Source: Phallusia mammillata (Eukaryota). From it: DNA of 64,000 nt. Numbering within the stretch: position 1 is the first letter of the stretch; each line of letters starts with the position of its first letter. The notes beneath the pieces were generated by a model. The model saw only the letters and a list, made by a program, of their open reading frames with translations. It made no database searches and was not told the origin of the DNA. The position numbers were made by a program, and so were the translations under genes. Of this stretch, positions 1-64,000 are shown one piece after another. Location: NCBI GenBank assembly GCA_965637545.1, contig OZ281496.1, positions 13,578,001-13,642,000 of the forward strand, in the 5' to 3' direction.

Positions 1-290
1 CGCTGCTTTAATCCGCCCACATTATGTGCTCTGGTTTCCAACAGGAAGTTAAATTGCTTCCTGTCTGACAAGAACGCCTGCGTTCGCCGCACAACAATAG
101 ACTTATTATGTGTGGAATGGCAAGGAAAGGCTTTGGAAAACTTTACTACATAGAAAATCGAGTTGGATGTAAGTTGCATGAAACTTAGACATACGATATG
201 ACTTTGCAAATGCGTACGCAACGATATGCGAAGTACCACTTGAATACCCGATGGAGCAGTTATTTTCGAAATGACTTAGTTGGTCTACGA

Positions 291-2721
291 CAGGGGTCGC
301 CAACCTTTACTACTTAAAGAGCCATTCTGACCCGTTTTACGCAGTACAGAAAACACTGGGAGCCGCAAATTTTTTTTTGGATTTGCCTTTCCAAATCAAT
401 GAACGAAAGCAGAAGAACGAAATAAAATGTATGCATGCAACAAAATTACGAAAAAAGACGTTGGGCAAAAGGCCGAAATGCCTAGTGTGATTTCTGCCCC
501 TGAACCTCAGAGCATAGCAACTGCACATCGGGGATGTATGTCGTCACCTTCATCTTTAAACAGGATTGTATGCTGTCATCTGTAAAGCGTGTGCGATGTT
601 TGTTTTTAATAAAGTTCATGTTGGAGAACACCTGCTCACATACATATGTGGACCCAAAAATCGACAGTACTCCAAATGCAAACTTTTTCATGTTTTCATA
701 TATGCCGGGGATAGCATTCCAAGTTTCAAACACAAGTTTGTCTGGTTTGGGGAGGCTTTCAATATCGCGCCATTTGTGATTCTGAGCCAAAACCGCCTTC
801 GGACGTAAAACATCTTCGAGGTCCGCTGTTAAATTCTTAAACTTGGAAACCCACATTTCTTTGTCGGCAATGTCAGCCAGATCCATGTCAAGATCAGGAG
901 GACTCGTACCTGGAAATGCAGTTAAGTTACACAGGGATGGATCGATACTTAAAGGAGTGACAGGGAAGGATAATGTGTTTTTTCCTCTCTGAACTCACTA
1001 AATCGTTTTCCAATCATTTATTTCGTGAGCTTCTCTAAATTCTCTTAAACTAGGGAAGTGTGACAGTGTACTTTTCTGTAAATCTCTTGCAAGGATTGTC
1101 AACTTCCGCTCGAATGCTAAAACCTCTTCCAACATGTGCAGGGCTGTGCGTCCTTTACCCTGAAGAGCTGTGTTCAGCGTATTTAAGTATGCTGTCATGT
1201 CTACCAAGAAATATAGCTTTTCTAGCCACTCTGGCTGTTCCAGCTCTGGAAATTTGAGCCCTTTGCTGACCAGGAAGGATTTTACTTCTTGCAGACACGC
1301 AGCAAAGCGTTTTAGCACCTCGCCTCTGGACAGCCATCGAACTTTGTTGTGCAGCAATAGATCAGAATAAGTGCTTTCCAGCTCGTCCAGTAACGAACGG
1401 AATTGGCGGTGATTCAATCCTTTTGCCAATATTTTATTGACAATCTGAATTACAACATTCATTACTTCTGTGCATTCTGAAGGAAATGTTTGAGCACACA
1501 GTGCCTCTTGGTGCAAGATGCAGTGAAATGCCAGTAACTTTCTATTCAGCGATTTCTGCAGTAAAGCTACAAAGCCCTTGTGTGCTCCTGTCATGCTAGG
1601 TGCCCCGTCTGTAGCCACTGACAGCAGGTGTGTGGTGTTTATTCCGTTGGTTCTTAAACAACTCAAGACAGCTTCACATACGTCTTCACCCCGTGTTTGG
1701 CCTTTTAGTGGTATCAACTCAATTAATTCTTCCTGTGGTCCAGTGGAGTTCACGTACCGGCAAAACAGCGCTATTTGTTCGATATCACCCCTGTCTTTTG
1801 ATTCATCGCAGGCGATTGAATAAGCCACTGCTGAATTGATGTCTTTTAGTTGCTTCCTGGTTATGTCTTTTGACATTTTTATGGTTCTGTCTTTGACGGT
1901 CTGTGATGAGAGGGGCATATCCCTTATTTTCTGCAAAATTTCTGTTTTGTTTTTAAAGTCCATAAAAAGATGTTCTGAAATCTTAATAAAAGACGCTTTC
2001 ATATATTCTCCATCTGTAAACGGCTTTCCGTGTCTGACTATTTCCTGCGCGGCGACAAAAGTAGCATATGTACTTGGATTTGCTGACTTCATCCATGTCT
2101 TAAAGTGTTTTTTACTCAAATCAGTCTTTCGCATCAGTTCCGAAACTGCCCTTTTTCTTTCATCACCATCGGGATATTTTTGAGCAAATGCTGCGTGTTT
2201 GTTCTCAAAATGTCTCACGACATTTGACTTTTTGTTATTGGCTAGTTTTTCGTGACAGATCAAGCATATTGGCAAACCAGTGCCATCAGCAGTAAAGGCA
2301 AATGCATCTGCCCACGCAGCATTAAATGTTCTGTTTTCTTCGGACACTTTTCTTTGATTTCTCCATGATGCACTGGGCGACTGGGTTGATTTTTCTGCAT
2401 TGCTGATTTTTGTACTTGATTGTTGGATAACTATTAACAAACAGGTATTGTTGCGCGCGCACACAACAACAAAAGCAGTATCTCACACTGTGTTAACGTG
2501 CGCGCCCCAATTTGGACATTTTATGGTATATAGGCATGATTGTAGCTAACTGCAAGACGCGGGTACTGTCATGTTATTGCACTAAAAATTTTATTGTCAA
2601 ATTGTTGGCATAAGCGTTATAGAATTTAAATTTGTAAACTTTTTGTAATTTTAAAACTGAGCCGCATCAGAGGGATCAAAGAGCCGCATGCGGCTCCGGA
2701 GCCGCGGGTTGGCGACCCCTG
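291..2721 (-). mobile_element. hAT DNA transposon (SPIN/GTF2IRD2/EPM2AIP1-like), near full length, inactivated
   Basis: Perfect 15-bp TIR CAGGGGTCGCCAACC (291-305) / GGTTGGCGACCCCTG (2707-2721) enclosing transposase ORFs. The 8-bp flanks differ (GTCTACGA vs TCTTAACC). Confidence 0.93.
482..2366 (-). pseudogene. hAT transposase pseudogene
   Basis: ORF 998-2464 has CLIC...RHF...H, DES, TDGAPSM, HCILHQEAL and RWLSRG motifs. ORF 482-886 has the C-terminal dimerisation motif FGSTYVCEQVFS. The likely ATG (2366) is out of frame with the long ORF, and a deletion plus a 1-bp frameshift lie near 975-1020. Confidence 0.9.
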
Positions 2722-4744
2722 TCTTAACCTGTGAACCATAGGGTTGAGCAATAGAAAATGGAACGACTGTGATGGGGCAAGTCAAATCAAGACGTGTTGC
2801 AGATGAAAGTTTGTGTTTTTGGAAACGACTACCATCATGCGGATGAAACTATCCCTTAAACCAGTAGATCTCAAACTGGGCGTCGCGATGCTGGTGCGTC
2901 GCAAGACTAAACAAACTTTTCGACATAGTACACCTCATGCGCCTGACTTTAGGAAACATGTAATTTAACTTTTATAATTTATAAAAAAACAAACAAATCG
3001 TGTAGGTGCTGTCCACTAGCCAAGCCATTGGAGTATATTGTTTATGCCATCGTGCTATTGCGTTTATTGTTCTGCTTATTCATGCATGATACGCCTACTA
3101 GGCGGTCTTTATTACTTGTCTTATTATTGCATATACGCCAATTAGGCGCTCACTTTTTTTATTGTCATTGCATGAGGCGTTTTTCTACACATTGCGAAAG
3201 AACGAACAATCGAAGCTTGTCGTAGCTTCCGAGCATGGCTCGATGCACGTACGTACTTTTATCACTTTCCCACGAGGAATGAATACTATTATACTTCATG
3301 CGAATAATTATTTACACCAATATACTCATGAGTCCCATCTCAATTTTAGGTTTTAGTTTCAACATGGCTAGCTTGGGGGCATTCCTATACATTAAAAACC
3401 CGAAATATATTTTCGTATTTCAAATCCTATACATTACAATCTAGTTGTATGCCATATTTTATAAAACATACTTTTTCTTCTGCAATTCGTCAAATACAGT
3501 CAGCCAAGACTACCGCTTCAATTGCCAAGTTTGTTGCCTGTCCAATTGTAACACATAATATTGAATTCGATTCTCAGGCAATAAATACGCTGCTCTACCG
3601 CAATTGCTATGTTCTATTGTTACACATTAAAACGTAGCAACGTATGTGTGAAATAGATGTCATTGTTAGCTTGGGAGGTTAAGGACGGTGGTAATACCTT
3701 TCTAATTTGTAGTGACGCGGTTATAACCTTGAGATTCATCAGCGACTATTAACATTAAAATCGATAACACTACACCGCTGTAGCGAATTAAGTCATACTA
3801 TTTCATTAAATCTAAAACGGTAAATTTGTAGAATCCAGTCAAGTATTTCATTTTGAATGGTTTTAGAAAACCCCTTTAAAAACTGTAAGTGTTTAGATGC
3901 AATATGAACTAATCCTTCAAAGAAGAGCTTCATCTTTGTCCTTGTGTCCACGTAAGTGATTTTCGAAGTCAGAACGAAATGCAGTCTATTATTTTGGAAA
4001 AATTTCAAGATTTTTTTTCACCTTTTCGTTGTGTTCAATAATTGAAAGTCTATATACCTCACTAAGTTGTTCCTTAATAATCACAGTTCCCAAAAGTGAA
4101 AGTGAAACTTTGTCCACATGCGTTTTTGACTCTTTTGGCTACATTTGTAAATCCATTTTTGTCCAGCATTTTTCATCACCTCCAAAGAGCAAACATGGAA
4201 AACAGAGCAGTGCATTTTCAACTTCACAACCACAAAGCCATTTTTTCTTTTGATACCATTCAGAATTAAAACTGCATATATATTTCTTGTTGTGGCTCAT
4301 TCCTGGCTGACTAAGTTGAATTTTAGGTGTTGGACGCCCTTTTTTCTTTATACTTACCTTTTCAGCACTTGATAACTGCGAAAACTTAAGTTGCTGAATC
4401 TCACTGACAGTCACCGAATGCGAATCTTGAAAAGCCATGATTTACCTTTAAATCAAAAAAGAATAACTGTCGAACTTAAGAATATGGTACACGGGTTTTG
4501 CTTTGGCACACAATAGACCTGGAACAGACGACTACATGCCGGATTGTCGTTTCACACGCTACGTGATTGGGGGAGCTACGTGAGCCGCAGCACCCTGTCG
4601 CCTACTTCGCCCCGCATGTAGCTTTTCCAAGTGCGCATGTACACAACTGCAAAACGTCATGAAACTGCACCCAGCATGGATAACTTATTAGCTTTTTATC
4701 CTTTTAAAAAAAAAGGTGACCAAGATGCAAATTATGCTGATTAT

Positions 4745-5432
4745 TAGGGCAATTATTTTTTGACTTGTCAAAAAAAGGGTCTAAATTTTTGGAATAAGTC
4801 AAAAATTGTCAAAATTGTTCACAAAGTCAAATTTTTTTACAAAGTTAAAATTGTTTACAAACTGCACTGTCGTGGTGTTGTAGAGGTTGCACTTTGAGTG
4901 AACTGTTCATTTTACACATTGTAGCCTACTTTGGTGAGTCCCAAGTCATTTTACTGCAGCTCTTGCTTCGGTTTTGCTATAGGTATTTCATGTATCTTTC
5001 GTTTAAACAAATGTATTGAATATTTTTCGTTGTTTCTTAGCTGCAGTTTTGGCAGTGATTTTTAATTGGCTCATTTCCCTTTTCAGAACAGGCTAGGTCT
5101 GTGTTCAGATTTTTGCCCTTCTGTTAGACTTTTGCTCTACAGCAGTGGTTCTTTAACCTTTTTCCTTGTTGCACCCCTTTCAAATCACTAACCAATTTTC
5201 GCTCCCCCTTCTGTAATTGCTTAAATAGAATAGGCCTAACCAACCTCCCTTGGGGGAGGGTGCACCCCAGGTTAAGAACCCCTGAGTAGCCTACGGCCAT
5301 ATTTTAACTTTATTTAAATACTTGGATTTTTCATAGGTCAAAATTTTGTAAAAAAAAAAGTTTTTTAAAGTCAAAATTTTCAATTTGTAGGTCAAAAGTT
5401 TTCGTTTTTTAGGTCAAAAAATAATCGCCCTA
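4745..5432. repeat. MITE-like ends TAGGGC(G/A)ATTATTTTTTGAC in inverted orientation
   Basis: Inverted ~20-bp ends at 4745 and 5432 with TTTTGAC subterminal repeats. The same end recurs at 45123 and 47908. No TSD seen. Confidence 0.6.
5143..5284. mobile_element. Small Charlie-type hAT MITE
   Basis: CAGTGGTTCTTTAACC ... GGTTAAGAACCCCTG ends; TSD not conserved. Confidence 0.6.
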
Positions 5433-6810
5433 CTTACGTATATTACTAACGAAAAAAAAATAAGTAAAAGTTACATGTAATAGGAGTATTAGGTAAAAAT
5501 ATTAGGGGGTGCTGCAGCCCCGCAGCACCCTAGTACGAGCCGCCACTGTTGGTTATTGATGTTTTACACTGTTCGTACGTATATACAACTCGTTTCTTAA
5601 CTTACTGTGATCACTGTTACCCTGCCGTTAAGTGCGCGTGAAGGCAAAAAATATAAAATATTAATAAAAATGAAATGACTGTTTTTTCATTTGGCTTTAG
5701 AGAGGGATACGTTCGACCACGCCACTTTGGATCTGTACATAAGTCCCTGTCTAGAGAAACCAGCGATAATCGAACATGGGCCGATCGTACATTTCCTGTC
5801 TTCCGCCAGTGACAAATCTATAGGGTATCTGCGATCAGCAAGTTTTGGGCCACGCTGTTCGACTAAGACTCGCACTAAAATTTCCGACTGGGTGCAACCA
5901 TTAGGAAAACAAGACTATTCAGTAACATCAAGCAAACTGCTTTATTCACGTTTCCCTTTTCTTTGTCTAAATACAATAAATTTGGTGCCTTACTTGCCAC
6001 TGAAACAAAAGAACCGTTTTTTCTTTCTTTCTAAGTCTCTCATATCTTCTGTTGTAACACTTGTTTTATAGGACGAATGTACAGGATATACAACTAAAAA
6101 TGAAACTTTGCGACAAACAGTTCTTCGTTTCCGCTATTTTTTCTTACTTTTATTTTTTTCTTTCAAGCAAACGTAGCTAAAAGGGCTTACATTGTATCTT
6201 GCAAAGCAATTTATGTTTTGTTGGCAGCAATTTTGCGAACTTTACACATTTTAAGGGTTGGGCTCTTTCAGGCTATTGATTTACAAAGGCAACAATCTAC
6301 GACCAACCAACAAAACAACTTTACATAAACAACCAAAGACCAGACCGCAGCAGATATTAACATCGTGTTGTCCACCATAGCATCAAAATTTGCTGGTACT
6401 GCTGTGTATTTTGTGTAAACTTACATTTTATGCCTAAACGTGACCGACTTACAATAAAATCAAACAGTTTTCACAGGTCAACTTCAAATTGCTGTCAGCA
6501 ACAGTCTGCAAAATATTGTGATGACGTGAAATTACATGTTCAAAAATTTTAAATTGTTGGGCCTTTACAATCCTTTGAGGAATTATTTGTCAGAGTGTGG
6601 TTCAATCACTTTCATCGTAACTTTACCAGTAATCAGTTTTAATTAGCCTTACAGGGTAGATTAGATTATGGTGTTACTAGCATTTGTTTTCACTACCAAA
6701 TACACAATTTAATGTTGCTGTCGAGTTCCATTCACTCCACATGCAATTAAATTATTTTTGGTGGAGGTTTGGACCTAACGCAAAGATAAGGAACTACAAA
6801 AAAAGATCCA

Positions 6811-6882
6811 GTTAAATACCTAGGTGTAATTTCAGATGGAAAAATGTCATGTGTTCCACACATACGCTACATTCAAAATAAA
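6811..6882 (+). pseudogene. LINE reverse transcriptase C-terminal relic
   Basis: Translates as VKYLGVISDGKMSCVPHIRYIQNK, matching the LINE KYLGV.LD.KL.W..HI motif. Confidence 0.5.
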
Positions 6883-7118
6883 ACTAAAGCCTTCCTTGCT
6901 GATTGCACTATTTCACGGTTTTGCTTGTTTCTCTTTTCATCATGTGCTTGATTTATTTTTACAGTGCTTCATGATTAGTTATTTTATTTGCTGATATGAC
7001 AGTTGCAATACCACTTCTTAACATACTTGTACGCACTACTCTTCTGCTACCGACAAATACAGATATTATTTCAAATAGTTGGGGTCAGCTACAAGTCATA
7101 ACCACGTATGCTTTAGGC

Positions 7119-8782
7119 CAGTGTTTCCCAGCCGGTGGTACGCGAACACCTTTTGGTATTTTGCGATTTCCGTATTTTTGCAAACAAGTCACAAGTGATA
7201 ACAAAATGTCTGTTACTGAATCCACCGGGTTACGTGATCCACCGGGTCCAACTAACCCATTTAAGGTGCCACCAGTACGGTATGCATTGTTTGAAAATAA
7301 TATGTCTTGGTTCTAATTATTTCGTGGTAACAATAACAAGCGTAGATATAATGCGCCTGTAGTTGAATTAGTGTGCTTGAGAGTTGTAGTTTACTGTAGA
7401 AAGTGCAATACAAACGTTTTACCAATTTGATTTCAAAAAAATGTCGAAGCGAAAGTATGACACGAGTTATCTAAAATATGGATTCGTAGAAATTGAACAC
7501 AGAGGCGAGGTTCTCCCGCAGTGCGTTGATTGCATGAAGACGCTCTCGAATAGTGCCATGAAACCAAGTCTGCTCAAGCGGCATCTTGAAACAACCATCC
7601 TACAAAAAAGGACCAAGATCTTAGCTTCTTTCAGCGCCTCGGATAAAAAGCTAAACAGCAACGCATTGATAAAACAGGCGGCGTGTACCAGAGTAGCTCT
7701 GGGAATGTAAAAGCTTCATTTGAATTTTTATCCTGGTTACCCAAACATGAAGGCGCATACAATTGCTGAGTCTCTTACTATGCCAGCGGCGAAAATCTTG
7801 ATTCGAAACGTGATCGGGGTGGAGGCGGAGGCCAAGTTGTCCAGTGTATCCCTGTCTAATAACACTGTGAAGCGTCGTATTGAGGAAATGTCTATCGACG
7901 TTGCCGACCAAGTTGTTGCAGCAGTGAGAACTTCAAAGTATGGGTTTGCAATTGAACTTTGAACTTGACGAATCCACGCGCCCAGTTACTGGTATATGTC
8001 CGATTTTAATGTTTTGAACGACTTTTTCAAGCGAAATGAACTAGAGTGGGGGAAGTTGGTTGGCTGCACGACTGATGGGGCTCCGGATATGCTTGGCCGT
8101 AAATCCGGATTTTAACCTCATGTAAAAGCTGTTTAGCCCTTTGCGCTAAAGTGCTGTCGCCAAATTTGTTAGCCTGTTTAAACCGGGTTGCAAAAATGGT
8201 TAATGCCTTTACTATACGGAGGTGCGTTGGCTTTCCCGAGGCGACGAGACGCCTTTCCGAACGGAAAGAAGAATTATACGTTTTTTCAAACAAAAGGGCC
8301 ATGAATTTAAAAAAGACAGGATAAAATGATTATCGTAAGGTTGGCTTACCACTCTGATATTTTTGGGGTCATCAACCACCTGAACCTATCAATGCAAGGA
8401 ACTGATTGCACTGTCACTCAGTTTATCTCAAGGCTACGGGCATTGGTGCGCAAGCTGGAACTTGGGTCAAATAACGTAAAAAACAAGCGCTATGGAATGT
8501 TCGAACTAATTAGTAATCTTCCGGGAGGCTACAAAAATGCCCCGGCCATGTTTCTGATGTGCAGTAAGCAAAGTTGTGCCCCGGATCGATCGACTTGTAG
8601 AAGGCAAACAAATACAGATTTCTCAATAAATTTATCTGTTATTCATTTTTACTTCTTTGTTAGATTTGCATTAGTCGATTCGGGAAATAAAAAAGAAAAT
8701 ACTTTTCTAAAAACAAGTGGTAAGTGGCAACAATGCGTTGCCTTCAAGTGGTACGCGACCACAAAAAGGTTGGGAACCACTG
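7119..8782 (+). mobile_element. Charlie/ZBED5-like hAT, internally deleted
   Basis: TIR CAGTGTTTCCCAGCC / GGTTGGGAACCACTG; 8-bp TSD CTTTAGGC vs CTTTAAGC (7/8). Confidence 0.88.
7441..8520 (+). pseudogene. Charlie/ZBED5-like transposase pseudogene
   Basis: KRKYDTSYLKYGF...PQCVDC...MKPSLLKRHLET, AHTIAESL, LSNNTVKRRI, TDGAP and LAYHSDIF...LNLSMQG across several frames. Confidence 0.85.
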
Positions 8783-9339
8783 CTTTAAGCTGATCCTTTT
8801 TTGTTTGCAACGCTTTGACATGTTCCGTTTATTGTGAATTACTTGTGGGCGCTGTAAACAAAGTAAAATTGAATTGTTAAAGTTTAATCCCAAAGAACAA
8901 TACACTTTGAAAGATTTACGGACATAGTAGTAATCAACTTTTAGTTTAAACACAACATATGTCAAGGTTACAAACCACATGTTGTATTTGAGTAATAAAT
9001 AAACTGAAGTTGTTGAAATTTGGAATTCTTTAGTTGCTTTTTCCGCTCCTTCCATAGATGAAACACACTATAAAAATCCAGTCGAGCTTCAGTTTGTATC
9101 TTCTTTTTGGCGAATTTCATACATATGTATATACTTGTACAGGTGTGTAACTTTTCGACATAGTTTTTTATAGAATCATCATTTTTTGTTTTCTGCTTTC
9201 TTCAGTTCCTAAACATGGTTTACAATGACAAAGGCAGAAAATTAACAGTTACGTGCTTAAACATGCTTGCCAATCTTACACCATCAAATATTGAACTTCT
9301 CTACGCAACAGTGAATCATTGAATGACAAAGCTTGCATG

Positions 9340-9600
9340 ATGTTGTGATGCTACTGGTTGAACTTCTGCTAAAAACACCTGAAAGGTTAACAATATTTTA
9401 CTTTCTTTCAAAACATTTAGCTATACAAAGACACTCAATGGTATATAAACCTTGCAAATCATCTTGTTGTTGTGATGACACTGGTTGAACATCTGTTAAA
9501 AGCAATTGAAAGGTTAACCATACTTTATTTTTTCTTCAAACATTTAACTGTACAGAGATATTCAATAGAACAAGCTATCAAATCATCTTGTTGCTTGCTA
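9340..9600. repeat. Diverged ~127-bp tandem repeat (about 2.2 units)
   Basis: TGTTGTGATG...CTGGTTGAAC...TGAAAGGTTAAC at 9341 and 9468, partial third unit near 9575. Confidence 0.75.
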
Positions 9601-10248
9601 AACACAATTAAAAATGTAACCATACACTGAAAAAGTATATTTAATATACGGTAAGCGCAAAGCATACACAACACTTTCCAAATGTTAAGGCAAGCTTTTC
9701 CAACCCGACGTGGGTGTTGTGCATTATATACTTGGTCACCGCTAGAGTTGAAAAATGCGGAAATGAACCTGTTGCTGCTAAGTTTTTGGTGACGTTGTTG
9801 GAAAAACTGGTGACTGCCCTGTAGGTTTTATCTTGTGAAACATCCAAGCCAACTGATGGTTTCAATGTCTTGTAATTAAACTGCATTCCAAACAATGCAC
9901 GCCGGTAGCCTTTCCTTCTGGACGGTCCACCACTAGAATTGAATAAATGTCCTTGTCGTTTTTTTCATAGTCCCGGAGCTCTCCAACGAGGAGACCAATC
10001 ATTACAGATGGTTTACAGCCTAGAAAATATCCCCATACAATAGTTACAGGTGTGTTTTTTTTCAATTTTGGATTCAGACATGACTTTAATTCTGTCAACT
10101 CTATTAAACCCTTCGTTTTTTTATATTGTAGTATGAGATTGTAGGCATTCTTTTACGGTGGACAGCTTTTTCTGGAGTTTTCTTTAGTGTAAAATTATCC
10201 TTTTTCTTTCTGCGTGCGCAAGGTCCATTGTGTCAGTATGCCCTAAAC

Positions 10249-10680
10249 CAGTGGTTCCCAACCTATGGGTCGGGACCCAAAGTTGGGTCGTCTAAACATT
10301 CTGTTGGGTCGCTTGTTTTAGTGACAATTACAGCATCTACTTTTTGACGCCTTGTAGCGTTACTTTTATATTACCCAGGGCTTTAAATTGTTGCCCAATC
10401 ACAACTTGTGGTGACGTCATAAAGTGATGTGTAGCTCACAGTAGAACGTTGTCTGGCTAATAATGCCTTGATTCAGCTCCAAGTTCGGAATAAATGGAAA
10501 TGTTTGGTCGTAAAAAACAACGTTATTGATGTGCTAGACGGGCGTAGTAATTTTCAAAAAGCTTTCCTAACGTACAGACAAAAATACAACTAAAATAGCA
10601 TGTCCATGGGTCGCGAGAAACCACAAAACTAAATTTTGGTAAGTATTTGGGTCGCGTTAAAAAAAGGTTGGGAGCTCGGA
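10249..10680. mobile_element. Charlie-type hAT MITE (right end degenerate)
   Basis: CAGTGGTTCCCAACC left end, GGGTCGCG subterminal motifs, AAAAAGGTTGGGA right end. Confidence 0.6.
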
Positions 10681-11370
10681 AATCAAACCAATTGTTTGTA
10701 TAAAATGTAAAGAAATTTAGTAACGTAGACAAAAATGCCACTTTTGATTAAACTTGACCTTCAAGGTTTAAGACCGGGCGAAAGGCTTTCCAATTTTCAT
10801 CATCTGTGTTTCTAACAACGTCTTCAAAACGCAGTGCTGCTGTCAAAATTATTACCAGGATGGATCTATTTCACGTCTCCTTACAAAAGTTAACATTTCG
10901 GGTGAAGTGAGTTCTGAACTTTTTGCCTAGTAAGGATGATTCAATCGAACGCCTTTTGCATCGTACTTATTCAATTTGATTTTCCTTTGTCGTCAAGAAC
11001 TGTTGGCAGCAGGGATTGCGTCGCATGGCCGCTTGGCACTTTGGTCAATTAAGCGTTTTTTTTTAGATGGGAACCAATACAGAGGTTTCCTACTCGCAGC
11101 ATGCCTTCATGATATAGAAATCGTGCTTACAATTGAAGCAAAAGAAATAGATTGAGTCTCTTTTTCTGCAGCCCTCCATAAAGCATACATATATATTATA
11201 ATTTGACGTTGGTAGAAATTTTCACATTACCTGTAAAACCCCAAAATAACTATACAAGATACGCTCCATTACGTTCAAACATGCGTCATCGCGCGGTGTT
11301 TTCGTTGCGTTGTGACGTGTTTGCGTTTCATTCTTTTTTTCCTTTGTTTATCGTGCACTGTTCTAGTCGC

Positions 11371-11420
11371 ATTCAGTGTTGAAGACGACCTGTATAGGAC
11401 GTCGAAACGTCGGAATAAAA
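11371..11420 (+). other. Degenerate Penelope-type hammerhead ribozyme relic
   Basis: GTGTTGA-A-GACGACCT-GTAT-AGGACGTC-GAAAC-GTC followed by AATAAA; homologous to the motif at 38701-38741. Confidence 0.45.
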
Positions 11421-11719
11421 TTACATTTGCCAGAAGAGCTCTACAAACTTGGTAAAAAACACTTTGGTTGTAATCTGGTAACATTAGTTACATAGTCTGA
11501 CAAACGTTCGTTCAGTCTTTGTGACCGCACACGGCCTTGAACTAAAACTTTCTTGATGTCTTTTTTGAAGAATTGTGTCATTGTAGTTATGTAAAAACCA
11601 AATGTATTTTGCCGGTTCCTCAACAAACATTAGTACCACGATTAAAACCGCCAAGGTATCCATTTTACAATTAACGTCACAGCGAACAAGCGGATTTTTT
11701 TGAATTTCTCACAATGCGA

Positions 11720-12053
11720 GGGTTACACTAAAACGCTAAATATTGCAGGACGTTGTGGCAGATGGCGGGACGTCGTGAAAACCGCTGAATATCGGGTTAA
11801 ATTGCTGGCGGTTAGTGCTATTAAGGTTGGAGTGAAACATTCCGCGGTCGAGACGTCTCGCAATCTCCCGCAATAGCATATTTTGCCGAATGTCAGGATC
11901 TATCTGAATAAGTTTTAGGCAGGGACATTTTTTATTCATATACTATTATACAACCTCAAACCAACCCTAATTGCACTACTAACCGTCAGCAATTTACCCG
12001 ATATTTAGCGGTTTCCGCGACGTCCCGTAATATTCAGCGTTTCAGTGTCACCC
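11720..12053. mobile_element. Long-inverted-repeat MITE
   Basis: Imperfect inverted arms of ~80-100 bp: GGGTTACACTAAAACGCTAAATATT...AATTGCTGGCGGTTAG vs the reverse complement at 11978-12053. Confidence 0.7.
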
Positions 12054-13400
12054 GAATGAGACTTACAAAACTTATTTTTTTAAATCTAAAATTCGGGTTT
12101 TCGTGACAAACTATTGTTACCCTGTGCACTTGTCCCGCATTAATTTACCAGACATCATTGCATTTAAACGCCCACAGTTACCAAGTGTGCACAAAATAAT
12201 AAAATCGCGTCATTGCATTTGTAAACTTTTTTTGTGGGATCCTTTTTTACGAAACAGATCCACGTATTGTGGCTGAATATGACAACAATCACCCCAGGCA
12301 CAAGAAAATCGTACAAGAATTGTCGCGGTACACCATGCGAGTGTGGTATAAGAGAACAGACTGAAGAGGTCTGTCTTCGCAAGCCTTTTAAGGCAGTTAC
12401 CGCCTTTCAGACCTAAACTTTTCACACCGCTGAAACTTAGTTGGTGTTTCTGGTCCTTATATTGTCCCGAATTTAGCATTTAAGAAATGTCAGTCGTGAC
12501 GTAGTCATTTTGCCGTGAGACGTTTTAATGACTTTTTTGCTGTATATATAGAAAATGCAAAAATCGAACTTATAGTTTGACGTCGAACACATCTAACTGA
12601 AAACTTCATAATGAAGCTAGTTTGATTGCAATGCTAGCCCTCGTTGAAGAATCGGAATCATTGGGTAAGAAGATATAAATGTATTGTTTTGTAAGAAAGA
12701 GTTATTATTATTATTCGTAATTTTATAGCTTTGCGTAAAATTTACTTTGGTCACGGTAATTTTGTTATTCCAGGCAACTTGAATCGCTATTTTTGTCAAG
12801 TTTTCTGCAAAAAAGACAATCAAGGGAATAATTACGTACAAAGACTGCACGTGTTTCAGCAATGGTAATCACGCTTGTGAGAATCAACAGAATAAGCAGT
12901 ATCTGACCCTGTGACAGGCTCTTTTGTCAAATTTTAAAGCTAAATATGGAGTAAGGTTCTAAAGTACAAAATCAGTCGACATAATCTTGGAATGCTTGTT
13001 TTATATTGACAGCTTATAGCTCGAGCGCACTGCTGTTTGATTAATATTTCATTGCAGTTTCGTGTTTTTAACAGAAACTGACGATGCCAACTACAGACGA
13101 AATAAATAAGTTTTATATCGACTGACTTTGTTCTCGGGATCTGATTTCACATTTAGCACATTTGGATGTAATTTATAAGGTAACAACCTCTTTGTTTTGT
13201 TTGCTGGAGTTTCAAAGATAGAAATTCAGAATTCACGAAATTTAACTTTAACAATGATAGGATGGCTGATTTTTTAACACACTCAAATCTGAAACAATGT
13301 TCTGTTTTTAGGTGGAATTAGAGGAATTTGCACGTATTGCTTCAAATTTTACTGTCCAAGATCAGTGAAATCACCATTGCAAGTTTTTGCCCGAGCTTTT

Positions 13401-13462
13401 TTTCCCCAATTCTGCCCTCAGTTACTGCAAATTTCCCCAATTCTGCCCTCAGTTACTGCAAA
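13401..13462. repeat. Perfect 31-bp tandem duplication
   Basis: TTTCCCCAATTCTGCCCTCAGTTACTGCAAA x2. Confidence 0.9.
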
Positions 13463-13850
13463 ATGAATAGTCATTGTGTAGTTCTTATCGTTTGGAACAA
13501 AACACGGATCAAATGTCAAAATGAAAGTAAATTTGTAGTTACCGATGATGAACTAACAGAATGCTGTTGTGTTCCATAGTTTAGATTAGCACAACACGAA
13601 CCATGCAAATTAGTAAGGCTTACTGCGTGATCAAATCAGATTTAAAAAAAAGAAAATAGTGCGTTCTGACTACTATGACAAACCAACACCGTAAGAGCGT
13701 ACAAGAATGTTTATTAAAAACGAACGTTACAGAAAATATATACTTAAACAAAACACGACACACGAAGAGTTTTGCAAGTAAACGTGTTGTTTTAACCCGG
13801 AGCGAAAATAATTACAGTGACAAGACGGCTAAAAAAAGGTTCTATGATAG

Positions 13851-14027
13851 TTGAGTTGAGTTTATTTCGCTCGGTGAAAAAATCGTAGTAACACAATTGC
13901 ACTAAAATATTCACCTTGCCGGAGATAGCTGCGCAACGTTGAGACGTTAAAAAGCGCGACAAAGTAGAGGGCACAGTTGGTGAAGATATGAGAAACGCGC
14001 TGCAGCTACACCGTTATTATAGGCGTT
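13851..14027. repeat. ~180-bp dispersed repeat, second copy at 37262-37442
   Basis: Shared GTTGAGTTGAG...GCCGGA(G/A)ATAGCTGCGCAACGTT...AACGCGCTGCAGCTACA. Confidence 0.7.
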
Positions 14028-14862
14028 ATGTGACGGGGACTCGCATCAGAGGGTGAGGTTGAAACGTTGGTGGAACCAGTCAGGTTGGGACCTAATCTAA
14101 CCACCCGTGTTAGGGAAAGAGGGTGGGGTTCGACAGGAAAAGAAACCACCAAAAGAAACCCTGCCGGATAGTTTCGAGCGCCGGAAGAAAGGGTGCAGAA
14201 CATACATTGTGACGTTATATTAGACTAGTTCGCATTGGACTATATAAAAATAGATAACAGATTAGTAAAGGAACACTTCCTCTAGTATGTACACGAATAG
14301 TAAAAAGAAAAAGAATACAAGACAAAAAAGTCAAAAACTCGGAAGCAACACGTATTCGGTCGAGGGCATCGAAGGGGGACGTGGGTCGCAGTATCAAATC
14401 CATCCGGGTTGTTCGACAGCTGTCTGTAAATATATTGGCAGCAAGTCAACTGCTCGAGCAATAACCAGACACAATCACACAACGCAAGTGTTTTTGTTAG
14501 TTAACACTACTAAAACAAGTGTTTGTGACAAACCAAACTTTTATAGTGTAGGCTATAGGTGTATTACTAAAAAATACAGATTATAAATTCGTAGCCGAGA
14601 AAAAATAGTGGTCAAGTGGTACATCAACCGTGGTAACGCTATTACATAAATTATGTTAGTAGTGATAAAGTAGTAGTAGTGATAAAATAATAATAGACCT
14701 AGGTCCAAATGTGGCTGCTGGCACTATACAGTCAGTAACTAAAAACGCATGCTAGTTAGCCGGATCTGTAGTGAGACAAGGGTTGTCCAAAGGACCGGTT
14801 ATAAAAGGTGGTGAATGTGAACAAAAACTGATTTGTCATGCATGCTTATGTGTAGCAGTTAT

Positions 14863-17800
14863 CTAAAAAAGTGTTGAGCTTTGTAGCAAATGTGCAGTGT
14901 AGGAGTTTGCAAAAAATCTTGCGTTTGGTGCGTTTCTTATTTCCTCAGGAATGCTATTCCATATTTTGGGACCAATATATTTTATAGATTGTTGAATTAG
15001 GGTTGTTCGATAAAAGGGTTTAACAAAAGAAGACCTGGCACGCGTTTGTATATTACTACAGTTTATGTTTAGAAAATCTTTAAACATATCTGGCAACATG
15101 TTATTGTCACATTTATACATAAAAATTGCAATTTCTAACTCAAAAAGCTCCTTGATAGATAGAATATTATGTCGGGACATAACTTCTTGTAGACTGTTAT
15201 TGTGTTTGATGTTGAAAACACATTTTAGAAATTTGTGACATATTCTCTGTAGTTTTGCAATTAGCCTCGTTTGACCGTGGTGCCAGTTAACAATGCAGTA
15301 TCGTATATGGGAGATTATCAATGCATGATAAAGGCTTAGTAGGGTTTTCCCTAGGTCTTATCTTGCAAACAATGGCAAGGTTTCGTTTACATGACAAAAC
15401 CAATTTGTTAATATGCTTCTTCCAGGAAAGCCTTTCATCAAGAATTATACCCAGGAATTTTATGGATTGTACCTGTTCCAGGACATGATCTTTAATTTTG
15501 ACCTGTATCGATTGATAGCTGTGGTTTTGTTGTTGAAATAGAATAGTTTTAGTTTTCGATACGTTCAATGTCAGTTTGTTTGCTAACAGCCAATCAGTGA
15601 TGTTTATCATTTCCTTATTCGCTGTGCACTGTAATTCGTTATTTGACTTAGCAGTTAGTAAAATAGTAGTGTCGTCAGCAAACATCAGTGGCGATCCGAA
15701 TTGTAGGCAATTTGGAAAGTCGTTAATATAAATAATAAATAACAGAGGACCCAATTGAGAACCTTGGGGTACTCCGAGTGAGATAGGGCATTGGTTGTTG
15801 GAAATAGCATCATTGCATAGGACCTTCTGTGAACGACCGGTAAGATAGCTTTCGAACCATTTGTTGGGAATACCGCGTATTCCGCCCGCAATGTGATTAA
15901 TTTCTGTAGTAAATCTAGAAAAATTCCCATAGTAGTAAATTTATTGTTTAGGTTTTCCGTGACGTTCGCTATAAAGTTTGTAGTGACATGACTGGTCGAG
16001 TGATTTCTACGAAAACCAAACTGATATTTAGTGAAGAAGTTGGTGGATGAGAGGAACGAGTTAATGCGAGTAAACACGAGCTTCTCAAGTATTTTGGAAA
16101 GGTTCGAAAGCAAGCTTATCGGCCGGTAGTTTGTTGCCAGTTTGCGATTTCCATTTTTGAAAATAGGAACTACTTTTGAGATTTTGAAATCATCCAAAAA
16201 ATACCTGTACTTAGCGATCTATTGAAAATATGTGCGAGGCTGGTCACAATGTTTTCTGGAAATGCTTTAATAACCCCAATAGGAATTCCATCAAAACCAC
16301 AGCTCAATTTTGGTTTCATTGCTTTGATTATGTTTACTATTTCACCAGGGCAGGTCGGAAACAGAAACATTGAATTAGCTTGTGGGGGATCCAAGAAAGT
16401 AGTAAATGATTTTTTTGGCATTTCTAGTTTATCTGCCAGATTTTTTGCAATTGTTGAAAAAAATCTGTTGAAATGATCTGATATTTTGGATGGATCATTG
16501 GTGGGATTATCATCAACAAGTATATGACCTGAAGAAGATTGACGCGATCGACCCAAAAGTTTGTTTATTATGGACCATGTGCTTCGCATATTGTGTTTTA
16601 CTTTGCCAAATATAGCCTGGTAGTGTTGTTTCTTTTTCTGAGATAATTTGCGATTGTAAATATTTCTTACATAGTTGTATTTCTCTTTTCGTTCCTGTGT
16701 TTTTTTGTTTAGGTATTTTTTGTACGCTTTCTGTTTAGCATAAAGCAGCTTAGAAAGATCTGAATCATACCATTCATTATTTATTGCTTGACTTTGTTTG
16801 TTAAGAATTGGGAAACATTTATTGAAGATTGTACCAAATAAATTACTGAAAAGTTTAAATGCCTTATTTGGTTCATTCTCACAGAGAATGCTTGAGGTGT
16901 CAGCTTGGCCCATCAGATGAGAAAATTTAGCAAGGTTTTTTTCTGAAAACTGTCTAAATGAGGTTTGGTTGCCAACTTTATTTTTTCTATTAACACTTAC
17001 AAAAACAGGAAGATGATCAGATATGCAGTCCAAAATTATGAAGGATTGGGTTTGATTTTTAAGGTCATTAGTCCAAATGTGGTCAAGGCATGTTTCACTT
17101 GTATCTGTGATTCTTGTTGGTTTGTTGACTAATGAAATGAAAGAGTTATCAAATAGAATATTGGTAAAGTTGTCAATTTGATTGTTGCTAATATCCTAGA
17201 GGTTGTAATTAAAATCACCAAGAATGTATGAACGATTCTTTTTGTTATTAATAGTCAAAAGGGTATCTTTTAAAACTCTTAGAAATTCATCGTTTGTGTT
17301 TAGGTTCTGCCCTGGTGATCTATAGATAGTTCCACATGTTATGGTTTCAGTGCCCAAATCTATATCCACAAAAATAGATTCAAAAACTTTTTCGTTCATT
17401 ATTGTCAGGTCTTTACATAAAGAGTGTTTTATGCCAGATTTAATAAATAAACCAACACCCCCACCAGTTGCTTTACATCTACTATTTGAGATAAAAGTGT
17501 AGTTTGGTAGGTTGCAATGTAAACCAGGTTGATTATTCCTAACCCATGTTTCATTGACACAAATAATAGTAGGTTTAATATTCATATTATGTATTAATCC
17601 CTCGAGTTTGCAGAAGTTATTTGGGTTAACTAATGACCGCGCGTTAATGCAGAGTGCTGAAAAACTGGAAGAAGCATGACAACTTGACACTGGTAATTGG
17701 TTTGAATAAACATAGCAGCTAGGATCAGTCAACTCATTATCTGAACTATTACTTTCAGAATCACAATCATCATTAATTTCAGTGGAGAGATAATCTGGGA

Positions 17801-17987
17801 GTATATTTGGTTCTTTTGTGCCCTTATGTTGGTAATCGAACTCCTGGTCCGTGAGTGAATTAAATGGGAAACAAGAGTATTCAGTATTTAAAAAATTGGT
17901 AGTATGAATGGAATTCGACCTACTAGTTGTGCCCCCTTTTTGACTTTTAGGTAGATCTCTGACCGGCATAGGGTAAGCCATGCTCAT
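14863..17987 (-). pseudogene. LINE ORF2 (apurinic endonuclease + reverse transcriptase)
   Basis: INARSL, VNETW, GGGVG, GDFN, CLDHIW, SDHLP, NYRPISLL, QFGFR, GVPQGSQLGPLLF, FADDT, FLGIILD and YIGPKIWNSIP motifs. In-frame stop at 17196-17198, frameshifts near 16200, 15900, 15760 and 15330, and the SKAFD block deleted. Confidence 0.93.
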
Positions 17988-18068
17988 AGGTTGTTGCTAT
18001 AATGAATTACATCTGGTACAGTAGGACACAGTGTGCTACATTTATCATGCAAAAGTAAGTGTGGTGAT

Positions 18069-18758
18069 CTAGTTAAGGCAATTAAGATCTTCTATTGTAC
18101 GGATCACCTTTTTTTGGCCATGGGCCATTGCATGGATGATTCCATTGTTTGTCCATGTGTTTCTCATTCCAATCCTCTCTTGTACTTGTCGAAGCAGTTG
18201 TAGGCGCTTTCTTGTGAGGGATTCTGTCAGAACAAGTCCACTTCGAGCCAGGTTTCTTTTTTTAAAGAATAGATCATTCCGAACAGACCTTCGAACAAAT
18301 TTTATTATTACAGGTGTGCCTTTCTTTGCTGGAAGGACATGAGCAATGTCAATGTCCTGTTGTGTTACGGGAACACAGGACTGTAACTTTACATTTAAAA
18401 TAGGCAAAAGAAAGTTAACCAGGTCAGAATGACTTCCCTTGGGCACTTTATTAGCACCATGAAGAATCAGGCAGTTTCTTCGTCCATATTGTTCAAGGTC
18501 ATCCAAGTCCTGCTCACAGCTCTTCATCCTTTCATCGAAGGTACGGATCTCCGTCTCAAGTTTGGAAAGCAGGGCCCTCAACTCGCCAGCTTCTTTCATC
18601 ATTCCTTCAGATGAGAGTCCAGCTGTGGAAACAGTTTCTGGGATTTTAACAGCATTTACTAGCTCGATTTGTTCTTCCAACTTATCTTGTCTTTGTTTGA
18701 ACTCTTCAAGTGCTTGGTTCAGTTTTTCCATTTGTGTCACATTGGTTGATCTCCCCAT
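18069..18758 (-). CDS. LINE ORF1 protein (coiled coil + RRM/CTD-like), open 229 aa
   Basis: Coiled-coil N-terminus, LEQYGRRNCLILHG, DIDIAHVLP, PVIIKFVRRSVRND, LTESLTRKR, WTNNGIIH; lies directly upstream of ORF2. Confidence 0.88.
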   Translation of the reverse strand: MGRSTNVTQMEKLNQALEEFKQRQDKLEEQIELVNAVKIPETVSTAGLSSEGMMKEAGELRALLSKLETEIRTFDERMKSCEQDLDDLEQYGRRNCLILHGANKVPKGSHSDLVNFLLPILNVKLQSCVPVTQQDIDIAHVLPAKKGTPVIIKFVRRSVRNDLFFKKRNLARSGLVLTESLTRKRLQLLRQVQERIGMRNTWTNNGIIHAMAHGQKKVIRTIEDLNCLN

Positions 18759-18841
18759 TATTTCAGAATTCAGATGTACAGTTCACTAATTTAATTGAGC
18801 AAAATGGCTTTATTAAATAATCCTAAGCAGTCATCTATCCC

Positions 18842-18857
18842 CTTATTCAAATAGAAT
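18842..18857 (-). other. Ciona-type spliced-leader sequence ATTCTATTTGAATAAG at the LINE 5' end
   Basis: Exact 16/16 match on the LINE sense strand, 83 nt upstream of the ORF1 ATG. It is followed by GGGATAG rather than a GT donor, so it is not an SL RNA gene. Confidence 0.85.
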
Positions 18858-19708
18858 GATGGCATGAGGCGGCTAACTTAAAACGAAAATAATTACAAGC
18901 GTTTAAATAGGGCCAGTAAAGGTTTGATGCACATTAAAACACAAATGCATTGCTATACATCCATTTCTTGTTTTGGATGTCAAACTTTTCACAACTTGAC
19001 AGCGATTTATGGGTACGACTTATTTTATCCTAAGTTTCATCATTGCATTTTCAAGTGCTACCTCGATGAATCTGTTCAACGCTGGTCCAGTTGCGATCCA
19101 TATGATGTCGTCTCTAAATCGTTTAAATATACGACATTTTTCTCAGAGTCAAAGTGATTATCTCCGGTAGCAATAGCATCGGTTTGTTGATAACAATATT
19201 GACCATACCCAGTTTCAACATATATGATATTGAACACCTCTAGGCAGATTTGAGTAAAAGCAGCTGTAATGCAAAGGCGTCCTCTAATTTGTGGACGCTT
19301 TCACTTTTTTACCTCCTTTACATGGTGCATACTTTCACCCCAGAATTCGTCAATGTCCGACTTGCAGTATCTGATATTTAATAAATGCAGTTACTCGTGA
19401 TGTTGCTGAAGCAGCTTTTAGGGGCCTGTCAGGAACGTCGCGTACGTTGATAGCTTCAAGTGGATACGCGCATCGGGGTTATACTATTTTCAAAGTATTT
19501 TGCTGTAGGTCGAGAATAAGCCAAGTATCAGAATTACATTGATTGCCCCCAGGTAGATACAATTGCTTATACGTGGATCTGGCTCGTACAATAGTGCGAA
19601 TACCCCATCTTCCGTAAATGCCGTCACAAACGTTCTTACTCCAGTTATTCCGTGTGGTCACAAAAGTTTTTGCTTTTTTTGTTGTAAAGATCATAAAAAG
19701 TTGTTGAC

Positions 19709-20222
19709 TAGGGTTACCATATTTGATGATACACAGTCCCTGACAAATTTATCTCAGATGCGTTAACCTTTTTGCGAGCCAAACATTACGGAATAAATGG
19801 ACAATATTCCAACGTTAGAAACGATACTCTCATCCTTGTGAATTAACAGAAGCGCAGGCTAAATCAAACTTTCCACGTAGCATTGAATGCTGTTTTTTCT
19901 TCAGACGTGTTTTTTATATCTATATTTAACTCGTATTGTTAGACAACTAATAACAAACAGGTATTGTTACGAGCGCGCACACACACACTGCAAAACGAAA
20001 CAGTAACCCCCTTCTGCTTTAACCCGTGGGACCGTCAGTTTATACCTCTTTACGCTTCAACGGATAGACGCGGTTGGACCTGACTGCTCGAAACTTTCTC
20101 CGTTGATACATTAATTTCTTCATAAAATTGTATTTGTGTTTATTTCGGGACTTTTCATTTCTCCCTGACGCAGATTTAAACACCTGACACGCCAGGGGAA
20201 ATCCCGACGTATGGCAACCCTA
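19709..20222. mobile_element. Blackjack-type hAT MITE
   Basis: TAGGGTTACCATA / TATGGCAACCCTA ends; flanks TTGTTGAC vs TGTTAGAC are a degenerate TSD. Confidence 0.7.
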
Positions 20223-20386
20223 TGTTAGACCGAAATATCGAAAAATGCCCTCTTTTATTTCGCACATATCGGTACGAAACACAATAAATAGCCGGAATGA
20301 AATGCTGCGTTTTCAGGGGCTTCCAGTCTTTCCAGGACTTTGTGGTGGAAAGGATCACTCGGTCACCCATCGTGCAGTGCTCCCGA

Positions 20387-21538
20387 CAGTGATGGGGAGA
20401 CTCGAGTCACCTTTTAAAAGACTCGACTTGGACTCGTCTTAGTCGAGACTGGACTCGGACTCGTCTTAGTCGAGACTGGACTCGGACTCGTTATTTCACC
20501 AACAAAACGAAATTTCTTTGGTTTCAACCAAACAACAGCAGCAATTTACTATGCGATGCGAAGTTATTTTTGCCTAATTTTGACGTAACGAAGTCGCTTC
20601 TACATGCACAACCTTTCTTGTGCTGGCATTAGGCCTTGTACTTATTGCTTGGTTTAAGGCAGTGGTGGCCAACCTATGGCACATGCGCCAAACGTGGCGC
20701 ATTGCATGATTAGAAAGGGCGCATTGCCTAGGGTTGCCATATTTTATGAAACACAATCCCTGACAAAATTTATCTCGGTTGCGTGAACCCAGTTTGTCTC
20801 AAATTTTAAGTCTCAACGTAAATTCTTATTTGGTGTCAGTTTGTACAACTGGATAAGTTGCAATCAAAGTGGAAGTGAGAATCAACCGTCTCCATTGTTA
20901 AACAAAAGGCTTTATTGCATAACAACTAACAAAAATGCAATTGTTCGCGCACAATTGTAATGTTTTTTTTTGTCTTGCCTGTGATGTCAGATATGGATCA
21001 TTGTTATGCGCAAATTTTGCATAACTAGCTAAAATAGTGCAATCAACTTTCGTTTTTATGTAATACACATTTAGGCTTAAGGACCGCGAGCCCTCGAAAT
21101 AATGACAAAGGGGGACCGTTTTGAAAAAAATATGAAAAAGTTTGGGAACCACTGTCATAGAAGTATGTTAAAAAGTTGCCGAATGGTATGTAGAAGGTTG
21201 GCCACCCCTGGTTTAAGGTAATCGAATGCAGAACATGTCAAGGTCAAGTATTCCCTTTTAAGCGCTTATATTACTGTAAATACGTTCTAGCGCATGCAGT
21301 AAAATATGAATTTTGGCTTTTCATGAACTCCTTTAAACAGATTGACGTTCTTGTCCATGCTGTTCGAGTGTCAATTAACGTGTTTAATTAAAGTTGATCA
21401 TACTCTAAGGAAGGGACGTTGATGGGTTAAGTTCCCTGTAATAAAGCGGTGTCCGTTTAAGGTAAGACAGTCACGATGAAACATTCAAACAGAATAACCA
21501 TCCTTGACTCGACTGATAGGACTCGTTACCCAACCCTG
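20387..21538. mobile_element. Non-autonomous hAT element with GACTCG subterminal repeats
   Basis: Ends CAGTGATGGGG / CCCAACCCTG, TSD GCTCCCGA vs GCTCTCGG (6/8), tandem GACTCGG/AGTCGAGAC motifs. Paralog at 46205-46769. Confidence 0.75.
20660..21210. mobile_element. Composite hAT MITE nested in the previous element
   Basis: TIR CAGTGGTGGCCAACC / GGTTGGCCACCCCTG (14/15), perfect 8-bp TSD GTTTAAGG. Contains a Blackjack end (20729) and another hAT end (21154). Confidence 0.92.
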
Positions 21539-23909
21539 GCTCTCGGTCTTTTTGTTGCATGGTCACAGCAAGTCCACTACGGTTACGCGAGTTTTGACTA
21601 CAATGGCGAAGGCTTGGAACGTGGTAGCAAGCCGTGAAGGAAGGCATGCGTGCACATTGGCAAGAAATCTCCACTCACACCCAAAGGTCGGAGTGGACCA
21701 GGATATGGGGGAAAAGAGGTGCCACCAAGAAGCAGGATAAATTTAAAGAACCTCACAAGATCCGTGTGGGTTGTTTGGTCTTATGTAGTCCAGCTACAAC
21801 AATGCTTCGCATATGCGCGACGAATACGAGGCACTTGAAAGCCAGAAAAACACTCTCGAAAACTCGGCAGAGGAAGCGGTCGTAAACCCTTCTTTACCAT
21901 CAGCTACCTCCTTCCCAGGCATTGATAGTTAGAGACCTCGAGGGCGGGACGCCCGGCAAAATGAACTTCGGAATCCGGGAGGGGGCACATCGGGTGCCGC
22001 CGCTATCGGTGTAATAAAGCAGTTTACACATACTTTACATAGATCGTTTATGTTGATAAAAATGCAGAGTGTCCAAAGTTGTTTCGATAAAATGAAGGTC
22101 CTCGAAAGGAAATTGGATGTTTACTATCCGCTACCGTGTACAAAAATCAAGCCAGCGACTCAACAACACTAAGGTTATATGCGTGCGTGCCTATGAAAAT
22201 TTAGTCAATGAATGCAAAATAAGCGAACTGAAGATTAGCGACGAGTGTTATGCATTGAAGAATTAAATTGCAAAATATACGACTAAAGTAAGTTACTTTA
22301 TGAAGGAAATGGATGTATCAACCCTATATAAGAATTGTTTGCAAGAAGTGCATTGAGGAGAGGCCTGCGAAACGGGCAAGAATTGAAGATCGCACAGGCT
22401 CGCAGGATTTATTTAACCCAACGGACAACTGATCAAACCAACTGGTTTTGTAAGGTGTATAAAATTTTCCAATGGAGATAAAAACAGGTTTTCGAAAAAA
22501 TGTTTGATTCAGCTATGGCATTTTTACGCGCTCACAACTGCTTATTACGAGGGCAACAGCAAGCTTCAACGGACGAGATGAAACGCGTGGACAAGTAATG
22601 TTAAATCAAACTATGTACGAGGCTAAGAAAGAAATTACGTCAATATTCAACAAACTCAGACAAGGAACGAGAAGCGCAACGACAGCTCGGTATTGTTTCA
22701 CTTTTAGACACCGACATAGCGGGAAGTTCACAAAGCTTCTCACAACATAGTTTTAAAAACCACCGTTCACTAAATTTATCTGTGGATAACAAAGCTGGGG
22801 AAAGTGGCACCGAAATCGAGCCAAAACCAGAATGCCTGAGCAAAAAAATGACTTCTTAGTTTCAACATGCATGAATTAGTGAAAAAGATCGTACTCACTT
22901 CCGATTCTTCACGTTTCAGACTTTTTACACGTCTCTCCCTTTGCCTATCTTTTTCCCTAAATCTTCGACTTTGTTTTTTTCCCATATTAAACAAAATTTT
23001 TCTTTAGGCACAACTTAAAATACAATTCAGAAAGCTATGCGACAGGAGTTAACTTTAGATTTGTCATCATGCGTCACATAACACTTTTTTAAACAACATT
23101 GTAATTGGGACGGTAATTTTGTAAATGGTTACGACAGTGCAGCAAACGTACACCATGTAAAACGCTTGGCAAGGTCAAGGGGTCAAGTTAGACGAAAATT
23201 TGGTAATTGTTTACCGGTATGTGCTTGTTGAGAGATTGTTTATTCAAGTTGTTTTGCTTAGCAGCTAACAAAACAGAGAAAGATGAATTTTGAACTTAGC
23301 GATGAAATTCTTGTGGAAGTATTAAAAAAATACAGGTCTTTGTACGACCTCGTGACAAATTTGCGAAAGAAAATGCCTGGAAAGCAATTGGGCTATATTT
23401 AAACATGGAAGGTAGTGTGATGTAAAAGCAGACAGACAGATTTAGAATACTACATACTTTTTTTTGCTTTAGATTCCTCTAAAAAACATGTGCATGTTAA
23501 GGTGCGTTTACACTACACGCGACGCGAAGCGACCCGTTATCTTTTTGCCTTGTTTGTGTTGAAGCGTTTACACTACACGCGACGCGACGCGAATGTCGCG
23601 TCGCGTCGCTTTGAATCGCTTCTGAAGCGAAAAATCGCTTTGCGCGTGTACTGTTGTGAACTAGCAGCCTGTGCTTTTTTTAACTTTTTCAAATTTTGAT
23701 AGCTATATGCGTGGTTTGTTTTGCTACTAAAGGTATTTGAAACTGAAAACGTAATCAAGGATGATAGAACTAATTGCCTCAATTATGAATTATAGCCTTT
23801 GTGTCACTGACATTTGTTTTAGACCCTTGGACAGGATGCTAGTCCTGGTTTGGTTATTGATTTACACTAAAATAATAAACTTTTTTTAAGGTTTTAGTTT
23901 TAGCAAACA

Positions 23910-25020
23910 ATGGAAGAAATTTTAATTAACAAAGTGCGGGATTTTCCTGCTTTGTTTAATACCAGCATCAGCGATTACCACAATCGCAACATCAAAGACA
24001 ATTGCTGGCTTAAAATAGCTTCTGAGATGAACACACCAGGTTAGTATTGGTGTTTTTTTTTTACTTTTACAGTATGCAAAACAACTTTTAGGGCTAGAGT
24101 ATAGTAAGCAAGTAGTCATTATGTTAGTATAAGGCATGATTTTTACTTTTACAGTTTGCAAAACACTTTCTTAGAGCTTGGATATAGTAAGCAAGTAGTC
24201 ATTGTGTTAGTATAAGGCATGATTTTTACTTTTACAGTTTGCAAAACATTTTTTAGTGCTAGAATACAGTAAGCAAGTGGTTGTTATGTTAGTAAGGCAT
24301 CACAGAAAGTCAGATGAGACATTTTAAAAATGTTTTCAGTTAAAGACATAAAAGAAAAGTGGAAGGCATTGAGGGATAAATACGTGAAAATCAAAAGAAA
24401 AGAAATGAATGTGAGGTCAGGCTCAGCAGCATCCAGCAGTTATAGTTGGAGTCTGTATGATGCAATTTCTTACATTGATCCTTATGTAAAACCCAGGAGG
24501 TAACAGTCAAAACACACTTTTTTGTTGTTACATTTTTTGTTGTTAACAATTTGATATTTTGTAGCACCACAAGCAACTTAGATGAAGACACTGTCACACT
24601 AACCCTGGAACCGTGCTGCAGTGAAGATGAGTTTTTCACAACTAAATCTCCGGATAGTGCCATCAAAAGACCAACCAAAAAAAGAAAGGAAATGGATAGC
24701 TTTGAAAAAAAGATTTTCGAGCTACTGGAAAATGATAGTAAGTTTGTTGTTGACAGGCATGTCTTAAATACTTTGTTGTACTTATAATTTAACAATTGTA
24801 CATGTAATTTTTTGCCAAAAGTCAAAAATCAAAGCCAACTTTTACCATTTTTTGCCAAAGTTTATACTATCATTGCATTATGTTTGAAGCTAAAGAAGAA
24901 GACCCTGACCGAATGTTCATGCTATCATTGGTGCCTAAACTAAAAGACTTGGACAAGAAAAAGGCATCTGAAATCAAAATTAAAATTCTAAATTTATTTC
25001 ACCAAGCTGAATTCGAATAA
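23910..25020 (+). CDS. MADF (Myb/SANT-like) + BESS domain protein, 197 aa, 4 exons
   Basis: Exons 23910-24039, 24340-24499, 24565-24737 and 24890-25020 (594 nt, all GT-AG). MEEILINKVRDFPALFN...NCWLKIASEM...KEKWKALRDKY; C-terminus DPDRMFMLSLVPKLK...EIKIKILNLF. Confidence 0.88.
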
Positions 25021-25096
25021 CAAACGAAACAAAATGCAATAAATACAAAACAAAACTCTTCTAGCAAAGTTGTGGTTGTGGTTGTTGTTGGATTCA

Positions 25097-26462
25097 TTAA
25101 CACCTGTTTATCCTGTCCAGCTGCCATGAAACCTGACCCTCAGTACTAAAATAATTTTTGAAGATTTCCCTCACTTTAATGGCAGCATCAGAATTTCTTC
25201 GTCCTTGTCTTTGTATATTTTGAAACCCTTGTCCCTCTTCTCGCCAACTGCCGTCAGTAATGTGACCCTGTCGGTCTTCCCGGTCAAAATCACGGTCATC
25301 ACAGTAGCAGTACCGTAAATAATTGTGTAGAACACAGCATGCTTTTACGACAGCATCAGCTCTACACGGAGAAAGTGGTATGGGCCTTCGGAAAACCCGC
25401 CATTTTGCAGATAGTATGCCGAAGGTATTTTCGACAGTCCGTCTTGCTCTAGACAAACGGTAGTTGAAGATTCGTTTTCCTTCTCCAAGGTTTCTTCCTG
25501 GAAACGGCCTCATGAAATTGGTTTTTAAACCGAATGCTTCATCACCAACGAAGACATAGGGAGCAACTTCATTGCTGCCACGCAGTGTCGAACACCCAGG
25601 AAGGTCCAATTCGTTCGCTTCTAATTTTTTTCCGAAAGCGGAATTGGCAAATACACTGCCATCTGACTGCTTACCGAAAGCCCCCACATCCACACATATA
25701 AATCGGCATTGCGAGTCAGCTACAGCGAGCAAAACAATGCTGTGTGAATGTTTGTAATTATAAAACATCGACCCTGAATTATTTGGTGCCTGCATAACAA
25801 TGTGTTTGCCATCAACACTTCCCACACAGTTTGGAAATTGCCAAAACTGGTCAAAATCTTCTGCAATTTTTACCCAATCTTGCCTCGATGGAATAGGCAT
25901 GACCTCATTTCGCAATGTCTCCCATATAGCAGCACATGTTTCCGGTACAGCATGGCATATTGTTGATTTTGATGTTCGGAAGGATGCGGCAATTGTCGAA
26001 TAAGAATCGCCAGTGGCTAAAAACCTGCAAAACAGCAGAACGGCTTAATAATCGTACGCTATAGGCTATGTAATTTTTTAAAGCCTACCGAAGCGTCAGT
26101 GCAAGGCGTTCTTCAACGGAAATGCTTGTTCTCAAATGAGTTCTTTGCTTCTTTATCTTCGGTCCAATTTTATGCGCTAAAAAATCAAACGCTTCTGGCG
26201 TCATTCGAAAATAAGTCCGAAACTCGGAAAGTCTTTCGAGGCGCAACTCCAAAATTAAACGATGAAATTCACCTAAAGAAAGTATTTTTAGCTAAAAATC
26301 AAACCTGTTTTCACTGTATAAATAGTTTCTTAACTTACCAAGTTCGGACCTTCGCTGCAAAATCGGATGGACCCACCAACGTCGCGCCCGTCGTTTCTTT
26401 AGAGCCATTCTCCTGGCTATCAATAACAAGGCTACGTTTCTACTTTTTTTTGTACCAACCAT
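25097..26462 (-). CDS. Harbinger DDE transposase (HARBI1/DDE_Tnp_4 family), 411 aa, 3 exons
   Basis: Exons 26462-26339, 26272-26089 and 26024-25097 (1236 nt, GT-AG). RRWWVHP, FRMTPEAF, LRFLATGDSY; catalytic VDGKH, GDEAF and VENTFG all present. Confidence 0.92.
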
Positions 26463-27249
26463 GATAAAAATCTGTGTTTGTCTCTTTTTGTGTCAGTAAA
26501 AAGAGTTATAACTGGTTTCTAATGACAACGCGCTTGTGCGACACCACAATTAATAAGCAAAAAATATGCAAGTCACGCGAAATTGTTACCGATAGTGTAA
26601 ACAGTTGATCGCTTGCGCGGCGTGCCGCGTTGCGTCGCGTGTAGTGTAAACGCACCTTTAGACTATATGTCATGTGCAATTTCAATTATTAATTATGTAT
26701 CAGTTGCAAAGACCTTTTCCCCTACTGATGTATAGGCCAGGTAATAAAATACTGATAAGGATGTGATTGTATGTGTGTATAATGTAGTATACTTTACTGT
26801 TATTACGGAAAATTGTATTAATTTTATGCAGTGCATATCCTTGATTCCCGTATGGCCTGTGGGGGTTTCATATATCTTGTATAGTAACATACTTATAGCA
26901 TTTCAGTATAGCCATGGCCTGCCTTATTTTAATCTTTAATACAAAGGAACTAACTTGAATTTCAACCAGGTAATGAAATGAAAAAAAGTGGAAGTCCCTG
27001 CGGAATAAGTTTACCAGGGAGAAAAAAAATCTCTGAAAAAGTCCGGCTCAGAAGCCCCAACTGCATCGCAGTGGTCATTGTACCCTGTGATGCAGTTTTT
27101 AGAAAAACAAATGGAGCCCATGTCTGGATCAGTGCTCTACAACCTTTTTAGTGGCACGGAACCCTCAAGGTGTTTTGTCAAACTTCGCGGAACTCCCCAT
27201 AAAATAATTTTATTGTAATACAAGTATCAAAGAAATAACACACCCCAAG

Positions 27250-28445
27250 CGCAATATTGACTTCAATTAAATGATTCATTGAAACGCATTCCCATGTTGC
27301 TTGGATCGGTCGTTTCCACATTCTTGCAACTTAGCCAAAAAGTATCAAGACTGCGTTGTTTCCACACCCCAAATGTGCGCTCAATTTTTGTTCGGGTTGC
27401 AATATGTGAGCGATTATAATTTCTCTCTTTCTGGCTACTAGAGTTTATTAATGGCCATCATGTATTTTCTGCAAGCATATCCACCGTCTCCAAGCATTAA
27501 ACCTTCAATAATACAATGTTCGAGCTGGTAATACAAATGGCTGTTGTCAAATATCCTGATGTCATGAGTAGAACCAGGCCAACGGCAAACAAAATTGTTA
27601 AACAGCCTGTACATTAATGGAAAAGAAGCCTTTTCTATTTCAATATATTTCTGCATTTTCTCCGATTGCTCCAATAACATTGGGAAAACCTGCTACTGCA
27701 TAAAATCCTCATTTGATGGAAAATCAATCAACAGTTTGTGTTGTTTAGCAATTGCTCTTGACACCCTGTGAATAATGCGACATGAAGATGATTGACTGAT
27801 GCCTATGAGATCTCCATCAGCTTTTGAAAATGTGCAGTTGCAAAAAATCGTAATGCTGTACAGATCTGCAACATGGGTGGAATGTAGTTGTTTTTTTGTT
27901 GTTGCGCAGACGAGGTCATCTTCAATTAAACTCAATAGTTGAAGTACATTTTCTTTGCAAAACCGAAATCTGCTATAAAATTCTACATCATCAAACTTCT
28001 CAATTGGATTGATTCTGTCTCTTATGTTTCTTTTCAACAGTCTTGTGGTTTCTGTGACGTTATTACATTTTCTACACTTTCTATCACCTGGATTGCATCC
28101 ATTTTACTGCTTTGAAATAAAAATATCTGCACTGAGGCAAGCTGGAGAGTGGTGATTTTTTTTAAATCAGATTTAAGTATTATTTTTACATTTTTTGGTT
28201 AATGCACACAAATAAAGCATAACCAAACAAAAAACCTACTTTTTATCCCGGTTAAAATGCCCAAACAACCCAAAATTCAACTTAATCCATCCTTAAACCT
28301 GGGGTAGGGCAGGATTAAAATTTCGCCCATTTAATCCGAGATTAAAATTTAATCTCGGTTGGTGAATACGACTACCAAGGATTATCCCTTACTTAATCTA
28401 GGATTACGTTAATCTAGGTTTAATCTGACTTGGTGAATTCCACCC
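27250..28445 (-). mobile_element. HARBI1-type Harbinger remnant (left end lost)
   Basis: RDRINP...FYSRFRF, RWPGSTHD, GDGGY and IERTFG motifs with frameshifts; terminus GGGTGGAATTCACCAA at 28445. Confidence 0.8.
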
Positions 28446-28514
28446 ATAGTCGTTTATCCGTTACTCAAGCTGCAGCGGCAATCAAGAAAAAAAAGTACAA
28501 ACAAACGGAAGGGT

Positions 28515-28611
28515 AAGGCGATAGATGTTACTTTATTCCTGGAAGAACCATTTTGGGATGTTGAAGGCGATAGATGTTACTTTATTCCTGGAAGAACCAT
28601 TTTGGGATGTT
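28515..28611. repeat. 49-bp tandem duplication
   Basis: AAGGCGATAGATGTTACTTTATTCCTGGAAGAACCATTTTGGGATGTT x2. Confidence 0.9.
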
Positions 28612-30074
28612 TATGCTTGCACCACTTGCCCTCAAATTGTCGAATAAATGAACCGGTGGCCTTTGCACACACAAAAAAAACATTCAGCGATGTCCAAATT
28701 TTCTGCAAATAGCGCAGTGGTGCGCCAAAGGTTTTTTTACGTCTTTTTCGTTGCGTTGGTGAGTTTTCTATACCGATCTATATGGCCATTCCAACGGATG
28801 GAAAATCGTTTAATCGTGTGGCCAACATTGGCATGTTGCTGCATAAATGCCGAAATCCCTGCATGGTAGATTGGACATGTGGCGACCAAAGTGGCCACAC
28901 AATGGCACACGATCACACGGAAAAGAACCGACATGATGGAAGGTTGGTCAGAAAACCATTTACAAGTATTAGGATACATATACAAGTATATATTAGGATC
29001 AATAAATAGTTTTGCAAAAAGATCAAGGAAGGCAATGTTTTTATTTGTGCTGAACACCTTGTATCGGATCGTATTGCCAGAAGTATGTGGTGTTGTTAAA
29101 GACAATTTTTTGTTTGGGTTTTATAATTTAAATATATTTGGTTCGGGTATTTTTTCGCATTGCAGCAATAAAAGTATCATGGTTAAAGAATTAGTCATTT
29201 CCTTAAAAAGCTTAAAGAACACTTAAAACCTAATACAAATGATGATGACAACGGGATAACATTACCAGAAACAACATTTCCATGTACCAAAATTGTTGTC
29301 ATTTCACACACAGAGTTTGTAGATCGAGTAATAGTGGTTGAAGAATTCATTAAAAATTTGAGAAAACCTGATGAAACCGGTGGTCTGACTTTCATGAATC
29401 CATGCTGTTGTCTAAAAAAGAGAAAGGAGGGATTGATTAAGACATCAAAATCAATCGCTGGAATAATTACACAGACTAGAAAATGGGGGGGGGGGGGGGG
29501 GGGGTCTTGGCACCGGCCCGAGGTTTTTTTACCATAGCCGCTGGACGAAGCTGTGTGTTAGTGTGTGCTCCAGATGTAGTAACAAAACGATAAGAACGGT
29601 TGGCAGTTTGATGCTGGCACTGTTGTGGCATTTTTCAAATAAATATCACAATACCTATATAGGAAAAAAAACGCGTCAATAAAACTTGTTAGACCAGCGT
29701 TTACGGCGTGCCACCAGAAGTTCTTCAATGGCTTAAACGTGCCCGACTCCACCAATCACTGTGGCCTGATCCGTCAACATTCCAACCTGTCCGAAGAAGA
29801 CCAAAAGCCAACTCCCCTTTAAAGATCCCTAACGAATGTGTTACAATAAAACCTTCCAAGAAGTTGAAATTGATGCCTCCGTCATAATTACATCTTGTCA
29901 TACATCTAATGTCAAAAAATACATAACTGGGTACAAAAACCAATATTTTTATGTAAAAGACACTGTGTACAACAAAATAATTTTAGTAAAAAAAGCATGC
30001 TCTTCTAAACATGTTGGAATTTTCTCATCTTTCATACTTTACAAAGTAAAACATAGCTATAGAAACCAGAAGGT

Positions 30075-31069
30075 TACTGGCGGTGTCTCATGTGATCTGA
30101 AAGGAATGAAAATTAGACATCTTTTTTTAAAAAACTGCTAGCAAAACCAACTGCTTTCTGTGCAGTTTTTAAATTTCTTCCATACCTGGTCCTCAAACTT
30201 CGCCACTTTTTTTGTATGTGTCAACTAAAAAAAGTTTTTTATAAAACTTAAATGTCCTTACAAGCAAGGGAATTTACAACTAACTATAACAAAACTTCCT
30301 CAACCTGTCGTATAATGAAAACAATGTAAAGAGAATTATTGACCTAAAGCCACCTCTAAAACAAACACCAAACTGTTCTAACACAATTTTGTGAGTCAAA
30401 ATATTAAAATTCAACTTCTGAAAACAAAAAAATTATCCATTTTTTACAAACAGCAACATGTAACTTCCTTCTGTAGCAAAATGAGAAAATAACGTTTTGT
30501 CAATATTTACTACAAAACAAATTGCCAGCGAAGTGGAATGAAACGTATTCATTTTATTGAGCAGACGTTTCGACAAAAACATTTGTCATCATCAATAAAC
30601 AGTTGTCTGCTCAATAAATGAATACGTTTTATTTCACTTCGCTGGCAACTTGTTTTACACTAAACCTACTATTTAAGTCCGTATGTTTGAAAATAACCTT
30701 TTCTTCCAACTCATCTGCTATTTTTGCCCAAACGTTTTGCCTAAATTATTATCTTTGTAGTTGTTCTGACTACTGTCGCATAGCACAGGGTGTTCCCTTA
30801 CTAGATTAGTTAACTTTTCGTTAAATGATATCATTTCTTAATTTTTCTGTGCACAAAACAATACCAAAATTACTACAGCTTTGAAACTCTCTAACTCGTT
30901 GTTTACCTACAACACAAAAAAGATCCTGGACTCGAAATCGCAGTGACCTCTGCAATGACCGCGATTTTGTAGACAGCAGTTGAACTTTGCGATTTTGTCG
31001 CTGGAGGGTGGAAATGACGTAATTTTTTTGGCCTTGCGACAAAAAATCGCATCAGGTGTGCACCGGCCT
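30075..31069 (-). mobile_element. Harbinger family C end with MADF pseudogene
   Basis: TIR-like AGGCCGGTGCACACC at 31069. Exon 30834-30698 reads MISFNEKLTNLVREHPVLCD...NVWAKIADEL (frameshifted); exon from 30224 reads KKWRSLRTRYGRNLK...SFLSDHMRHR. Confidence 0.72.
30513..30657. repeat. Imperfect palindrome (~55-bp arms)
   Basis: TTGCCAGCGAAGTGGAATGAAACGTATTCATTTTATTGAGCAGAC vs GTCTGCTCAATAAATGAATACGTTTTATTTCACTTCGCTGGCAA. Confidence 0.85.
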
Positions 31070-31082
31070 TTTCTTATTATAC

Positions 31083-31210
31083 CTGTACACACAGAACAAG
31101 GTGGCAAAATGCCGGCTTCCACTTATTCCTTTGAAGCCAAGCTCGGACCAAACACAGTTAGCTTCAAATGCTTTCATGGTCCTTCTTGCTATATCTGCTG
31201 GACATAAACC
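31083..31210 (-). pseudogene. Possible DUF4806/BEN-like exon (CACTA-associated ORF type)
   Basis: AG/GT-bounded open exon GLCPADIARRTMKAFEANCVWSELGFKGISGSRHFATLFCVY; the resemblance is by eye only. Confidence 0.35.
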
Positions 31211-34200
31211 CTACAAATCTTCTCAAACATTTTATCGGCATAGAAATTATGCCATTAAGGGGAATCCCTGCCAAAACTCTCATTTAAAACAACACATATA
31301 ATCTGTCTTTTTAAACAGTAAAACCCCAAGTACTGGTTACTAATAGCTATAATTTTGAACTTCTATGGAAAGCCAGGTATTTTGCACCGGTAAAGAAATT
31401 TGCTTTTTAACCTCTGTGATTCTTTTAAGGTTTGTGTTTTAAATATTACGTTTGAGGCAAATGTTTCCACTGGTGCAAAATCCCTGACTTTCCAAAGAAA
31501 TTCAAAATTATGAGAATCATCTTGCTGGAGCTGTAGTGGAGGAAAGAAACGGATTTTTTTTGAGCTGATACAACATCATAATCGAAATCTCTTGGACGAT
31601 TTTTTTTTTGCCGGATTTGTTTTCTTTTGTATTTAGCGGAATCATTTGATGAGTAGATTGAGGCTTTTTTGAACTGCTAAAATTTGTAACATTTACGAAT
31701 ACTTGGGCAAGGGCACTTTGGTCGCCTAGGAAAATACTAAATAAAATAAAAGGTTTTATTTTTAAACTTTTTAGAAAAAAACACCTGAAAATACTTTTTC
31801 AATTCTGATCTATGGATTCAATAAACATTGTATAGGCGTACATGTGTCAGCATCAAAAAGTATCCAAAGCAAGTTGTTTTCGAACTGCACAGTTTTTTTA
31901 GAACTGTGTTTATGGTCTCTGCAATGCTGTTGGTCACAACACATCCTAAATGTTTGTTGTAAGGCATGCTCTAGATTGGCATTTTGAGAATTTTGCTTGA
32001 AGCATTTAACGAAAGAGTGACTTTCTGTCACTTCCGTTTATTTTCCACGTTTATGTTTTTTGATTGATTTTTAGTTCAGTGACGCTTCCAATGCTAACGA
32101 GTGTCGACTTAGCGTTTAACGGGACCGTTTTTTGCCCTCTGCCTTTCCACTTGTCCAACATTAGTCATACTAGGAACGTGGTTCAAAATTCTCACGCATA
32201 CATTTAATTGCATCCAAGTTGAAGAAAACACAGTCGCGAGGTAAGAGAAACAGATTGATAAAAAGTAAGACCTGCACAGCCTGGTGTCTGTTTAATGTCA
32301 GCGCTGTTTCCAGTTGGACTGAAATGCGAATCAGTGGGTGAATGGCATTCATTTGCGCTTTGTTGTGAAAACGATTCTCCCGAACTTTCGGCAAAGTCTC
32401 TGTCAGAAAGCTTCAAACGACACATGGCTTCGTTCATCAGTTGTTGACCATGTTCCGTTTCGTCCGTGGCAGTCTGGTGTCCGCCTCGGAACAAATGGTT
32501 GTCCGGCCGCGAGAACGCGATAGCCGTATCTTTCTGTCGAGAGTACATTTTCTCGAACACATGTTTTAGCTCCATGGCAAAGTTGTCCTATGTATTAAAC
32601 ATAATATTTTCATAAAATTAAAAATAGTGCAAACTGAATGAAAAATAATATAATGAACAAAGTGAAGCATACATTTGCATAACAAATTCGTTTTAATACT
32701 TGTGGATTGTGTACAAATATCCTGTATCCCCGTGCGTTTTTGACTTTCGGCAAAAGATTGCACTTGTTACTAACAATCATGGCGAAGTACAGTTGAGTTG
32801 TTTATCTCACCCATTATAGGCTGCTTAACAGCATTGAGTTCGGTTGTTAGTTTTGAAACTTTTTTTAGACAGTTAGTACGTAATCCTTGTTTCACCAACT
32901 TTTTATAGGCCTGCATAATATCGTGTTGTTTACCGACTGTCTGGGTTTTTGGACTCTTTCATTTTGAAGTGCTGTAATTTTGTGAAAACAGCTTTGAACA
33001 TTCTGCATTTTTATTAAGAGGTCGAACAACGATTTTTTTGTAAAACACGCACGTTGGGTGTTTTTGCATTGCGTCTTATGAAGCAGATTCTAAAATGTAG
33101 TAATATTCGAACAGTTTTAGGGTGTTTAATTTGGAAGGAAATATAATTACCCGCAAACAATTTTCCTAAATGCATTTGGTGTACATAACACTCAACTTGG
33201 CTTTGGGTTTTTGGTGGTAATTTTCGGAGTACGTAAATTCAGTTGAGGCTATGCGAACAACGTCAAGGACACAGTGACAACGTAAGTATGACGTCATTAT
33301 AGCGTGTTTTGCATGGCCATTTCTCCAGAATATCGATCATACACGAGACTATATTTTGAGTTGAAATGCACTGTTTATTTCTTATATCAAGGACTGCATA
33401 AGTTAAACAATACATGTTAACAATTTACACAATATTTGACCTGGCAGCACTTTTGACAGCATATGACTGTTTTTCTTGTACTTGAAGTGAAACATGTTTA
33501 GCTCTACCTTGCAGGCGCAGTTTTTAAGTAGCGCTTTACTTTGCAAGTTATACTTAATTTTTAAATTCATTTGATTAAAAATGGTGCTCAAATTCTGCTC
33601 ACCATGCAAAAGCGGAAAGTTAATTCTGCTGATTTTAGGCTGTTTTTATAACCTATTCGCTCGGAGCATATCAAAAATTAGTGTGTGAAGATGACAGAAG
33701 CTTTACTGATGTATATTTTTTTTGTAGCAAGGGGTAATTGCAATTTACGTTTACAAACTGCAAAAACATGTACTGCTGCAATCTTCTTCTTTTTCAGTTC
33801 TTGTCGAACTGCCTATCCTGTAATGCATGCCAGACCATATTGTATTATTATGATATGAAAAATCTAATGACATTTGATTAGACCTCATTGAGTTGGTCAC
33901 GTTTGGCAATAGACTTTGGAAACAGTGCGCCGACTCTGAAACCTAAATGTTACTTCGGATTTAACATAACACTGATTGTTTGACATTCAAACCGTCACAA
34001 CCTTAGCAATAAAGACAGAGTACTTTCTTACAACAAACTCCGGCATTACAATTTCGTGATTAAGCAGGCTGTTGTGATGGAGTAGAGTTTTTTTTCCATC
34101 ATTTTTAAATGATTTTGCTGCATTATCACTTTTTACCCATCACATTTCGTTAAAATTCCTACCTTCTACATACCAGCTGCTGTTCACATACCCTGTTACA

Positions 34201-34478
34201 TTCTGCCATACCACTAACAATTGCCCTGCCTGACATGCCAATCTTACTTAAAATTAAAATCAAGTTTTTAGCGACAGCCCAGAACATTTTTCCATCTACT
34301 GTATTTACGGTTAAATAGTATGCTGTTAAAGGAAATAAACAAACACATTTACACAAAAGTTTGGTCTTGTTTCCATTTGGTGCTGAGGCCGTTTAACATA
34401 AAACACAACACATGAATTGGTCAGTTGAACAATTGTTACTTTGGAAGGCTGGGGTCAATATATTGATTTAGAGTAGAC

Positions 34479-34901
34479 CTGTGCTCTTCAACCGGTGTGC
34501 ACGGTGCACCTAGGGTGCACCAAAATAAGCATGGGGTGCACCAATATGAAAAGATATGCAAGGGTGCATCACAAACTTTTTATGAACCATTAATATTTGA
34601 CTTTCAAGATATTAGATTAAGATGTACGTTTTAACTTCTGTATAACCCAAGTAAACTTTTTCAATGGTTTATCCCGGTGTCTAGTTTAAAAGTGTCTGTG
34701 ATGCGCCTTTGGGTTATGTTAGGATATCGAGTGTTTGTTTTTTTCGCCGATGTTTTTACAGAAAATTCGCGAACGTATGCTTGGAGTAATTGACAAGATG
34801 ATATGCATAACGATTTTTATATCGCTTTATATCTCAGTTTATCTTTTAAGTAAACATCAACTTTAAGGGTTCACCACACCAAAAAAGGTTGAAGAGCACT
34901 G
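34479..34901. mobile_element. Charlie-type hAT MITE
   Basis: TIR C(T/A)GTGCTCTTCAACC, perfect 8-bp TSD GAGTAGAC. Confidence 0.92.
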
Positions 34902-35489
34902 GAGTAGACCAACATCGTAGTCAAAATCCTGTACTTTAGCGAGAAGTGGACAGCTTTTCTTCCTTGTACTTGGGTGGGCATTATGCAATTTTAATCCAAT
35001 CCACTCTTGCTTGATGTCATATGCCAGGAGTCATGGCCAAAGGCAGAATCTTCTGCTTAATTTGAAAACAAAAAGAGGATTCGTTTAATCGACTTATATA
35101 CCTCTTTACTACAGTGGCAAATTTTTTGATTTGCTTCGTTTGTTTCTCTACAGGCTTGGTTAACCATTCAGTGCATCAGTCAAGCTTGGCTCGGTCTTTG
35201 TAGTCAACTTTAGCCTCTTTCCCCAACATTTGTAACAATCACAAACTGGTTGCTTTTAAAATGTATCGAAAAGTGTGTACAAGTTTTGTTCAGAAAGTTG
35301 TTTACCTCACTCAGTTTACTGTCATCATTTGGTCTCTATTGACTTGCAACAGTTAACAAGCAATTTTGTCTTTATTCCTTGTCATTAAAGTCTAAAATCT
35401 GTGTAGCTTGCTATTTCATCGTTATCTGAACAACTTGGGGCGTCAAGTGGGCATTTCAATTAACCTGTATTTAATATCTTGTTTTGCAA

Positions 35490-35960
35490 GCCCATGTGAG
35501 GCGAGACCTATTTAAACCTTTAAAAACTGTGTCGAGAATGAGCTTGAAAATAAAATCTAACGGTATGTTAGTGAACAGACTTCGAACGTTGCCATATGGG
35601 AGCTGCCCAATCTCTTGTATTGCGGATGTAAACACGATTGAGTCTGCGAGGCTGACTCGTATGTGAAACTGCCATTTGAATGGGCCTCATCGGTAAACGT
35701 GGGTTGTGTACCGTGGGCAACCCATGCATGGTGGGATGATGCATCATGTGGTAGTTTGTGTTGTGTCCTCCAGAGCCTTGGCCTTCTTCAGATATCGAAA
35801 ACAATTCCGAAACCCACACAGGTTGTGAATTGTATCATGTTACTTGCCTCGGTTTTGAAAGTAACGCCAGGTTTTTTTTGCTTATTCAAATAGTAACATA
35901 TACGCAACTTTTTTGACCAGGACCTTCGCCGATAGCCATATTTTTTGATCAGGTGCATGA
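35490..35960 (-). pseudogene. Penelope-like RT fragment
   Basis: MHGLPTVHNPRLPMRPI and VRSLFTNIPLD motifs in different frames. Confidence 0.65.
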
Positions 35961-36989
35961 AGGTACGTACATACATGTAGGTCAGCAATCTCAAACTGCT
36001 TTGGGGGCAAAAACAAATTTTTAAGTAAGCCGAGGGCCGAACTTTTGAAACATTTGTTACAGTGCAATGTCAACAAACATATTACCACAGGAAATTTTCA
36101 CTGATGCCATTAGCTTTGTTAAAAAACAATGTTGTAGTAAATAGCAAACTAATATACAGTGCAACAAAGTGAAAGAGTCAACTGTGCTTTTATTGCTTTG
36201 TGTGGAAAAATGCCATACAGTGACACAACAAATGCAATTGCTCATTTCAAAGATGTGGTATTTCGATCATGCCATTCATACTAGAGAATGACTATATTGT
36301 GTAAACTCACTGGTTCGACAAGGTATTTCGCTTGAGTAAAACACATTAAAAGTTACTTCGCGGGCCGCACCCCGAAGTAGGTCTTGTATGGTGTAGCTAA
36401 TTATATGGTATAAAATGACACATCGCATTAACTTTTTTTGTATTTTTGAACAAGTATAAATAACATAAACATGAAACAAGAAAACAGCAAATAATACACA
36501 ACAACTCTGTACAATTGAGATGCCTTTTTTTAATAAAAGTTCCATTAACAAGTTGGTCCCTTTCATCAACAGAAATAAACTTACCATAAAAAGTTTTTGC
36601 TATTGTTGTGGTTTTAGAAATTTTATGGTTGGTGCCAAGTTTGAGAAAGTGGAAACTTTGTTAGTCAAAGTTTAAAAAGTAGAAACTTCGTCAGTCAAAA
36701 ACTCAAAAGTTTGATAAAGTGGAAACTTTGTAAGTCCTGTCTTAAACCACAACACACATTATATAACACACAATGAATATTTATTTTGTTCACATACCCA
36801 CAGACAATGTGCACAAAGTAAATGTGAAAAAAACAAATTCTATACACATATGAAATTGTCTTGTTGCAACTGAGTAAAGTGTATGCAAGAAGTAATGAAC
36901 TGCAGATGACAGCGACAGCACGAAATCTGGTCAGTTGTTACTTTTGTTACTGTAGTTCAAATTGAAATTTCTTGAAATGGTTTAAAAAA

Positions 36990-37600
36990 GTCATTTTCTG
37001 TATTCTGTAGATGAACTGGATCCACTTTGCATACATGCAAATAACCACACCACAGCTAGTGTAATCTGGCTGAAGGGCGTGTTTTAGTACTGTGTGCTGT
37101 GACAGAAAAAAACAACATTTAAATCTGCAGTTATTGAATAGCTTTCATTTGGATCTAAATAAATTAGAATCTGATTGACAATATCTACCATTAGTAAAAC
37201 CTAATGACGTAGAGTTGGATTCCAAGGAATGAAATGAAAACTTTGGGTTGTCAAGGTGATTGGTTGAGTTGAGTTTGTTTTGCTTGGTGAAAGACAGCGC
37301 AGTGACGACACCATTGCACCAAAACAATCACCAAGCCGGAAATAGCTGCGCAACGTTAAAACGTTATGAAGCGCAAAAAAGTGTCTGGCACAATTGGTGG
37401 ATAGTGGTACAACGCGCTGCAGCTACATCGTATTATAAGGCTATGGTGGATGATGCATACAGGTGTTGCATAGCATCCATAAAAAACATTGATGATTTCG
37501 TCATACAACCATCCACTTTGAAACTGGTAGTCCATTGACTCCAAGATTATTTACGTACGATATGTTGACTTCAATTGCTTGAATTTGAAGGTAAGAGATG
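36990..37600 (-). pseudogene. Ulp1/C48 SUMO-protease-like domain, decayed
   Basis: GWLYDEIINVF (37514), FIPWNPTLRH*VLLMVDI...YLDP (His 37204-6, Trp codon changed to TAG), LQPDYTSCGVVICMYA (Cys 37052-4). Confidence 0.7.
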
Positions 37601-38459
37601 TGGTGTGGTCCTATTCCTAAACCGATTTCGCGGAGGATTGGTGGTGCTGTCAGATGTGTGATGTGAAAATGTAGAGCCAACGTTTAGCGGTATGCCAGAA
37701 ACTTGTGTAAGGGGTTTTCATCATGTTTGCAAACTTGTCACATCTTGCAGCAAACTTGTTTTTTGGGTGGAATTCTTCGGGAAATTGTATCAAACACTTT
37801 GTAAAAGTGATTTTTTTCGTTTTCTGTTTCCTAATCCTATTCAGCTTGATTTTAAATGTGCAATCACATTTTGTTTCTGAGAGAACATCCTGTGTTGGCA
37901 TGTCATAAATTAAAATTTTGATCTCCTCCAACATCTCAGTTATTTCCTTGATGTCTTGCTTGGTAGGTGTTTTTAGTTTTGTAATGTCTGACTCTGTGTT
38001 TTCACTTTCACAGACAATGCAGGTTTTTAACTGATGTGTACTGGACATCCTTGTTGCTACTCTTAAGTGATTCGACTATATCAGGATCCAAGGTCATGTA
38101 AACAGAATTCGCTTTCACAGAAAAAGCAGGTCATTCAACTGATGTGAGCTGGACTACTGTTAAGTGATTTAACTATTTCAGGATCATGTAAACATTATTG
38201 GTGCACCAATCAGGCAAGCTGTTCCAGTTTACGCCAGGACAGTGCTGGTTTCAGCAATTTGAAGCTAAATGTTGATTTCTAAAGAAGACAGAATACTTAC
38301 CTGAAAAAGATGCAATGGAGAGTATTGTTGCTGTTGGAAATTATGCTTTGCGGTTGAATATCATCCGCTGTCAAAATTCGCGTAATGCAGTCAAGTGTCC
38401 GTCAATCCGCGATGACAAACTATGCAACTACTTAACACCACAGCATTAATGTAACCGCT

Positions 38460-38790
38460 GTACAGGTGTTGGTGAAGGAAACTGATTACCACAAGCGAAT
38501 TGTCCTAGAGTCTTGGAACATCCATTCATACGCCAACTCAATGAACGAACAGAAACTATCGACCGCTATGACACCACCGAGCTTGTTTCATCACTGCGTT
38601 GGTGCAAGTTTGCAGCCGCGCGATCTACTTATCGCTGTTTTTGTTGTGTGTTTTGCATTTCATCGCTTTATTGGAATTTTGTCCTGCAAGATATGTCATT
38701 ATCCTGATGGAGGCGTTCTGTACGGACGTCGAAACGTAGATTGTTTACAAAAAAGCTGCTGGAAGGGCAGTGCCTGGCAGCAATAGTCGA
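38460..38790 (+). mobile_element. Penelope-like 3' end (GIY-YIG tail + pLTR with hammerhead-like motif)
   Basis: KETDYHKRIVLESWNI...MN; ATC-CTGATGG-A-GGCGTTC-TGTAC-GGACGTC-GAAAC-GTA-GAT at 38701-38741. Confidence 0.65.
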
Positions 38791-40232
38791 TTTCTATATT
38801 ATGAAGATTAGGAAACAAGTAAAGAATTTCCAGTTTCAAAAATTTGTACGTAGTGGTTTCTAGTTTCTACCTTGTCAGCTTGTGGCATACTTAAGTTTAA
38901 CGTTGGTTAAGTTGATAGTCGTCGTGCATTAGGATTTTCCTTGTTTAACATCGCTAAATACAAATTTGTTTCTTATCTGCAAACTATGAACATTTCGCCG
39001 GAATTTTTCAAACCTATAAATGTATTTCACTAAGCTCTTGTGGTAATTTTTCCAAAACAAAAACAGTTGGCAGGTAAGTGACGCCCTGCCGTAGTGTGAA
39101 ATGATTTTGTTACGAAGCAATTGGGACGCCAAACAATACACATTTCATATTTTTCATGCAACGTATAAACAAAAGCTCGCTGTTAATAAACGCATGAGTT
39201 CATGTCGCATGGTCACGGACAACATTTTGGTCAAAGAAGGGTAAAAAGCTATTTATCAAAACAATTATCGATTGTCAGCTAAGAAAACGCAGATTAATAT
39301 AAACCAGAGCCACTGTATTAACGTGCCTGGTCACTTCTGCTCTAACCAATCAGAGCTCTCTGCCGCGTCACAGTTGAGTTGTGTTATTTAACGCGATTAC
39401 CCTTTTCCGGCTTTTAATTTTTTTTTTGCTAACGTTGGTTGAGATTAATGTGGTCCAGTACGTATTAATCAATACATGTATGTGCTTAAATTGACGGTAA
39501 GGTAAACCTTGACGGTAAAAAGGTACAGATATGGTGTTAAAATATTTTGCGAGTCGTTATAAGTAGTTTATGGGCGATATCAGTAGTTTTTTTGTGTTTC
39601 TAGGTATTTCATGAATTAAACAAAAATGGCCCTTTTTACACAACAAGATGTGGTACGCTGTGCTGTCACCTTGCGCTGATTCAAATTGTCGTTTTTGTCT
39701 GACATCAAAGTCTTGGAAATAAAGAGTAATTTTTAATTGACGATGTAGTTTGTAACCACAGCATTACTGAAAGCAATTTTATCCGTTCAGTGTTTATAGA
39801 GATCAATGATTGCGTGTCATTAAACAGTGCATTAGTATTATCATCAACAAAACTTATTTTCAATGTGTCTAATTCCTGCTAAGCGTTTTCTGCACTGGTG
39901 AAAAGCAGATTATGCCGCAAAGTTACAAGACACCGCTGCTTTTATTTTGTGATTCTTCTTTGAGAACCGCTAATGTTACTAATCATAAATAAATAACTTC
40001 CGAACTTGCTGTTCTTTAATTTCGCTGAAATGTAAGCTGGCTATAAAAAGAAACATGCCTCGTCTACATTATTGATATTTTGTAGCAGGGAGTTGAACCG
40101 CTTGTCTTATGGGTTCAAATGTGTATTTTCGGGTTGAGATTTTGTTCGGGCAAATTATCCTGTCCAAATCGGTTTGCAGATTTCAAACTGGTTTAGATAT
40201 TAATTCGTTTAATTTTGATCTTTCGTTTTTGT

Positions 40233-42790
40233 TAATGGTGAAAATAACGGCCCAAATAGACGTAAAAAGCGACATGCTTTATTGTTCAAACGTTTCGGCA
40301 AATGCCATCATCAGTGATATGAAGGCCACATCAGTTGCACCCATTTATATACCACTTTAGTCGCATAAAAGAATGATAAAAAGGTGAAGCGTCGCATAAA
40401 AACGATAGATAAAAAAAAGGTACGCAGAAGCGAAGTGTAAGCCACCTGCGAGTGTGCGTCTGACCAAACAGGTGCAGAGCAACCACGATATACAATATAT
40501 TTACAAACCAAGGAACAATAGTAGGACAGCACGTCACATCAAAAAAACGCAATAAGTTAATTAGGTATTAAACAAATACAGAGGAACCGACTTAGAATCA
40601 ACGTTTAATTCCGGTGTATAGCGTTGAATAAAAATTGATTCCAGTAACATTAGTCGATAGCGGTCCCTGGCTGTCCCAAGCACTTCCGGGTTTTTAAAGT
40701 CCACTACATGGTCTTTGTTGGCCTGAAGGTTGACACACCTCGGACGTTTCGATTTGTTGGTGCTCATGAACTCCTCGCGTTCCAAGGTTTCGCCTGGTTT
40801 CTCCAATGTAGGTTTTGCCATAAGAACATTTCAGTCCGTAAACAACCGAAGATCGGTTGAGTAATCCTTGCATATCTTTATGCACAAATGCTTTCACAAG
40901 CTTTTCTGTGTTTGGTGGAAAATACGTACACGGACCTTTCCGTATGTTGCTTGAAGGATAAAACTGAAGAGTTCTTTCTGTATGCGGTGGTTGATGTCGC
41001 CAAGGTATGGTAGTTTGATGCAACTAAATTTGGTTTTGGAATCCAAATCTGTGGACTTAGCTACATTAAGGTTTAACACCAACCTAATACACCTGGATAC
41101 GAACTTGCCGGGATATCCATTTCATTTATTCCTTTGATGCGCATAAATTTCCTATGCATGTTATTATAGTTACCCTCAATCATGTATGCTCTGTTTAGCA
41201 GCGAACAGGCATGGTTGACTTTGTGTTGAAATGGTACAAAACTGGCCCATTTTGTATCAAGGCCTGTGCACGTCGGCCTTCGGTATGTGGTGGTGGAGAA
41301 ATGTTCGCCTGAGCGATCTACCAACACATCTAGAAAGGGAATCCTTTGTTCTTGTTCAACTTTCTTTTTGAATTTGATGTTTCTGTGGATCTTGCTCATG
41401 TTGTTAAAAAATGTATCGATTGAGTTGGATCGGAAAAAGTTGCGAAAATATCGTCCACATAGCGGCACAGTAATTTTGGTCGATGCTGGCCCGGTGTTGC
41501 GTTGAGAGCTTTGTTAACCACATGGTTCATCATTACGTCTGCAAACAATGAAGCAATCGGTGAACCCATCGCTACGCCGTGAATCTGTTTGCACATTTGA
41601 CTGTTTAATTGAAATGTTGTGGTTGAGGCAGTCCAAAGCAGCAACTTCTTTAACCGACGACGGTTCAAACCGCTGATCGTTTCGGTTCCATTACGGAACA
41701 TGGCGGAAAGTATAAGCTCAATCGTGACGTCAACCGGTACATAGTAAAAAGGCTATTTGCATTAAATGGCCGTAACAACATTGTTGAATTGGCTTTCCTT
41801 GATCCTTGAAATAAACTCAAAAGAATCTTTTATATTGCACATTAGAGTTTTGACATTAGAGTGCGCGAAAGCCATTTCGCACTATCGTGATTGAAGCAGC
41901 CTGCTGAGTCAAGGATAGGTCGTAGTGGTATACTTTCTCTTTATGGATCTTAGGCAAGCCATAGTGTGGGTGTTCTGGCCGCCGTAGATCGCATTTGGAG
42001 ATAGTCCTCTTCAATGAGGGCGCCTTTGGTTTTGAGGTAGCGCAGGCAATTTTGAAGTTTTGTCAGGTTGCTTGCGTTATCGTCCTTGCTGCCAATAACG
42101 AACTTGCTGCCACCACTTAAAATGTCATTCATTTTGTTGACATATGCCGTGCGATCTAGAACAACCACGCCATTACCTTTATCAGGTTTCGTAATGATGA
42201 TGTCTTGGTTGGTCGCTAGATTCCGAACACTGTTAAGCTCTTCTGGTGAGAGTGCAGCTGTGTGCTTTTTTCGTTGAATGAAGAAGGTTGAAACATATCG
42301 ACTGTAGAGGTTCATTAACTTTTGCTTTAGTTGCACACACTGATGGTGCGACAGGACTTGACGTCGTGATATAGATGTTTGAACACGACTTGGATGCACT
42401 TGATGTTAATTTTGGTTGGAAAGTGTGCAAAGTGGAAGGATAAGATCAGATTGAGTGAGCGCGGTGTTCAAAAGATTTCAAACTTTATGCGGTTCGTTGC
42501 CTGTAGATAGTTTTTTGTTGATGCGTTTTTCGGCTCGTTGTTTAAAACTGAGCCTACTCTAACGCAGGAAGCGTCTTGCGTAGTATGATGAAAGAAAACC
42601 AATATCCTGGAGCAGTTCACGCAATCTTTCGTTGTGTAGGTGTGGGCACGATTGATGTTCCTTCCTTCTTGTGGGCCGTATTTCTATTTGGGCCGTTATT
42701 TTCACCATTAAACTTATGAACAGATCCGTATATAGTGTTCTTTCGTTTTTTTTTTTCAATTTAATAAATTCGTTTAAATTAATTCTTTCC
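40233..42790 (-). mobile_element. Penelope-like element (RT + GIY-YIG), near full length, frameshifted
   Basis: ITKPDKGNGVVVLD, GVAMGSP, RYVDDIF, IPFLDVL, VVYGLKC...YIGET and LLESIFI in successive frames. Confidence 0.9.
40286..40317 (-). ncRNA. Minimal type-I hammerhead ribozyme-like motif
   Basis: UCA-CUGAUGA-U-GGC(AUUU)GCC-GAAAC-GUU-UGA: intact core boxes, 3-bp stem I, 3-bp stem II, loop-less palindromic stem III; lies in the Penelope 3' end just before AATAAA. Confidence 0.55.
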
Positions 42791-44432
42791 ATGGTCTAAC
42801 TGGCGTTATCAAACTTCAAAATAATTTTTACAGTGTATTGATATTTTAATGCGCCTCATAACCGTCAGATGTAAGAGGAAATATAATGGGAAGATTCTGA
42901 TCTTTTCCAATAATTAGGGTAGACTTTCCAGTCTGTAATCTATTTGTTTGTTTATCTTCTACCACCTCAAAACGGTTTTCCACTTTTTCGATTTTAGGGG
43001 TGCACTGTGATTATCTGTAATTAAATCTCCGACTTTCCAACCCTCCACATCCTTGTCGCAAATCGATTTTATCTTATTGGGTCCTAGTTGTTTCGCCACT
43101 GGTAACAAGCCGGTTTCGCATTTTTCAACTCCCAGCAATCTTTTACAAGATGTGAATTTGGAAAAATACGTTATAGTTGTCTCCGTAAACCAAAAGCTAC
43201 ATTGACTCTAGCTGTCTCGATTTGGGATTCGTGTTCAGTGTGCTTTAGAACGTATGTGGGCAGCATTCGTGCCTGTGTGCTCGCTAAACGGCCTCTTTAT
43301 AAGGCCGAGAGGTCATTACAAGGATTGGTTTGCGTGAAAGGTGGTTGATGTTTACTTAGGCCCAGGCACGTCAGTATAGTGGCTCTGATTACACTAACGT
43401 TTCGTATAATTTATGAAAAATGTGCTGACACGCGGCGCATTTTGGGCTAAAGTTTGCACGTGCACAACATAAGCAAGGGGCACATAAAGAACTGCTCCGA
43501 CATACAGTTTTAAGAGATATAAAGTTAAGATGCTTGTTGTTAACGCTCAAACCTCCTACAATAATGGCTCCTTGTCCAGTTTGAAAACCGCATACCATTG
43601 CGTTGTCACTGTGAAAACAGGAATGCTTTGGATTAGGTATATCTAATTGTGCTGAGCTGTTTAACAACAATCAGTAAACGTACAAAAATCTGTAAACACA
43701 GCATAAAAAGACGAAACTGTGTAAAGATGCAACTTGGTTGTAATGGATTACTAGCTATTTCGGTTGCAAACATGCGAGTAGTCGAAGTTTGTGTAGTTTA
43801 CAAATTTGTGTTTTTGAAAACCTGCAAAATTATCAAGGATTCATCTTTTTCGTTATGTTTTCATAAGATCGAGTAGCTTTATCGTAGTTCCTTGCGACAA
43901 AAGCCTGATAAGTTTAGCATTATATCAGTGTTTTTGAGACAACCTTGAAAAGATTAGAAGCGTGATAAGTCTTTTTTCGTTGATCTAACGTTTACAGGGC
44001 GACTACAGTTTTATGGACAACAGTAAAATTTCCGCAGAAGAAAAAACATTAGTTTTATTTTTGTGTGTGTACAAAAAAATATTAGTCGTAGTTGTCAGGA
44101 CTCAATTCTTTCCGTTGTTATCTTACTTGTTCAAAATGTGTTAGTCGAATGCCACCATTATATTATTAGACAGAATCGTGGTAATTGTATTTTGTCGTGT
44201 TTAAGCTGGATTTTCAATGATATCTTCTGGTTTCGATTCTTTGCACCCTTACATAACTCGATGTCGTATAGCTTCAGACAAACAATTGCAAAAACGAAAA
44301 AGCGTATTATGGATGTGGCCACGAAAAAAATTACGTAATACCTTACAAAATGTTTTTGTTTATGGGGCGACCCGTGATTTACCTTACATTTATATCTACA
44401 CTAGTTGATCAGTAAGCCATAAGAAAGACGGT

Positions 44433-44951
44433 TTGCTCTCAAGCCAACTACATGCAAATGTTCCAAGAAAAATGTGTTCTGAAAACATAAGACATCCTTG
44501 CAAAAAGTCGCTGAAACGACCTTACAAATGTGAGTTATGCGAAAAATCCTTCAGGCGCAAATTTCACCTCTCACGTCACGTGATGACTCACACTGGAGAG
44601 AAACCCTATATTTGCACTGTGTGCAAAAAAGAGTTTACTCGAGTTGGTAATTTCAGAAGACACATGTTGATTCACACTGGAGAGAAACAGCATCAATGTG
44701 ATGTTTGTGAAAAAGGGTTTGGCCGACTTGGAGGTTTGAAAAGACACATGTTGATTCACACTAGAGAGAAGCCACATCGATGTGGTGTTTGTAACAAACA
44801 GTTTAGTCTAGTTGAACATTTAAAGAGGCACATGTTCACTCACACTGGTGAGAAACCACATCGATGTGATGTTTGTGAAAAAGTGTTTCGACAATTTGAA
44901 CATTTGAAATCACACATGTTCACCCATAGTGTAAAACAATACCATCCATAA
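44433..44951 (+). CDS. C2H2 zinc-finger array (5 intact fingers), probably a terminal exon
   Basis: Five CxxC-x12-HxxxH units with TGEKP-type linkers; a relic sixth finger near 45070; upstream exons not resolved. Confidence 0.8.
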   Translation: MLSSQLHANVPRKMCSENIRHPCKKSLKRPYKCELCEKSFRRKFHLSRHVMTHTGEKPYICTVCKKEFTRVGNFRRHMLIHTGEKQHQCDVCEKGFGRLGGLKRHMLIHTREKPHRCGVCNKQFSLVEHLKRHMFTHTGEKPHRCDVCEKVFRQFEHLKSHMFTHSVKQYHP

Positions 44952-45269
44952 TATGTTTGCAAATCGAAGAATAGGACGCATGTCAACTTGCCATTAAAGA
45001 CAAACAAACCACCAATGCTAGTCTTGAATTACGCTGAAGTAGAATGTAAAGACACAGAATAATGCTCATTGATGTGATGTTTGTAACAAACGCTTAGCCT
45101 TTGTAAAGACACATACGATAAGTAGGGCGATTATTTTTTGACCCACAAATTGAAAATTTTGACATATTTTGACTTCAAAAAGACAAAATTTGGACCTATG
45201 AAGAATTAAAGTACTTAAATTACGCAATATTGTCCAAAAAGTTAAAATGTGACTTTAGGCTAGTCTAAC

Positions 45270-46205
45270 TAGTGTTGCACCGAACCGACCAAACAAGTTC
45301 GGGCCGAAACCGAATATTCGGCCGTTTGGCTGAAACTTCAGTTTTTCAACAGTGGATGTTTTCACCCGAGTCTGCTGTTGTTTGCGTGGAAATATTTCTG
45401 AACTATTAAAAATTCGAACCGGCCTGAAAGGGAATCAAAATCAAGCTTCACTTTATTAGAGGATAATTGTTTACCTAAAGTGCGTTTGAAAAGTTTCACA
45501 ACAATGAAACAAATAGCCTGTCTGTTACAGTCTAACGGTCTGCTTAAACTGTAAATTCGATTGTAAGTGAGCAAAACAACTTGGCTGTTTAAGCCAGCAA
45601 AATGACTTCTGTTGAGTGGAATTTTTTTGTAGCAGATGAAAGTGACCCATCAAATGCAAAGTGTAACCTGTGTCTAGATAGTAAAGGCACGGTATCAAGA
45701 GGCAATAAAAAACGCAGGGCCAAATCGTGGACAACTTCCTCTTTAATTAGTCATTTGAGCAGATACCACCATAATGAGTACCAGAAAAGAAAATCAGAAC
45801 AAGAACCCTGTCAACCTTGTACTTTAAACAGCAAAAAAGAAACAGCGATTTTGGAGTAACTTTGTGTACCTAAAGTCTGGGACATTTACCACTTTAAAGC
45901 AAAATTAATATTAGCAAAAATAATGGACATGATAGCAAAAGATAATCAGCCATTTTCCGTTGTCGACACGATGGCTTTCGGTCTTTACTGAAACATCTTC
46001 AACCACAGTATCAAATTCCATACCGAAAATACTTTGCAGAAACTTTGCTTCCTAAAGTGTATGACGACCAACGAAACATGTTAAAAAACGAACTGGACAA
46101 GGTCACAAACATCTCCGTTACCTCCGACATATGGACAGCACCAAATAACCTGGAATCTTTTATCAGCATAAGCGGTCATTGGCTTTTGCCAAACTTTAGC
46201 TTACG
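45270..46205 (+). mobile_element. BED-finger hAT (ZBED4/Ac-like) 5' remnant
   Basis: End TAGTGTTGCACCGAACCG; BED finger WNFF...AKCNLC...TTSSLISHLSRYH; DNQPFSVV and SVTSDIWT...FISISGHW; truncated at ~46205. Confidence 0.82.
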
Positions 46206-46769
46206 TTGGTTCAACCAAACGACAGCAGCAATTTACTGTGCTATGCGAAGTTATTTTTGCTTAATTTTAACGTGACGAAGTCGCTGCTACATGCACAAAC
46301 TTTCTTACGCTGGCATTAAGCGTTGTACTTATTGCTTGGGTTTCGAACGCAGTACATGTCAAGGCCAAGTATTCGCTTTCATAAGTGCTTATATTACTGA
46401 ACAAACGCTCTAGCGAATGCAGTAAAATATGAATTTTCGGTTTTCAAAAACTCCTTTGAACAGATTGAGACGTTCTTTTCCACGCTCTTTAATGAGTGTC
46501 AATTAACATGTTGCATTAAAGTAGACCCTACTTTAATTAAGAGACGTTGATGGGATGTGTTCACTGGACTAAAGCGGTGTCCGTTTTTCAGGTTAAAAGT
46601 CGCGATGAACCATAAAATGGATTAACTATCTAAACTTTTAACCTTTACTTGTAAAAAGATTTTGGGACTTGTCTTAACTCGAACCGCTAATGACTTGACT
46701 CGACTTGAGACTCGAACCCCTACTGAATTGACTTGTGACTCTACTGATAGGACTCGTTACCAAACCCTG
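46205..46769. repeat. Second copy of the 20387-21538 element, lacking the nested MITE
   Basis: Collinear similarity to 20520-20659 and 21219-21538; same right end GGACTCGTTACC(C/A)AACCCTG. Confidence 0.85.
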
Positions 46770-48335
46770 GTTTGCAGTTTTCTGTCTACACACTGCTATT
46801 TTGACGTGGCCGTCATAAAAAAGTCTGGTTTCCATTCCGGGCTCCATTATTTGCACGGATTTCGAAATATCTGAACTTGTTTCATTTTGGGTTATTAAGC
46901 TTGCAGCCACGTACCCGACCTTGGTTATAAAACAGAGAAAAAAAGGGGGAGAGCATACTTCGTAGTTTTAAAAGTTGCATCCAAAGGACAAATTTTATGA
47001 CCGTATCGAAAAAGGAGTCTCTTTTGCCAGGCGTATTGATAGACAGAGCAAGATATTTTTGCTTTAGATGATTGGCATGCTTCCATCAACTGAAACATTT
47101 AGGTTGCTGAAGGTCAAAATAGAACTTTGTCGCATGAACCTAGATTTTGTTCACTCTTCGATGTGTTGCACTGCGTTTGCCTGATCTAATTTAGATAACT
47201 TTCTGCCGCAATATGCTTTATGAAAGTGGTTCCTTATAATACGAGTTTGTTTTGTTTGTCGGGAGTCCTCCTTTGAAATTGTATGTGTTTTTTGAAGCCA
47301 ATGTCCCATTCTTGAACCATGATTTTGTCTTTGCTGCAATATTTTGTTTATATTCTGCTGCACGTTCGAGAGAGGGTTTCTATCAAACTACACAATATCC
47401 CAGTAAAAATATCTTCCTCACAAGTCTAATAACATAATTACACAGTACAGGCGTAATACACAGTTAATGACAACAATCAAAACAGGATCATGTTTAGCTC
47501 GATAATAGCAAAAATATCATCAATACTAAGTTGCACTAAATCTTCATGTCAAACGTCTGCAAAGCCTAAATGTATCAACTCTGATCATCCTGGTTGGATC
47601 GTTGAGCATAAGCTTGAAGTTGAAAGCAACGGCCAGCAGTAACATGTTTGAGCAGAGCAGTTTTGCAATTTTTCTTGGGCCTAACTAAACAAATGGTCTG
47701 TGTGAAAAATTACTTTTTTGACAAATTATTTCATCTAAAATGTTTGATACATTTTACCCTTGGTAATTTCAATACTCACCTGTATAAATAAGCTCAATAA
47801 ATTTTGCAAGTCCCTGATGTTGAATCTGGAGCAACTTCACTATGTCTTCTTCATAAGTTCGAATTGTGCAATTTCAGCTAATTGAGATGTAACATGTTCC
47901 GCTCAAATAGGGCGGTTATTTTTTGACCTAATAAAAGCAAAAGATTGACATTTCGTGTATTTTTGATTAAATTTAAAGTGAAACTCTGAGAAGTCTTTTG
48001 GCATTGGTCTGAAATTGGGCGCCACAGATAAATCTTATAAACTTTCTGAACTGTCATTTGGAACTAAATGTCAAAAATTCAGATCTCTTGATTGGGGTGC
48101 TTTTTGTTTAAAATGGTTGAGACTGTTTTTATCAAATAACCCAATGGTATACATGGAAAAACTTTCTTCAAGGTGTCAAATTCTGTTTCCATAATAGTGT
48201 TATTAGAATCAACACAGTAGTCGCAGATGCCATCGGCTTGCTTCCCAGGAACTGATATTCTATCCAAAAATCCCCGAGTTTCGATTATAGTTTCCTCCAA
48301 AGATAAGTTCATTTTAAAATATTTAGTTGTTACAT

Positions 48336-48650
48336 TAGGGTTGCCATATTTTATGAAACACAATCCCTGACAAAATTTATCTCGGTTGCGTGAACCCAGT
48401 TTTTCTCAAACTTTAAGTCTAAATGTGCTCACGTAAGTCTGAGTGTGTATTTCAGAAAAACGAAAGTTGATTGCAGGATTTTAGCTAGTTATGCAAAATT
48501 GCGCATAACAATGATCCAAATCGGACATCACAGACAGGACAAAATCATTACAATTGTGCGCGAACAATTGCATTTTTTAGTTGTCATGCAATAAAGCTTA
48601 TTGTTTAACAATGGAGACGGTCGATTCTCACTTGAACTTTGATTTCAACT
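48336..48650. repeat. Blackjack-type end plus ~215-bp module
   Basis: First ~85 bp nearly identical to 20729-20815; 48437-48650 is the reverse complement of 20855-21072. Confidence 0.85.
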
Positions 48651-49639
48651 TAGGAGTCTCAAACTTTTTGGGGGCGAAAAACATTTTTACGTTAATAAAG
48701 GGCCGTATCTATGGCCGTACTATTGGAACTTTTTGTAAAAGTAATATGAACAAAAACATTACGTGCTTAAAACTGTTGTGCGTTTATGTCATTTCATGTA
48801 TATGAAACACTTGTAATGCAAGAAACAGATATACAGTGTAGTAAACTAAAAAACAAGTGCAATAAACTGCCGGCAGCACACCCAGACACACCGGCGGCAC
48901 ACCCAGCATCGTCTTGCGGCACATCGGTTGCGGAGCACTGCCCTAAAGGAGCGCGGACCCCAGTCTGAGAACCGCTGCGTTCATCATTTTTGCGATCCAA
49001 ACACTTCTATTCCGGAATAAATTAGAATATTGGGAAGTCACACGGACAGCGACACGAGAAAACGTTACATATGATACCCTGTTTAGTTAAGTTCTTTTTT
49101 AACCAAAAAAATTAAACGATGGGAGTCACTAGGAGAAAAATGCCACTGTACTTGTGTGGTTTTGCATTTGCTATTGTCGAGTTATAATTGTATTGTCTCT
49201 ATCGTTGTATGTTTGAAAGTTAAGTTTTGTAACAAACAAACGTAAGGACACATAAACAATTTATCATAAATCTAAAATACCTCTTATGTAACGATTTTGT
49301 CACTTTAATAACAGCGTGTCAACAAAAAGATAAGAATTATCAGTGTTGCCAAATCATTTGAAAACATGACCAAATTTCTAGTGATTTTAAAATGGCCTCG
49401 ATTTTTGACTTGCCTGTAGGTGCGTGCCTACTTTGCCGTAGGTTAAACCAGCACTGAGGAAGGGGTTAAAGCATTATTAAATGGGCAAAAAGTAACACTG
49501 AAGGGATCAATTGCACAAATTTCCCTAGACACAACCTTGCTGCACATTCATTGTTTGGATTTACTGAAAAGTGTTTTGGTCACACAACATTTGTTTCAAG
49601 ATATTGTCATTGGCATTTACTATTGGGTGTCGAACCACT

Positions 49640-49770
49640 ATGTCAACTTCCAATCCTATTTTCAACCACATGGCTGTGTCAAGCAGGGTTTAGTGCAATG
49701 TGTTTATTGAAAACGAAGAATCGCAATCGATTGGAAGTGGAGCATGATATGCGGTTAAGTTCTCACTAAC
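49640..49770 (+). pseudogene. Charlie-type hAT transposase C-terminal relic
   Basis: ILFSTTWLCQAGFSAMCLLKTKNRNRLEVEHDMRL. Confidence 0.7.
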
Positions 49771-50082
49771 AGTTCAAACTAAAGGCCGGTCACACAGGAC
49801 GTAGCGAAGTTGAGCGAAGGGGGTGTTCTCACCGGACGTAGCTAAGTTGGGCGAACGGTTAACTTTTTGTTGAAGGTTGTACAAATACCACAACTGTTTG
49901 ACGGAAGATATAAATGTTATTAATTATTTATCTGACACAAATGCCTTTATGTATGAATTGTATCAAAGTAATTTAAATTAATTGCTATTGTGACGTCATC
50001 AGATTAACACACGTTTTGACGGGAAAAAACTATACGTTTGAAGTTTAAGTGCTAGAAGGTATTGTTATTGCTGGAAATAAAG

Positions 50083-51410
50083 ATGAACAACCGCTCCGCA
50101 TTGAAAAGGGCCCGAGTAGTTCGATTACTCGCCATTCTTCGCCTTTCTAGTCAGAGCAGAACAGGTAGAAGCATCTGGATGAAGACTACCAGACAGCGAC
50201 GACCTGTTTTAAGTAAGTGAATGTTGCTGTTGCCTAAAACCACTTTAAAAAAAAATTAGCAGGAGGTTTAATTCTTTCAGGTGAATATTATCGCCTGATT
50301 CGGGAACTGCGACTTGAGCAGGTTGCAGAATTTCAGACTTATTTCAGGATGTCGCCAGCAACTTTCGACCAGTTGCTTTCGTTAGTTGGACCTCCAGTGT
50401 CCAGACAAACGACTAATTATCGGAGTCCTATTTCACCACGGTGAACAAGTTGCAGTAACTTTGCGGTTAGTTATAAGTTGTTTTCTTGCACTTCATTTCA
50501 ACAGTAATATTTATGTTTTTGCAGGTATTTAATGGGTGGAATGACGTACGAGAGTTTGTCACATTCTTATCGCATGTCAAAGGCATCTGTTTCTACAATA
50601 ATACCTGAAACTTGCCAAGCCATTTGGCAAGTTTTGCAGCCAAACCACATGGCAAAACCAAATGCAGAGGATTTTGAACGAATTCCCTCTGATTTTCACA
50701 GGTTATGGCACTTGTCTAACTGTCTTGGTAGCATGGATGGTAAACACATCCAAGTACAGGCCCCTTCCAACTCGGGTTCCCTGTACTATAACTACAAGGG
50801 CTCTTTTAGCATTGTTTTGTTCGCAGTTGTAGATGCAAACTATCGTTTTACGATGGTGTTGACATCGGGGGATACGGCAAACAAAGCGATGGCAGCATCT
50901 ACAGCAATTCTGTATTTGGAAGGCAGTTATCAAACCACCAGTTGCCGATTCCTTTACCACAACCCTTGCCTGGATCATCGGAGCTCCTGCCATGCGTTTT
51001 TTGCTGGAGACGAAGCTTTTCAGTTACAGAAAAACTTGCTTCGTCCTTACCCAGGGAGGCAATTATCCCACCGCCAACGGGTTTTTAATTACCGGCATTT
51101 TAGGGCCAGGCGTATAAAAAACGTATTTGGTATAATGGTTTCCCGCTTTCGAGTGTTTTGCGGGCCGATTTGTTTGGTACCAGAAAGGGTGGATAATGTG
51201 GGGAAGGCGTGTGTTCTTCTTCACAACTTCCTTCGCCATGAAAGTATGTATGTTGGGCCGAGTGATCTCGACCACGAAGATAGCAGTGGCGAATTACATC
51301 CTGGCAGTTGGCGGGAGGAGTAAAAAAATAGTCTGGGGTGCATTCAAAGGGTTGGGCGACGTCATAGCACGCAAGCATTTGAAGTGAGGGAAAAGTTTGC
51401 AAAGCACTGT
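50083..51410 (+). pseudogene. Harbinger transposase pseudogene, 3 exons
   Basis: GEYYRLIRELR, FRMSPATF, MDGKHI, GDEAF, NVFGI(M); several frameshifts and a stop at 51321-51323. Confidence 0.88.
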
Positions 51411-51510
51411 CCTACTGTAGTGAAGATTTTAGTTTTCAGACTCCATTTTTTTCGATATCTGATATTCGAGTTCTGATTTTTAATTTAAACTCGCACTTCA
51501 CTACAGTAGG
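51411..51510. repeat. 100-bp element with perfect 15-bp inverted ends
   Basis: CCTACTGTAGTGAAG / CTTCACTACAGTAGG. Confidence 0.7.
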
Positions 51511-51689
51511 CACCAGCCACTTCAAGAAAAAACAATTCCTCCAGGGTCTTGTGTCTCCTCTGAAAAACAAATCAAAAACACTACATAAAAGGTCTGGTTT
51601 CAGGTACAAACTTTGTTAGGATGTACAAATTAAAACTTATTTCTAGGTTTGTGTTCTGAACAAAATACACACAAGGAAACTGCAGGTAA

Positions 51690-53055
51690 AATCATTGACT
51701 ACTATTACCTGTTTTTTTTAAAGGCATATCCATGTCTGGTTTCCTTTTTTTTTTGGTCTTTCTGGTGGAGTTGGTTGATTCCGGGGTTGACTGCGTTTCT
51801 GGTGTAGAAACAGTTTCCTGGAAATAAACTGATTCTACACCTGAAATATCACTCTCACAGGGTGAGGTCTCCTCAAAGACTGTGTTGTAGTTTGAAATTG
51901 TACTAAACAAATAAAAGCACCAGCAAGAAGGATTAAGAAATATATCCACAATCAATGTATCGTGGAATTATAAATCTCATCATATAGTTTGTGACAGTGT
52001 GCACTGTCTTTGGGTGCATTACGTTCAGTTATATATATAGCTAAGTGAGACCTAGACAAATACTCTCACCCCCTGGGCTCCATTTGTTTTTCTAAAAACT
52101 GCATCACTGGGTACAATGACCACTGCGATGCAGTTGAAGCTTCTGAGCCGGACTTTTTCAGCATTTTTTTTTCTCCCTCGTGAATTTGTCACGCAGGAAC
52201 TTCCACCTTTTTTTTCATTTCATCACCTGGTTGAAATTCAAGTTAGTGCCTATGTATTAAAGATTAAAATAAGGCATGCCATGGCTATACTGAAATGCTA
52301 TGAATATGTTATTATACAATACAATCAAATATGGGAATCCAAACAACCAAGACATGGAAAATCCCCACAGGCCATAAAGGAATCAAGGATATGCACTGCA
52401 TAAAATTAAAACAAGTGTTCCTGAATGACAGTAATGTTTGGGAATCCAAACAACCAAGACATGGAAAATCCCCACAGGCCATACAGGCATCAAGGATATG
52501 CACTGCATAAAATTAAAACAAGTGTTCCTGAATGACAGTAATGTTTGGGAATCCAAACAACCAAGACATGGAAAATCCCCACAGGCCATACAGGCATTAA
52601 GGATATGCACTGCATAAAATTAAAACAAGTGTTCCTGAATGACAGTAAAATTTGGGAATCCAAACAACCAAGACATGGAAAATCCCCACAGGCCGTACAG
52701 GCATCAAGGATATGCACTGATTAAAAACTAAAACAAGTTTTCCGTAATAACAGTAAAGTATACCCCATTCTACACACATACAATCACACCCTTATCAGTA
52801 TTTTATTAATAATTGAAATTGCACATGTTTTCAGTTTTTAGTATTCTAAGGAATCAAAAATCTAAGTATGTAGTATTCTAAATCTGTCTGTCTGCTTTTA
52901 CATCACACTACATTACATGTTTAAACTTTGCCCGATTGCTTTCCAGGCATATTCTTTCGCAAATTTGTCACGATACCCATAAAATGATAGGTCGTACAAA
53001 GACCTGTACTTTTTATTTCTTCCACAAGAATTTCATCGATAAGTTCAAAATTCAT
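51690..53055 (-). pseudogene. Harbinger family B MADF pseudogene
   Basis: MNFELIDEILVEEIKKYRSLYDLSFYGYRDKFAKEYAWKAIG; exon 2 DEMKKRWKFLRDKFTREK...QWSLYPVMQFLEKQMEPR. Confidence 0.8.
52330..52760. repeat. 107-bp tandem array (~4 units) in MADF intron 1
   Basis: GGGAATCCAAACAACC at 52333, 52440, 52547 and 52654. Confidence 0.95.
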
Positions 53056-53074
53056 CTTTCTCTGCTTGTGCTCC

Positions 53075-53290
53075 TATGTTTGTGATCGTTGGGCCATATG
53101 TGATCAATACATGTACTACGAGTGTTTGTTATGCGTGTAGGTTTGTTTAACAGTGGAATAAACGAATTTTCAAAAAGTGATGTGGTAAAATCATCTACAT
53201 GTATATCTTCAAATTTTGATAAATTAAAGTTAAAATCACCCAGAATGTAGGCTATATACACATGCCAAATTGGTTAACATTATTAAAGAC
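53075..53290 (-). pseudogene. LINE APE endonuclease fragment
   Basis: YILGDFNFNL...NKPTRIT...CIDHIW; related to the 14650-18857 LINE. Confidence 0.8.
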
Positions 53291-53385
53291 AGTTTTGGTT
53301 AGTATGTACAAAAAGAGCAGTATTTTCTTGTAGTGAACACAGACGGACTTCCATTGTTTAAAGGCTCTCCATACTACAAGCTGTA

Positions 53386-53875
53386 AGGCCCGTTCACACC
53401 GGACGTAGCGTAGCGAAGTCGGCGAAGTTAAGCGAACCTTTCGCTACAATGGATTTCATTGGGACTGTTCACACCGGATGCAGCCTTCGCTCAATTTCGC
53501 CGAGGTTTCGTGCGCGTAGCGAAAAAGTTGGGCGAAGGCTCCTGTACAGTAATTTTTTGCCAGGAACTTTGCCGAAAACTTTGTTTGTCAGTAAAAAAGA
53601 ACAGTTGGCTGTTTAAAAAAATGTAAAACTGGTAGTTAATTATTTTAAATGGATAAAAATCCTGCTTAAATTTAAAGTAACTTAATTGGGCGATGTTGAA
53701 ATGTTTCTCTGTGGCTGAGATTTTGATTGACAAGGTCAAGGGGTCACGTTAGACGACAATTTGGTTAGTTGGAAGTTATTTTTAATCAAGTTGCTTAGAC
53801 CTTGTTCATTTAAGTTTTTTGTTCGGCAGTTAAGTACAAAAAAATGGATTTTGAGCTAGTGGATGAAATACTGAG
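53386..53875 (+). mobile_element. Harbinger family B-related terminus with MADF start
   Basis: AGGCCCGTTCACACCGGACG end, GCGAAG repeats, CAAGGTCAAGGGGTCA block shared with 23170, and MDFELVDEIL. Confidence 0.7.
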
Positions 53876-54465
53876 AAGATTGGTGCTTCGCGTGTGAGCT
53901 CACAAGATGATTGCCCACAAGTTTGACTGCGTGATAAAAACTGGCGAATCGGGAGCAAGTTGCACTCCTAGGTTGATCTCTAACTTCTGTTATATGTGGA
54001 CGTTTTGTTGACTCCCGCTTACTGTATCTTTTTATTTATATGTGATTTTGTCGTCGAGAAGAAAATATTAGGTTACCGCCATCACAATATTGCAAACCGA
54101 CCAATTCCCCTTGAGCAACTAAATAGTCAAAAAGGTCTAGTCATTAAAAGTTTAGAGCAACTGATACATTGGATCAGTCAAACCGCAGACGGCGGAAAAG
54201 ATTGCTTGTTTTTCCCAATTTCGAATATCCAATTTAATTGCGTCAGCACTTTGGACGGATTGGGAAAAAGTTTCTAGCCTAGAAAAAAAATTTTTTAGTA
54301 ACGAGTGTTGCGGTAATGCCAAACGCAAAAACAATTCTGAAAGTAATACAATTTGGCTTGATGGCTTTTTACCGCTTCCAGCTGACGCTTTGTAAGATAA
54401 AAACGTCGGTAGATTTTGTTTCATTTTGAACAATTAATAAAGACGTCAAAAACTTACATATTGTA

Positions 54466-55694
54466 CAGGGGCGGCTCGTGCGAGGGGGCTGCGGAGCTGC
54501 AGCACCCCCAGCAGAATTTTTCCTTGACATTCCTATTCCAAGTTGTTATAGAAATCAATCTTTAAATATAGTTTTTATTTTTGATCAGTGTATAATAATA
54601 ATAATAATTTTTATGGCATTAATCGGCATTTCATTAAAAAAAAAATTTGTATTATTCATGCCGGGCGAAATAGGCGAGAGGGGGCTGTGGCTCGCGCAGC
54701 CCCTCTCGTGACGTAGCGCTAGTTGTGCTGTCTGCTTCGCGTCACTGAGCTCCAAAGTCAAACCCGTGTAGCGAGTCTCAGGTTAGCATTCTTAGACAAG
54801 GCTTACAGTTATAAATTATTCTTCCAGCTATTGTATTTGATCACGTTTTACAGTTATTTATGAATTTGAACAAACCATGGCTTTTCAAGATTCGGGTTGT
54901 GTGACTGTAAGTGAGCTTCAGCAGCTCAAGTTTTCACAACTATCATCGGCTGAAAAAGTTAGCATAAAGAAAAAAGGGCGTCCAACACCTGCTATTCCAG
55001 TATGTCAATCAGGAATAAGCAATCAAAAGAAATACATACGCAGTTTTAATTGTGAATGGTACAAAAAAAAAATGGCTTTGTGGCTGTGAAGTTAAAAATG
55101 CACTGTTATGTTTTCCATGTTTGCTGTTTGGAGACAATGAAACATGCTGGACAAAGGAAGGTTTTAGAAACATAGGCAGAATAAATGAAAAAGCAGAAAG
55201 ATAAGCAATCAAAAGAAATACATACGCAGTTTTAATTGTGAATGGTACAAAAAAAAATGGCTTTGTGGCTGTGAAGTTAAAAATGCACTGTTCTGTTTTC
55301 CATGTTTGCTGTTTATTTCATTTTCATTAATTTGTTCTAAGTTCTGCAAAAACAATAGTGTCACATTAGCTGTACACACAAAAGACACACATTAAAAAAA
55401 ATAGGCCTTACTTCTTGAAAAAAAAAAAAACTTCCCTGGGCAACCATCTGTGAACAAATAATACATTACATGGTTTGCATGAAAAATGATTATATCTTGT
55501 TTACTTAGCTGTAGGGGGACTCTTCTTCAACCTTAAAAAGTATGGCATAAAATATATAACCTACTTTCCAATAAAACTAATTTTCAAAAATTCACTAACC
55601 TTCAAAGTCACGTGTATTACGGTGTCAATTTTCCATGGAAAATACACAGTCTCGGAGCAGCACCCCCAGTAATTTTAGGCACGAGCCGCCACTG
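54466..55694 (+). mobile_element. ZMYM1-like hAT deletion derivative
   Basis: TIR CAG(G/T)GGCGGCTCGTGC (15/16); MAFQDS...FNCEWY...LCFPCLLF paralogous to 4139-4438; no TSD. Confidence 0.8.
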
Positions 55695-55900
55695 GACAGT
55701 AGTTTCCTAGACTCAAGTAACGAACTACTGACGTTTCCAGCAAACTTGTCGAACACGAGGCGCGAAACTATTCTCATGATAGCGCTATTTACACTGAAAT
55801 TTACAAAATGGGAAAACGGTGGACAAAAAAGTAATTTGCAATGTAACAGACTAGAAGCAAGATTCAACAAATTAGATAAGAAACCAAAATAGCAATAATT

Positions 55901-56083
55901 TCAATTTGCTGACCTATACACCTCCATGTTGCGATGAGCAATGGTTGGTGGCAGATGTTCCATGTTTTCTTTTTCCAATAGCTTCCCTATATGGGAAAGT
56001 AAAAACTCGGCCTCTGTCAAAAATGGCCATTGTGTCAGCACCATTTGGACAGGGGAGTTTTTATTTATTAATTCCAGTTGCAT
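55901..56083 (-). pseudogene. Possible CACTA/EnSpm accessory-ORF relic
   Basis: QLELINKNSPVQMVLTQWPFL...LLSHIGKL resembles, by eye, the IN...P...V..EWPFL...HF..L motif. Confidence 0.3.
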
Positions 56084-58068
56084 AAAGTAAGTTTGCTTTT
56101 AGATTTTAGTATGTTATTCCACTCAGATTTTGCTCAAACTCTTCATGTGTAACTTGCATGCAATCGAAACCTACATATTTCTACACTACAGATTAAATTT
56201 GAGTCCATTACTGAACTTTAGCTTTAATGAGAAAAGATTTAAAGTTTTGTCAAAAAGAAATCTGCACCATCTCTATATCCAGCAACTGTAAACACCGTCC
56301 AAAATAAAATCTAACATTAACTCTAAACAAGTAACACTATTTGCAGAACATGCTTGAAATACGGTCACGTGGACGTAAAAAAAACTTACGTTTCGTGTCC
56401 GTAAAAGATTACGTACGTTTTTCCAGTAAAATTTACGAGTTTTTTTACAGTGTAATGTTACAAAACAAGAAGATTTTGTTTTGACAATAATTGTTTTAAT
56501 TGGTCTGTTTCCAGTTTTGCAACCTGCTACAAACGACAGGCCTAACAAACACAAAAAAACCTTTGTGCGCATGCGGGAAATGTTCATATCGACCAAAAGG
56601 CGAAAGCAAATTGGTCAACTAAGAACCTGCAAAAAAATCGCATTAGTATGAAGCTAACACTAACATCTGGTGGAAGTCAAAACGCTTAGGTTTCATTTCT
56701 GATAGCAATTGTTGTTTTTGGCGTGTTTGCAGTTTTTGTTTAAAAATATTCACCCATGTGGGAATGTTCATATCGTTCAGAAGCTAAAAGAGAGTTGATC
56801 AACCAAGAATCTGCACAGAAACGGTATGAATAATTCATCTGTAATGTCCAATGCATGTTTGATTTTGTTTATTGTTACCTTTGTCTTGTCAAGTCATTCA
56901 GCTACAACAAAGGTACTCTTGGGTTAACTGCCATTCCTTGCAGTTACGTTAATCTTGCAGTCTTTAGCGGTCAAACTAGTGCTTGCAACAACGTGTATGC
57001 TTGACTGTACGAAGCTTGTGAGGAAATCGGCCATAAGCTTACAAGGAATGTAACAATGCAACGGTTTACTGTACAAAGCTCGTTAGGAAACCTGTATTTC
57101 GCCAATTCGGTACATCACTAGTTAAAATTTAGGTTTAGCATTTAACCTGCGATAATCGCCACAAGGGCGCCAACCTGTACCATCTTTAGGGACCATATGT
57201 AAAGGCGAAGCCCAGGGACTCGCTGATCTTTGAATTATTCCCATGTCTAGCATTTTGTTAAATTCTTGCTTGGCTATGACCAGTTTTTCAGGAGATAAGC
57301 GGCGAGCCCTTGAATGCACCGGTGGTCCTGTTGTCACGATCAAAAAGCGTTGACAGGTATTTTTATCTCACACATAAAATAAATTGTTGATTTGGCCAGT
57401 CGCTGACGATGTTAGGAGCGACCGGCTGGTAAGTTTCCCTGCCAGCTGCAAGGTTTCTGACACTTTATAGCTTTTTCACCCAAACGGTCGAGATAAAAGC
57501 ATAGTCCAGGCTGCTTTTTGGACCTAAACGTGTAGTTCATAGGCACTTCTACATCCCATTTGTTGATTTTTGATATTTGCAATTCATGCACTTTCGCCTG
57601 CCAAAGCACATCAGCTCGTAGAGCAAGTTTCCGAGGATCAGCAAAGCTTTCTTTTGCTAGAATCAAACGTATATCTTCTGGCAAAGCTTGCAAGAATATA
57701 TATCGAAACAAAAAGCAGTTAGCATGGCCACACATCAGAGACAGCATCTCATCCATAAGTTGCGAAGGCTTCTTATCTCCGAGATCGTTTATACGAAATA
57801 ATTTTGCGGCTCTTTCATATTCAGAAAGACTGAATATGCTCAGAAGTCGCTGCTTAATCGTGGTGTATTTTTCTTCTTCTAGTAAATCAATCAACCTACT
57901 TGCTGATCAAGTGACGCAACCACATAATAGTACTTGGTTTGATCGCATGTAATTTTCTTTAGGGCAAATTGTGCTTCCTTGGCTGTTCTGCCCAAAAAGT
58001 GGGCAGTTTAACAGACACAGCGTTTTCTTGGTTTGTCATCTTTGAAGCAAGATAAAACGTATCTTGTA

Positions 58069-58081
58069 GTCGGGGTCACCA
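58069..58081 (-). promoter_or_regulatory. Primer-binding site, tRNA-Trp type
   Basis: TGGTGACCCCGAC, 3 nt after the LTR end; complementary to the tRNA-Trp 3' end (as in the avian retrovirus PBS). Confidence 0.8.
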
Positions 58082-58084
58082 ATA

Positions 58085-58213
58085 TGTAGCGAAGTTGTTT
58101 TTATTAAGCGTGTCCGGTTAAGAATGAATCGTGACACGTCAAAACGAGACAGGTAAACACAACACGAGAAAAAAGGCGTTTCTTGCAAACGTAATGCGTG
58201 TGTCGTCACCACA
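58085..58213 (-). repeat. Short 5' LTR (~129 bp)
   Basis: TGT...ACA ends, AATAAA near the 3' end, adjacent PBS. The outer boundary is inferred because there is no second LTR. Confidence 0.6.
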
Positions 58214-58225
58214 ATATTGTGTTTA

Positions 58226-59952
58226 GGCTAGATCCACACACACGCTCGCGCGCCAGCGCATACTTGGTTTGTTCTTTTATAGCCAGCGTTTTACGCCGGC
58301 GCGCGAGCGTACGCTTTCGACTCGGCTGCAAAGCGTGAGGTTTCGCCCGCAAGGTGGCGCGGAGCTTGAAACCACGCTCGCGTTTTGCCGAGCGCGCGAG
58401 CGCTGGCTAAATAAATTTGATTTAGCTCACGCCGGCAAGCCAGCGCATTTGTGAAATGTCAACTTCTGATGTTTAGAAACTTTACCTGCTGGACGAAATG
58501 TATATCATGTGTGTAATGTATATTGATTTTAGGGCAGGAAATGTATATGTAGTTCTATTTTTTTAAGTCGAGAAAACCGAAATACCAATTTGAATGTCCT
58601 CTCTTGCAATGATGGCTGGCACCTGTTCACACATTAATGGTATACAGTTGCTTTTAGGGACACGTACCCGTTAACTTCCCTGATAGTCTTTGTTCGTGTT
58701 TAATGAGTTTTTCGTATCCCGCTGCTCTATTCGTATTCGTTTTTGCGCTCCCACAAAACCATTTCATTGTTCTGAAGTAGCCCTAACAGTTCAGCAAAAT
58801 AAGACTTATCCACTATTCAGCATGGTTTTGTCAATTTACAGCAATCAGGAATTGTTAAATTGTATTGTATGTGTTCAAGCCTACCCGCAAGACATGGTTA
58901 AAAATGCCTGGAAGAAAATAATTTTGAAAGGTAATATATGTGGTAAGTTTGGTTATGCATTTTGGAAACTTGTAGGAATATAATTATAAAACTGACATTG
59001 CCTTGTATATGTGAAGGTGAAGATGTAAACACAGCCAAGGTTGTATTTAGGAGTTTAAAAAATATAAACGGAAAAAGGATAGCAAACATTGGTTTCTTTT
59101 ATTTCTAAAAACTTTACAAAATACTTTCAACAGGAAAGCATGAAACACCAGTAAAAAAGAGGTTCAGGCTAGGTCATCACTCTAAAAACTGGCTGATGCT
59201 GAAAAACATTGTGTTACTTATCTTGGAACACTGGAAATGAAGGTATTTTTTAATTGTAAAAGTATTATTTTTGCCAATATACACATTAACAAACAGATAG
59301 ACAAATGTTTACTCATATGTTTGTTTTCAGATACAACTGATCAGTTTGTGCCACACTGGCCTTTTCCCTAGAAGGATTTGATGGAAAGAAATATTGTAAA
59401 TGGTTTATGAAGCAGAAGAAGACTGATTATATAATTGTTTTTAGTTCAACATGTTTGTGTGGTTTATGTTTAGATGAATTAACTTTTTAGCAAGTTTGGT
59501 TTGTTAAAACTGCATTTAACCTTTTTGCAACACATTTATTTGGAACTACCAAGTTTGCTTTTTTTTCATGATGTCATGGTTTATAACTCTTGCAAATAAA
59601 ACAAATTGGAGCATTTTTTAAACTATGTTTATTGGTAGCAAAACACATGTTAATTTTTCCAAAGGAAACTTCCTTCTCACTGTTATAAGTATACCAGACA
59701 GAACTAAATTCAAATTATAATAAATAATAAGGATAGAAAGAATAACCTTTATCTATATTAACCCATACGGTACAGCCAAACATTGACTATATGAAAAGCA
59801 CATGTAAAAGAGATCCTAGTTAAAGTGCGGCTGTGTGAGCCGGAGCGCCAGCGCGCGAGCTCGAGTTTTATGTCTGTGTGGACGTCACTGCGCCAGCGGG
59901 GCAGCTCGTGGGCGTACGCTAAGCTCGCGAGAAATCCTGTGTGGATCTAGCC
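58226..59952. mobile_element. Non-autonomous PIF/Harbinger element
   Basis: 15-bp TIR GGCTAGATCCACACA, TTA TSD on both sides, GCGCGAGC subterminal repeats, weak MADF relic (KNAWKKI). Confidence 0.88.
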
Positions 59953-61039
59953 TTACAGACAACATGCTACTGCATCGAGAACTGCGCGGACTTTGGGCTG
60001 GTTTCAGTACGTTAATCAATTTCACACTCACAAAGCACTACTTCGACTTTTTTAGTTTAATTTTGATCAGATTAGCTTTTAAGACCGTGTCAAAGTTTCT
60101 AAATCAAAAAAGGTACCCACAAAGCACAAATTCAATTTTTGTTTTATTAGGTGTGTCATAGTTCCTAAATAAACAAAGGTAAAGTATTTTTTACATAAAA
60201 ACTAATGTTGTAAACCTACATTTTTAGTGCTAAACCCAAACTCACAAGCTTTTAAATTGGTCTGAGGTTGAAAGTTTAAATGTGTAGCTCCAAACGACAA
60301 TGAAAAGTCGATATAAATGTGTTTTGTTGCAAAGTTATGCTTAATTTAAGCCCCACTTGTTTTTAACTAAGCCTGAACCCGACCAGGCGGCTTACAAATC
60401 TAACAAAATGTTTTTTTAGTGGCCCGAAACTGCCTGGCCTGTAAAGCGCGAGGGCTCTGCGGTTCCAAAGATGTAGAGCAACAAACACCAAATAAAACCA
60501 ACAAATGAAACCTGTCCTGAAGGCGCAATAAAAAATTGTTGGTGGAAATACTTTTTTATTTTACATACATGAGTAACTGAGTTAAGCTGGACAAGGTTTG
60601 GTTTATTTTGCTTTTTGCATGGTTTGTTAAATTCTTTTGTTTAGATAGTTCATAACAATTACTTGCTTTTCTTTCTTAAGTCTTTAGCTTTACATAGTGG
60701 CGGAACCGTTTGGCAATTTTTTTGTTATCTTGGGTGACCAGTGACGAACTTTTTTTGATTTGCTGATGCACTTACAGTCCCCAAAACAGCCTATTCGCAA
60801 GTTGGTTGATAACTATTTCCAGGTCACAATAAGATGACAATCTTATAAAAACAAACAAAGTATTTCTCTAAAAAGTGCATCTTTAGTGTGTATAAAGCGC
60901 AATAAAAGGGATTAAAATTGGAAAAAGCTAATTGCTCTTTCGCCAACACGATCATTCTTCAACTAGAAAAAAGCGCAGCCGACTGAATAGACAGTGAACC
61001 CGCAATAAAATATAAGCAAATTGTTACGCAGTCCTCTTA

Positions 61040-61230
61040 ACAGGTCACTGATAGTAGGAAACTGCTGTTTAAATTTACCAGACATTGATTGATCAACAAC
61101 TTCTCGTGCTGGCCATGTACTGAATAATTTCAGCTGAGGGTCACAACGCTTGATAGCCACCCTCCATTTCTCCAGTGGAAATTTATGGTCTCCTTTATTT
61201 TCCAGTCAATTTGGCACACAACAGTATCAG
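61040..61230 (-). pseudogene. THAP + DDE_Tnp_4 (ISL2EU-like) transposase relic
   Basis: YCCVPN*...HKFP...AIKR joined to WPAREVVDQSM...FKQQFP. Confidence 0.55.
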
Positions 61231-61467
61231 CAATATGATTAAATTTCTTTAACTTTTCTTTTAAACGTTCGACTTCATCAAACAGAAGCAATACAAATCA
61301 GCTGCTCACAATAACCGTTGCGTGGCGACATGGTACGGTCATTTAATATTTTAGTTACCCACCCCATTGACATGGGTAGAGCTTAACAGTGAGCTTCAGC
61401 TTTAGCCCGGCCAAGGAATTTCTGGTGGGTGGCGCAACGGACCATAGGCGCGAAAAATGACGACAGT

Positions 61468-63834
61468 AAGCCTGTTTACATGCACAAATTTACCCTCAAA
61501 TTTATTCCCTTTTTGACGACACCGTTTGTGTAAAAATTTACTCTCTAAACGCATCATTTCACATGACCTTAAATTTACCCTCTGTTTTTCGGTTCACTGA
61601 GTCCAGCTGTAACAGTTTGTGTTTTTATGCGAAGAGTTGTTTTATGAACAAAGACGGATTTACGTGAAAAAATACTCATTATAGCGATTTTTTACTGCTT
61701 GGAATTTCAATTAAAGATCATGTAGCTAAGTTTAAAGTTTTATATCTGTTGCCGACGAAGAAAGAAATGTCTGGTGTTAATTAACAGGCATGTAGCACTA
61801 TATACAATCTTGTTTTGCACAAGGAGTATAAAATAAGCAACATAATTTCCATGTTAATGAACATTTGTTTTTATCAGATGAAAGCAGTGTCAAAAAAGCT
61901 ATGCCTACAGACAAAAGGTGTGCCACAGCCATATATAAATTGGCATCTGCCTCAAAGTTACGTACAGTTGGTAATTTGTTCGGGGTCAGTTCGGCAACTG
62001 TTCACAAATACAAACCATAAATGTAAAATGGTTAAAATTAAATACACTTTTGCAACTTAACTTTGTTTCTTTTTCCAAGATTTTGTCTACTTATGTGCTC
62101 GATACTAACAAAATTTATTAAACTACCGGACAAATCAGAAGCAATTAAAATTGCAAAAAGAAAAAAAAAACAAGCATCACTTTTCCCCAGATATTTTGTG
62201 GTTTTAAATTTGTTGACTTTTCTTAAAGCATTAAAGAATTTAGGTATTTGGTTGCATCGATGGCAGTCGTATTGCTGTAACACCACCAAGAATTATTATA
62301 CTAACCTAAAAGGGTGGGATTCCCTCGTGCTACAAGGAGTGGCGGATGACCAGTTGTAGTAAGATCATTGTATGATAAAAACATTCCAGCAGTTTATGTT
62401 AAAAACTTATGATCTCAAGTTTTGTCTGGTGAATTTTCTAGCTTTCGTGATGTCAACATTAAGAAGCCAGGAAGCTGTCATGATGCAACAGTGTTTAAAA
62501 ATTCTCCACTCTTCCAAAACTCGGACAGGCTTCCTAAAGTTAGTTTTTACAGCCTGCTTTATAGCAGAAGTCAAATATATGTTACTTAGGCACCATCACA
62601 AATAGAAGGTGTTGAAGTACCGTTGATGCTTCTCGGTGACCCAGCCTATCCACTTTTGCCATGGCTGTACAAACCCTTCACAGGATGTAATTTGCGCGAA
62701 GAAAAATAAATCTTTTAATTTTTATTTAAGTTCCGTAAGAATAATGGTAGAAGTTGCATTTGGCAGACTAAAAGCTCGCTGGAGAATTTTAGGAAAAAAA
62801 TAATAATTCTGGAATAGATTTAGCCCCAAGTATAATTGCCACTTGTTGTGCCCTGTTGTGGAAGAAAGCGTACTTGTAGCTGAGGAATTGGTTGCTAACA
62901 ACGCTGCAACATCTAGCGAAGGTGCACTATGTCGTCAAGCACTTTTAAATTATTGTTCAAACAACTTGCCTTTACGTCGTTCAAGTTTTGCCAAATAATT
63001 TACATTAGCCTACTTTTAGTTAATTATTTTAATTTTCTTGTTGTTTCGACTGTTGCTTTTTGCACAGTTAATTGCTTGTTACTAATATGCTTTATAGTTT
63101 TTGTTTAACCTTTGTGATTTTCCTATTTATCCAACTTTGTCATTTTTATTTATTTAACTTTACTGTTACATCTTTTTTAAGTTGCAAGAACGTATGTGTT
63201 TATTAAAATAAACAATTAACAAAAAACTTTAAAACCAGTAAATGTAGCAAACCAGTTTTTTTTTTTTACTTTTTATTATAGCATAATTTTCGACTTAGAT
63301 CCTGAAACGCAAATATAGCAAGGCAATTCCTGCAGTTAGAAGGCTACGCTTCGTTGTCACCGAAGTAGTAAATTTCTCACCACACCAAAAACCCCGACGA
63401 AAGTACTAAACTTTGCTCTTTACAGTCTAGCTGGATTTTTTTAAATTTTGCTTTAAAACCACATGTTTTTCGACTCTCATAAGCATTTCGTGTGTACAGC
63501 GTATCAGGCGACCTACTACTTTGTTTACAACGATACGGGTGAGTAGTTTGAAAAATAAACATTGCATTAGTGTATTTGTTACGTCATAGTGACTAGAAAC
63601 GATTAGTGTTACATGTTTTTTTCAATTTCAATGTAAGGTATCAATCCGCACGAATACTTTGTTCTTCCCTCGTTACCTTCAGAAATTGTTTCGTTCTTCC
63701 CCATTTTTTCAAAATTTACCCACCAAATTTACTAAAATTTAGTAATTTACTCCAGTTGCTTTTTTTCTTTTTCTGATAAATCGGGGTAAATTTACGTCAT
63801 TTACCCGGGTAAATTTGTGCATGTAAACAGGCTT
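61468..63834 (+). mobile_element. Harbinger family D, both ends present, transposase decayed
   Basis: 28-bp TIR AAGCCTGTTTACATGCACAAATTTACCC; KRCATAIYKLAS...LFGVS, KGWDSLVLQGVAD, LGDPAYPLLPWL and VEVAFGRLKARWRIL fragments. Confidence 0.88.
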
Positions 63835-64000
63835 AGTGTGTTTGGTTGGACATTGTAGTAGTTTTTTAAGACCAAGAGTTGTTGGTTTCGGGCTACAGGT
63901 GTTAAAATTTTAACAGGTTGTCTTCAACAAACATACCGGTAGTTAAAAGTATATGTCGTGTATACAAATAACAAGATAAAAAGCTTGTGTATTAGCACTT

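What the first reader, a model, noticed from the sequence alone, without database searches (positions are those of the whole stretch)
18759..18857. LINE whose 5' end is the spliced leader: retrotransposition of an SL trans-spliced RNA
Seen: an exact ATTCTATTTGAATAAG on the sense strand, 83 nt upstream of the ORF1 ATG of a full-length LINE, not followed by GT. Established: this 16-mer is the SL added by trans-splicing to many mRNAs in Ciona-type ascidians, and relict SLs in retrocopies are known from dinoflagellates. My rough chance estimate for an exact 16-mer in this window at ~64% AT is about 3e-4, before counting position and strand. Inference: the LINE RNA was trans-spliced and fully reverse transcribed. 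Because the SL ends in AG after a T-rich stretch, each new copy could be trans-spliced again from read-through transcription. That would give a promoter-less LINE cycle using the host SL machinery for 5' end definition and capping. I am not aware of this being described for tunicate LINEs.
Basis: partly seen in the sequence, partly recalled or inferred. Interest (0 to 1): 0.92.

Follow-up and report, generated by a model that had tools for sequence, protein, structure and literature searches.

The report
LINE family headed by host spliced leader
A decayed 5-kb jumping gene (LINE) in this sea-squirt genome starts with an exact copy of the host's 16-base spliced leader, as do its relatives here and in other ascidians. 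This suggests that LINE RNAs once took the leader by trans-splicing and have kept it as their 5' head.

Summary
The exact 16-mer lies at 18842-18857 on the minus strand, 83 nt before an intact ORF1, and is followed by GG, not GT. About 2e-4 such matches are expected by chance in the window.

It is the host leader. The genome holds 3,860 exact copies, and 3,034 of them are SL+GTAAG genes in 553-bp tandem arrays.

The leader heads a 5.0-kb APE+RT LINE (13849-18860, minus strand) that ends in a (CAACT)n tail. ORF2 is broken in this copy and in every close copy I examined.

- Paralogous empty sites lack the leader, so it arrived with the LINE.
- Ten independent copies start at the same point with unrelated flanks.
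- Families with only 24-60% ORF1 identity also carry the exact leader. So do homologous LINEs in Ciona and two other assemblies.
- About 830 leader copies are dispersed genome-wide. The base just upstream is G or C in 75% of them, and tandem leaders occur.

A trans-splicing origin fits, because only the exon is present. But this family carries 2-3 extra bases, (A)TC, before the leader, and these are as conserved as the leader itself. That argues for an inherited head, possibly an initiator, rather than fresh trans-splicing in each cycle.

First readers of this scan noted the same thing on other windows of this genome. I found no published description.

The parts
13849..18860 (-). Whole LINE copy, about 5.0 kb: (A)TC + leader head, 5'UTR, ORF1, broken ORF2, 3'UTR and repeat tail.
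   Evidence: All family copies match the window from 18859/18860 down to 13849. The flanks on both sides continue as one older repeat in the paralogs L006 and L007.
18858..18860 (-). ATC, three extra bases directly 5' of the leader. They came in with the element and are not in the SL RNA gene.
   Evidence: (A)TC precedes the leader in 8 of 10 independent insertions of families A-C. Only 14 ATC+leader and 39 TC+leader sites exist genome-wide. The SL RNA gene has GGC here.
18842..18857 (-). Exact copy of the host spliced-leader exon (16 nt).
   Evidence: It is identical to the exon of the 553-bp tandem SL RNA genes and to the Ciona SL (PMC1488885, Table 1).
18759..18841 (-). 83-nt 5'UTR. Its first 60 nt or so form a conserved block that includes GCTTAGG (18822-18828) and GCCATTTT.
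   Evidence: Alignment of nine copies from three families. Identity between families A and B is 82% in this block, against about 50% in the rest of the UTR. GCTTAGG follows the leader in 24 loci of families A-D.
18069..18758 (-). ORF1, 229 aa, intact. It has a coiled-coil-like N-terminus and no Pfam match.
   Evidence: There are 87 homologous stretches in this genome. Homologs occur in Phallusia (49%), Ciona (43%) and Styela (41%).
14863..17987 (-). ORF2 remnants: an APE endonuclease (17196-17987) and a reverse transcriptase (15287-16197). They are split over at least five overlapping frames.
   Evidence: ORF list. Pfam PF03372 and PF00078 hits. An intact relative has a single ORF2 of 1090 aa.
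13849..14862 (-). 3'UTR ending in a (CAACT)n repeat tail (about 13849-13861). The last 170-400 nt are shared with many short repeats.
   Evidence: All copies share the 3' end. Contig depth is about 100-fold higher over 13849-14250. Tail-only matches occur at window 37263-37437 and in several loci.
18861..19400 (-). Upstream flank. It is part of an older repeat that the LINE interrupted.
   Evidence: It is 96% identical to L006 and L007. In those paralogs the sequence runs on, without any leader, into the sequence found downstream of 13849.

Best explanation
The 16-mer is a true copy of the host spliced-leader exon. It forms the heritable 5' head of an APE+RT LINE lineage.

Inferred origin: the head most likely arose when a LINE transcript was SL trans-spliced and then fully reverse transcribed. 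This fits because only the exon is present and it stops exactly at the exon boundary.

Shown: since then the head has been kept unchanged across families in this genome and in other ascidians, while the rest of the element diverged.

Inferred for the window's family: the RNAs that made the copies began 2-3 nt upstream of the leader, at (A)UC. So these copies were probably not made from freshly trans-spliced RNA.

Inferred function: TC plus the leader's first bases reads TCATTCT, a consensus initiator with the CA start dinucleotide used in Ciona. The next 60 nt or so are conserved. I therefore think the head works as the element's own 5'-end and promoter module, and perhaps as a leader mimic for translation.

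The window copy itself is dead, because its ORF2 is broken.
For: - Exact leader at the LINE's 5' end.
- The host leader is verified by 3,034 tandem SL+GTAAG genes.
- The empty site lacks the leader.
- Upstream flanks are unrelated in ten independent copies.
- The sequence after the leader shows no similarity to the SL intron.
- ATC plus the leader is 19/19 identical between families A, B and C, while the next 60 nt are 55-82% alike. P is about 2e-5 at 57% identity.
- (A)TC is enriched, with p about 6e-9.
- The 5'UTR block is conserved.
- The exact leader lies 50-160 nt before ORF1 in families with 24-62% ORF1 identity.
- The same arrangement is seen in Ciona intestinalis and two other assemblies.
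- CA and TA start sites are typical in Ciona (PMC4691747).
Against: - No RNA 5' ends could be read, so the start site at -3 is inferred from DNA copies alone.
- An initiator centred on the leader's first A would not transcribe the TC, so how the TC is regenerated is unexplained.
- Sister family D has G, not TC, before the leader in 9 of 10 listed copies. It also has two copies with a second leader on top. Both fit ongoing trans-splicing better.
- C at -1 is common genome-wide (29%) and matches the SL gene's own -1 base. So part of the 'extra' sequence could still come from the SL RNA.
- At one copy (L062) the TC lies inside a 10-nt duplication of nearby target DNA.
Confidence: 0.58

Rival explanations
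1. The LINE has no promoter. Read-through transcripts are SL trans-spliced, either at the AG that ends the genomic leader or at a nearby AG. Each new copy is then a full reverse transcript of a freshly leader-capped RNA. The extra bases are additions made by the reverse transcriptase at the cap.
For: - The leader is exact in families that are otherwise only 24-60% alike. Constant renewal would explain this without selection.
- Family D has G at -1 in 9 of 10 listed copies.
- Genome-wide, the base before dispersed leaders is G in 46% and C in 29%, against 19% expected for each. That is a mark of the leader lying at a capped RNA end.
- Two family-D copies carry leader + GAA + truncated leader.
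- Tandem [C+leader]n arrays exist, as do relict leaders in other repeats.
Against: - Trans-splicing cannot regenerate the family-specific (A)TC, which is as conserved as the leader.
- The SL gene has GGC upstream, not ATC.
- No copy with an outron-like upstream region was found.
- The conserved 5'UTR block suggests the head has a function of its own.
- No RNA evidence either way.
Confidence: 0.28
2. The leader was not acquired by splicing of LINE RNA. Either the LINE targets SL RNA genes and is co-transcribed from their promoter (as SLACS, CZAR or NeSL do), or the reverse transcriptase switched template from the LINE RNA to an SL RNA (as in U6/L1 chimeras).
For: - Other LINEs in this genome do sit in or carry SL-gene pieces, according to unchecked earlier notes of this scan.
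- Locus L079 has the leader plus 13 nt of SL intron.
- In most sister families the leader is followed by GT.
Against: - Upstream flanks are unrelated and are not SL-gene sequence.
- The empty site holds no SL gene.
- The endonuclease is APE-type, not restriction-like.
- No intron-derived sequence follows the leader.
- The junction is constant within each family, not variable as in template-switch chimeras.
Confidence: 0.05
3. The match is a chance or convergent AT-rich 16-mer with no link to the spliced leader.
For: The sequence is AT-rich and the genome is 62% A+T.
Against: - About 2e-4 matches are expected in the window and 0.8 in the genome, against 3,860 found and none for the reversed control.
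- The position and strand are the same in all family copies and in other species.
Confidence: 0.01

Closest known systems
Relict spliced leaders in dinoflagellate retrogenes (Slamovits and Keeling 2008, as cited in PMC7789003 and PMC6050394)
   Same: A genome-encoded copy of the host leader sits at the 5' end of retro-inserted sequences. Tandem or relict leaders point to repeated rounds. The phenomenon is genome-wide (about 830 dispersed copies here).
   Different: Here the carrier is an autonomous LINE lineage, not host gene retrocopies. The leader is kept exact across deeply diverged families and species. Relict leaders are not truncated at an internal AG, because this leader's only AG is at its end.
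LINEs with an internal Pol II promoter and an initiator at their first bases (Drosophila jockey, Doc and I factor; human L1 5'UTR; trypanosome L1Tc Pr77, PMC1874656)
   Same: The 5' end is conserved and defines the start of the retrotransposed RNA. TCATTCT fits the initiator consensus. L1Tc shows that a LINE in a trans-splicing host can make its own unspliced transcripts.
   Different: The head here is the host's spliced-leader sequence itself. Promoter activity is untested. The comparison with the Drosophila and L1 heads rests on my own knowledge, not on a test made here.
SL-gene-specific LINEs (SLACS, CZAR, CRE in trypanosomatids; NeSL-1 in nematodes)
   Same: A LINE is physically linked to a spliced-leader sequence.
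   Different: Those elements insert at a fixed site inside SL RNA genes using a restriction-like endonuclease. This one is dispersed, has an APE endonuclease, and brings the leader along with it.
U6/L1 and other template-switch chimeric retrocopies, and SINEs with snRNA-derived heads (Kojima, PMC4640811 for context)
   Same: A small nuclear RNA sequence is fused to the 5' side of a retro-inserted element.
   Different: Those carry the whole small RNA, joined at variable points. Here only the exon is present, cut exactly at the splice site and joined at one fixed point per family.

Membership tests
Retrocopy of an SL trans-spliced RNA | The sequence is identical to the host's own SL exon. | tested here: met
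   16/16 identical to the exon of 3,034 tandem SL+GTAAG genes. It equals the Ciona SL (PMC1488885).
Retrocopy of an SL trans-spliced RNA | The leader ends exactly at the exon boundary and no SL intron follows. | tested here: met
   The leader is followed by GGGATAG. Local alignment of eight LINE heads to the SL intron scores no better than shuffles, with p about 0.5 for the window copy.
Retrocopy of an SL trans-spliced RNA | The leader is the first base of the inserted unit (allowing one cap-derived base), and flanks are unrelated. | tested here: inconclusive
   Flanks are unrelated and the empty site lacks the leader. But 2-3 family-specific bases, (A)TC, precede the leader.
Retrocopy of an SL trans-spliced RNA | The RNA of the element carries a leader that the source locus does not encode. 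| not testable with these tools
   Only assembled contigs of small runs were on offer, and they gave no 5' ends.
Retrocopy of an SL trans-spliced RNA | A parent locus exists with an outron and an AG acceptor at the junction. | not tested
None was seen among the copies I held.
APE-type non-LTR retrotransposon (LINE) | An APE endonuclease and a reverse transcriptase in ORF2, with an ORF1 upstream. | tested here: met
   PF03372 and PF00078 hits on the ORF2 pieces. ORF1 is 229 aa. An intact relative has a 1090-aa ORF2 with both domains.
APE-type non-LTR retrotransposon (LINE) | A defined 3' end with a simple repeat tail, and target-site changes on insertion. | tested here: met
   All copies share a (CAACT)n tail. 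Target-site duplications are short or unclear, and at the window site a few target bases differ from the empty paralogs. The clade within LINEs was not resolved.
SL-gene-specific LINE (SLACS, CZAR, NeSL type) | Insertion at a fixed position inside SL RNA genes. | tested here: not met
   Flanks are unrelated to the 553-bp SL unit. The empty site is an ordinary repeat.
Template-switch chimera (U6/L1 type) | A whole small RNA is fused at variable points of the LINE. | tested here: not met
   Only the exon is present, and the junction is identical within each family.
LINE with an internal promoter and initiator head | A conserved 5'UTR and an initiator motif at the first bases. | tested here: met
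   The first 75 nt or so are conserved. TCATTCT fits YYANWYY, and CA start sites are typical in Ciona (PMC4691747). This is motif-level evidence only.
LINE with an internal promoter and initiator head | The 5'UTR drives transcription from the element's first bases. | not testable with these tools
   This needs a reporter assay or 5'-end mapping.

The most novel reading that the evidence does not exclude
A whole superfamily of ascidian LINEs depends on the host's SL trans-splicing machinery to make and cap its 5' end. Genomic copies would be transcribed by read-through and re-spliced in every generation. The G or C before dispersed leaders and the tandem [C+leader]n arrays would then be marks left by reverse transcription of leader-capped RNAs. 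That would be a promoter-less LINE life cycle that also tags about 830 other retrocopies in this genome.
Probability: 0.28. Interest if true: 0.88.

Novelty: new variant of a known kind. Interest (0 to 1): 0.72.

Why it matters
How LINEs keep a usable 5' end through repeated rounds of copying is a long-standing problem, because an upstream promoter is not copied along with the element. This lineage, found in several ascidians, carries the host's spliced leader as its invariant first 16 bases.

Two readings are open:
- The elements use the host trans-splicing system to define and cap their RNA.
- They captured the leader once and now use it as an initiator or as a mimic of host mRNA. In tunicates the leader has been proposed to act like a TOP motif under mTOR control (PMC4691747, PMC6883708).

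Both readings can be tested directly in Ciona, where a homologous copy exists.

The roughly 830 dispersed leaders, with their biased upstream base, also provide a built-in tag for retrocopies in a chordate. That kind of resource made dinoflagellates useful for retrogene work.

Tried and rejected
- **Ciona Sm-site pattern.** The Ciona Sm motif after SL+GT gave no match. The SL RNA here differs from Ciona's, and the genes were found with SL+GTAAG instead.
- **RNA evidence.** No listed run is on record as RNA, and all runs were held as contigs. They show scattered low-depth pieces of the LINE body and nothing about 5' ends.
- **Upstream regions of ORF1 homologs.** I matched coordinates of pattern hits to ORF1 hits instead.
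- **Similarity of LINE heads to the SL intron.** None was found. One foreign locus gave p = 0.015, which is not significant over eight tests.
- **Target-site duplications.** No consistent one was found. The ATC after the window copy's tail looks like a coincidence, since other copies lack it.
- **ATC from the SL gene or a variant SL gene.** Rejected. The array has GGC, and ATC+leader is not enriched genome-wide.
- **Hammerhead ribozymes.** I looked for them in dispersed leader + CTGATGA-like repeats, following a lead from earlier notes. Rfam gave no hit at gathering scores.
- **LINE clade.** Pfam and PDB searches show only APE and RT domains, with the RT nearer to R2 than to L1. The clade is left unresolved.
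- **Literature.** Eight searches found no description of leader-headed LINEs in tunicates. Yeats et al. 2010 on Ciona SL genes and pseudogenes, and Matsumoto et al. 2010, are not held, so earlier mention there cannot be excluded.
- **Styela clava and one unnamed assembly.** The homologs show no such leader upstream. The leaders of those species were not checked.

Full report
**Observation**

The exact 16-mer ATTCTATTTGAATAAG lies at window 18842-18857 on the minus strand. On that strand it is preceded by ATC and followed by GGGG, not GT. The ORF1 ATG at 18758 follows after exactly 83 nt. Shuffles of the window give 0.06 matches even at two mismatches. Base composition predicts about 2e-4 exact matches in the window and about 0.8 in the whole genome.

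**Anatomy**

All related copies match the window from 18859/18860 down to 13849. The element is thus about 5.0 kb on the minus strand. It consists of:
- the ATC + leader head;
- an 83-nt 5'UTR;
- an intact ORF1 of 229 aa with no Pfam match;
- ORF2 remnants with an APE endonuclease (PF03372) and a reverse transcriptase (PF00078), spread over at least five overlapping frames;
- a 3'UTR ending in a (CAACT)n tail that all copies share.

It is full-length in structure but not intact. None of the eight close or related copies I held has an intact ORF2. An intact relative from another assembly has a single 1090-aa ORF2 with both domains. I could not assign the LINE clade. The RT scores nearer to R2 than to L1 among solved structures.

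**Is it the host's leader?**

The genome holds 3,860 exact copies of the 16-mer and none of the reversed control. Of these, 3,034 are followed by GTAAG and lie 553 bp apart in long tandem arrays on the same chromosome, about 2.4 Mb from the window. One unit reads ...GGC | leader | GTAAGCATCATAC..., followed by a short hairpin and a T run. This is an SL RNA gene array.

The 16-mer equals the published Ciona intestinalis leader (PMC1488885 Table 1; PMC7986045). The organism is not C. intestinalis:
- The Ciona Sm motif is absent after the leader.
- The repeat unit is 553 bp, not 264 bp.
- The best ORF1 homologs are Phallusia (49%), Ciona (43%) and Styela (41%).

It is therefore another ascidian.

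**Did the leader come with the LINE?**

Yes. The DNA on both sides of the element is one older repeat. In two paralogs (L006, L007) the two flanks abut with only a few bases between them and no leader. A DNA run also holds the joined form, which may simply be those paralogs.

Independent copies of the same family (93-99% identical), of a second family (72-77%) and of more distant ones all lose similarity to the window 0-3 nt upstream of the leader. Their upstream flanks are unrelated. Old copies show single substitutions within the leader, as expected for decay after insertion.

**The extra bases**

The copies do not start at the leader's first A. In eight of ten independent insertions of families A-C, TC precedes the leader, and in six of these it is ATC. 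The chance probability is about 6e-9.

- The SL RNA gene has GGC there.
- Genome-wide, only 14 leaders have ATC and 39 have TC in front. The LINE copies account for a good part of both counts.
- A family with 45% ORF1 identity also appears in the TC list. Two copies of the 57-62% family do not.
- Between families A, B and C, ATC + leader is 19/19 identical. The next 60 nt are 55-82% identical and the rest of the UTR about 50%.
- The bases are not a target-site duplication, because other copies lack them after the tail. In one copy they lie within a 10-nt duplication of nearby target DNA.

I conclude that the cDNA already carried them. Their origin remains unexplained. The simplest reading is that the template RNA began at -3.

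**A superfamily feature, also in other species**

A six-frame search with ORF1 found 87 stretches at 24-100% identity. Matching their coordinates to leader hits shows an exact leader 50-160 nt upstream of ORF1 in many diverged families. Examples are C1:990145, C1:2615372, C1:16140062, C1:21614324, C2:6974253, C3:15672320 and C4:7216741. On contig C1, four of six ORF1 hits have it.

A motif, GCTTAGG, follows the leader at 3-18 nt in 24 loci of four families.

Outside this genome:
- A Ciona intestinalis homolog has the leader with one mismatch, 76 nt before ORF1.
- One unnamed ENA assembly has an exact leader 84 nt before ORF1, and a one-mismatch leader in a second family.
- Another assembly has two leader-like units in tandem.
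- A Styela homolog and one other show none. I did not check which leader those species use.

**Genome-wide context**

About 830 leaders are dispersed, in front of many unrelated sequences. Among the 473 that are followed by a base other than G, the base just upstream is G in 218, C in 135 and A or T in 120. About 19%, 19% and 62% are expected. Such a bias marks the leader as the capped end of the RNA that was copied.

An extra G is the known mark of reverse transcription through a cap (my own knowledge). C is also the -1 base of the SL gene.

Perfect tandem [C+leader] units spaced 17 nt apart occur at several sites. Relict leaders follow or precede exact ones in other repeats.

In LINE family D (ORF1 about 30% identical), nine of ten listed copies have G at -1. 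Two copies read leader + GAA + truncated leader + UTR. So a LINE RNA or cDNA that already had a leader acquired a second one.

**Mechanism**

Shown:
- The host leader exon, and only the exon, is the 5' head of this LINE lineage.
- It travels with the element.
- It is conserved far beyond the surrounding sequence.
- RNAs bearing the leader have been retroposed on a large scale in this genome.

Inferred:
- The head originated from SL trans-splicing of a LINE transcript. Co-transcription from an SL gene or template switching to SL RNA would leave SL-gene flanks or intron sequence. These are absent.

For the present cycle there are two models.

Re-splicing in every generation explains the exact conservation without selection. 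It also fits family D and the tandem leaders. It cannot regenerate (A)TC.
- **An inherited head with its own start.** This explains (A)TC and the conserved UTR block. TC + ATTCT makes TCATTCT, a consensus initiator with the CA start typical of Ciona promoters (PMC4691747). But an initiator centred on the leader's A would not transcribe the TC.

I favour the inherited head for the window's family (about 0.6) and keep the re-splicing cycle as a live rival (about 0.3). The two models may hold for different families.

**Comparison and novelty**

The nearest known cases are:
- relict leaders in dinoflagellate retrogenes (cited in PMC7789003 and PMC6050394);
- LINEs with initiator-type internal promoters;
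- SL-gene-specific LINEs;
- U6/L1 chimeras.

The membership tests for the last two fail.

I found no description of leader-headed LINEs in tunicates. The SLFinder paper reports 38 leader loci in the Ciona genome, 23 of them in annotated protein-coding genes. One of its clusters extends by GTT, as in families C and D here. It does not interpret these loci (PMC7346339). The SLIDR paper calls such loci probable pseudogenes (PMC7986045). Two relevant papers are not held.

First readers of this scan noted the same thing on other windows of this genome. Two of those notes lie where I found family-D copies.

**Limits**

- No RNA 5' ends were available.
- Counts include segmental duplicates.
- The LINE clade is unresolved.

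Noticed in passing
G000:C3:11108338-11193357 and beyond (locus L084 holds two units): SL RNA gene arrays. There are 3,034 SL+GTAAG copies in 553-bp tandem units on the window's own chromosome, interrupted in places by gaps of 5-10 kb that may be insertions.
   Followed up: partly
G000:C3:17662839-17662890; C3:3098260-3098317; C3:14693173-14693230; C3:12079918-12079952; C4:27597489-27597523: Perfect head-to-tail [C + leader] units spaced exactly 17 nt apart, with two or three in a row. The spacer C equals the -1 base of the SL RNA gene. Their origin (re-splicing or template jumping onto free leader exons) is open.
   Followed up: no
G000:C3:4702411-4702452 and C3:4816110-4816151: Two copies of a sister LINE family read leader + GAA + leader lacking its first 3 nt + GTTGCTTAGG, upstream of an open 267-aa ORF1. 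This is a relict leader under a fresh one.
   Followed up: partly
window 35881-35896 (minus strand): A second leader-like 16-mer with two mismatches (TTACTATTTGAATAAG), followed by an A run. It may be a decayed leader-tagged retrocopy.
   Followed up: no
window 13849-14250 and window 37263-37437: The last 170-400 nt of the LINE reach about 100-fold higher contig depth than its body. They recur alone elsewhere, as expected if an abundant short element (a SINE or truncated copies) shares the LINE's tail.
   Followed up: partly
loci L032, L037, L039-L046, L049, L055, L057 (dispersed on contig C1): Many dispersed leaders are followed, after 5-6 nt, by a shared (C)TGATG...AAATATA-like motif. Earlier notes of the scan call such repeats hammerhead ribozymes. 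Rfam gave no hit at gathering scores.
   Followed up: partly
loci L034, L035, L036: A repeat family in which the leader is internal. It is preceded by a shared stretch that looks like a branch point plus pyrimidine tract (...TTTCTAACGA...TTGTTTC..AAAC). It is followed by one or two decayed leader copies.
   Followed up: no
locus L079 (G000:C6:25774999) and G000:C2:7309962: Orphan copies of TC + leader + the first 13 nt of the SL intron. In L079 a leader fragment lies upstream and an inverted leader-like stretch downstream. This is a different kind of SL-derived insertion.
   Followed up: no
locus L062, 5' junction of a family copy: The 10 nt in front of the leader (ACGAAGTGTC) duplicate target DNA 18 nt further upstream. 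This is a complex 5' junction that suggests a template jump onto the target.
   Followed up: partly
locus L089 (ENA ERZ21736675): In another assembly, a homologous LINE has two units of a variant leader (ATTCTACTTGAATAAG type), each followed by TTTGCAG, in tandem upstream of ORF1. Either that species has a different or longer leader, or the head was duplicated.
   Followed up: no

Follow-up and report, generated by a model that had tools for sequence, protein, structure and literature searches.

In PIF/Harbinger elements the second gene usually encodes a MADF protein that binds subterminal motifs, and both this protein and the transposase are needed (PMC9710019, PMC13668399). In the zebrafish element Harbinger3_DR, which was reconstructed (Sinzelle et al. 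2008, via PMC9710019, PMC13668399), the partner protein binds motifs and is required for nuclear import of the transposase (PMC9710019, PMC13668399). The first well-documented active nematode Harbinger family was reported in 2026 (PMC13668399). The BESS motif, which we find here at the end of a MADF partner, is regarded in Drosophila as a protein-protein interaction motif (PMC5982830). A literature search for Harbinger together with Phallusia found nothing. To our knowledge, there are few descriptions of animal Harbingers that are intact by nature and have moved recently.

We describe a 3158-bp PIF/Harbinger element of Phallusia mammillata at positions 23500-26657 of the window (the whole 64-kb stretch of DNA that was analysed), with two convergent spliced genes inside it (Table 1). 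Probably, the element is one copy of a young cut-and-paste family of autonomous type in this ascidian genome that would use the two-gene mechanism and whose partner RNA, in the contigs available, mainly skips exon 2. The features by which PIF/Harbinger is recognised are present, namely a DDE_Tnp_4 domain with D, D and E, a 3-bp target-site duplication (TSD) of TTA/TAA, terminal inverted repeats (TIRs) and a MADF second gene, and the element is ordinary in kind. The identical 26-bp TIRs and the perfect TTA duplication reported in the first-pass annotation are both seen at the element ends. The leftmost 26 bp, AGGTGCGTTTACACTACACGCGACGC, recur as an exact inverse at the right end, and if mismatches are allowed the repeat extends to 38 nt (89%); the perfect part measures 26 bp in this copy, 28 bp in its sister copies and 31 bp in an older subfamily. 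The motif GTTTACACTA has four matches in the 64 kb, two in each element end and none elsewhere, with 0.24 expected, and it is retained in the older subfamily and inside the TIR of a second family. The whole structure of the element is found again at five other loci, which rules out chance. In the left flank, a Pfam scan of a MADF-like stretch of 21 aa returned no significant match.

Table 1. Features of the element, its ends and its two genes, in window coordinates (TIR, terminal inverted repeat)
Feature	Position	Strand	Evidence
Left target-site duplication, TTA	23497..23499	.	sequence comparison
Left TIR, 26 bp perfect, imperfect to 23536	23500..23525	+	
GTTTACACTA motif, left terminal copy, candidate protein-binding site	23506..23515	+	
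GTTTACACTA motif, left subterminal copy, within second internal TIR copy (23564-23591)	23566..23575	+	
Palindrome, perfect 14-bp arms, GCGAC repeats, adjoins subterminal motif	23579..23609	.	
Partner exon 1, first half of MADF	23910..24039	+	gene model, Pfam; donor used in RNA contigs
Partner intron 1, tandem repeat with an 83-bp unit, 2.9 copies	24058..24294	.	
Partner exon 2, second half of MADF; conserved as coding, skipped in RNA contigs	24340..24499	+	
Partner exon 3, linker with basic KRPTKKRK stretch (NLS-like, by eye)	24565..24737	+	
Partner exon 4, BESS motif and stop	24890..25020	+	gene model, Pfam, RNA contigs
AATAAA 3' of partner gene; one RNA contig extends to 25062	25038..25043	+	
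Transposase exon 3, DDE_Tnp_4 with D174, D264, E301, and stop	26024..25097	-	gene model, Pfam, alignment
Transposase exon 2, N-terminal helix-rich region	26272..26089	-	gene model
Transposase exon 1, start codon	26462..26339	-	gene model
GTTTACACTA motif, right subterminal copy	26593..26602	-	
Right TIR, 26 bp perfect; without the GCGTC unit that five sisters have	26632..26657	-	
GTTTACACTA motif, right terminal copy	26642..26651	-	
Right target-site duplication, TTA	26658..26660	.	

A scripted rebuild joins four exons on the plus strand into a partner frame of 594 nt (197 aa) and three exons on the minus strand into a transposase frame of 1236 nt (411 aa), both without an internal stop and with GT..AG introns throughout. 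The first-pass annotation had proposed a stop-free partner of this length with canonical introns, which is confirmed at the level of the gene model, and a 411-aa transposase with a DDE triad, which we identify as D174, D264 and E301, where 16 diverse homologues show no variation in the alignment columns (alignment A1). In Pfam scans run on the single exons of both genes, MADF (PF10545) matches partner exon 1 over profile positions 1-37 (5.5e-8) and exon 2 over positions 44-83 (5e-5), BESS (PF02944) matches partner exon 4 (5.7e-8), and DDE_Tnp_4 (PF13359) matches transposase exon 3 over positions 1-158 of 158 (7.8e-37). The MADF at the N terminus and the BESS at the C terminus located by these per-exon scans share one open spliced frame, and the same pairing recurs in the second family of this genome (locus L031). 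Carried over from Drosophila MADF-BESS proteins (PMC5982830), the role of the BESS motif may be in dimerisation or in recruitment of the transposase. The three transposase exons are colinear with a 410-aa homologue from Styela clava (P0003) at residues 20-38, 40-99 and 101-410, the single residue at each exon junction being supplied by a split codon.

The distribution of copy number and identity, proposed as a check in the first-pass annotation, shows near-identical copies at separate sites with their own duplications. Six full-length young copies, 99.3-100% alike and with 0-5 substitutions per 3.17 kb, occupy five independent sites on three chromosome-scale contigs. Every copy has a TTA or TAA duplication of its own (6/6), and both gene frames are open in all six, with the partner varying by at most one amino acid. 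Two of them (L004 and L005) lie 16 kb apart within 1.5-kb flanks that are 100% identical on both sides, a pattern that fits multiplication by segmental or assembly duplication and not by transposition. For the family we find this highly improbable, as the flanks of the other copies are unrelated and are cut exactly at the TIR ends by their own TTA or TAA on the three contigs. An origin of the copies by segmental duplication is thus rejected at five of the six sites, with the L004/L005 pair excepted. The copy in the window is set apart from its five sisters by two small deletions, one of 7 bp at 26545 and one of 5 bp at 26631, and by a substitution at 25080, all of them non-coding. The two deletions are private to this copy and sit near its right end.

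On insertion polymorphism, also suggested as a check, the picture is mixed: an element-less allele exists, but its site is not cleanly empty. In two DNA runs from two studies (X1 and X2), contigs leave the window sequence at 23459, continue with 36 letters that differ from it and rejoin it at 26671, with the element missing and the filled state unreadable there; at the target itself, 6 nt stand in place of about 22 nt. Because six near-identical open copies with their own duplications are found at five sites, together with an element-less allele, we conclude that the family has moved very recently. The same observations bear on the possibility that the two genes are a domesticated host pair of the HARBI1/NAIF1 type instead of parts of a mobile element, a reading in line with the database labels of homologues (HARBI1 or ALP1-like). 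Its probability is close to nil, given the intact TIRs and TSDs, the multiple copies at non-syntenic sites and the element-less allele.

The older subfamily is partly decayed and carries the mark of strong purifying selection on every exon [young versus older dN/dS: partner 0.077, with exon 2 at 0.059; transposase 0.134]. Between the two subfamilies the splice sites are retained, indels (+6 nt in exon 2 and -6 nt in exon 3) leave the reading frame unbroken, and the ends and motifs are 92-99% alike. The older copies are flanked by TTA (L007 and L009), TGA (L010) or a mismatched TAA/TTA (L008). L009 and L010 share 99.5% identity although they sit at separate sites and have unlike TSDs, and therefore have also moved lately; L009, a 2394-bp deletion derivative, still has an open 197-aa MADF-BESS frame.

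Our RNA evidence consists of assembled contigs from two studies (X15 and X17), in which minor isoforms tend to drop out; that these runs are RNA is our guess, backed solely by the GT..AG joints. Junction support from RNA, a further check named in the first-pass annotation, was obtained in that spliced transcripts exist, but not for inclusion of partner exon 2 or for splicing of transposase intron 2. The joints 24039>24565 and 24737>24890 are seen in both studies, and 26272>26339, with transposase intron 1 spliced, is seen in one (X15). The partner contigs consist of exons 1-3-4, and the skipping of exon 2, with its second half of MADF, shifts the frame and gives a 48-aa truncated peptide instead of the 197-aa protein. 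The full-length partner isoform is absent from the RNA contigs of the two studies, exon 2 having zero young-family coverage in X15 and X17 and exons 1, 3 and 4 a depth of 13-44 (depth is not copy number). There is little transposase RNA in X15 and none in X17; the spliced form of intron 2 was not seen in these contigs, and one contig, with two mismatches, retains the intron. Since the RNA contigs have G at 23868 and this copy has T, the RNA cannot be assigned to this copy itself. The earlier description of the element as potentially active thus stands as regards intact ends and frames and recent copies, but the contigs contain no mRNA for either full-length protein.

By analogy with what is described for zebrafish and rice, the element's MADF-BESS protein would bind GTTTACACTA-type motifs, two per end, and would contact the DDE transposase by way of a protein-protein surface, which may be BESS. 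It would also help to carry the transposase into the nucleus and onto the element ends, where the transposase would cut at the inverted repeats and insert at TTA/TAA. Because the partner RNA is mainly spliced from exon 1 to exon 3, the full-length partner protein is likely scarce in the sampled RNA, and this scarcity may limit present activity or restrict it to tissues and stages beyond those sampled.

The skipped exon can also be read to mean that the young copies look intact and have lost their own partner protein, with skipping constitutive and spread driven in trans by MADF-BESS protein of the older subfamily, in which the L009 derivative has an open partner frame and the same ends. Exon 2 is skipped in both RNA studies, L009 retains its frame and is nearly identical to L010 at a separate site with an unlike TSD, the ends and motifs of the two subfamilies are closely alike, and the tripled repeat in intron 1, a region about 165 bp (two units) shorter in the older subfamily, perhaps causes the skipping. 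However, this link between repeat and skipping is a guess, the RNA evidence covers the young subfamily, and the partner frame is open in every young copy, which is weak counter-evidence because the copies are so young. We consider supply in trans unlikely. It is conceivable, though distinctly unlikely, that exon-2 skipping is a regulated brake on transposition, in which most tissues make the frame-shifted message and the full-length partner and mobility are restricted, for example to the germline. Translation of such a message could end in a half-MADF stump, or could start internally and make a peptide of 58 aa with BESS alone, which might interfere with the full partner protein. Tissue-specific splicing of the P element follows a similar logic, and no description of splicing-based control of PIF/Harbinger was found in the literature searched.

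As a young family of autonomous type in the chordate lineage, several of whose copies keep both genes open, the element makes two-component transposition directly testable in ascidians. It places in a living transposon the MADF-BESS architecture that is known mainly from host genes of Drosophila, and the exon skipping suggests, in concrete terms that are easy to test, how such an element may be kept in check. A MADF partner is textbook, whereas its BESS tail and the skipped exon are new in a modest way; use of the element as a transgenesis tool is speculation.

Similar to Harbinger3_DR, the element combines a DDE transposase and a Myb/SANT/MADF-type partner with a 3-bp TSD, TIRs and repeated subterminal motifs. 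It differs in that its copies are naturally intact, its genes are convergent and have introns, its partner has a Pfam BESS motif at the end and a main RNA that skips an exon, and it is known from sequence and RNA contigs. The transposase shares DDE_Tnp_4 with vertebrate HARBI1, and many homologues are so named. Both HARBI1 and NAIF1 have been domesticated, are single-copy and lack transposon ends. The Drosophila genes Dip3, Stonewall and Brickwall are MADF-BESS host genes (PMC5982830), whereas here this architecture is encoded in a mobile element beside a transposase; BESS in this case is a match to a Pfam model. Harbinger-1M_cIno / Turmoil2 of Caenorhabditis inopinata is likewise an animal PIF/Harbinger with evidence of current or very recent mobility (PMC13668399), and in that species MADF-bearing derivatives without a transposase have spread as well (PMC13668399), for which L009 and L010 are the counterparts in our data. 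In C. inopinata the DDE gene is kept at one locus (PMC13668399), whereas here six copies hold both genes.

We are highly confident that the PIF/Harbinger copy in the window is a genuine, recently mobile element. Its terminal 26 bases form a perfect inverted repeat, which extends imperfectly to 38 nt at 89%, and TTA stands on either side; the first-pass annotation had described these identical ends and the perfect target site duplication (TSD), and both are confirmed. It had also proposed two stop-free genes with canonical introns, and our script rebuild gave identical figures for both protein lengths. Neither the MADF-BESS gene (the partner) nor the transposase gene contains an internal stop, all introns are GT..AG, and the two genes are convergent with 76 bp between their stop codons.

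Features of the element, its surroundings and its relatives (window coordinates unless a sequence name is given)
Feature	Position	Strand	Details
Element	23500-26657		3158 bp
Partner gene, exons	23910-24039, 24340-24499, 24565-24737, 24890-25020	+	197 aa, script rebuild
Transposase gene, exons	26462-26339, 26272-26089, 26024-25097	-	411 aa, script rebuild
GTTTACACTA, left copies	start 7 and 67 bases from left end
GTTTACACTA, right copies	start 7 and 56 bases from right end		inverted
Private 7-bp deletion, window copy	26545		upstream of transposase start
Private 5-bp deletion, window copy	26631		one GCGTC unit of right end lost
Private substitution, window copy	25080		G for T
MADF-like first exon, left of element	23301-23411	+	frame-shifted, GT donor end, read by eye
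DDE_Tnp_4 fragment, right of element	27441-28037	-	9e-7
Another DDE_Tnp_4 match	50733-51227	+	77 bits, open frame 271 aa
L002, young copy	C8:3451260-3454429
L004, young copy	C3:997908-1001077
L005, young copy	C3:981682-984851
L009, derivative	C2:19612489-19614882		197-aa MADF-BESS frame open; TSD TTA
L010, derivative	C4:7686770-7689162		frameshift in partner exon 4; TSD TGA

Pfam domains were scanned one exon at a time. Transposase exon 3 matches DDE_Tnp_4 over the whole profile (7.8e-37), and the previously noted DDE triad lies in columns that are invariant against 15 diverse homologues [D174 (VDGKH), D264 (GDEAF), E301 (VENTF)]. On a 410-aa homologue from Styela clava, transposase exons 1-3 cover residues 20-38, 40-99 and 101-410, with a split codon filling one residue at each junction, so that both transposase splice sites are supported by homology. 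In the partner, MADF profile positions 1-37 fall on exon 1 (5.5e-8) and 44-83 on exon 2 (5e-5), and BESS falls on exon 4 (5.7e-8), as the protein atlas likewise indicates. Among database proteins the nearest shares 91% identity and is assigned by UniRef to Phallusia mammillata.

A DNA search of the whole 240 Mb genome recovered six full-length copies that are 99.3-100% alike, each with 0-5 substitutions, together with older copies that share 74-90% identity. In every young copy the inverted repeats mark the exact boundaries, and a separate TTA or TAA duplication flanks each. Their flanks are unrelated except in L004 and L005, which lie 16 kb apart with 1.5-kb flanks 100% identical on both sides and are a local segmental duplication or assembly duplicate; the six copies therefore represent five independent insertions. 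Both frames are open in all six; at protein level only L003 and L006 differ, by one and two amino acids respectively, and the three private changes of the window copy are all non-coding. We also observed that L002 and L004 occupy the same TAA in two 88%-alike copies of a host repeat, in opposite orientations, and that the base after the TSD is G in 9/9 insertions, often followed by GCT, which hints at a target preference broader than TWA.

Assembled contigs from two DNA runs of different studies, X1 and X2, each depart from the window sequence at 23459, and that of X1 rejoins it at 26671, its loose ends overlapping into 36 other letters. We read these contigs as an allele that lacks the element. 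The site is not cleanly empty: TGAAAA (6 nt) stands in place of about 22 nt surrounding the target, which reflects either divergence between haplotypes or a scar left by excision. DNA contigs of both runs carry T, T and G at 23868, 25080 and 25570, a combination found in no copy of this assembly, and this implies that the young family varies among individuals.

The older subfamily includes two full-length copies, L007 and L008, disrupted by one stop and by frameshifts, and a 2394-bp derivative (L009 and L010) in which the transposase gene has lost exons 1 and 2 and the beginning of exon 3. L009 and L010 are 99.5% alike at different sites, which indicates that this derivative was mobile as an element carrying the partner alone; such movement has likewise been described in C. 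inopinata. Between the young and older subfamilies all splice sites are preserved, and partner exons 2 and 3 differ in length only by +6 and -6 nt, both in frame. Nei-Gojobori dN/dS against the older subfamily is 0.077 for the partner gene (0.02, 0.059, 0.138 and 0.072 for exons 1-4) and 0.134 for the transposase. The low ratios and in-frame indels show the genes under selection and indicate that exon 2 was translated in its present frame throughout the history of the family. Identity of the young to the older subfamily varies along the element: 92% in the first 200 bp, 75-87% in the partner-gene interior (element ~200-1600, window 23700-25100), 90-96% in the transposase half (1600-3158, window 25100-26657), where divergence is 4-8% but about 10% near 2800-3000, and 99% in the last 158 bp. 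Together with dS of 0.89 for the partner gene and 0.195 for the transposase, this makes the young element look like a mosaic of two lineages, and the alignments suggest a recombinant origin of the young subfamily.

The young family is transcribed, and its partner RNA departs from the gene model. We used assembled contigs rather than raw reads, and contigs lose minor isoforms; the two runs, X15 and X17, belong to separate studies, and their RNA label is a guess that we adopt because the contigs hold GT..AG joints. One contig in each run joins 24039 to 24565, and both runs join 24737 to 24890 (same contig in X17, separate contig in X15), so that the partner transcript consists of exons 1, 3 and 4; in X17 it reaches 25062, beyond the AATAAA at 25038. 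Depth over these exons is 13-44, and young-family cover of exon 2 in the contigs of both runs is zero (depth 0 in X17), the only X15 contig there being 4.8 deep, with six mismatches, and derived from a deleted diverged copy. Exon 2 has normal cover in the DNA runs, which excludes its removal by a filter. Loss of this 160-nt exon shifts the frame, and the resulting message codes for 48 aa, in which five residues follow the first half of MADF. This suggests that full-length partner is scarce in the samples, though a minority of full-length message may be present. A copy-specific mutation does not account for the skipping, since the six young copies are identical over exon 2 and its splice sites, save one L006 base 11 nt upstream of the acceptor. 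RNA contigs have G at 23868, matching four sister copies, and the window copy's T was found in none of those from X15 and X17.

For the transposase, X15 contains the intron-1 joint (26272 to 26339) and low, patchy exon 3 cover partly from diverged copies. Intron 2 was seen solely in retained form, in a single contig that carries two mismatches, and X17 contigs give no transposase cover. The proposed junction check thus yielded spliced transcripts and transposase intron 1, but joints of partner exon 2 and splicing of transposase intron 2 were unseen in contigs. One X15 contig (depth 5.4) also has a 65-nt GT..AG joint of + strand sense at 25421-25487, inside transposase exon 3. The two genes being convergent, it may come from a partner transcript that reads on into the transposase gene in antisense.

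The earlier description of the element as intact and potentially active is partly supported: its open frames and recent mobility bear it out, and the partner message assembled in the contigs, which skips exon 2, weakens it. We judge the chances evenly balanced that the element's own products still suffice to mobilise it. It seems unlikely that exon 2 loss is constitutive and that the older subfamily, where L009 keeps an open partner frame, provides the partner in trans. We consider a regulated restraint through splicing quite improbable. In the mechanism that we propose, the partner would contact the transposase, possibly via BESS, its basic KRPTKKRK stretch could serve nuclear import, and the DDE enzyme would cut at the element ends and integrate at TTA/TAA. 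Descriptions of naturally intact, recently mobile Harbingers in animals are few, which gives this one moderate practical interest, and exon skipping is its one unexplained feature.

Six-frame genome searches found 18 BESS matches, six in the young copies and two in the older subfamily, and at least five others have a different DDE_Tnp_4 match a few hundred bases away, arranged convergently. One of these loci, with inverted repeats AGGCTGGTTTACACG, has exons for MADF (4.4e-6) and BESS (3.4e-10), so that at least two Harbinger families here have a MADF-BESS partner. DDE_Tnp_4 matches number at least 150, most without an adjoining BESS match. They cluster strongly (C3 11-18 Mb; C6 6.4-7.1, 13-14.2 and 22.8-23.5 Mb), and another lies in the window. 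The young element itself seems to be nested in an older dead Harbinger-like unit, with a MADF-like piece on its left, not significant in Pfam, and a DDE_Tnp_4 fragment on its right.

The literature searched takes MADF as the standard second gene of PIF/Harbinger (PMC9710019, PMC13668399, PMC11893794, PMC10027918). It deals with BESS for Drosophila host proteins only, as a motif for protein-protein interaction (PMC5982830). The window has four matches to GTTTACACTA, all within the element (0.24 expected by chance), and the older subfamily retains 4/4; GTTTACAC also occurs in the inverted repeat of the second family. We infer that the MADF-BESS partner would bind these four terminal and subterminal motifs. 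Their placement as candidate sites agrees with the published picture of PIF/Harbinger, in which a Myb-like partner binds short terminal and subterminal motifs (PMC9710019, PMC13668399).
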